Of a stretch of DNA of 4,709 nucleotides, positions 1 to 4,709 are shown in pieces; positions within the stretch are counted from its first letter, which is position 1; each line of letters starts with the position of its first letter. Both the position numbers and the translations under genes were made by a program. Source of the DNA: a virus (Duplodnaviria; Heunggongvirae; Uroviricota; Caudoviricetes); IMG/VR virus record IMGVR_UViG_2695420847_000008, one strand, 5' to 3'. Below the pieces are notes generated by a model. That model had not been told where the DNA came from. It was given only the letters and a program-made list of their open reading frames with translations, and did not search any database.

Positions 1-126
1 CTGTGTCGGGAGCATCACAACGAGCTTCATGCGGATCCGCTGGCGTTCGAAGAAAAGCATGGTTCCCAGGTTGATTTAATTTTTCGTTTTCTTGATCACG
101 CCTTTGCGACTGGCGTGCTCGGGTAA
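1..126 (+). CDS. 3' end of an upstream phage gene (5' end outside window); Cys/His-rich C-terminal tail, possibly nuclease-like (NinG/YdfU-type position)
   Basis: Frame 1 is open from base 1 to TAA at 124-126. Translation: LCREHHNELHADPLAFEEKHGSQVDLIFRFLDHAFATGVLG*. The CxxHHxxxH spacing is reminiscent of HNH-type metal-binding motifs. Position directly upstream of rusA fits a lambdoid nin region. Family assignment is from memory only. Confidence 0.4.
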   Translation: MCREHHNELHADPLAFEEKHGSQVDLIFRFLDHAFATGVLG

Positions 127-138
127 AAGAGGTGACTG

Positions 139-498
139 ATGCTCATAGAGTTTGTTTTGCCTTACCCGCCGACGGTGAACACCTACTGGCGACGTCGTGG
201 CAGCACATATTTTGTATCAAAAGCCGGTGAGCGTTATCGCCGGGCTGTGGCGCTTATTGTTCGCCAGCAGCGGCTGAAATTAAGCCTGTCCGGAAGGCTG
301 GCGATAAAGGTGATTGCAGAGCCACCGGATAAGCGTCGTCGCGACCTGGACAACATTCTGAAAGCACCGCTGGATGCGCTGACGCATGCGGGAGTGCTCA
401 TTGATGACGAGCAGTTTGATGAAATCAATATTGTACGTGGTCAGCCAGTATCTGGTGGACGGCTGGGTGTGAAGATTTACAAAATTGAGAGTGAGTGA
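139..498 (+). CDS. rusA: RusA-family Holliday junction resolvase (crossover junction endodeoxyribonuclease)
   Basis: 119-aa ORF with ATG at 139 and an AAGAGG Shine-Dalgarno at 127-132 (6-nt spacing). The protein carries the RRRDLDN acidic motif and a later LIDDEQ acidic patch, matching my recollection of E. coli RusA (about 120 aa, same motif positions). Stop TGA at 496-498. Confidence 0.88.
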   Translation: MLIEFVLPYPPTVNTYWRRRGSTYFVSKAGERYRRAVALIVRQQRLKLSLSGRLAIKVIAEPPDKRRRDLDNILKAPLDALTHAGVLIDDEQFDEINIVRGQPVSGGRLGVKIYKIESE

Positions 499-1058
499 GC
501 GTAAATATGATATATCCGGAAATTACAGGCAAAAGCGGCGAACATTTACGCCTGAACACGCTGGAAGCAGTCTGGATCCAGGGGAAATTACGGATGTGGG
601 GGCGGTGGTCGTATATCGGTGGGGGTAAATCCGGAAATATGTTTAACCGGTTACTGGTTTCGAAAAAGCTGACGAAAACAGCAGTTAATGAGGTTTTACG
701 CAGAATGAAGAAATCCGGGCTGGAAAAAACGGAACTTGAGGCATTTTTTCGGGATATGACAAGAGGAAAGCAGAAGAGCTGGTTGTCACATTGTACAGAC
801 ACAGAGGCGTTGATTATTGATCGCGTTATCAGTGAGGTGCTTGGGGAATATCCCGGGCTAATCAATGTTCTCCGGCAAAGGTACGAAGGACGGGGAATGA
901 GCAAACTGAAAATGGCCGAAAGGTTAAATGCAGATCATCCTGATTGGTCGTTGGTTACGTGCAGACGCCGAATTGATCAATGGTTGGGGGTATCTGAATT
1001 TATGTTATATGCCCCCATGCGCATGGCTTTTGTTACAGAGAAAAATGTTGCAAACTGA
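495..1058 (+). CDS. Putative late-gene antiterminator Q (Phage_antitermQ-like)
   Basis: 187-aa ORF from GTG at 495, overlapping the rusA stop in a GTGA arrangement; an alternative ATG start lies at 507. The gene sits immediately upstream of a terminator-containing non-coding stretch, the canonical Q position. The residue pattern (W..W...GNMFNRLL; TDTEALIIDRVISEVLGEYPGLINVLRQRY; RRRIDQWLGVSEFML) resembles QuuD-type Q proteins as I remember them. No search was run. Confidence 0.55.
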   Translation: MSVNMIYPEITGKSGEHLRLNTLEAVWIQGKLRMWGRWSYIGGGKSGNMFNRLLVSKKLTKTAVNEVLRRMKKSGLEKTELEAFFRDMTRGKQKSWLSHCTDTEALIIDRVISEVLGEYPGLINVLRQRYEGRGMSKLKMAERLNADHPDWSLVTCRRRIDQWLGVSEFMLYAPMRMAFVTEKNVAN

Positions 1059-1085
1059 TCAATAAACTGCTTCAATCCGTATAAG
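1056..1085 (+). promoter_or_regulatory. Candidate late promoter (pR'-like): -35-like TGATCA at 1056-1061, -10-like TATAAG at 1080-1085
   Basis: Hexamers read directly from the sequence with an 18-bp spacer, located between the Q stop and a downstream intrinsic terminator as in lambda pR'/tR'. The match to consensus is weak. Confidence 0.2.
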
Positions 1086-1137
1086 CTTCGCAAAGCTGTA
1101 TCGCGAGGCGAAACGCAAGTTTTTTTCGCACAAGGAA

Positions 1138-1159
1138 GCCACCGGAAGGTGGTTTTTTT
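1138..1159 (+). terminator. Rho-independent terminator (tR'-like) downstream of the Q-like gene
   Basis: GC-rich stem CCACC (1139-1143) / GGTGG (1148-1152) with a GGAA tetraloop, followed by 7 T (1153-1159). A weaker stem (GCG-AAA-CGC) plus T7 run lies just upstream at about 1107-1126. Confidence 0.55.
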
Positions 1160-1282
1160 GTGTCCGCGATATACAGTAGCGCAATAAATTCGCTGGTGGT
1201 TATTAATACCGTTCTTTCAGCTTGCTGGCTTTTTCGACAAGAGTTATTGGTGTGTCACGTTAACCGGAAAAGGGAAAAAGAC

Positions 1283-1480
1283 ATGCTAAAACAGCAGGAT
1301 ATGACAGAAACCGCCAGAGTGGTGTTTAATGAATTAAGCGTTACCGAACCGGCGACAGTCGGGGAGATAGCGCAGAATACTTACCTTTCACGCGAACGCT
1401 GCCAGTTAATACTGACTCAGCTGGTTATGGCGGGTCTGGCAGACTATCAGTTCGGTTGTTACAGACGCCTTCCGCAGTGA
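1283..1480 (+). CDS. Small (65 aa) hypothetical protein with a predicted winged-helix/HTH DNA-binding fold (PapI/FaeA- or MarR-like pattern)
   Basis: ATG at 1283 preceded by AGGG at 1271-1274 (8-nt spacing); stop TGA at 1478-1480. The listed ORF start at 1160 (GTG) abuts the terminator T-run and has no RBS, so the shorter start is preferred. Sequence TVGEIAQNTYLSRERCQLILTQLVMAGLADY has the helix-turn-helix plus Gly-containing wing pattern of small wHTH regulators. Homology is not verified. Confidence 0.45.
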   Translation: MLKQQDMTETARVVFNELSVTEPATVGEIAQNTYLSRERCQLILTQLVMAGLADYQFGCYRRLPQ

Positions 1481-1494
1481 AGGCTTTTTTATTT
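1467..1494 (+). terminator. Rho-independent terminator at the end of the small ORF
   Basis: Stem GCCTTC (1467-1472) / GAAGGC (1479-1484) with a 6-nt loop containing the TGA stop, followed by TTTTTTATTT. An identical copy lies at 2179-2206 inside the duplicated segment. Confidence 0.55.
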
Positions 1495-1507
1495 GTGGTA
1501 AATGGGC

Positions 1508-1538
1508 GGCTGGTGGGTGTTAGGGGCACCCACCAGCC
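1508..1538 (+). promoter_or_regulatory. Perfect 12-bp inverted repeat (GGCTGGTGGGTG-N7-CACCCACCAGCC) in the methyltransferase leader
   Basis: Read directly: 1508-1519 is the exact reverse complement of 1527-1538, with a 7-nt spacer TTAGGGG. A second hairpin (CTGCTTT-GCGCA-AAAGCAG) lies at 1580-1598. Both are repeated 712 bp downstream (2220-2250 and 2292-2310). Confidence 0.4.
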
Positions 1539-1630
1539 ATCTGCTCATGCGTTGGGTTCACAAGCAAACCTCAGGCCCACTGCTTTGCGCAAAAGCAGAA
1601 TGAGCCTATCAGAGACAGGCTTAATGATCC

Positions 1631-2350
1631 ATGCTTAATACTGTAAAAATATCCAGTTGTAAGTTAATCAACGCTGATTGCCTGGAATTTATCCAGACCT
1701 TACCGGAAAACTCTGTCGATCTGATAGTCACAGACCCGCCATACTTTAAAGTGAAGCCCGAGGGCTGGGATAACCAGTGGAAGGGCGACGATGATTACCT
1801 GAAGTGGCTGGACCAGTGTCTGGCGCAGTTCTGGCGGGTGCTGAAACCTGCCGGAAGTCTTTACCTGTTCTGTGGCCATCGCCTGGCATCTGATATCGAA
1901 ATCATGATGCGTGAACGCTTCAGTGTGCTGAACCATATTATCTGGGCGAAGCCGTCCGGACGCTGGAACGGATGCAACAAGGAAAGCCTGCGGGCGTATT
2001 TCCCCGCCACAGAGCGCATTCTGTTCGCGGAACATTATCAGGGGCCGTATCGTCCGAAAGATGCCGGGTATGCGGCGAAGGGCAGTGCACTGAAACAGCA
2101 TGTGATGGCCCCGCTGATTTCTTACTTTCGTGATGCGCGAGGCGGGTCTGGCAGACTATCAGTTCGGTTGTTACAGACGCCTTCCGCAGTGAAGGCTTTT
2201 TTATTTGTGGTAAATGGGCGGCTGGTGGGTGTTAGGGGCACCCACCAGCCATCTGCTCATGCGTTGGGTTCACAAGCAAACCTCAGGCCCACTGCTTTGC
2301 GCAAAAGCAGAATGAGCCTATCAGAGACAGGCTTAATGATCCATGCTTAA
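1631..2350 (+). pseudogene. Truncated N-terminal fragment of a DNA methyltransferase (about 170 aa authentic sequence plus about 69 aa out-of-frame extension), created by the tandem duplication
   Basis: The 239-aa ORF matches the intact gene through ...PLISYFRDAR, then reads the duplicated small-ORF tail and leader out of frame (GGSGRLSVRLLQTPSAVKAF...), stopping at TAA 2348-2350. It retains the DPPY catalytic motif but lacks the C-terminal FxGxG AdoMet-binding motif. Confidence 0.7.
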
Positions 2351-2852
2351 TACTGTAAAAATATCCAGTTGTGAGTTAATCAACGCCGACTGCCTGGAAT
2401 TTATCCGGTCGTTACCCGAAAATTCTGTTGACCTGATAGTCACGGACCCGCCGTACTTTAAAGTGAAGCCTGAGGGCTGGGATAACCAGTGGAAGGGCGA
2501 CGATGATTACCTGAAGTGGCTGGACCAGTGTCTGGCGCAGTTCTGGCGGGTGCTGAAACCTGCCGGAAGTCTTTACCTGTTCTGTGGTCATCGCCTGGCA
2601 TCTGATATCGAAATCATGATGCGTGAACGCTTCAGTGTGCTGAACCATATTATCTGGGCGAAGCCGTCCGGACGCTGGAACGGATGCAACAAGGAAAGCC
2701 TGCGGGCGTATTTCCCCGCCACAGAGCGCATTCTGTTCGCGGAACATTATCAGGGGCCGTATCGTCCGAAAGATGCCGGGTATGCGGCGAAGGGCAGTGC
2801 ACTGAAACAGCATGTGATGGCCCCGCTGATTTCTTACTTTCGTGATGCGCGT
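2141..2852 (+). repeat. Tandem direct duplication, copy 2 (712 bp), continuing into the intact methyltransferase gene
   Basis: See copy 1. After 2851 the sequence continues with TGCTGCTCTGGGG (intact gene), whereas copy 1 is followed by the duplicated GGCGGGTCTGG segment. Confidence 0.85.
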
Positions 2853-3401
2853 GCTGCTCTGGGGATAACGGCAAAACAGATTGCAGATGCCACAGGAAAG
2901 AAAAACATGGTGTCGCACTGGTTCAGTGCCAGTCAGTGGCAGCTACCGAACGAAAGCGATTATCTGAAATTACAGTCGCTGTTTGCCCGGGTGGCAGAAG
3001 AGAAACATCAGCGGGGTGAACTGGAAAAGCCACATCACCAACTGGTCAGCACATACAGTGAGCTGAACCGGCAGTATACGGAACTGCTGAGTGAATATAA
3101 AAATTTGCGGCGGTATTTCGGTGTGACGGTGCAGGTGCCGTACACCGATGTGTGGACGTACAAACCGGTGCAGTACTATCCAGGGAAACATCCGTGCGAA
3201 AAACCGGCAGAAATGTTGCAGCAGATAATCAGCGCAAGCAGTCGTCCGGGAGACCTGGTTGCAGATTTCTTCATGGGGTCGGGGGCGACAGTGAAAGCAG
3301 CGATGGCGCTGGGACGTCGTGCAACTGGCGTTGAACTGGAGACTGAACGTTTTGAGCAGACGGTGCGGGAAGTACAGGATTTAATCATTCGTAACGGATG
3401 A
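2343..3401 (+). CDS. DNA methyltransferase, N6-adenine/N4-cytosine family (beta-class permuted; PF01555-like), probably an orphan phage N6-adenine MTase
   Basis: 352-aa ORF. The N-terminal region has DLIVTDPPYF (motif IV, DPPY) and RVLKPAGSLYLF. The C-terminal region has KHPCEKPAEMLQQII...GDLVADFFMGSGATVKAAMALGRRATGVE (motif I FxGxG, AdoMet binding). This order of motifs is typical of beta-class amino-MTases. A middle segment (AALGITAKQIADATGKKNMVSHW) looks HTH-like. No adjacent restriction endonuclease gene is visible. Confidence 0.88.
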   Translation: MLNTVKISSCELINADCLEFIRSLPENSVDLIVTDPPYFKVKPEGWDNQWKGDDDYLKWLDQCLAQFWRVLKPAGSLYLFCGHRLASDIEIMMRERFSVLNHIIWAKPSGRWNGCNKESLRAYFPATERILFAEHYQGPYRPKDAGYAAKGSALKQHVMAPLISYFRDARAALGITAKQIADATGKKNMVSHWFSASQWQLPNESDYLKLQSLFARVAEEKHQRGELEKPHHQLVSTYSELNRQYTELLSEYKNLRRYFGVTVQVPYTDVWTYKPVQYYPGKHPCEKPAEMLQQIISASSRPGDLVADFFMGSGATVKAAMALGRRATGVELETERFEQTVREVQDLIIRNG

Positions 3402-3441
3402 GATTGCGGAGTTAATCATGCGTCGTTATTATTCAGCAATC

Positions 3442-3517
3442 GGCCCTTTAGCTCAGTGGTGAGAGCGAGCGACTCATAATCGCCAGGTCGCTGGTTCAAA
3501 TCCAGCAAGGGCCACCA
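3442..3517 (+). tRNA. tRNA with CAU anticodon, most likely tRNA-Ile2 (lysidine type, ileX/ileZ-like), alternatively tRNA-Met
   Basis: Manual cloverleaf: acceptor GGCCCTT/AAGGGCC, D-arm GCTC-AGTGGTGA-GAGC, anticodon loop CTCATAA (anticodon CAT), T-arm GCTGG-TTCAAAT-CCAGC, discriminator A and an encoded CCA. The sequence closely resembles E. coli ileX as I recall it. Confidence 0.8.
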
Positions 3518-3524
3518 TCACATA

Positions 3525-3601
3525 CCGCCATTAGCTCATCAGGAAAGAGCGCCAGCTTTCGAAGCTGGTTGCGCGGAGTTCGGGTCCCCGAAGGCGGTCC
3601 A
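3525..3601 (+). tRNA. tRNA-Arg (anticodon UCG), with non-canonical features; possibly degenerate
   Basis: Manual fold: D-arm GCTC-ATCAGGAAA-GAGC; anticodon arm CCAGC-TTTCGAA-GCTGG (anticodon TCG); T-loop TTCGGGT; 3' TCCA. Irregularities: A-A mismatch in the acceptor stem (position 6:67), A-C mismatch in the T-stem, and G rather than A at position 58. Confidence 0.55.
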
Positions 3602-3614
3602 TTATCTGTATCCT

Positions 3615-3691
3615 GCGTTGTTAGCTCAGCCGGACAGAGCAATTGCCTTCTAAGCAATCGGTCACTGGTTCGAATCCAGTACAACGCGCCA
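3615..3691 (+). tRNA. tRNA-Arg (anticodon UCU, reads AGA/AGG)
   Basis: Manual cloverleaf: acceptor GCGTTGT/ACAACGC, D-arm GCTC-AGCCGGACA-GAGC, anticodon arm ATTGC-CTTCTAA-GCAAT (anticodon TCT), T-arm ACTGG-TTCGAAT-CCAGT, discriminator G and an encoded CCA. Architecture resembles argU. Confidence 0.85.
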
Positions 3692-3705
3692 CACTTATTT
3701 TCCCT

Positions 3706-3731
3706 GGCTCGCTTTTGCGGGCCTTTTTTTT
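3706..3731 (+). terminator. Rho-independent terminator downstream of the tRNA cluster
   Basis: 7-bp stem GGCTCGC (3706-3712) / GCGGGCC (3717-3723) with one G-U pair and a TTTT loop, followed by 8 T (3724-3731). Confidence 0.65.
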
Positions 3732-3964
3732 AAATATCTCACAATTCAGGCGGTTGACTGTTGTCTGGTTTGCGGGGAGTTTGTTAAAAGAAACTGGCAT
3801 GGTGAATCCCCCTGTGCGGAGGGGCGATCAGCAACCAGGTATATGGGATAATCGCGGATTCAGGTGCTGATACTGAATTCACCGGGAGGCACCCGGCACC
3901 ATGCTTTGCCACAAAAGTGTTGTTTCTGTTTTTCTCAAACTATCATCGTTATCCCTTTATTTCC

Positions 3965-3991
3965 GGCTGCGCATGGCGTGGCCTTTTTTTT
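3965..3991 (+). terminator. Possible second rho-independent terminator in the tRNA-to-nanS gap
   Basis: Stem GGCTGCGC (3965-3972) / GCGTGGCC (3976-3983), 8 bp including two G-U wobbles, with a 3-nt loop, followed by 8 T (3984-3991). Confidence 0.4.
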
Positions 3992-4077
3992 ACGACCAGC
4001 CACTGGCAGATGGCCATCCTGTAATTTGATTCCGGTTCCGGCTTTTTAACTCTGTTCCTGTACACGGGAGAAATTCG

Positions 4078-4709
4078 ATGTCGATTAAACATTATGATGT
4101 TGTCAGGGCGGCGTCGCCGTCAGACCTTGCGGAAAAGCTGACACATAAACTGAAAGAGGGCTGGCAGCCGTTTGGTAGTCCGGTGGCCATAACCCCTTAT
4201 ACCCTGATGCAGGCGATTGCAGCAGAAGGTGATGTGGTGGTCAGTGGTGCAACTGAGCCGGAGTGGTACTACGTCATCGTACTGGCCGGGCAGTCCAATG
4301 CCATGGCTTACGGTGAAGGGCTTCCGCTGCCGGATTCATACGATGCTCCGGATCCGCGTATTAAACAGCTGGCGCGCCGCAGTACAGTGACGCCGGGTGG
4401 GGCTGCCTGCAGATATAACGATATTATTCCGGCCGACCACTGCCTGCATGATGTGCAGGATATGAGTACGCTGAATCATCCGAAGGCAGACCTGAGCAAA
4501 GGGCAGTACGGCTGTGTCGGCCAGGGCTTACATATTGCCAAAAAACTGCTTCCGTATATCCCGAATAACGCGGGGATCCTGCTGGTACCATGCTGTCGTG
4601 GTGGTTCGGCATTCACCCAGGGCGCGGAGGGGACATTCAGTGCGGACACGGGGGCCAGCCAGGATTCGGCACGCTGGGGTGTGGGTAAACCGTTATATCA
4701 GGACCTGAT
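4078..4709 (+). CDS. nanS: Prophage sialate O-acetylesterase NanS-p-like protein (N-terminal DUF1737-like region plus SGNH/DUF303 esterase domain); 3' end outside window
   Basis: ATG at 4078 with GGGAG at 4066-4070. Frame 1 is open to the window end (210 codons, no stop; not in the supplied ORF track because it is incomplete). Translation MSIKHYDVVRAASPSDLAEKL...VIVLAGQSNAMAYGEGLP... contains the GQSN block typical of SGNH hydrolases. Both sequence and position (downstream of the phage tRNAs) match nanS-p/yjhS homologues of O157-type prophages as I recall them. Confidence 0.8.
   Translation, partial: MSIKHYDVVRAASPSDLAEKLTHKLKEGWQPFGSPVAITPYTLMQAIAAEGDVVVSGATEPEWYYVIVLAGQSNAMAYGEGLPLPDSYDAPDPRIKQLARRSTVTPGGAACRYNDIIPADHCLHDVQDMSTLNHPKADLSKGQYGCVGQGLHIAKKLLPYIPNNAGILLVPCCRGGSAFTQGAEGTFSADTGASQDSARWGVGKPLYQDL

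Follow-up and report, generated by a model that had tools for sequence, protein, structure and literature searches.

The stretch of DNA analysed here (the window) is 4,709 nt long, is entered in IMG/VR as virus record IMGVR_UViG_2695420847_000008, and carries part of a lambdoid late region. The genes and elements recognised in it are the following, with coordinates counted from the first base of the window.

139-498, plus strand: RusA Holliday-junction resolvase gene (PF05866; RefSeq annotation)
507-1058, plus strand: gene of a DUF1133 protein, candidate Q-like late antiterminator (PF06576; PF06530 weakly)
1283-1480, plus strand: small 65-aa ORF downstream of the Q-like gene (a TrmB-family regulator in some sources; single copy in unduplicated relatives)
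1467-1494, plus strand: terminator-like hairpin and T-run downstream of the small ORF (repeated at 2179-2206 as part of the overlap described below)
1631-2350, plus strand: spurious chimeric ORF of 239 aa, CTT67672.1 (from the ORF list; protein cluster of two members)
2343-3401, plus strand: intact gene of a predicted DNA methyltransferase, 352 aa (PF01555 N6_N4_Mtase; the RefSeq equivalent is named DNA-methyltransferase)
3442-3691, plus strand: three tRNA genes with anticodons CAT, TCG and TCT (ARAGORN, Rfam; tRNA-Ile, tRNA-Arg and tRNA-Arg in RefSeq)
4078-4709, plus strand: 5' part of a DUF1737/SASA-family carbohydrate esterase gene, nanS-p-like (PF08410; full gene in RefSeq), which runs off the contig end

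The product of 2343-3401 is predicted to be an N6/N4 DNA methyltransferase of family PF01555, given the Pfam match and the presence of both expected motifs, a catalytic DPPY at residue 35 and an AdoMet-binding FxGxG, in the form FFMGSGAT, at residue 309. The segment encoding it is present in about 1,900 complete E. coli genomes. The ORF at 1631-2350 consists of methyltransferase residues 1-170 followed by an out-of-frame reading through the tail of the small ORF, the terminator and the leader, and it lacks the FxGxG motif found further along the full protein. Between the tRNA genes and the esterase gene there is an Rfam match to the STnc100 sRNA, and there are no stx genes. For the leader, Pseudomonas P26 was the only known RNA matched; the match is on the minus strand and below threshold (24 bits, gathering score 36; E = 0.07), and it is taken as chance.

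A repeat in the window file

Comparison of the window with itself gives two head-to-tail copies, 1429-2140 and 2141-2852, which align in an ungapped register with a period of 712. The copies differ at 15 of 712 positions (97.9% identity): 13 of the differences fall in the stretch 1661-1759, another is at 1876, and the last is at the junction base, which is A at 2140 and T at 2852. The register is lost immediately outside the unit on both sides. A repeat of such length and similarity cannot have arisen by chance, and the sole reason that Tandem Repeats Finder missed it is that the longest period it considers is 500. The duplicated unit comprises the last 52 nt of the 65-aa ORF, the terminator-like hairpin, a leader of approximately 150 nt and the first 170 codons of the methyltransferase gene. 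The initial annotation, made from the sequence of the window, had described two such copies and had placed a second terminator and a second methyltransferase start inside what would otherwise be one gene. Both copies of these elements are present in the window, with hairpins at 1467-1484 and 2179-2196, each followed by a T-run. Our verdict, for which the evidence is given below, is that the duplication is confirmed as a property of the window file only, and that as biology it is no real feature.

The junction and the source record

When the 239-aa chimeric ORF was looked up as an exact protein, the one contig found was CYAO01000081.1 (locus L002) of draft assembly GCA_001283385.1, and the window is the whole of this 4,709-bp record. 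The two sequences differ at one base in 4,709, position 2140, where the public record has N and the window has A. The junction base is a placeholder, and the junction was never sequenced. Preparation of the window changed the N into an A, and therefore the join took on the look of an untemplated base at a recombination junction. One untemplated base at this place had indeed been claimed, and the claim falls with the N in CYAO01000081.1. The parts of the record on either side of the placeholder, and the stretches that they share, are as follows.

1-2139, plus strand: left scaffold piece (contig A), with the genes for RusA and the Q-like DUF1133 protein, the small ORF, a terminator, a leader and, as haplotype 1, the 5' half of the methyltransferase gene
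2140, no strand: single-N scaffold gap placeholder, A in the window (N in CYAO01000081.1 and at the join in the sister assembly)
2141-4709, plus strand: right scaffold piece (contig B), with the end of the small ORF, a terminator, a leader, the whole methyltransferase gene as haplotype 2, the three tRNA genes, the sRNA and the start of the esterase gene
1429-2139, plus strand: overlap in the left piece, as haplotype 1 (711 nt in register with 2141-2851, which represents the same locus; 14 differences)
2141-2851, plus strand: overlap in the right piece, haplotype 2 (SNP block 2341-2600)

The left piece is collinear with the unduplicated complete genome NZ_CM136167.1, with no mismatch up to its last base, and the right piece, from reference position 1429 on, runs collinear with the arrangement that lacks the duplication. 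Compared with NZ_CM136167.1 and with the metagenome contig L006, not one base of junction-specific sequence was found on either piece. Since both flanks of the N are collinear with the single-copy locus, the two 'copies' are the overlapping ends of two pieces, which have 711 nt in common (reference 1429-2139). When the second copy is removed from the window, the remaining 3,997 bases differ from NZ_CM136167.1 only at the N and at one SNP; when the first copy is removed instead, the 14 internal differences appear. The initial annotation had proposed a comparison with related prophages, and the unduplicated arrangement was found in the closest relatives among complete genomes. The best complete-genome matches, NZ_CM136167.1, NZ_CM176579.1 and NZ_CP050998.1, align at 99.5-99.7% identity over a span of 3,997, which is 4,709 - 712, and their annotation shows a single small ORF and a single methyltransferase gene.

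These results bear on the two ways in which such a repeat may come about. A genuine duplication should have a sequenced novel junction, and here only an N separates two collinear pieces. A false duplication should have a gap between the copies on one scaffold and, on each side of the gap, sequence collinear with a single copy; the N is at 2140 in CYAO01000081.1 and at the equivalent site in the sister record, and both pieces match NZ_CM136167.1 and L006 end to end. We conclude, with a probability of about 0.93, that the repeat is a false duplication from the scaffolding of a short-read draft assembly, and that its copies are overlapping contig ends placed across a one-letter gap. At the real locus the small ORF, the terminator, the leader and the methyltransferase gene, which is intact, each occur once. 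The truncated upstream gene with a leader of its own, described in the initial annotation, does exist as an ORF in the window; it is an annotation artefact, and the 239-aa ORF occurs only in two sister assemblies.

The second of these assemblies is GCA_001283425.1, in which the full-length methyltransferase protein is also encoded, on the 3,335-bp contig CYDB01000091.1 (L004). The left piece of this contig equals window 1213-2139 in haplotype 1 at 100% identity, and it ends at the same base as the left piece of the window. The join is a single N, in the place equivalent to 2140. The right piece, 100% identical to haplotype 2, starts at reference position 1432, 3 nt later than the 1429 of the window, so that the apparent period is 709 in L004 and 712 in L002. 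The annotated chimeric protein has 238 aa in the sister assembly, against 239 aa in the window. An identical junction in related isolates would be expected of a genuine duplication, and the two periods differ. Joins that are 3 nt apart in sister assemblies, each with an N, therefore do not represent one inherited junction; this is the pattern of contig ends joined by a scaffolder.

The junction was then sought in other collections. A 61-nt probe with the junction at its centre gave no place with at least 80% coverage in 5,426 complete E. coli genomes, 1,306 of which match one half of it, and a 160-nt probe matched the complete E. coli genomes solely as two pieces approximately 711 bp apart, which is the normal arrangement. 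The junction pattern with 0-6 free bases at the join was absent from viral contigs and from JGI metagenome contigs, the pattern with a fixed N was absent from species-representative genomes, and the collection of phage records did not contain the junction. Among approximately 15 billion proteins, the cluster of the chimeric ORF has 2 members, one per sister assembly, versus 4,845 for the normal methyltransferase. Absence from better or independent assemblies, a further mark of false duplications, is seen here in the count of 0 of 5,426 complete genomes and in the unduplicated closest relatives, these comparison assemblies being from other isolates.

The initial annotation had offered illegitimate recombination or template switching as one of two readings. 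In its strongest form, this explanation holds that a genuine 712-bp tandem duplication arose by either process between two related phage genomes, and that only the junction base went uncalled. The order and orientation of the pieces are those that a tandem duplication would give, the arrangement occurs in two assemblies, and the parental contexts at the junction read T then G in both cases (1428-1429 and 2852-2853), so that the common TG is a possible microhomology. If the duplication were true, the late region would exist in a natural variant form, in which a second terminator and a second leader separate the Q-dependent promoter from the intact methyltransferase and tRNA genes. Against this stand the N at the junction base, the sister join, likewise marked by an N but shorter by 3 nt, a difference that one inherited junction could not produce, the failure of either piece to run even one base into novel sequence, the absence of the junction from every other collection searched, and the different pre-existing haplotypes carried by the copies. 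We regard a genuine duplication as highly improbable, and the reading of the junction as a product of recombination is unsupported by the placeholder, by flanks free of novel sequence, by the displaced sister join and by the searches of other assemblies. It is just as hard to credit that the sister isolates really carry a tandem duplication formed between two prophage alleles, with an assembler that failed twice exactly at its junction.

Two haplotypes and the probable origin of the false duplication

Of the 14 internal differences between the copies, 13 fall within 99 nt, a clustering with a chance of approximately 1e-8 (0 of 200,000 simulations). Haplotype 1, represented by the 260-nt SNP block 1629-1888, is found at 100% identity in NZ_CM136167.1 and NZ_CM176579.1, and at 99% or more in 51 complete-genome records. 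Haplotype 2, represented by the 260-nt block 2341-2600, is found at 99% or more in 975 records, and at 100% in UTI89, S88, APEC O1 and others. The metagenome contig L006, which starts at 1213, carries haplotype 2 in a single-copy context with 100% identity over 1,657 nt. A genuine duplication would be expected to show scattered, novel differences, and those seen here are clustered, with both states pre-existing; sequence specific to each of the two copies, as in false duplications, is present in the form of 14 differences, with each haplotype found exactly in other genomes. The differences are those of two pre-existing haplotypes that circulate in E. coli prophages, and not divergence after a duplication, because they are clustered and because each copy matches an existing haplotype exactly.

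Both haplotypes also occur in separate prophages of at least three complete chromosomes, NZ_CP050998.1, NZ_CP027325.1 and NZ_CP013029.1. The second prophage of NZ_CP050998.1 equals the haplotype-2 reconstruction of the window over 1-1971, save for one base, and near-twin prophages of this kind cannot be separated by a short-read assembler. The number of copies of this late region per E. coli genome has a median of 2 and reaches 18 places.

These findings suggest the following course of events. The isolate would have carried two near-identical copies of the region, set apart by 14 sites within the 5' part of the methyltransferase gene and most likely located in two co-resident lambdoid prophages. 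The assembler may have collapsed the identical flanks, so that the shared flank on the left ended up with haplotype 1 and the one on the right with haplotype 2, and read pairs would then have set the two pieces in the correct order and orientation. The 711-bp overlap was probably left unmerged, because it was long and imperfect, and a one-base N would have been written between the pieces, with the haplotypes in series instead of in parallel. The alternative of a misassembly of near-identical prophages, already offered in the initial annotation, is essentially right, although the more fitting description is that a scaffolding step joined two overlapping contigs, and not that the assembly graph was traversed along a wrong path.

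A single N is what SSPACE writes for an unmerged negative gap between contigs. A citable statement of this behaviour was not found in the literature searched. SSPACE and GapFiller join read-pair-linked contigs with N, and as greedy tools they may produce false joins (Page et al. 2016, PMC5320598). GapFiller also re-evaluates contig edges (PMC3446322), and such rework could be the source of the 3-nt difference in the ends of the sister assemblies. The accessions, that of GCA_001283385.1 among them, are absent from the supplement text of PMC5320598, and a full-text search of the literature for the accessions gave unrelated papers only.

The places where the pieces end were also considered. The left piece ends one base before site 2140, which is polymorphic together with 2143 and 2146, many carriers of haplotype 2 having C there in place of T, and the left piece of CYDB01000091.1 begins at 1213, just past a mosaic boundary at approximately 1200-1212 with respect to prophages that have a different antiterminator gene. 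Site 2140 and this boundary are where forks in the assembly graph would be expected. In the 11 relatives examined, no polymorphic site coincides with 1429 or 1432, where the right piece starts, and the nearest are 1417 and 1423. Positions 1429 and 2852 were tried as population-wide mosaic breakpoints and rejected, given that 1,904 of 2,163 and 1,877 of 1,889 records, respectively, align straight through; the SNP at 2140 and the boundary at 1200-1212 emerged only on finer comparison.

The same two forks would also suit a chimeric scaffold, in which the pieces come from two prophage loci with different outer flanks and were wrongly linked via the segment that they share, so that neither locus is exactly the 3,997-bp reconstruction. 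Site 2140 and the boundary at 1200-1212 are divergence points of haplotype-2 prophages of the S88/UTI89 type from the type of the window, and past the last SNP the copies are identical for 263 nt, which may exceed the reach of short-read phasing. Both single-copy reconstructions, however, exist almost base for base, that of haplotype 1 in NZ_CM136167.1 and that of haplotype 2 in L006. We consider wrong linkage of this kind rather unlikely; the duplication would still be unreal under it, and the details alone would change.

Another source of the two haplotypes, with the same scaffolding artefact, would be a mixed culture or cross-contaminated libraries, that is, two strains with one prophage allele each. 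The haplotypes are known with identical flanks from different sources (haplotype 1 from NZ_CM136167.1 and haplotype 2 from L006), such that two single-copy strains could suffice, and the sister assemblies, whose accession numbers are neighbours, may come from one sequencing run. The same pair of haplotypes is nevertheless present in two separate assemblies, its co-residence on one chromosome is documented in three complete genomes, several copies of the region per genome are common, and the contig ends fit a second prophage with other flanks. A mixed sample is accordingly quite unlikely and, given an artefact, the haplotypes probably came from two co-resident prophages. That the duplication is an artefact, whatever the source of its haplotypes, we regard as almost certain.

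Comparison with known late regions and known false joins

The gene order is that of the late regions of Stx-converting and related lambdoid prophages, with RusA, a Q-like gene, the small ORF, a PF01555 methyltransferase, three tRNA genes and a DUF1737/SASA esterase, and the half of the junction probe that lies in the methyltransferase gene has matches in Stx2a-, Stx2c- and Stx2d-converting phages. Unlike Stx-converting prophages, the locus has no stx genes in the interval that precedes the esterase gene. Without the artefact, what remains is an ordinary lambdoid late region that lacks stx and has nothing unusual about it. For phage biology there is no consequence, the locus being a common one (approximately 1,900 complete E. 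coli genomes).

The consequences are for the use of draft assemblies. A scaffold join whose overlap was never merged can be concealed behind a single N in a sequence deposited as a contig, and replacement of N by A in the preparation of a window creates apparent untemplated bases. Two spurious chimeric 'DNA methylase' proteins, CTT67672.1 and CTW41750.1, are already in the public protein databases. In scans of draft assemblies for structural variants, a repeat junction that falls on an N, or on a base substituted for one, should be treated as a scaffold gap.

As with the false joins of SSPACE and GapFiller in the Sanger high-throughput pipeline (Page et al. 2016, PMC5320598), the pieces in the window are joined by N. 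Unlike those false joins, the order and orientation here are correct, and the error consists of an overlap of 711 bp that was not merged. Ko et al. (2022, Genome Biol 23:205, PMC9516828) described false ('heterotype') duplications by three hallmarks: the copies stand on one scaffold and are divided by an assembly gap, each has k-mers specific to it, and an extra, false gene model arises. The case of the window shows those published hallmarks that can be judged from sequence alone: two slightly different versions stand adjacent on one scaffold with a gap between them, both contain copy-specific sequence, and a false extra gene model results. The false duplications of Ko et al. involve the haplotypes of diploid vertebrates, whereas those joined here are most likely paralogous prophage copies in a haploid bacterium, or possibly come from a mixed culture. 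Also unlike the cases of Ko et al., the gap here is one N within a sequence deposited as a contig, and so it went unflagged.

The base at the junction and the open reading frames across the joins

The initial annotation had taken the base at the junction, position 2140, to be untemplated. Base comparison indicates otherwise, given that the A of the window file stands for an N in the public record, CYAO01000081.1, where it is the sole N of the contig. A scaffold gap was thus mistaken for an untemplated base because the N had been replaced by A in the window. Two annotated proteins lie across such joins, the second of them in CYDB01000091.1, the comparable contig of the sister assembly GCA_001283425.1.

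Window 1631-2350: CTT67672.1, 239 aa, named 'DNA methylase' in GenBank
CYDB01000091.1 419-1135: CTW41750.1, 238 aa, named 'DNA methylase' in GenBank

Both are chimeric open reading frames produced by the scaffold joins, and no third member of their protein cluster was found among about 15 billion proteins.

Methyltransferase haplotypes and related prophages

The left-piece and right-piece versions of the methyltransferase 5′ region (haplotypes 1 and 2) differ by 13 SNPs packed into 99 nt (window 1661-1759 versus 2373-2471), with identical surrounding sequence and three resulting amino-acid changes, K11E, Q22R and T23S. This patch looks like a short recombination tract swapped between prophages. 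In complete genomes, haplotype 2 outnumbers haplotype 1 about 20-fold, with 975 and 51 records, respectively, at 99% identity or higher.

Comparison of related prophages also placed mosaic or polymorphic points at about 1200-1212 and at 2140-2146 of the window. Upstream of about 1205, prophages of the S88/UTI89 type, which carry haplotype 2, have a different antitermination protein of 273 aa replacing the DUF1133 gene, and a linked SNP triplet at 2140, 2143 and 2146 marks another allele class of the 3′ half of the methyltransferase gene.

E. coli O39:NM F8704-2 has a second prophage (NZ_CP050998.1 5006090-5014349), in which RusA, the Q-like gene, the small ORF and the methyltransferase 5′ region are nearly base-identical to those of the first prophage of the same genome. 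Past the shared methyltransferase 5′ region its sequence diverges, and downstream of the methyltransferase gene it carries iraM and not the tRNA genes.

Small-RNA matches and tRNA genes

The Rfam matches to sRNA models in the window are listed below.

1507-1571 and 2219-2283, minus strand: sub-threshold match to Pseudomonas sRNA P26
3768-3940, plus strand: strong match to STnc100 (RF02076), a gammaproteobacterial sRNA

The P26 match spans the GC-rich hairpin of the leader and is most likely due to chance, as it scores 24 bits, below the gathering score of 36 (E = 0.07).

The tRNA gene with a CAT anticodon at 3442-3517 is called tRNA-Met by ARAGORN, whereas RefSeq names the identical gene in NZ_CM136167.1 tRNA-Ile; it is presumably ileZ-like, reading Ile codons once modified with lysidine. 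The STnc100 match reaches 108 bits, where the gathering score is 47 (E = 9e-24). It lies after the tRNA genes and before the esterase gene, at the site that holds stx in Stx phages.

Follow-up and report, generated by a model that had tools for sequence, protein, structure and literature searches.

A predicted winged-helix protein gene and a conserved structured spacer element accompany M.EcoGII-type methyltransferase genes in enterobacterial prophages

In phage Mu, com, a gene for a ~62-amino acid protein, lies just 5' of mom, a toxic DNA-modification gene that is silent in lysogens; the start of mom is masked by mRNA structure and its control is post-transcriptional. In restriction-modification systems, the controller (C) proteins are HTH dimers of the Xre type; they bind C-boxes before their own gene and accompany a restriction endonuclease. 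PapI acts with Lrp and Dam on the GATC sites of fimbrial operons in growing cells. M.EcoGII is the textbook case of a non-specific adenine methyltransferase and a much-used reagent for chromatin footprinting and RNA labeling; to our knowledge, its native regulation has been described only as 'silent in lysogens'. The enzyme methylates adenine whatever the context, be it in dsDNA, ssDNA, or RNA, and has full and non-specific activity alone both in vitro and in vivo; the lysogen does not express it, and constitutive expression slows growth (Murray et al. 2018, PMC5778455). The enzyme was studied alone in that paper, which does not discuss its upstream gene or its leader and uses the word 'upstream' zero times (PMC5778455). 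M.EcoGII and Mom have been mentioned jointly as phage DNA modifiers that are silent and toxic (PMC12707154). In the Stx phage PA8, the protein PNB-2 forms a 1:1 complex with the methyltransferase M.EcoPA8orf6770P and determines which substrates that enzyme prefers (Gong, Chakraborty and Koudelka 2023, PMC10810198).

Here, we analyzed a 4,709-nucleotide stretch of viral DNA (IMGVR_UViG_2695420847_000008; hereafter the window) in which an original prediction, made from the sequence alone, had placed a 65-amino acid protein with an HTH-plus-wing pattern between a tR'-like terminator and an orphan DNA methyltransferase gene. The window spans the region from Q to the late genes of a lambdoid prophage that resembles Stx phages but has no stx (Table 1), and the nearest complete E. 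coli genomes are 99.5–99.7% identical to it with the gene order unchanged. The Q-like gene also matches Phage_antitermQ (E=8e-7) and PHROG 753 (anti-termination protein Q-like) and is a RefSeq CDS in the nearest genome. Both terminators that had been predicted around the small gene are present. The tR'-like stem, CCACC(GGAA)GGTGG at 1139–1152 followed by T7 at 1153–1159, was read from the sequence, the terminator scan having given a minus-strand reading only. The small gene's own terminator (1467–1484, GCCTTC-CGCAGT-GAAGGC plus TTTTTTATTT) holds the stop codon within its stem, and most Enterobacteriaceae loci have a hairpin that contains or adjoins the stop codon, which is missing in Proteus and Providencia as a hairpin.

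Table 1. Features of the window, with the segments and hairpins of the structured element.
Feature	Coordinates	Strand	Basis or remark
RusA	139-498		
Q-like late antiterminator, DUF1133 family	507..1058	+	Pfam DUF1133 E=4.6e-104
tR'-like intrinsic terminator, 5' of small gene	1139..1159	+	sequence reading
65-aa stand-alone (predicted) winged-helix protein gene	1283..1480	+	
Intrinsic terminator overlapping small-gene stop codon	1467..1494	+	terminator scan
Conserved structured element	1496..1630	+	candidate methyltransferase leader or antisense-RNA template
Element segment a	1502-1507		
Element hairpin P1	1508-1519/1527-1538		
Element segment b	1540-1549		
Element segment d	1556-1568		
Element segment e	1575-1579		
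Element hairpin P3	1580-1586/1592-1598		
Element segment f	1619-1629		
Truncated methyltransferase copy, duplication product	1631..2350	+	
Second copy of 712-bp tandem duplication	2141..2852	+	
Intact beta-class N6-adenine DNA methyltransferase, M.EcoGII/M.EcoGI orthologue	2343..3401	+	Pfam N6_N4_Mtase E=4e-43
Three tRNA genes (Ile, Arg, Arg), 3' of methyltransferase	3442..3688	+	Rfam tRNA matches, RefSeq
STnc100-family RNA	3768-3940		
DUF1737/SASA esterase gene	4078 onward		

The methyltransferase beside the small gene (METHYLTRANSFERASE) is of the known M.EcoGII type and not an anonymous orphan. The intact protein is identical to M.EcoGII at 335 of 350 residues (96%), a count in which a few mismatches may stem from misread letters, as the reference sequence came from machine-read text in the supplement of PMC11551740. 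Its motifs (DPPY at residues 34–37 and FMGSG at 310–314) stand in the beta-class order of DPPY, TRD, FxGxG, and among the PADLOC models only generic type II methyltransferases matched it. It is the 96% identity that suggests that this enzyme, too, methylates adenine independently of sequence. Phage 1720a-02 has been named as a carrier of a very similar methyltransferase gene (PMC5778455), and we found the small ORF and the spacer 5' of that gene as well, at 95.8% DNA identity. No restriction gene is present in the window or adjoins the pair in the nearest genome or in phage phiP27; in both of the latter, the tRNA genes come next after the methyltransferase.

The methyltransferase had been described as lying immediately downstream of the small gene. 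A methyltransferase gene does start 150 nt on, but it is a truncated copy, and the intact one lies further 3' (Table 1). The truncation results from a tandem direct duplication of 712 bp, in which 1429–2140 is repeated as 2141–2852 with 14 mismatches clustered at 1661–1759. The truncated copy keeps residues 1–170 with the DPPY motif, lacks FxGxG, and ends in an out-of-frame tail. The second copy of the duplicated stretch includes the small gene's final 17 codons, the terminator, the structured element described below (model match 2200–2362), and the 5' part of the methyltransferase gene, such that both methyltransferase copies have the RNA element 5' of them. The duplication is missing from the closest complete genomes, and among 5,426 complete E. 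coli genomes there was none with a contiguous junction, so that we take it to be either a rare recombinant of two prophage alleles or an assembly chimera. One viral contig (L111) has a comparable rearrangement.

The small ORF is a real gene and not a chance ORF. It runs from ATG to TGA, and the identical 198-nt CDS is annotated in RefSeq, both in the nearest genome (WP_000917767.1) and in phiP27 (NP_543075.1, 'TrmB family transcriptional regulator'). A set of 5.8 billion proteins yielded 334 homologues, nearly all from Enterobacterales prophages, under the names 'hypothetical', 'TrmB family transcriptional regulator', or 'DprA-like winged helix'. A profile search recovered only 85 clusters among 1.84 billion representatives, so the family is narrow. 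Across 23 distinct alleles of 63 codons, substitutions at codon positions 3, 1, and 2 numbered 6555, 1749, and 1723, and this third-position excess indicates purifying selection on the protein. A longer, 106-amino acid ORF from a GTG at 1160 was ruled out: it would cross the tR'-like terminator, RefSeq and most sources give 63–65 amino acids, and Met1 and the MLKQQDMT tail are kept family-wide while upstream extensions are not.

The HTH-plus-wing pattern of this protein was borne out by structure prediction. AlphaFold2, run with a 28-sequence alignment, gave a model with a mean pLDDT of 93.0 and a pTM of 0.80, in which helices at residues 9–16, 26–33, and 37–49 are followed by strands at 53–56 and 59–62 (H-H-H-E-E); the predicted fold is a winged helix of three helices and a beta-hairpin wing. 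The best PDB and viral Foldseek matches were the winged helices of OhrR, SarZ, IclR, MarR, TrmB, and ArsR, with TM scores on the query of 0.7–0.86 (0.77–0.86 for the top MarR, OhrR, SarZ, and IclR matches) and every E-value at least 1e-3. The Foldseek neighbors include the N-terminal winged-helix domains of the SAM-dependent O-methyltransferases RedM, DsyB, PigF, and SibL, and a PDB profile search with the family alignment returned DsyB as its sole match (E=0.05). In the profile searches that had been proposed for the protein, all Pfam matches fell below their gathering cut-offs (TrmB, PF01978, 18.0 bits against 25.6; MarR_2, 14.7 against 27; HTH_24, 12.8 against 21.9), NCBIfam gave no significant match, and PADLOC defense-system models gave a negligible match only. 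The protein belongs with PHROG 331 (E=1.4e-37), a family of unknown function.

The original prediction read this protein as a DNA-binding regulator of the PapI/FaeA or controller type, one that would bind a 12-bp inverted repeat between the two genes and time or switch transcription of the methyltransferase. Several features are as this reading would have them: the modeled fold, whose closest structures include the MarR, OhrR, SarZ, and IclR repressors; the TrmB family name given by NCBI; and the palindrome, which is perfect in the window. Neither of the two regulator types fits, however. The protein shares small size and a predicted winged-helix fold with PapI and FaeA, but Pfam FaeA (PF04703) did not match it at E up to 1, and its neighbor in a phage late operon is a methyltransferase of the non-specific, lysogen-silent M.EcoGII type. 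Because that type is non-specific and not Dam-like, an epigenetic switch based on GATC would have no substrate. As with C proteins, a small HTH protein gene lies 5' of a modification gene and a timing role was proposed for it; unlike C proteins, the 65-amino acid protein has no match to the Xre-type HTH families (Pfam HTH_3 and HTH_31), and an endonuclease gene is absent from the window and from beside the pair in related loci. Regulators of the TrmB/MarR type resemble it in fold, with a TM score of 0.8 to OhrR and SarZ, and in weak profile similarity, but they are dimers of at least 130 amino acids with dimerization helices and ligand sites, whereas this is a bare 65-amino acid domain. Sub-threshold matches in Pfam, NCBIfam, and PDB sequence searches count against the DNA-binding reading as well, as does the behavior of the palindrome described below.

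Conservation within the family is concentrated in the N-terminal tail, MLKQQDMT, and in helix 3 (RCQLILTQLVMAGL), while helices 1 and 2 and the wing vary freely. The invariant or near-invariant positions are M1, M7, T8, A11, C40, L44, T45, Q46, A50, and G51; M1, T8, T45, and Q46 are strictly invariant, and none of the invariant residues in the family alignment is basic. Its members are acidic to neutral, with a median net charge of –1 and a pI of 5.6. C40 is nearly invariant and C59 occurs in a subset, but a CxxC pair is absent. Judged from the alignment, this pattern would fit a protein interface better than a nucleic-acid interface.

The pairing of the two genes was examined in two scans. 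The first was anchored on the small protein, with one genome per species, and gave 34 loci from Escherichia, Salmonella, Klebsiella, Kluyvera, Citrobacter, Enterobacter, Buttiauxella, Scandinavium, Phytobacter, Mangrovibacter, Mixta, Proteus, Providencia, and Plesiomonas. A methyltransferase homologue (58–96% identity) lies 3' of the small ORF in 32 of these 34 species loci, or 32 of the 33 that could be tested; one exception (L023) runs into a contig end with the spacer element present, and the other (L020) has lost the methyltransferase. The distance from the small ORF to the methyltransferase start is 134–153 nt, with only a disrupted copy (L030) outside this range, and it is kept while the small protein falls to 41% identity and the distances or types of the RusA and Q genes vary. 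In L030, the small gene is disrupted and the methyltransferase is intact. The second scan, of viral sequences, was anchored on the spacer element and used neither gene as a probe; 111 loci had a methyltransferase and enough flanking sequence to be counted. Both genes are present in 103 of these, with 11–31 nt between the small gene and the element. The pairing, whose conservation across prophages had been proposed as a check, is thus non-random and has been kept in more than 10 enterobacterial genera.

Loci with a methyltransferase and no small ORF had been named in advance as evidence against a joint module, and such loci make up ~7% of the viral set (8 of 111). All eight keep the RNA element and an intact-looking methyltransferase gene. 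In place of the small ORF, they carry a Q gene (PF03589 or PF06323) or a gene for a 212–221-amino acid membrane-type protein, and the breakpoint falls just 5' of the terminator hairpin in four different upstream arrangements. The module can therefore do without the small protein. The converse, a small gene without a methyltransferase, occurs only in deletion derivatives: L020, PhiR5_1, and an Stx2k phage in which the methyltransferase is N-truncated. The association is thus strong but one-sided: the small gene depends on the module, which for its part has no strict need of the small gene.

These breakpoints also bear on whether the small gene has anything to do with its neighbor. It could be a hitch-hiker, a late 'moron' in the same mosaic block with its target elsewhere, such as host or phage transcription or some other protein. 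The block of terminator, RNA element, and methyltransferase recombines independently of the small gene, different small-protein subtypes stand before nearly identical RNA elements (L019 compared with L033), and M.EcoGII needs no partner (PMC5778455), all as expected of a passenger. Yet across the 34 species loci and more than 100 viral loci, the small gene is found off the module only in deletion remnants, its spacing to the element is fixed, and the pairing holds at 41–55% protein identity across Enterobacterales families. We consider a passenger role unlikely, though it stands second among the four explanations considered here.

The ~150 nt between the two genes are the most conserved part of the locus, with their length and much of their sequence kept from E. 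coli to Plesiomonas. They contain a structured element of ~135 nt that is present in one copy per locus (covariance model R1), and the 12-bp inverted repeat is the P1 helix of this element. The covariance model used only the uncontested hairpins P1 and P3; its 73 matches, 71 of them distinct, were re-aligned. Changes on both sides of a pair were found at 8 of the 12 pairs of P1 and 4 of the 6 pairs of P3. Overall, the pairing exceeded that of both 500 column shuffles and slid partners: 88–94% of cells were paired compared with 29–45% when partners were slid, and 81–108 cells had double changes compared with 6–27. Folding z-scores for the element were –4.0 to –4.8. Rfam has no family for the element in the window or in six related loci: the plus strand had no match, and the best match in the window was P26 on the minus strand at 24.2 bits, below the threshold of 36. 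A literature search for the element sequence returned one chance match, in an unrelated astrovirus paper.

Coding does not account for this conservation. A 33-amino acid ORF in the spacer (1502–1603, MGGWWVL...) was rejected as its cause: close relatives differ by 1-nt indels, some of them in the P1 loop, that disrupt the frame, and the substitutions compensate base pairs rather than being synonymous. A conserved extended –10 lookalike, TGTGAAAAT, was ruled out as well, since a second group of phages described below has CGTGAAAAT instead and since a start at TGTGAAAAT would remove segment a, which is paired in both folds of the element.

As a DNA operator, 1508–1538, the only palindrome, was rejected as the main reading on its RNA-type covariation, its G·U pairs, and its bulge. 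In relatives P1 is mostly imperfect, with frequent G·U pairs and, in 27 of 71 rows, a bulged G together with a U·G pair, and it belongs to a larger structure that covaries. In Proteus, its sequence is wholly different while helix 3 of the small protein is unchanged, and P1 and the rest of the element are equally conserved where the small gene is absent. A consensus scan of 1000–2400 found no sigma-70-like promoter between the genes on either strand. On these four grounds, namely the RNA-helix behavior, the Proteus change, the conservation without the protein, and the lack of a detectable promoter, the operator model is weak, and we rank a DNA-binding regulator last, as a quite improbable explanation. 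The original proposal is thus supported in part, as to the winged-helix fold, the conserved pairing, and the accessory-like asymmetry; the two regulator types and the operator are not supported.

The remaining segments of the element can form two sets of helices that are mutually exclusive, with compensatory changes in each. In set I, helix a:e, which is 100% paired and has a single double change, in Mixta, forms together with b:d, in which pair 58-84 is C-G in 22 rows, U-A in 22, A-U in 14, and U-G in 5. In set II, a:b is 99% paired with changes from G·U to G-C, and d:f is 96.5% paired in group A, the window's group, with double changes at three pairs. The best evidence that d alternates between its two partners comes, in our view, from the Proteus/Providencia clade, where segment d has changed from CACAAGC to CACGGAC and the change is compensated in both b and f. 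On the plus strand, the minimum-energy folds of the window, Salmonella, and Proteus members (z-scores –4.0 to –4.7) are all of set II, with a long hairpin of a:b and P1 and a long-range helix over the nucleotides just 5' of the methyltransferase AUG. In the window, the AUG itself lies inside the long-range helix, whose partner, segment d, is ~70 nt upstream. A stem that would inhibit translation is thus present over the methyltransferase start, provided that the plus strand is the functional RNA.

Given this leader, the small protein might act as Com does in Mu: it would bind the leader RNA and shift it from a:b and d:f to a three-way junction of a:e, P1, and b:d, turning on translation of the methyltransferase. 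The layout recalls com-mom, as a small protein gene lies directly 5', on the same strand, of a toxic, lysogen-silent DNA modifier with a masked start. The minimum-energy folds of three divergent members pair the AUG-proximal nucleotides with segment d, no Shine-Dalgarno sequence precedes the AUG, and both helix sets are compensated, the Proteus-clade changes in d being matched in b and f. M.EcoGII and Mom have also been paired in print (PMC12707154). The protein itself is less accommodating: Com is a basic zinc-finger protein, whereas the family here is acidic to neutral and of predicted winged-helix fold, with no invariant Arg or Lys and no Com-like zinc-finger motif. Further, com overlaps mom, unlike the two genes here with their ~150 nt and often a terminator between them, and Mom is not a SAM methyltransferase. 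The element is conserved just as well in the eight loci without the small gene and in phages that have neither gene, and its transcribed strand is unsettled. We place a Com-like activator third, as rather improbable.

As to strand, counts of G·U against A·C favor the plus strand for a:b, P1, d:f, and P4, but b:d favors the minus strand (97% compared with 75% paired), and minus-strand folds of the element are as stable as plus-strand folds. A related form of the element, group B, occurs in 34 viral contigs and retains segments a, b, d, and e as well as P1. There it is flanked by a PF03589 Q gene on one side and a holin-lysozyme cassette on the other, and both the small ORF and the methyltransferase are missing. 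The hairpin beside segment a has its U-run on the minus strand in group B and on the plus strand in the window's group, and the group B consensus folds better on the minus strand (–93 compared with –79 kcal/mol), as expected of a cis-antisense sRNA opposite a late leader. With signals on both strands and this second context, we regard this element as a structured, conserved RNA device placed ahead of toxic late genes, which may act as an mRNA leader switch, as an antisense RNA, or both. Group B also suggests that this is a more general, uncatalogued device at the entry to lambdoid late operons.

For the small protein, the explanation that we rank first, at a probability of about 0.35 and by analogy, is an accessory partner of the methyltransferase; the passenger, the Com-like activator, and the DNA-binding regulator follow in that order. 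It is placed first because of the conservation pattern, the dependence asymmetry, and the precedent of PNB-2. Under this explanation, the small protein would be an optional accessory to a module whose core is the structured RNA element and the M.EcoGII-type methyltransferase. The module lies behind a Q-dependent terminator and, in the window, behind a second terminator too, so that it would be made only after prophage induction; the most stable plus-strand fold of the leader also buries the methyltransferase start codon. The small protein would contact the methyltransferase and, without a catalytic part of its own, modulate or direct it; such protein–protein contact would be more likely than binding to the inverted repeat as an operator in DNA. 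The analysis establishes that the small gene is real, its modeled fold, the conserved synteny, which methyltransferase it adjoins, and the structured element; that the two genes are expressed together late, that their products are physical partners, and which way the effect runs are what we infer.

Several observations are consistent with a partner. Synteny persists at 41% identity of the small protein while the upstream genes differ; the enzyme needs control, as M.EcoGII is silent in lysogens and harmful if constitutive (PMC5778455); and the structural neighbors include winged-helix domains of SAM-dependent methyltransferases. Against it stand the activity of M.EcoGII alone, which makes a partner unnecessary for catalysis, the eight loci without the small gene, and the disrupted copy in L030. 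Natural fusions of the small protein with the methyltransferase are absent from the 85 representative clusters, and adjacency may reflect inheritance as a block.

The PNB-2 precedent matches in layout. Its gene, too, is predicted to encode a small winged-helix protein, lies directly 5' of an adenine methyltransferase gene of a Stx-type phage, and is co-transcribed with that gene (PMC10810198). PNB-2, however, has 143 amino acids, and BLASTP aligns it to the 65-amino acid protein over 25 residues at E=0.14. M.EcoPA8orf6770P is an MT-A70 enzyme with DPPW, unlike the beta-class N6_N4_Mtase with DPPY found here, and the PNB-2 pair lies in the early-left region on the other strand, where a structured leader is unreported. 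Because homology of PNB-2 and its methyltransferase to the present pair was not detected, the precedent serves as an analogy only. The small protein thus resembles both Com and PNB-2 in layout but belongs with neither.

A wider proposal is more tentative than the partner reading itself. The trio may form a three-part late-gene safety module, in which the small protein would be a dedicated trans-acting effector or a specificity or inhibitory subunit, and the ~135-nt two-state RNA would belong to an uncatalogued phage regulatory class (leader switch, cis-antisense sRNA, or both) that gates the toxic first late genes, the methyltransferase here and the holin in the second phage group. If so, native 'non-specific' M.EcoGII would differ from the purified reagent.

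The M.EcoGII family is already known, the small-protein family is uncharacterized, and the RNA element is the more novel part; in the literature examined, we found no earlier account of a conserved trio in which a small winged-helix gene and a structured element go with an M.EcoGII-type gene. M.EcoGII-type genes are almost always accompanied by these two conserved parts, which leads to testable hypotheses on how a toxic enzyme is kept off until lysis and on its non-specificity in vivo. In phiP27 and many Stx2 phages, the block of small ORF, methyltransferase, and tRNA genes lies directly 5' of stx2. With the module directly 5' of the tRNA-stx region in phiP27 and several Stx2a, Stx2d, and Stx2k phages, any control of read-through or translation at the module would act on the Shiga-toxin transcript in those phages.

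The small ORF and the methyltransferase are separated by a structured element whose conservation spans Escherichia to Plesiomonas and in which the base-pair changes are compensatory. Two mutually exclusive sets of helices can form within this element, and one of them is predicted to bury the methyltransferase start codon, an AUG that is not preceded by a Shine-Dalgarno sequence. Searching Rfam with the element returned no match. The locations of the element and of the other features described here are collected in the table.

Features of the window and of related loci
Feature	Location	Remarks
Structured element, ~135 nt	window 1496-1630; second copy 2208-2342	between small ORF and methyltransferase
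Terminator hairpin at small ORF stop codon	window 1467-1484	
Tandem duplication, 712 bp	window 1429-2140 and 2141-2852	14 mismatches, mostly at 1661-1759
Doubled small ORF and element	viral contig L111 (reverse complement), about 5000-9784	copies ~3 kb apart
HTH-like stretch in methyltransferase	window 2843-2930	residues 167-195; Pfam HTH_3, E=0.03
Broken small ORF, Mangrovibacter yixingensis	L030:6001-6355	
Degenerate module with deletion	L058:2132-2285	
Degenerate module with diverged element	L020:6165-6309	
Group B element	loci L049, L059, L069, L102, L160-L189	between PF03589 Q antiterminator gene and holin-lysozyme cassette
Cytosine methyltransferase and endonuclease pair	L001:1-1632 (nearest genome)	~1.4-3 kb upstream of window start
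STnc100 RNA	window 3768-3940	strong Rfam match, 108 bits vs gathering score 47

Among loci L006-L037, most of those from Enterobacteriaceae have the stop codon of the small ORF inside or beside the terminator hairpin; formation of the hairpin could therefore be disturbed by a ribosome terminating there. Proteus and Providencia loci have no such hairpin at the end of the small ORF, which there lies ~10 nt 5' of the element. Some modules are broken or degenerate. Mangrovibacter yixingensis retains the element and a full-length methyltransferase despite a small ORF broken after 22 codons. At a second locus, a deletion has fused the element to the C-terminal part of the methyltransferase, and at a third, which is without a methyltransferase, the element has diverged beyond its P3 segment.

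Related elements, designated group B, were found in 34 viral contigs and share the core segments a, P1, b, d and e with the element of the window; neither the small ORF nor the methyltransferase is present at these loci. In group B the U-run of the flanking hairpin is found on the minus strand, which is also the strand that folds better; these features suggest a cis-antisense sRNA.

As a result of the 712-bp tandem duplication in the window, the first copy of the methyltransferase is truncated at residue 170, and the 3' end of the small ORF, the terminator and the RNA element occur twice. The closest genomes do not have this duplication, and across 5,426 E. coli genomes no contiguous copy of its junction was seen. 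The duplication represents either a rare recombinant or a chimera introduced by assembly. In viral contig L111, the first copy of the small ORF and element is followed by just 53 methyltransferase codons, after which RusA sequence appears for a second time; this is another rearrangement, or chimera, of the same region.

Within the methyltransferase, a weak Xre-type HTH-like stretch is positioned between the DPPY and FxGxG motifs, the region to which the authors of the M.EcoGII study assigned the target-recognition domain (PMC5778455). The prophage in the nearest genome carries, upstream of its DUF968-RusA-Q genes, coding sequences for a DNA cytosine methyltransferase and for an NgoMIV-family restriction endonuclease; this restriction-modification system is a separate one, to which the small ORF is not adjacent. 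The STnc100 RNA is flanked by a tRNA cluster on one side and a DUF1737/SASA (nanS-p-like) gene on the other.

Follow-up and report, generated by a model that had tools for sequence, protein, structure and literature searches.

The DNA of a Caudoviricetes virus (IMG/VR record IMGVR_UViG_2695420847_000008) contains, between a terminator-like hairpin and the start of a DNA methyltransferase gene, a perfect 12-bp inverted repeat followed by a second hairpin. The whole stretch of 4,709 nt that was analysed is referred to here as the window. The question raised by this locus is whether such a repeat represents an operator, recognized on the DNA by a dimeric protein, or a stem formed in the transcript, and what its role in front of a methyltransferase gene might be. 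Both possibilities had been put forward in an initial annotation made from the sequence. The window corresponds to the late-regulatory region of a Stx-phage-like lambdoid prophage, and the features relevant to the question are as follows (window coordinates; strand where assigned).

139–498: rusA gene
495–1058: gene for a Q-type antiterminator (Pfam DUF1133 and Phage_antitermQ)
around 1139–1160: hairpin followed by a T run
1283–1480, + strand: open reading frame (ORF) for a 65-aa winged-helix protein (ORF coordinates, phrog_331 match), listed for context
1467–1490, + strand: terminator-like hairpin with T run (terminator scan), which ends the small ORF and recurs at 2179–2196
1502–1548, + strand: P1ext and P1, together a long 5′ hairpin (MFE fold, RNAalifold)
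1508–1538, + strand: P1, the perfect 12-bp inverted repeat with a 7-nt loop
1509–1516, + strand: Chi octamer GCTGGTGG in the left arm of P1, with its complement (1530–1537) in the right arm
1540–1568, + strand: P2, an alternative helix in which TCTGCTCATG (1540–1549) pairs with CACAAGCAAA (1559–1568)
1574–1606, + strand: P3 hairpin, with outer stem GGCCCAC/ATGAGCC and inner stem CTGCTTT/AAAGCAG
1549–1634, + strand: P4, a long-range helix around P3 in which 1549–1565 pairs with 1619–1634
1631–2140, + strand: 5′ part of the methyltransferase gene, ended by a duplication junction
2204–2354, + strand: second copy of the leader (P1 at 2220–2250, Chi at 2221–2228)
2343–3401, + strand: full-length methyltransferase gene, 352 aa (Pfam N6_N4_Mtase)

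Three tRNAs, a match to STnc100 and a DUF1737 ORF are also carried by the window and are listed after the methyltransferase.

The inverted repeat and its surroundings in the window

The two arms of P1, at 1508–1519 (GGCTGGTGGGTG) and 1527–1538 (CACCCACCAGCC), pair at every position (100% complementarity) and are separated by 7 nt, exactly as first reported. The repeat is confirmed as real and non-random, since a perfect 12-bp inverted repeat with a loop of 3–10 nt was encountered in none of 300 dinucleotide-preserving shuffles of the de-duplicated window, and even arms of 10 bp had a shuffle mean of only 0.03. The 7-bp hairpin at 1580–1598, which had been described alongside the repeat, was also recovered as a perfect stem (1580–1586/1592–1598), and constitutes the inner stem of P3. 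The leader containing these elements is bounded by the terminator-like hairpin (1467–1484 plus the T run, to 1490), which forms its 5′ limit in the window allele, and by the methyltransferase ATG at 1631. This region folds better than shuffled sequences on both strands, with z-scores of −3.15 (+) and −4.25 (−).

The leader is present twice in the window as the result of a 712-nt tandem duplication, in which 1429–2140 corresponds to 2141–2852 with 97% identity over the first 300 nt. The duplication truncates the first methyltransferase copy and repeats the leader identically; the earlier observation that the leader is carried intact was borne out, with both hairpins recurring 712 nt downstream, and a covariance model of the leader (see below) scores the two copies equally, at 127.7 bits (1492–1642 and 2204–2354). 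The 60-nt sequence spanning the duplication junction (2111–2170) was searched for in 5,426 complete E. coli genomes and found in none, so that the second copy may represent a rare rearrangement or an assembly artefact.

The enzyme encoded downstream matches Pfam N6_N4_Mtase (E 4e-43) and is of the beta-class N6-adenine type, with the motif DPPY at residues 35–38 in the N-terminal part and FMGSG near residue 310 in the C-terminal part. It is 94% identical to the enzyme of phage 1720a-02, which has been described as very similar to M.EcoGII (Murray et al., PMC5778455), and through this match can be assigned, indirectly, to the M.EcoGII family.

Distribution, conservation and folding of the leader

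A BLAST search with the 151-nt leader matched 59 phage records, including Stx2 phages, phiP27, SfV, mEp460, cdtI, phiNP and phages of Klebsiella, Morganella and Providencia, and detected the leader in 2,882 of 5,426 complete E. coli genomes, at up to eight places per genome. A protein-guided scan of one genome per species yielded 80 loci across the Enterobacterales. Prophages of Escherichia, Shigella, Klebsiella, Enterobacter, Morganella, Providencia and Proteus were found to carry the leader, and those of Xenorhabdus and Photorhabdus have a shorter form. A P1-like hairpin accompanied by a T run was seen in the relative from Proteus hauseri (L084). In annotated phages the genes are arranged in the order Q, terminator, small ORF, leader, methyltransferase and lysis genes.

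A covariance model built on 44 leaders detects one match per long-form locus, always on the sense strand and with scores of 127–179 bits, and all 47 strong matches end 12 nt inside the methyltransferase ORF in the sense orientation; in every long-form locus the leader lies directly 5′ of the methyltransferase start. Nucleotide identity of the leader to that of the window (0.65–0.83) is at least as high as that of the methyltransferase coding sequence (0.62–0.83) and far above that at methyltransferase third codon positions (0.33–0.62), indicating that the noncoding leader is under purifying selection. The possibility that the segment encodes an N-terminal extension of the methyltransferase or another peptide was rejected, as there is an in-frame TGA at 1625–1627 and neither the ORF at 1456–1638 (frame 1) nor that beginning at ATG1502 is conserved. 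An Rfam scan (E ≤ 1) returned no family covering the leader, the Pseudomonas P26 match being antisense and sub-threshold (24 bits vs a gathering score of 36; E 0.07), and a full-text literature search for the arm sequence returned unrelated papers only. The leader carries no annotation in the phage records examined, and is an uncatalogued, widespread structured leader of M.EcoGII-family methyltransferase genes.

Comparison of these leaders bears directly on the nature of the repeat, and an alignment of this kind had been proposed at the outset as the means of separating covariation from strict conservation of a palindrome. Compensation was seen, and the palindrome was found not to be strictly kept. 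The P1 hairpin is predicted in all 26 distinct sequence variants, and for 21 of them the + strand gives the more stable fold. In the model-guided alignment (A5, which was fitted to the covariance-model structure), 7 of the 12 P1 pairs are changed on both sides, with 96.7% of cells paired. Perfect 12-bp complementarity is peculiar to the window allele, which is unique in this respect among the 26 variants (an identical leader occurs in the Escherichia albertii locus L005); in most relatives one base bulges out of the 3′ arm (CACCC-G/A-ACCAGCC), two G·U pairs are present in leaders of the SfV type, and Proteus and Providencia replace both arms jointly (GACTGTAAAGGTG/CACCCTTACAGTC), keeping the stem and losing Chi. 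The left arm hardly varies: ∼22 nt are invariant among the five phages compared first, and near-invariance is also seen in the set of 44 leaders, while variation, including 1-nt bulges and G·U positions, is common in the right arm. Over the whole structure, 92.6% of cells are paired vs 31–45% when partner columns are slid. Because the leaders are related by descent, the shuffle controls are not probabilities. The structure contains 126 G·U cells vs 33 A·C cells, and this excess, together with the greater stability of P1 on the + strand, suggests that it belongs to the sense transcript. Of the two options first offered for the repeat, the stable RNA stem has therefore gained support, from compensatory changes, G·U pairs, bulges and sense-strand bias across the 26 variants, and that of a dimeric operator has lost it (see below). 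The preservation of P1 by compensation points to a sense-strand RNA structure.

Two RNA-level candidates were tried and rejected. An antisense small RNA might have been expected from the z-score of −4.25 on the minus strand, but the wobble asymmetry favours the sense strand and minus-strand matches to the model are weak. For P1 as an intrinsic terminator, the stem is followed by ATCTGCTCATG, which lacks a U tract, and the terminator scan reports 1467–1484, not P1.

The repeat was rightly singled out as part of a structured leader, yet it constitutes only the apical part of a larger one with alternative helices. Four helices beyond P1 are supported by the comparison of homologs. P1ext, in which ATGGGC (1502–1507) would pair with GCTCAT (1543–1548), is coaxial with P1 and separated from it by an asymmetric internal loop of 4 nt (1539–1542); 97% of its cells are paired, with one-sided, wobble-type changes only. 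In P2, the pair between columns 57 and 83 of alignment A2 occurs as C-G (20), A-U (7), U-A (5) and U·G (4); covariation is also seen at two other pairs. The consensus pairs of P4 are GRUC/GAUC and AAG/CUU; three adjacent pairs are changed on both sides, and this covariation stems essentially from a single clade split, that between Enterobacteriaceae and Morganellaceae. P4 takes in the bases that immediately precede the methyltransferase AUG, and in the window allele it includes the AUG as well. P2 shares one of its strands with P1ext and the other with P4, such that P1ext, P2 and P4 are mutually exclusive; the segment CACAAGCG is the partner of the P1ext 3′ strand in P2 and of the pre-start bases in P4.

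Roughly three quarters of homologs have the combination of P1ext, P1 and P4 around P3 as their MFE structure, and about eight have the P2 fold, with an open start region. The mean unpaired probability of the 15-nt start region is 0.34, vs 0.48 when the upstream leader is shuffled, and the region is less accessible than in the shuffled case in 41 of 44 sequences; the corresponding values for the window are 0.20 vs 0.51. The predicted effect of the leader on accessibility of the start region is moderate. In most homologs the AUG is left unpaired, with P4 on one side and a hairpin of the coding sequence on the other, and the enterobacterial consensus contains no Shine-Dalgarno sequence within about 15 nt of it. 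In the short form of Xenorhabdus and Photorhabdus, which was judged from per-sequence folds (RNAalifold gave no consensus on alignment A3, a matter of alignment quality), the 5′ hairpin is kept and the anti-Shine-Dalgarno sequence GGCUUUCC pairs with a GGAA Shine-Dalgarno sequence. Taken together with the covariation, these folds make it fairly probable that P1 is a helix of a ∼135-nt sense-strand leader that restrains translation of a toxic late gene in a Q-dependent operon.

Chi and possible RNA processing or protein binding at the stem

The Chi sequence in the left arm of the repeat was overlooked in the initial annotation. The exact octamer GCTGGTGG is found on the + strand at 1509–1516 and 2221–2228, with complements at 1530 and 2242, and most enterobacterial leaders carry Chi at the corresponding position. 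When the loci (322 kb) are read with the methyltransferase on the + strand, they hold 184 chi+ vs 37 chi− sites, where base composition predicts about 4.6 per strand. The cos-ended SfV genome contains 17 chi+ vs 5 chi− sites, with 13 of the chi+ sites in the rightmost 10 kb, and the leader Chi is co-oriented with this excess; cos lies outside the window. The chi+ orientation here would be the active one if RecBCD enters lambda-like DNA from the right cos end. Mosaic breakpoints also coincide with the element: homology to PhiR5_1 stops right after the P1 left arm, and that to phiSTEC1575-Stx2k right after P1ext. Chi may be related to these mosaic joints.

On this evidence it could be argued that Chi itself is the selected feature, as one of many co-oriented sites that protect the cos-proximal end of replicating phage DNA from RecBCD and give rise to recombination hotspots, and that the hairpin is secondary. 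This is unlikely. The invariance extends over ∼22 nt, beyond the octamer, changes in the right arm preserve pairing, and five enterobacterial leaders as well as those of Proteus and Providencia lack Chi and keep the stem by compensation. Since the surrounding few kb contain about a dozen more Chi sites, the one in the leader would be redundant, and P2, P3, P4 and the remainder of the conserved leader would be left unexplained. Chi is a DNA signal that needs no hairpin, whereas here the octamer, though exact and co-oriented with the local excess like other Chi sites, lies within an RNA stem that survives its loss. Chi nevertheless probably adds constraint on the P1 left arm, the near-invariance of which could owe more to Chi or to some binding partner than to RNA folding.

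A role for P1 and P1ext as an RNA processing or stability element, either an RNase III site or a protective 5′/3′ hairpin, is rather improbable, although it is compatible with the P1ext/P2/P4 relay and could provide its trigger. A cut here would detach the methyltransferase mRNA from the message upstream and might be enough on its own to release P2 and to switch on translation. P1ext and P1 form an interrupted helix of about 18–20 bp whose 3′ side carries an asymmetric internal loop, a shape resembling T7 and lambda RNase III sites, and the conserved methyltransferase module has its 5′ boundary at this hairpin, upstream of which the context varies. Against this, the 5′ hairpin of some short forms is only about 13 bp, too short for RNase III, whose sites take about two helical turns (some 20 bp or more) of largely continuous duplex, and nothing in the sequence separates a processing site from a passive clamp.

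The option of an operator draws on the product of the small ORF upstream. The 65-aa protein matches phrog_331, and its homologs at NCBI are named ‘TrmB family transcriptional regulator’ or, in some cases, ‘DprA-like winged helix’. The initial suggestion that it is a small winged-helix protein was upheld by an AF2 model with a pLDDT of 88.7, built with an alignment (a single-sequence model, pLDDT 53, was discarded), which has an H-H-H plus beta-hairpin fold and has as its fold neighbours both IclR/MarR winged helix-turn-helix domains and the RNA-hairpin-binding winged-helix domains of SelB. In C-box/Aca systems, which comprise the C-box operators of restriction-modification controller (C) proteins and the HTH autoregulators of Aca type, a small HTH-type gene is likewise found beside a palindrome and a DNA-modification gene, and Aca2 recognizes an inverted repeat in the DNA as well as the RNA hairpin encoded by that repeat. 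The perfection of the repeat in the window, the confident prediction of a neighbouring protein resembling IclR/MarR DNA-binding domains, and the widespread order of small ORF, leader and methyltransferase would all suit a C-box-like DNA operator, recognized by a dimer of this protein or by an HTH insert of the methyltransferase.

Such an operator is, however, very unlikely, as a symmetric protein site would not tolerate bulges in one arm and drift of its half-sites. The palindrome is imperfect in nearly all relatives, its half-sites being asymmetric and unequally conserved; the right arm usually contains an extra bulged base that shifts half-site spacing, the many G·U positions are mismatched half-sites when read as DNA, and pairing is asymmetric between the strands. 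The putative recognition helix of the 65-aa protein (RCQLILTQL) is unchanged while the Proteus-type stem differs. A tblastn search found no homolog of the protein in about 14 loci with intact P1, leader and methyltransferase (in L009 and L015 the ORF listing confirms that the small ORF is absent and that other genes lie upstream), indicating that it is not an obligatory partner. In further distinction from C-box/Aca systems, there is no promoter context, the site being located downstream of a terminator within a Q-driven operon.

Least probable of all is ermC/cat-type attenuation in which translation of a short upstream ORF from ATG1502 (MGGWW...) opens P1ext: the relay of three helices has the topology of attenuators, the Chi sequence reads as tandem Trp codons, and ATG1502, located in the P1ext 5′ strand, is invariant in 44 of 44 long-form leaders, but this invariance is explained equally well by P1ext pairing, several short-form leaders do not keep the ATG, no usable Shine-Dalgarno sequence precedes it, the ORF is 7 codons long in 19 of 44 leaders and otherwise ranges from 3 to more than 43, its frame relative to the methyltransferase varies, and the Proteus peptide differs.

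Proposed control of methyltransferase translation

M.EcoGII is a non-specific adenine methyltransferase that acts in any sequence context, is silent in the lysogen and is deleterious under constitutive expression (PMC5778455). A leader that is off by default, behind two terminators in a Q-dependent operon, would fit a gene of this kind. P1, stacked on the 6-bp P1ext, folds into a very stable 5′ hairpin. For P1 as a helix of a translation-restraining leader, it is proposed that this hairpin holds the 5′ strand of P2; P4 would then close the start region, leaving the mRNA poorly translated. If P1 and P1ext were opened or cut, P2 could form and the start region would be freed. The leader could in this way act as a fail-safe against translation of the toxic enzyme from read-through transcripts, and may set or gate methyltransferase translation late in infection.

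The closest functional precedent, by analogy and not homology, is the com-mom system of Mu, in which the small Com protein opens a translation-inhibitory mRNA stem-loop (PMC6483171). As in that system, a late phage gene for a toxic, DNA-modifying anti-restriction enzyme would have its start region held in mRNA structure, with a small ORF immediately upstream (PMC6483171); the predicted counterpart of the Mu inhibitory stem-loop is P4 or, in the short form, the anti-Shine-Dalgarno hairpin. Com, however, is a zinc finger protein, in contrast to the 65-aa winged-helix protein, which is missing from many loci and is only a candidate activator; the enzyme is a methyltransferase and not Mom, with no sequence similarity between the systems, and the leader is a relay of several helices that includes a long 5′ clamp hairpin. 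The arrangement also resembles the ermC and cat attenuators, in that the first of several mutually exclusive helices is predicted to decide whether the last sequesters the start site; P1ext, P2 and P4 share strands, and both conformations appear as MFE structures among homologs. It is distinguished from them by the lack of a conserved leader peptide with its Shine-Dalgarno sequence and of a known inducing ligand, and by a downstream methyltransferase that is itself without a Shine-Dalgarno sequence.

A more elaborate scheme, in which the leader is no passive brake but a three-state switch opened late in trans and the same 12 nt are dual-coded as an arm of the RNA clamp and as an active Chi site, is conceivable, though doubtful. 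P1 and P1ext might be opened by RNase III, by a small ligand or by the 65-aa winged-helix protein, which would act on the RNA hairpin in the manner of Mu Com, Aca2 or the SelB winged-helix domains. If the leader did function in this manner, genome-wide adenine methylation would be licensed only near the time of phage DNA packaging.

The locus illustrates that a striking perfect palindrome can be the allele-specific extreme of an RNA stem, and that Chi can sit inside a conserved RNA helix, both of which are relevant to the reading of mosaic breakpoints in lambdoid and Stx phages. Enzymes of the M.EcoGII type are widely used as reagents (PMC5778455), and how prophages silence and then deploy them had no earlier description; the leader represents a concrete, testable control point for this phage anti-restriction function.

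Methyltransferase start region

In the long-form leaders (the enterobacterial/Morganellaceae type of the structured mRNA leader directly 5′ of the M.EcoGII-family methyltransferase ORF), a Dam site, GATC, is located immediately upstream of the start codon (consensus TGATCYATG; window 1625–1630), and its GRTC partner is found in the 5′ strand of P4, the long-range helix that pairs the region just 5′ of the AUG. Conservation of GATC and GRTC is attributable to P4 pairing. A conserved hairpin is also present within the first 30 nt of the coding sequence, with ACTGT...ACAGT arms in most homologs:

Window 1640–1657 and 2352–2369; comparison loci, methyltransferase ORF +10 to +27: intra-ORF hairpin

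P4 on one side and this hairpin on the other thus leave a short single-stranded gap, which holds the AUG and the A-rich codons that follow it.

The 712-nt tandem duplication

Window positions 1429–2852 constitute a 712-nt tandem duplication in which neither unit is a clean recent copy of the other. Over their first 300 nt the units diverge by ∼3%, and most of the differences fall within the opening 100 nt of the methyltransferase ORF. The junction base (A at 2140) agrees with neither parent, and a search of 5,426 complete E. coli genomes did not recover the 60-nt junction. Together, these observations suggest either that two prophage alleles recombined unequally or that the assembly is chimeric.

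Chi sites, tRNA genes and STnc100

Chi sites and downstream RNA genes were located as follows:

Window 1192–1199: further Chi, co-oriented with the methyltransferase gene, between the first terminator after the antiterminator gene Q and the small winged-helix ORF
Comparison loci (many), about 2193–2206; window equivalent about 3035–3050: back-to-back Chi CCACCAGCTGGTGG, inside the methyltransferase ORF
Window 3442–3691: cluster of three phage tRNA genes, one called as Met (anticodon CAT) and two Arg (TCG and TCT)
Window 3768–3940: sRNA STnc100, strong Rfam match (108 bits, E 9e-24)

The first of these belongs to a regional excess of Chi in this orientation (184 vs. 37 in the loci). The back-to-back sites, which overlap, occur ∼700 nt into the methyltransferase gene in many homologs, and the window allele carries a degenerate version. 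The tRNA genes are arranged as they are upstream of stx2 in phiSTEC1575-Stx2k, and the STnc100 match is situated between this cluster and a downstream DUF1737 ORF, a position that in Stx phages is the site of the stx genes.

Possible module boundaries at P1

Mosaic breakpoints coincide with the leader element in two comparison loci, PhiR5_1 (L085, 1520–1540) and phiSTEC1575-Stx2k (L086, 1506–1570). In PhiR5_1, homology stops right after the Chi-bearing left arm of the P1 inverted repeat, to which the STnc100 segment is directly joined, the methyltransferase and tRNA genes being absent; in phiSTEC1575-Stx2k, P1 and its extension P1ext are retained, and the sequence after them is an AT-rich gene for an HTH protein. 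At L009 523–617, the 5′ part of the leader recurs as a second, decayed copy (CTGTGAAGATGGGCAGCGTGTGAGTGTTGTAGCACTCGACCAG...), 3′ of a terminator and 5′ of an unrelated 160-aa ORF; no winged-helix ORF was found at this locus. The P1 element seems to mark module boundaries. The Proteus hauseri locus (L084) does not have the long leader and instead contains, at about 1425–1470, a P1-like hairpin (AAGCTGATGG...TCATCGGCTT) that includes a Chi-like GCTGATGG and has a T run after it. This arrangement resembles an intrinsic terminator placed immediately 5′ of the methyltransferase gene.

Follow-up and report, generated by a model that had tools for sequence, protein, structure and literature searches.

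The window, by which we mean the whole 4,709-nt stretch of DNA analysed here, is a segment of the late region of a lambdoid prophage. Its left part carries a RusA gene (139-498) and a gene for a DUF1133/Q-like antiterminator (507-1058), both assigned with Pfam, followed by a 65-aa ORF (1283-1480), the end of which recurs further downstream in the window. The 5′ part of a methyltransferase gene runs from 1631 to 2139, and a full-length N6/N4 DNA methyltransferase of 352 amino acids is encoded on the plus strand at 2343-3401. Three tRNAs (3442-3691) follow, and a DUF1737/SASA esterase gene begins at 4078. When its letters are read continuously, the window also contains a 239-aa ORF on the plus strand (1631-2350), which has the appearance of a truncated methyltransferase fused to a leader.

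Membership of the PF01555 family was judged by the Pfam gathering threshold. The product of 2343-3401 scores 148.3 bits against the N6_N4_Mtase model (cut-off 26.7) and covers model positions 1-219 of 221; the match of the 1631-2350 ORF is limited to model positions 1-105, the first half of the model. Read from the translation, the 352-aa protein displays the catalytic (D/S)PPY motif as DPPY (residues 36-39; TDPPYF at 34-39) and the AdoMet-binding FxGxG motif as FMGSG, within DFFMGSGAT near residue 310, C-terminal to the DPPY motif. By its score and by this order of motifs, the product is a predicted beta-class amino-methyltransferase of PF01555.

The late-region methyltransferase (PF01555) of Stx-converting and lambdoid phages is found between Q and an ileZ-argN-argO-type tRNA cluster. 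Records of Stx2a phages share with the window, at 93-94% identity, the order RusA, Q-like gene, small ORF, methylase, three tRNAs and esterase. ARAGORN calls the first tRNA (3442-3517) Met, with the anticodon CAT, and RefSeq calls the identical gene in relatives tRNA-Ile; this disagreement probably reflects the ambiguity usual for CAT anticodons modified with lysidine. The Ile/Arg/Arg trio forms the cluster found ahead of stx in Stx phages. In the best-matching phage records, stx2A and stx2B separate the tRNA cluster from the esterase gene, whereas no stx genes occupy this position here: the interval in the window (3692-4077), likewise in its closest relatives, amounts to only about 385 nt, where RefSeq annotates two minus-strand pseudogene fragments. 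The prophage is therefore an stx-free relative of the Stx2 phages. Outside the window, just upstream of the DUF968/RusA genes, the closest single-copy prophages (those of NZ_CM136167.1 and O39:NM F8704-2) encode a DNA cytosine methyltransferase together with a type II restriction endonuclease of the NgoMIV family, which form a restriction-modification pair (within positions 1-1632 of the locus sequences compared).

Ungapped comparison of 1429-2139 with 2141-2851, both on the plus strand, reveals a 711-nt repeat at an offset of 712 with exactly 14 mismatches (copy 1 positions 1661, 1675, 1678, 1695, 1697, 1699, 1705, 1711, 1717, 1720, 1732, 1741, 1759 and 1876). An earlier note on this DNA had listed 14 differing positions from manual comparison, and the exact alignment returns every one of them. 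Thirteen fall within a patch of 99 nt, which the note had put at about 100 bp (1661-1759 in copy 1 and 2373-2471 in copy 2, plus strand); apart from 1876, the rest of the 711 nt is identical. The patch comprises codons 11-43 and is located just upstream of the DPPY motif and across it. The remaining mismatch is an isolated synonymous SNP on the plus strand, C at 1876 and T at 2588. Three amino acids differ between the copies: K11E, as the note had it, and Q22R and T23S, which it had numbered one residue too low (Q21R, T22S). The other 10 patch substitutions are in third positions and synonymous. Ten synonymous changes stand beside 3 replacements, at least two of them (Q22R and T23S) conservative, and this pattern gives no hint of diversifying selection. 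When 14 sites were placed uniformly, either on the 711 nt or on just the 509 coding nt, not one of 200,000 placements brought 13 sites into a 99-nt span (the maximum was 11). The differences are not evenly spread, and the observation of the note is confirmed.

The public record from which the window derives, CYAO01000081.1 of the draft assembly GCA_001283385.1, equals the whole window with a single difference: base 2140, an A in the window, is an N in the record. The window thus consists of two contigs (1-2139 and 2141-4709, both taken on the plus strand) that were scaffolded with a single-base gap between them, and the presence of the two copies in one DNA molecule is not established. The left contig is identical to NZ_CM136167.1 throughout. 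The A at 2140 matches neither the T found at 1428 and 2852 nor the C of NCTC86-type sequences. It seems that letters replaced the ambiguity codes before the window was scanned, which can disguise scaffold gaps as sequence elsewhere too. The junction in the window consists of ...GATGCGCG, the gap base, and then GGCGGGTCTGG..., and the 239-aa ORF is the product of reading across this gap. The protein of this ORF is matched by one contig only, namely the source record, in which the N blocks an identical translation. Two inverted repeats occupy 1467-1494 and 1500-1535: directly 3′ of the stop codon of the 65-aa ORF there is a terminator-like hairpin followed by a T-run, and the leader contains, 5′ of the methyltransferase start, a second G+C-rich inverted repeat, GGCTGGTGGGTG...CACCCACCAGCC. 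Both elements fall inside the overlap, and the scaffold therefore shows each of them two times.

The layout recurs in a sister assembly, GCA_001283425.1 (CYDB01000091.1), which has one N at its position 928. Its right contig begins 3 nt later, with GGGTCTGG as opposed to GGCGGGTCTGG, and the rest is identical. The two assemblies have neighbouring accession numbers and probably share project, pipeline and clone, and they therefore lend weak independent support to either view of the locus. No record spanning the junction exists among 5,426 complete E. coli genomes and 50,697 phage records, and searches for the exact junction in IMG/VR, the GTDB representative genomes and the JGI metagenomes gave 0 matches. 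A tandem duplication would be recognized by a defined, novel junction that is reproducible between independent assemblies; what we find is an N, a contig start that shifts by 3 nt, and a junction with no match.

In the three closest complete E. coli genomes (NZ_CM136167.1, NZ_CM176579.1 and NZ_CP050998.1), the full 4,709-nt query is covered in 3,997 bp, which is 4,709 minus 712, and these genomes therefore carry one copy. If copy 1 is kept and copy 2 is removed, the window equals NZ_CM136167.1 at 3,996 of 3,997 positions; if copy 2 is kept, the 14 sites differ in addition to that one position. Copy 1 is therefore the allele of this prophage lineage, and we call it N-type. Copy 2, which we call D-type, is 100% identical over its 711 nt (2141-2851) to at least 30 complete genomes, those of NCTC86 and 09-02E among them, and 453 records are at least 99% identical to it. 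The proposal of the earlier note that the copies derive from two different methyltransferase alleles is thus right. Searched as 136-nt stretches, the D-type patch (2355-2490) is the majority allele, with 1,122 records at 99% identity or more, and the N-type patch (1643-1778) is present at this level in 219 E. coli records, in 5 of them at 100%. Genes related to this methyltransferase occupy up to 8 places per genome. Taken together, these sequence comparisons present the 14 differences as differences between two paralogous prophage alleles.

The ends of the contigs bear a close relationship to the limits of allele similarity. The left contig ends at 2139, the last base before the N-type and NCTC86-type alleles diverge: beyond it, T stands against C at 2140, further differences follow at 2143 and 2146, and the divergence after 2139 is heavy. 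The sister scaffold starts at window position 1213, exactly where the similarity between the two types begins, with dense differences up to 1212 and then none until 1417. From 1283 to 2139, the N lineage equals the NCTC86-type except at 1417, at the 13 patch sites and at 1876. The D-type flank sequences are CTGACCCAGCTGG (with C at 1417) and GATGCGCGCGCGGCCCTGG. The D-type state spans at least 2373-2588; to the left of this, back to 2141, the N-type and D-type sequences are the same and hence uninformative. As 2139 and 1213 coincide with the limits of similarity between allele types, the contig ends fall on repeat boundaries. The overlap, in turn, extends fully to both facing contig ends and leaves no base over at the end of the left contig or at the start of the right one. 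In terms of de Bruijn k-mers, no consistent k explains why the right contig starts at the equivalent of 1429 or 1432 rather than 1418, which directly follows the SNP at 1417, and this start may be the result of end trimming or of gap-filling extension.

The gene of the right contig as a whole combines a D-type patch with an N-type 3′ part. This combination is found in no complete genome, the best match, at 98.9%, being the N lineage itself. Five ENA metagenome contigs (L008, L010, L011, L012 and L013) carry a single-copy gene that encodes exactly the 352-aa protein of copy 2, with a D-type patch on an N-type backbone. Their switch points differ: position 1876 is either C, which accompanies the D-type patch in L008 and L013, or T, and the D-type state sometimes extends through 2146. 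The SNP at 1876 varies independently within the N lineage as well, for O39:NM F8704-2 has T together with an N-type patch. Throughout, the D-type patch on an N-type backbone is confined to contigs of short-read isolates and metagenomes, and the N-N-N haplotype is present in closed genomes. The former may represent real recombinants, or chimeras made by assemblers that keep the commoner variant at each bubble. As a D-type patch with an N-type 3′ part is seen outside complete genomes only, either patch state may be the one truly present at this locus.

Mosaic (modular) recombination among lambdoid and Stx-type E. coli prophages is well established. We aligned the region comprising the 65-aa ORF and the methyltransferase gene from 15 loci. 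As in other lambdoid mosaics, near-identity switches sharply to 5-15% divergence along the stretch from Q through the 65-aa ORF and the methyltransferase to the tRNAs. The N-type patch is found on unlike flanks in O26:H11 11368, E2348/69, ETEC1732, AUSMDU00014361 and the Stx2 prophage of O157:H7 PV15-279, and the D-type patch is common to NCTC86, 09-02E, CB7453 and another prophage of O157:H7 PV15-279. Each state of the 99-nt patch thus occurs on several backgrounds, and co-resident prophages can differ in state, as both states reside in the one genome of O157:H7 PV15-279. None of this is unusual for lambdoid phages; the only points of difference are that the tract measures just 99 to about 216 nt and that it is located within a gene and not at the boundary of one. 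On the evidence of these alignments, the patch is an old two-state segment, about 13% divergent, that has been moved among backgrounds by recombination. The clustering of the 14 differences in 99 nt follows from the recombinational mosaicism of this gene among E. coli prophages; the mosaicism of the patch belongs to the gene throughout this prophage pool and is not an event between tandem copies at this locus. Mosaic recombination, which the earlier note had put forward beside gene conversion, accounts for the restriction of the allele difference to the patch, but a later conversion of a real tandem copy is not supported.

False duplications that arise beside a scaffold gap from duplicated overlapping contigs have been described by Kelley & Salzberg (2010, PMC2864568). 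In that class of artefact, as here, the facing ends of adjacent contigs align with high but imperfect identity across a gap, and the result looks like a recent tandem duplication, the 'divergence' of which is really allelic variation. The two versions in PMC2864568 are the haplotypes of a diploid, whereas here, in a haploid bacterium, they would most likely be paralogous copies in different prophages. Joins based on read pairs, as made by SSPACE and GapFiller in a widely used bacterial pipeline, leave N gaps and possibly false joins (PMC5320598). Considering (i) the two separate, adjacent contigs with a gap between them, (ii) the alignment that reaches right to their facing ends, where a distance of about 10 bp would be allowed, and (iii) the single copy in close relatives, we regard the 712-nt 'tandem duplication' as very probably an artefact of scaffolding, of the duplicated overlapping contigs type. 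The tandem duplication and the truncated fusion ORF are not real features. Chimeric assembly, one of the origins considered in the earlier note, is the operative explanation in view of the single-N gap in the source record and the N followed by a 3-nt shifted contig start in the sister.

We envisage the following course of events. The isolate would carry the N-lineage prophage and at least one other prophage with an NCTC86-like 5′ block. The regions comprising the 65-aa ORF and the 5′ part of the methyltransferase gene in the two prophages would be near-identical over about 930 nt (1213-2139) and unlike elsewhere. One contig of the short-read assembler would have entered this shared block from the left with the N-type allele and another from the right with the D-type allele, and the 14 mismatches would have prevented the merging of the contig ends. 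Read pairs would then have linked both contigs, and the scaffolder would have placed one after the other with an N in between. In reality the locus most likely holds one gene, as in NZ_CM136167.1.

Several alternatives to an un-merged contig overlap deserve consideration. The end of the 65-aa ORF, the leader and the 5′ half of the methyltransferase gene could have undergone a true partial tandem duplication, with the N as just one uncalled base and with a foreign 5′ patch in one copy, obtained from a co-resident prophage either through gene conversion or through a template switch onto it while the duplication arose. This would agree with the same order of segments in two assemblies and with the internal consistency of each copy, in which all 14 sites are phased. 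Such a duplication is nevertheless improbable, given the N at the junction and the 3-nt shift of the right-hand start between the sister assemblies. The left contig, moreover, ends exactly at the boundary between allele types, as is expected for a repeat-induced break and not for a random endpoint; a unique junction would normally be assembled through without a gap; the junction was found in no other genome or contig of any collection searched; and the nearest relatives are single-copy. The possibility that the region duplicates is raised by CB7453, which has an N-free, perfect 454-nt tandem duplication of the 5′ end of the same gene. In the locus compared from this chromosome-level assembly (L004, from NZ_CM144245.1), 3117-3570 and 3571-4024 are 100% identical and cover the leader and the 5′ part of the homologous methyltransferase gene, which RefSeq annotates as a partial plus a full DNA-methyltransferase. 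The endpoints differ from those of the overlap in the window and the copies are identical; the duplication could be real or an error of long-read assembly. We consider it very unlikely that the order of the scaffold is right and reflects a heterogeneous partial tandem duplication, created in one step by template switching between prophages, with the N hiding the true base. Were this the case, it would show that illegitimate recombination between prophages makes new gene fusions in the late operon.

A mixed culture or a contaminating second strain could have supplied one of the two versions, the scaffold join again being artefactual. It would give the same picture of overlapping contig ends, and as both alleles are common in E. 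coli, any second strain could have brought the D-type block. However, several related methyltransferase genes per genome (in up to 8 places) are the rule, both patch states are found in one closed genome, so that no mixture is needed, and the identical sequence was obtained from the assemblies of two separate isolates; we therefore give this explanation little credence. Other routes to the junction were set aside. A perfect duplication followed by gene conversion is made unnecessary by the N at the junction. For a Campbell-type insertion of a circularised 712-nt D-type fragment, the donors have C and the N-type has T at 2140, and the record has no A there; the same absence of an A from the record, together with the C of NCTC86-type donors, speaks against a recombinant in which the A at 2140 is the next base of the donor. 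A template switch at microhomology, for which GGCGGGTCTGG and TGCTGCTCTGG match at 8 of 11 positions, is neither needed nor supported given the gap.

The un-merged contig overlap thus carries a caution: a single ambiguous base shown as an A made it resemble a diverged tandem gene duplication with a truncated fusion ORF, and anyone who counted gene families, called pseudogenes or inferred gene conversion from draft scaffolds of this kind would reach wrong results. The shuffling of both patch states among prophage methyltransferase genes also accounts for the breaks and false joins that short-read assemblers make here. What is left once the artefact is removed is lambdoid mosaicism of the ordinary kind, in a methyltransferase family already known, and the two-state patch, often with both states in the same genome, is nothing unusual in the mosaic biology of these phages.

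Follow-up and report, generated by a model that had tools for sequence, protein, structure and literature searches.

An M.EcoGII-type adenine methyltransferase at the head of a lambdoid prophage late operon, behind a conserved structured leader RNA

The window analyzed here is the whole 4,709-nt stretch of DNA, and the genes, RNA features and repeat copies described below lie on its + strand. It begins with a RusA Holliday-junction resolvase gene at the end of the early/nin region (139-498; Pfam RusA, 1.9e-16), for which the closest complete genome likewise has the annotation RusA family protein. Past a Q-type gene and a terminator lies a cassette that consists, in order, of orf65, a terminator-like hairpin, a structured leader and a methyltransferase gene. 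The cassette occupies the very start of the late operon, 5' of the tRNA, NanS-p and lysis genes. The three phage tRNA genes (3442-3691) are CAT, Arg-TCG and Arg-TCT; ARAGORN calls the CAT tRNA Met and RefSeq calls it Ile. The spacer that follows (3692-4077) contains a match to the STnc100 sRNA family (3768-3940; Rfam RF02076, 108 bits, gathering score 47). The window closes with the 5' part of a NanS-p-type esterase gene (4078-4709; DUF1737 and SASA domains; Pfam DUF1737, 8.5e-16), which runs off the contig and which the closest genome lists as 'SASA family carbohydrate esterase'. We also observed that the segment at 1429-2139 recurs at 2141-2851 (711 nt, 14 mismatches), a repeat that the initial annotation had overlooked.

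The window genes other than the methyltransferase (RusA, Q-like, the 65-aa ORF, the three tRNAs and NanS-p) did not include an endonuclease partner for it. PADLOC returned MTase_II models only, matched by the methyltransferase alone. The closest genome has an NgoMIV-type restriction-modification pair, which has its own C5 methyltransferase. Within the window, the enzyme is therefore an orphan, as originally annotated.

The methyltransferase gene (2343-3401) is intact, starts with ATG and encodes a 352-aa M.EcoGII-family beta-class N6-adenine DNA methyltransferase. Pfam N6_N4_Mtase (PF01555) matched the protein over profile positions 1-219 of 221 (E = 4.2e-43, 148.3 bits, cut-off 26.7). Motif IV (DPPY; aa 35-38, nt 2445-2456) lies before motif I (FMGSG; aa 310-314, nt 3270-3284), and the DPPY and FxGxG motifs were unchanged across 28 homologues. 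An AlphaFold model of moderate confidence only (mean pLDDT 67.5) was searched with Foldseek, and each of the best 46 matches was a methyltransferase of the beta class or of the Type III Mod kind (lowest E 4.8e-14). The top hits were M.BceJIV (8URK), CcrM (6PBD), M.MboIIA (1G60) and M.RsrI (1EG2), which share the catalytic fold and both motifs (probability 1.0; TM-scores 0.47-0.69, target-normalized). By sequence, these solved structures are 17-23% identical to the methyltransferase (E = 2e-25 to 7.5e-15). Motif order, Pfam and the top structural matches all agree with the earlier assignment to the beta-class amino-methyltransferases. For this class, an obligate dimer with labor divided between the subunits has been proposed. 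NCBIfam models did not name the protein, all being sub-threshold (best PRK11524, 116 bits, cut-off 292).

The methyltransferase carries a central insert of ~90 extra residues that splits the Pfam profile in two (312 residues over 219 profile positions). The model predicted an all-helical center (residues 146-173, 177-184, 190-193, 204-223 and 238-254; pLDDT 63-83). In a search of the isolated fragment, HTH_3 matched aa ~167-195 below its cut-off of 23 (16.6 bits, E = 0.008). The insert proposed in the initial annotation is thus present and predicted to be helical, with weak support for an HTH. The solved beta-class methyltransferases are sequence-specific and do not have the ~90-residue helical insert of the M.EcoGII family.

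We assessed the late-operon context of the cassette. The Q-like late antiterminator gene (507-1058) encodes 183 aa from the ATG at 507 and matched Pfam DUF1133 (4.6e-104), Phage_antitermQ (8.3e-07, 29.4 bits, cut-off 26) and PHROG 753 (phrog_753, 'anti-termination protein Q-like', 3.8e-75). The mechanically called ORF begins at a GTG at 495; the source contig annotation has 507-1058. The gene is followed by a tR'-like intrinsic terminator (1139-1159), composed of the hairpin CCACC-GGAA-GGTGG (1139-1152 in the scan) and a T7 run. In the locus alignment, a GC hairpin with a T7-8 run was found 3' of every antiterminator type. A second terminator-like hairpin, GCCTTC-N6-GAAGGC followed by TTTTTTATTT, lies at the end of orf65 (2179-2206; 1467-1494 in the first repeat copy). 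Its pairing is preserved through compensatory changes in other genera, and the U-run after it is conserved in E. coli-like loci only.

A consensus scan of the + strand from 900 to 4200 did not detect a sigma-70-like promoter, and neither pR' nor a qut site was recognizable between the Q-like gene and tR' in that scan. By eye, TTGCAA (1048-1053) with TTCAAT (1071-1076) made a poor pR' candidate and was not adopted. Similarly, Carter et al. reported no pR' or qut for the 184-aa antiterminator of an Stx2e prophage, compared to 183 aa here. The earlier placement of the methyltransferase downstream of pR'/tR' could thus be observed in part, in the Q-like gene and the terminator hairpins. Because pR' and qut were not identifiable, we infer Q-dependence from the terminators and from synteny. 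The conserved position behind an antiterminator and terminator is consistent with the late control that had been claimed, but Q-dependence itself was not visible in the sequence.

The order antiterminator, terminator, (orf65), leader, methyltransferase, holin/lysozyme is shared by loci from Klebsiella, Pantoea and Salmonella. The antiterminators upstream of the methyltransferase belong to three Pfam families plus one type that did not match Pfam. In E. coli as well as in these three genera, the methyltransferase is followed by lysis genes, tRNAs or stx2. Stx2a phages have the cassette 3' of Q and 5' of stx2AB, and the order in phage LC567834 is Q, orf65, methyltransferase, tRNAs, stx2AB, nanS-p. 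The cassette thus takes the same place as the stx 'moron' slot of Stx phages, 3' of Q, pR' and tR'. The present prophage does not carry stx; its spacer at 3692-4077, which corresponds to the slot of stx2A and stx2B in LC567834, carries the STnc100-family sRNA instead. Q-dependent late transcription is established for stx2, and in Stx phages the cassette rides on the stx2 late transcript. This context supports Q-dependent late expression of the methyltransferase.

We next consider orf65 (1283-1480), which encodes a small, 65-aa winged-helix-like protein. It matched PHROG 331, a family of unknown function, at 1.4e-37. Pfam searches returned TrmB, MarR and wHTH only, all sub-threshold, and a PDB profile search gave non-significant matches only. 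A single-sequence AlphaFold model was too poor for use (pLDDT 53). Across E. coli, Klebsiella, Pantoea and Salmonella, orf65 was 80-94% identical, compared to 74-94% for the methyltransferase. It lies upstream of the methyltransferase in most loci (viral, 105 of 117; genome, 54 of 80). The remaining loci (12 viral, 26 genome) mostly retain the leader and the methyltransferase, with the leader directly after tR'. Upstream of orf65 we observed a conserved block, CTTGCTG-N13-AGAGTTAT-N2-GT-N-TGT (1221-1257), whose columns were invariant in six loci with differing antiterminators. The block did not satisfy the sigma-70 scan. Candidate identities are a 5' UTR, an operator and a weak promoter, the latter two perhaps the cassette's own.

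These features raise the alternative that the cassette is self-contained, with orf65 and the 1221-1257 block as controller, and that orf65 and the leader rather than Q mainly set expression. Such an arrangement would resemble the C proteins of restriction-modification systems or Com/Mom of phage Mu. It would fit the higher conservation of orf65 than of the methyltransferase and the invariance of the 37-nt block over antiterminator types. It would also fit movement of the cassette as a unit, since most phage matches start at ~1182-1192, just past tR', and the literature cites Mu Mom beside M.EcoGII as silent and toxic. We consider this alternative unlikely: the block does not pass as a sigma-70 promoter, orf65 is missing from the 12 viral and 26 genome loci noted above, a terminator-like hairpin intervenes between orf65 and the methyltransferase, and the HTH matches of orf65 are all sub-threshold and its structural model is poor.

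The conserved leader RNA (~125 nt, 2215-2342; a copy lies 712 nt upstream, at 1489-1640) ends directly before the methyltransferase ATG. Its fold comprises a three-way junction formed by P0, P1 and P2, and a hairpin, P3. P0 pairs 2215-2219 with 2287-2291, P1 is a hairpin at 2220-2250, P2 pairs 2254-2257 with 2275-2278, and P3 spans 2292-2310. These are followed by a conserved single-stranded stretch, UGAGCCUAUCAGAG (2313-2326), and by UGAUC (2336-2340). A covariance model (R1) scored 139 bits at both 2201-2352 and 1489-1640. In the alignment, 93.5% of cells were paired, compared to 25-40% in slid controls, and 14 pairs changed on both sides, covariation that supports the fold. The + strand was favored by ~45 G-U cells versus ~19 A-C cells. 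The leader was more conserved than the methyltransferase coding sequence, and the methyltransferase ATG lay 52-53 nt past the leader core in all 119 testable viral loci. Leader and methyltransferase occurred together in 1917 of 5426 complete E. coli genomes, in up to 8 places per genome.

On the + strand, Rfam did not match the leader at 2215-2342; a P26 match on the minus strand (24 bits, gathering score 36) was dismissed as a hairpin resemblance. A literature search of limited coverage returned nothing relevant on an RNA element or sRNA at this position. Two further pairings were rejected: AUCA (2325-2328) with UGAU (2336-2339), in which one pair was broken in 20 of 55 sequences, and GCUCA with UGAGC, where variation on the UGAGC side was uncompensated on inspection of the alignment. 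A short reading frame spanning the leader (such as the TTG ORF at 1456-1638) was also rejected; at most 17 of 55 sequences kept any one + frame open, and indels shift the frame.

The leader can adopt an alternative fold, P0', in which AUGGGC pairs with GCUCAU (99.7% pairable) and replaces the AUGGGC-GCCCA pairing of P0. In addition, the translation start (UGAUC-YAUG) finds its complement in the P2 loop (CAUG…GGUCA). From these sequence features we tentatively suggest that the leader could be a so far undescribed cis-regulatory RNA specific to M.EcoGII-family genes and acting as a bistable switch on translation. Such a switch would hold translation of the toxic, genome-wide adenine methyltransferase off until the right lytic moment, and its cue might be a ligand, a protein, RNase III or folding kinetics.

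The com-mom system of phage Mu offers a parallel, with no homology claimed. Mom modifies adenine, is toxic, and is silent in the lysogen and made late by its temperate phage, as is likely for the methyltransferase here. In both loci a small protein gene lies directly upstream of the modifying enzyme, and mRNA structure covers the translation start. The systems differ in that Mom produces N6-carboxymethyl adenine and lies outside PF01555, and Com is a zinc-finger protein whereas orf65 looks winged-helix-like. In addition, orf65 is dispensable in a quarter of loci.

To place the methyltransferase itself, we compared it to M.EcoGII and M.EcoGI of E. coli O104:H4 C227-11 (PMC5778455). Both are prophage-borne, without an endonuclease partner, and have the order DPPY, central region, FxGxG, as here. 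The methyltransferase was identical to M.EcoGII at 335 of 350 residues (about 96-97%) over the full length, including the central region; the M.EcoGII reference was a machine-read, OCR-noisy supplementary table from SUPREM, not a database record. About 5 of the 15 differences sit in family columns that are invariant or nearly so, and these therefore look like OCR errors in the supplement. The real substitutions number ~10, several of them central (A148E, S151R, S164A, S191P, Q244K, T246M), and could in principle alter enzyme properties. M.EcoGII is 349 aa long, compared to 352 aa here, where three extra C-terminal residues (RNG) are present. The N-terminal allele (…CELINADCLEFIRSLP…) was identical to that of M.EcoGII. 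A 349-aa cluster representative (P0007) was ruled out as M.EcoGII (90% identity). The Q, terminator, orf65, leader context documented here is absent from the available portions of the published M.EcoGII descriptions.

M.EcoGI and M.EcoGII are identical at 333 of 349 residues and both are non-specific, according to Murray et al. 2018 (PMC5778455). The present protein is thus as close to M.EcoGII as M.EcoGI is. The same paper names the enzyme of phage 1720a-02 as a close relative, and the window is 94% identical to that phage at the nucleotide level. Judged by sequence, the methyltransferase is an already characterized enzyme type, a lambdoid-prophage copy of M.EcoGII/M.EcoGI, and not a new one.

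Given this near-identity to M.EcoGII, the expected target is likely any adenine, with no sequence specificity beyond it. The initial annotation held that the target could not be read from the sequence; the M.EcoGII homology has overtaken that statement. Consistent with the expectation, site specificity is also lacking in the reconstructed ancestors Anc291 and SUPREM, which have diverged from M.EcoGII by more substitutions than the present protein. REBASE-based typing entered homologues at 92-94% amino-acid similarity as 'nonspecific'. A sequence-specific orphan methyltransferase with a Dam/CcrM-like regulatory role in host or phage is therefore very improbable. Annotation pipelines do name the protein a 'site-specific DNA-methyltransferase', and the nearest solved structures (M.BceJIV, CcrM, RsrI) are sequence-specific. 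However, their 17-23% identity stands against at least 96% to M.EcoGII, central region included; M.EcoGI (95% to M.EcoGII) and the far more diverged ancestors are all non-specific, and the typed homologues are classed likewise.

We propose the following course of expression for the M.EcoGII-type enzyme. In the lysogen, late-promoter transcripts would meet two stops, tR' (1139-1159) and the hairpin 3' of orf65, and the toxic methyltransferase would therefore not be made. Upon induction, Q-modified RNA polymerase would pass the terminators. The methyltransferase would then be made beside the lysis and morphogenesis proteins, and adenines would be methylated throughout the replicating phage DNA. 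Such methylation would protect the progeny from many restriction enzymes with A-containing sites. This anti-restriction reading, put forward from the outset, is the one that the literature already gives for M.EcoGII-type enzymes. More speculatively, the leader probably limits or times translation.

M.EcoGI and M.EcoGII are reported to be unexpressed in the lysogen and toxic under constitutive expression, and homologues in cultured STEC yielded no methylation motif. A testable explanation is that M.EcoGII-type genes are silent in lysogens because they lie 3' of tR', at the start of the late operon, irrespective of the antiterminator. The methyltransferase carries little weight as a discovery, the enzyme being already known. 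It travels with a strongly conserved small protein and with a structured leader outside every Rfam family. The leader is the only possibly new element at the locus and may represent an undescribed translational control. Were it to act as a switch on translation, it would add a new regulatory RNA and offer a practical handle for expressing or silencing a toxic, hard-to-clone enzyme.

Finally, we assessed the 711-nt repeat. The first copy (1429-2139) forms the end of one scaffolded contig and contains the 3' end of orf65, a leader copy and the 5' part of the methyltransferase gene. The second copy (2141-2851) forms the start of another and carries an M.EcoGII-like allele of the methyltransferase 5' part. 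Compared with either the first copy or the closest genome, the second copy has 14 differing sites, in a cluster at 2373-2471 with one more at 2588. An apparent truncated methyltransferase ORF (1631-2350) crosses the join and matches Pfam profile positions 1-105 of 221 only. Base 2140, the scaffold join, is N in the public record CYAO01000081.1 and A in the window. A sister assembly (L004) also has N at the join, which is 3 nt shorter there. Window positions 1-2139 were 100% identical to the single-copy genome NZ_CM136167.1. The closest complete genomes (99.5-99.7% identity) carry a single copy, with a span of 3997 nt (4709 - 712), and the junction was not found in one piece in any of the 5426 complete E. 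coli genomes.

Because base 2140 is N and complete genomes carry one copy, the truncated upstream copy is a scaffold artefact, in which two overlapping contigs with two alleles were joined end to end; a single N masking a real junction is unlikely. A true tandem duplication, or recombination between two prophages that left a truncated fragment with a second terminator and leader, would account for the presence of the repeat in two assemblies (CYAO01000081 and CYDB01000091) and for the clustering of the differences, as expected from recombined prophage alleles, but has very little standing against an N at the junction in both draft records, joins 3 nt apart, an overlap of merely 1-2 nt at the join, a 4.7-kb contig that is the entire record, and single-copy, junction-free complete genomes. 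For users of this contig, the apparent second, truncated methyltransferase gene is thus a scaffolding artefact.

Overall, our data make it likely that the locus comprises an M.EcoGII-type enzyme in a late-operon cassette, with a putative leader checkpoint and an artefactual upstream copy. The true path from Q to the methyltransferase is single-copy; the path in the window crosses the artefactual repeat. The identical 352-aa protein was found on 7 contigs, including single-copy metagenome scaffolds.

The ORF at 2343-3401 (+ strand) encodes a 352-aa protein that matched the Pfam family N6_N4_Mtase (4.2e-43). The initial annotation had called it a beta-class methyltransferase, and we observed the corresponding motif order: DPPY (aa 35-38) lies N-terminal to FMGSG (aa 310-314), and both motifs were invariant across 28 homologues. 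A PDB sequence search returned M.BceJIV, M.RsrI, CcrM, M1.HpyAVI, M.MboIIA and M.PvuII, and these same beta-class enzymes were the fold matches of an AlphaFold model (mean pLDDT 67.5). The proposed HTH-like insert was weakly supported: the HTH_3 match (aa ~167-195) was below threshold (E = 0.008) and falls in the centre of the protein, which is all-helical in this model at moderate confidence. We found no endonuclease partner among the window genes, as had been noted. The closest complete genome (NZ_CM136167.1) encodes an NgoMIV-type endonuclease 3.4 kb upstream, paired with its own C5 cytosine methyltransferase; therefore, one phage has both the orphan methyltransferase and a full restriction-modification system. 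This pair, together with a QueH gene, occupies 2622-4632 of the locus from that genome and belongs to the early region, where DUF968 and RusA lie downstream of it. Overall, the initial reading of the methyltransferase was essentially right, and the ORF is intact and natural.

We observed that 335 of 350 residues of the window protein were identical to the M.EcoGII sequence that Ochiai et al. 2024 give in their supplement. About 5 of the 15 differences fall in family-invariant or near-invariant columns (NHIIWA, KPVQ, GRRA) and look like machine-reading errors in the supplement file, so the real identity is probably near 97%. Murray et al. (2018, PMC5778455) showed that M.EcoGII, a prophage-borne enzyme, methylates adenine in any context, is silent in its native strain and slows growth upon expression. 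They report like behaviour for M.EcoGI (333/349 identical to M.EcoGII) and name the enzyme of phage 1720a-02 as a close relative. Nucleotide identity between the window and phage 1720a-02 was 94%. Reconstructed ancestors with more substitutions relative to M.EcoGII than the window allele were still non-site-specific. Homologues at 92-94% amino-acid similarity are listed as "nonspecific" in REBASE-based typing and gave no motif in cultured STEC methylomes. The earlier statement that the target cannot be read from the sequence was overtaken by homology to the M.EcoGII family, for which the expected target is any A; we infer that this allele probably has no target beyond A. The family is very large: a search at E <= 1e-10 found 2829 proteins, and several 90% clusters contain thousands of members. 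Because the window methyltransferase is an enzyme type already characterised, it is of low interest in itself. What is worth recording is the cassette formed by a 65-aa ORF (orf65), a leader RNA and the methyltransferase, which is conserved and includes an apparently undescribed structured RNA.

The window corresponds to the whole of public record CYAO01000081.1, which is a scaffold of 4709 nt in the draft assembly GCA_001283385.1. Some portion of it matched 3493 of 5426 complete E. coli genomes, and its close relatives were all E. coli prophages. On the + strand, the gene order starts with RusA (139-498) and a Q-like antiterminator (507-1058; DUF1133, 4.6e-104; Phage_antitermQ, marginal; PHROG 753 "anti-termination protein Q-like", 3.8e-75). 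Between the latter and the methyltransferase region lies orf65 (1283-1480), and downstream come three tRNA genes (3442-3691) and the window's last gene, a NanS-p-type esterase, of which the 5' part is present (from 4078). In the closest complete genome, holin, lysozyme, Rz-like and terminase genes lie 3' of the esterase, so a lambdoid late operon begins in this region.

The initial annotation had placed the methyltransferase under late, Q-dependent control, downstream of pR' and tR'. The antiterminator, terminators and synteny support this placement, but the pR' promoter was not found: a search of the + strand from 900 to 4200 revealed no sigma-70-like promoter. A GC hairpin followed by T7 lies at 1139-1159, ~80 nt past the Q stop; another hairpin, also with a T-run, comes after orf65 (1467-1494) and recurs at 2179-2206. 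In Klebsiella, Pantoea and Salmonella, homologues of 74-77% identity lie in loci of matching order: an antiterminator and a terminator come first, then a small ORF and a ~150-nt spacer, and holin and lysozyme genes follow the methyltransferase. The antiterminators of these loci fall into three Pfam families (Phage_antitermQ, DUF1133 and Antiterm PF03589), except for one that matched no Pfam family. Many Stx2a phages carry the cassette between Q and the tRNAs plus stx2AB. Carter et al. described the same gene pair flanked by an antiterminator of 184 aa and stx2e, and found neither pR' nor qut. In Stx phages, pR' is constitutive and terminated at tR' in lysogeny, with Q-dependent read-through once induced. 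The reported silence of M.EcoGI and M.EcoGII agrees with late expression. Gene context thus gives good support to a putative Q-dependent late expression of the methyltransferase.

Conservation of orf65 (80-94% identity across four genera) was higher than that of the methyltransferase. It belongs to PHROG 331 (annotated unknown function) and resembles a winged helix, but only at sub-threshold scores. Of 117 viral loci, 105 have orf65 ahead of the methyltransferase, as do 54 of 80 genome loci (about 68-90%), and loci without it mostly retain the leader directly 3' of the terminator. Upstream of orf65, a 37-nt block (1221-1257, CTTGCTG-N13-AGAGTTAT-N2-GT-N-TGT) was invariant across antiterminator types and did not match a sigma-70 promoter.

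Positions 1429-2139 recur at 2141-2851 as a direct repeat of 711 nt; the copies differ at 14 sites, all but one of them clustered within the gene's first 130 nt. The repeat yields an apparent 239-aa truncated methyltransferase ORF (1631-2350) that reads across the join. The window shows A at base 2140, where the public record has N; sister assembly CYDB01000091.1 is arranged the same way, also with an N, and its join is shorter by three bases. In the three complete genomes nearest to the window (99.5-99.7%), the span is 3997 nt, exactly 712 fewer than in the window; one of them, read straight through, is 100% identical to 1-2139. A junction query matched none of 5426 genomes in one piece, and single-copy metagenome scaffolds carry the identical 352-aa protein with the RusA-Q-orf65 context kept. 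The simplest reading is a scaffold-join artefact, in which two overlapping contigs, carrying two prophage alleles, were placed end to end across a gap of one N and left unmerged. We judged the truncated upstream fragment spurious and to be ignored; the artefact in CYAO01000081.1 is itself worth recording.

The spacer 5' of the methyltransferase start codon was 71-85% identical between genera, compared to 67-74% for the adjoining coding sequence in the same pairs. An alignment of 55 distinct leaders supported, by covariation, a three-way junction plus hairpin at 2215-2342, with a copy at 1503-1630. Helix P0 (UGGGC/GCCCA) showed one double compensatory change, and P1, a 12-bp hairpin, had nine pairs changed on both sides. 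The closing pair of P2 varied among CG (28), AU (12), UA (8) and UG (6), and P3 forms an additional hairpin. Across the helices, 93.5% of cells were paired, compared to 25-40% with slid partners, and 0 of 500 shuffles reached the observed values. G-U pairs favoured the + strand, no conserved reading frame was found across the leader, and the window copy had a folding z-score of -3.7. A covariance model placed the motif solely directly upstream of these methyltransferase genes (54 loci, and both window copies at 139 bits). Leader and gene occurred together in 1917 of the 5426 complete E. coli genomes, and the start codon lay 52-53 nt downstream of the leader core in 119 of 119 testable viral contigs. 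No Rfam 15 family matched the leader. Pseudomonas sRNA P26 scored 24 bits (gathering score 36) on the minus strand at 1507-1571 and 2219-2283, overlapping P1, and is probably a hairpin resemblance only. Five Photorhabdus/Xenorhabdus homologues (L068, L071, L074, L080, L081) retain orf65 and, ~100 nt 5' of the methyltransferase start, a hairpin resembling P1 (GGCUGGUG…CACCAGCC, or variants with compensated changes), the rest of the leader being absent; the element may be reduced, or ancestral, in these loci.

An alternative helix, P0' (AUGGGC/GCUCAU), excludes P0 and P2; it was 99.7% pairable and showed thirteen one-sided changes that preserved the pair. The P2 loop (CAUG…GGUCA) is complementary to the start-codon segment UGAUC-YAUG (96-97% pairable, one-sided changes only). 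The aligned sequences are compatible with both pairings, which are possible. No canonical Shine-Dalgarno is present upstream of the methyltransferase start, and UGAUC is complementary to GAUCA beside the anti-Shine-Dalgarno of 16S rRNA. For these reasons, we hypothesize that the leader is a bistable element that would occlude the start site.

The tRNA trio at 3442-3691 (anticodons CAT, TCG and TCT) is the same set that precedes stx in Stx phages; the CAT tRNA is Met according to ARAGORN and Ile according to RefSeq. In the tRNA/nanS-p spacer, the slot of stx2AB in Stx2a phages, positions 3768-3940 matched the Rfam sRNA family STnc100 over its full length (108 bits, gathering score 47), with terminator-like hairpins on either side (3706-3731 and 3965-3991).

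Follow-up and report, generated by a model that had tools for sequence, protein, structure and literature searches.

The window, by which we mean the whole stretch of DNA analysed (4,709 nucleotides), carries genes for RusA, a Q-like protein, a DNA methylase, three tRNAs, and the 5′ part of nanS-p (Table 1); the interval of interest, 3692-4077, belongs to the late region of a lambdoid prophage and separates the tRNA cassette from nanS-p, which codes for an esterase. From the end of tRNA-Arg (3691) to the ATG of nanS-p (4078), the actual gap is 386 bp, rather than the 345 bp of noncoding DNA given in an earlier note made from the sequence alone. The interval is 100% identical to NZ_CP050998.1 152005-152390 in Escherichia coli O39:NM F8704-2, where RefSeq annotates just two partial minus-strand "hypothetical protein" pseudogenes. 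The open reading frame that the note had listed at 3864-4049 (+) is indeed there, with a GTG start and 61 aa. The stretch directly before nanS-p, 3992..4077, is 91-97% identical to the E2348/69 and O157 loci.

Several other features of the surroundings were recorded along the way. The ileZ tRNA is read as Ile after lysidine modification; the copy at 3442-3517 is called tRNA-Met (anticodon CAT) by ARAGORN and tRNA-Ile (ileZ) in RefSeq and the phage literature. Positions 1429-2140 and 2141-2852 form a tandem direct repeat of 712 bp with 15 mismatches, which spans the end of the small open reading frame at 1283-1480, intergenic DNA, and the methylase gene through its first two thirds, creating a truncated methylase frame at 1631-2350; as the F8704-2 RefSeq record has a single copy, the window must derive from another assembly or from a near relative. 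Just after the Q-like gene, at 1059-1160, there are two hairpins with T runs, GCGAAACGCAAGTTTTTTTCGC and CCACCGGAAGGTGG, the latter followed by T7 (1139-1159). The site just after a Q gene is where the late promoter PR′ and its terminator tR′ are expected, the source of a short RNA of the StxS or IsrJ type in relatives. No Rfam family matched 1059-1160, and the equivalent unit of a Klebsiella phage matches isrJ (L253 2311-2389, 57 bits). On the minus strand, each repeat copy has a weak match to the Pseudomonas sRNA P26 (at 1507-1571 and at 2219-2283; 24 bits, threshold 36), probably due to chance. About 6.5 kb upstream of the sRNA in the same prophage, a match to the sok antitoxin RNA (RF01794; L001 2526-2706, 61 bits against a threshold of 59) adjoins a gene pair for a DNA cytosine methyltransferase and an NgoMIV-type restriction enzyme.

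Table 1. Genes and predicted elements of the window, in window coordinates
Feature	Position	Strand	Remarks
RusA	139-498
Q-like protein (DUF1133 / Phage_antitermQ)	507-1058
DNA methylase	2343-3401
Three tRNAs (ARAGORN)	3442-3691		ileZ-argN-argO cassette; tRNA-Arg ends at 3691
Intrinsic terminator of the ileZ-argN-argO tRNA cassette	3706..3731	+	7-bp stem and T8; outside the sRNA
Cargo (moron) junction	3733..3738	.	stxAB or terB/tciB-like genes in related phages; break in 933W homology
Predicted sigma-70 promoter of the sRNA	3761..3790	+	-35 TTGTCT 3761-3766, 18-nt spacer, extended -10 TGtTAAAAG 3782-3790; predicted by comparison
Predicted sRNA transcript, STnc100 family, EcOnc04 type	3797..3991	+	~195 nt; RF02076 match, Sp11 identity, northern-probe mapping
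Structured 5′ domain	3797..3904	+	P1-P4; Rfam structure
P1 closing helix	3797-3804/3897-3904	+	closes the junction of P2, P3, and P4
P2	3809-3813/3820-3824	+	Rfam STnc100 structure
P3	3856-3863/3873-3880	+	Rfam STnc100 structure
P4	3882-3886/3892-3896	+	Rfam STnc100 structure
Candidate pseudoknot	3827..3871	+	AUCAGCA 3827-3833 with UGCUGAU 3865-3871 (P3 loop)
U-rich, mostly unpaired segment	3905..3964	+	probable site of Hfq binding and of the seed; homologue of the 3′ module of PasD
sRNA intrinsic terminator	3965..3991	+	8-bp stem, T8; common to PasD1 and PasD2
nanS-p 5′ untranslated region	3992..4077	+	GGGAG 4066-4070 before ATG 4078
nanS-p 5′ part (DUF1737 + SASA esterase)	4078..4709	+	Pfam DUF1737 8.5e-16, SASA weak; RefSeq annotation

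Identity and Distribution of the Small RNA

With all Rfam families searched, STnc100 (RF02076) was the sole strong match in the interval, at 3768-3940 (+) and over the full model (1-206), with 108.1 bits against a gathering threshold of 47 and an E value of 8.9e-24. Simple sequence statistics would not have sufficed: the two terminator-like sites compare with 1.0 +/- 1.0 in shuffled sequences and are not significant alone, the fold energy of the single sequence is likewise not significant (z = -1.2), and folding the whole RNA does not recover P1. We consider the element real because of the covariance-model match (E = 9e-24) and the conservation across sequences, not because of terminator count or fold energy. 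Our results support the proposal, already made in the earlier note, of a small-RNA gene ending at the second terminator, and we put the probability at about 90% that such a gene, self-contained and a member of the prophage STnc100 family, is what the interval contains, with EcOnc04 of O157 Sakai prophage Sp11 as its closest relative. As the 5′ domain is cloverleaf-shaped, a tRNA-like identity was considered, but ARAGORN reports only the three real tRNAs.

The family is widespread. Matches at or above the threshold were also found in the Stx2 phage 933W (207.7 bits), the Stx1 phage BP-4795, Sakai Sp4, Sp10, and Sp11, an ST131 prophage, and Klebsiella phages, and the position of the window copy fits the family's site in the lambdoid late region, with Q or cargo genes on one side and nanS-p or the lysis genes on the other, a layout shared by 933W, Sakai, and E2348/69. 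Relatives among viral contigs (IMG/VR loci) were gathered with a 24-base pattern search. By megablast, the interval has matches at 8456 places in 2866 of 5426 complete E. coli genomes; at least 80% of it is covered, however, in only 15 of these genomes, and its make-up is therefore mosaic. With the 5′ domain alone as query, 377 phage records gave a match, most of them from Stx-converting phages. A stretch that is blank or filled with spurious pseudogenes in RefSeq thus encodes an sRNA that ranks among the most common of E. coli prophages, with matches in about half of the complete genomes, and its annotation would be of practical value.

Hfq-bound sRNAs, often in the form of convergent pairs, have been described from the gap that separates a conserved phage ORF from the cargo ("moron") genes following PR′ (Tree 2014, PMC4104026); the conserved ORF is nanS-p. 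Northern bands in Table S2 of that study measure ~222 nt for both EcOnc04 (Sp11) and EcOnc05 (Sp4), ~177 nt for EcOnc06 (Sp17), ~187 nt for EcOnc13 (Sp3), and ~235 and 247 nt for EcOnc27 (Sp5/stx2); Hfq cross-linking peaks were seen for EcOnc04, EcOnc05, EcOnc06, and EcOnc27, and the 247-nt band of EcOnc27 was destabilized without Hfq (PMC4104026). Their northern probes can be placed on the plus strand of the window, that of EcOnc06 exactly (3839-3873), that of EcOnc04 with two differences (3904-3938), and that of EcOnc05 with four (3827-3861); the Sp4 locus, the source of EcOnc05, is 97.1% identical to window 3600-3913. PasD1 and PasD2 of EPEC E2348/69, said to be homologous to EcOnc13, have been confirmed experimentally with northern blots and RIL-seq (Pearl Mizrahi 2021; Zhu et al. 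2026). STnc100 has been detected in STEC vesicles, and the primers used there match the window exactly at 3799-3818 and 3871-3890; for the Stx2-phage copy, an association of its variants with clinical outcome, namely HUS, has been described (PMC12711010).

Structure of the 5′ Domain

The three stem-loops that the earlier note had picked out in the interval (3809-3824, 3858-3878, and 3882-3896) coincide with P2, P3, and P4 of the Rfam STnc100 structure, to which the family model adds the closing helix P1. Across 20 diverse 5′ domains, P1-P4 are paired in 95.9% of the cells of the alignment, against 37-50% in slid controls. Compensatory changes affect two pairs of P3, and P1, P2, and P4 are almost invariant in this set; in Klebsiella phages, the whole P3 stem has been swapped (CAUGCC/GGCAUG) and an A-U pair of P1 changed to G-C. 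When folded in isolation, the window's 5′ domain has P1, P3, and P4 as its lowest-energy structure. A conserved upstream motif, TCACAATTCAG (3739-3749), resembles the reverse complement of CTGAATTCAC (3875-3884) on the 3′ side of P3; the motif could, in a read-through transcript, compete with the 5′ strand of P3, or it could be a protein-binding site.

Beyond the Rfam helices, the strand following P2 is complementary to the loop of P3. As this pairing (3827-3833 with 3865-3871 in the window) crosses P3, it would form a pseudoknot or else an alternative fold. Complementarity of 6-10 nt between the two strands is kept in all six sequence types, although the sequences themselves differ: in addition to the window type (Table 1), the strands are CUGGUG/UACCAG in 933W, AAUGAUC/GAUCAUU in PasD, AAUGACC/GGUCAUU and CUGGCU/AGCCAG in two further types among the other copies, and CCAGUC/GACUGG in the Klebsiella phages. 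The best complementarity summed over the six types is 43, compared with 24.2 +/- 2.4 with shuffled loops, a value of 43 being reached in 0 of 20000 shuffles; when the loops were reassigned among the types, only the true arrangement reached 43 (1/720). Predicted duplex energies range from -8.5 to -10.5 kcal/mol. The test consists of our own sliding-complementarity script with permutation controls, is not a calibrated covariation method, and draws on few independent types. As the MAFFT alignment places the pseudoknot strands in different registers in the different types, the pair counts given above are confined to P1-P4.

Examination of covariation across homologous loci, named in the earlier note as a check of its proposal, has thus turned out positive, both in the compensatory changes of P3 and in the pseudoknot complementarity. 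The structure line of Rfam STnc100 does not include this pairing, the word "pseudoknot" does not occur in the 2026 preprint, in which RNAalifold was used, and we found no description of this 5′ domain as a pseudoknotted four-way junction; the pseudoknot is possibly a new detail of a known family.

The Cargo Junction

The first terminator was confirmed, with its stem at 3706-3723 and T8 reaching 3731. Its proposed role as the left bracket of the noncoding segment, however, does not hold: window 3600-3732, containing argO and this terminator, is 92.5% identical to positions 3281-3412 of the 933W locus (L004), in which the homologous structure is annotated as a [quoted passage not shown] and the terminator instead closes the tRNA cassette. 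Homology to 933W stops at L004 3412 and restarts at L004 4749, which in the window corresponds to a point junction, 3732|3739. The 1336 bp in between consist of the stx promoter, stxA, stxB, and 45 nt, and window 3739-3904 aligns with L004 4749-4925, downstream of stxB, the STnc100-family RNA of 933W following 75 nt after that gene. In Sp11, Sp10, and phage JLK-2012, terB/tciB-like genes occupy the junction point and the STnc100-family RNA comes next; in Sp4, as in the window, the junction point is empty. A similar layout to that of the window, with argO directly followed by the sRNA and no cargo, is seen in the Sp4 locus (L008 1892-2147), which has another 3′ module and then the minus-strand sRNAs EcOnc08 and EcOnc21 (~271 nt), not present in the window.

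The idea that the RNA fills a slot left empty by the toxin genes has to be revised accordingly. Since stxAB maps to a point junction and the RNA family follows stxB in 933W, and follows terB/tciB-like genes in other relatives, the alignments place the sRNA as the constant right-hand neighbour of the cargo slot and not as its content. This corrects the "toxin slot" picture: the sRNA has a fixed place beside whatever cargo the phage carries.

Predicted Promoter and Transcript

The promoter scan gave no promoter in the window itself, whose -10 element is without the usual final T. Among relatives, however, TGTTA(A/G)AA occurs at a fixed distance before GCAUGGUG in 135 copies with 43 different upstream sequences; in E2348/69 and Sp11, where the TG is missing, the -35 box found at this spacing is a better one (TTGACT or TTGATT), and in the Klebsiella phage ST11-VIM1phi8.1, the homologous place holds a canonical TTGAAA-17-TAAATT with TG, which the scan did find (L253 2465-2493). 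The 5′ end of PasD has been estimated from RNA-seq at NC_011601 741157, which is the base before GCAUGG and 6-7 nt past the -10-like element. From the conserved promoter element and this PasD 5′ end, we infer the promoter and a start at ~3797 in the window, which, with the 3′ end at 3991, would give an RNA of ~195 nt, shorter than the ~230 nt between terminators that had been proposed. The TTGACT at 3754-3759, singled out as a -35-like box in the same proposal, is present in the sequence, but 25 nt separate it from the only conserved -10-like element; it was rejected on this spacing and is probably not the -35 box.

The northern bands published for EcOnc04, EcOnc06, and EcOnc13 are 8-14% longer than a start at GCAUGG would predict; for EcOnc05 and EcOnc27, the excess is ~40%, or ~65 nt. 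The RNA could start farther upstream, near 3770, at the beginning of the Rfam model, or be extended at its 3′ end, and cross-hybridization among the many copies or weak terminators could each explain the excess as well.

Terminator and 3′ Module

The second terminator is present as the earlier note had described it (stem 3965-3983, T8 to 3991). Between it and the 5′ domain, 3905-3964 is largely unpaired in the predicted fold when the 5′ domain is enforced; in the alignment with PasD1/PasD2, the window has a 12-nt insertion here, and CUUUAUU replaces the proposed PasD seed UGUGAG. The Hfq cross-linking peak of EcOnc04 maps to ~3873-3930, a position that is approximate, as versions of the Sakai record differ by ~128-146 nt at 1.94 Mb. 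At least three terminator families can be distinguished among the 3′ modules, which occur together with various types of 5′ domain. In six IMG/VR loci (L137, L144, L151, L164, L191, and L200), two different STnc100 members follow each other on one strand at a distance of 468 or 483 bp, and in L188, the tandem spacing is 267 bp; the copies in L191 differ in both pseudoknot type and 3′ module.

Discussion

Overall, our analyses place a small-RNA gene of the STnc100 family between the tRNA cassette and nanS-p, and three other readings of the same DNA have to be weighed against it. One is that the RNA is a piece cut from a longer transcript, whether one that runs on from the tRNA cassette or the late transcript from PR′, and that the conserved upstream element is not a promoter. 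The weakness of the window promoter and its being missed by the scan agree with this, as do the EcOnc05 and EcOnc27 northern bands ~65 nt above the GCAUGG-start lengths and an Rfam model that starts 29 nt upstream; however, the TGTTAAAA element is kept regardless of whether a tRNA terminator, stxB, tciB, or the tR′-like terminator of Klebsiella precedes it, strong terminators immediately precede the gene both in the window and in Klebsiella, the PasD 5′ end estimated by RNA-seq falls on the predicted start, and the RNAs are abundant in uninduced lysogens. We hence consider processing from a longer transcript improbable as the origin of the RNA.

The segment could also be a cis-acting leader or attenuator controlling nanS-p, as the earlier note had offered as an option: it is directly upstream on the same strand, has a terminator at its end, and no separate nanS-p promoter was found, the scan giving no promoter-like site in 3992..4077. 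Yet the 5′ domain occurs without a downstream nanS-p in E2348/69 PP4 and Sakai Sp3, iraM can intervene, the Klebsiella phage domain precedes a tRNA, the domain is found in tandem pairs, and the 3′ modules are freely swapped among copies, all of which makes a leader function very unlikely. Scarcely credible, finally, is that the segment is nonfunctional filler, a decayed coding gene, or a small protein gene, whether the plus-strand frame at 3864-4049 or a 42-aa minus-strand frame that corresponds to a RefSeq pseudogene. While RefSeq does list partial "hypothetical protein" pseudogenes on the minus strand, no Pfam match was found for the open reading frames of the interval on either strand, a 1-nt indel of the 97% identical O157 copy falls within the plus-strand frame, conservation tracks the RNA helices with compensatory changes, and plus-strand transcripts have been detected in homologues.

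For a self-contained sRNA gene, a mechanism can be outlined in which the family membership, the conserved structure, the position, the terminator, and the mosaic make-up come from our own analyses, and expression, Hfq binding, and RNA partners are carried over from the homologues in which others have demonstrated them. In a lysogen, host RNA polymerase would start near 3797 from a weak extended -10 promoter and terminate at 3965-3991, giving a product of ~195 nt. The first 108 nt would fold into a compact domain with the 5′ end buried in P1, probably shielding it against degradation; Hfq would bind to the U-rich single strand and to the U-tailed terminator hairpin, and the single strand would pair in trans with host and prophage mRNAs. 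After induction, Q-modified polymerase coming from PR′ would pass both terminators and reach nanS-p and the lysis genes; the ability of Q-modified polymerase to override terminators is established lambdoid biology. PasD1 and PasD2 are very abundant in uninduced lysogens and not lowered in an hfq mutant (RNA-seq log2 +0.55 and -0.18), which fits a self-stabilizing 5′ domain.

More tentatively, and at somewhat less than even odds in our judgment, the 5′ domain of the STnc100/EcOnc/PasD RNAs may be a pseudoknotted four-way junction, formed of P1-P4 and the pairing of the post-P2 strand with the P3 loop, that is kept across phages of E. coli, Shigella, and Klebsiella while recombination at the invariant CACCGGGAGGCACCCGGCACCAUGC joint replaces the 3′ module of seed and terminator. 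In that case, the 5′ domain would have its own function and be reused as a module, and new regulators would arise by swapping seeds onto it; its function could be protection from nucleases, with stability independent of Hfq, or a binding site for a protein, the polymerase, or the ribosome. If confirmed, the pseudoknot and the module swapping would explain how the regulators diversify, an increment to a known family rather than a new kind of element.

Among the known systems, the convergent dyads AsxR/EcOnc27 and AgvB/EcOnc06 share with the window the site between cargo and nanS-p and the sense-strand member, but the window has the sense member alone. A dyad is recognized by a convergent sRNA of 51-60 nt with a ~42-nt conserved 3′ region on the opposite strand just downstream; AsxR and AgvB (RF02702 and RF02703), both found in 933W, Sakai Sp10, and BP-4795, gave no match in the window at E up to 1, and 3400-4300 contains no minus-strand terminator. 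With PasD1/PasD2 (EcOnc13 in Sakai Sp3), the window RNA has in common the terminator hairpin and the downstream DNA, at 91-93% identity over 3961-4102 or 3961-4199. The PasD 5′ domain, however, is shorter and without P4, scoring 38-41 bits against STnc100, under the threshold; of the 172-173 nt of PasD, over >75% of which BLAST-level similarity defines that family, only the parts at 3779-3825 (77.6%) and from 3961 onward align, and the seed UGUGAG is absent just upstream of the terminator, where the window has CCCUUUAUUUCC. Judged by the PasD criteria, the RNA of the window does not qualify as PasD, and Rfam assigns it to STnc100.

Within that family, STnc100 of the Stx2 phages 933W and Sp5, also known as EcOnc27 and sRNA103, resembles the window RNA in its covariance-model membership, the architecture of the 5′ domain, the conserved upstream block from TCACAATTCAG onward, and the position relative to nanS-p. 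The two are, however, only ~72% identical in the 5′ domain and differ in pseudoknot sequence, 3′ module, and terminator, and in 933W, the convergent AsxR lies directly downstream, whereas the window is without it. EcOnc04 of Sakai Sp11 differs in what lies upstream: Sp11 has terB/tciB-like genes and a TTGATT -35 box, the window the argO terminator and a block of the 933W/Sp4 type, and homology to Sp11 begins only at 3779. From there on, the two are 97.4% identical (window 3779-4200) and agree in the 5′ domain, the 3′ module, the terminator, the site just before nanS-p, and having no convergent partner. The element is thus already known as a prophage sRNA of Shiga-toxin phages and their toxin-less relatives, and the copy in the window is of the EcOnc04 type.
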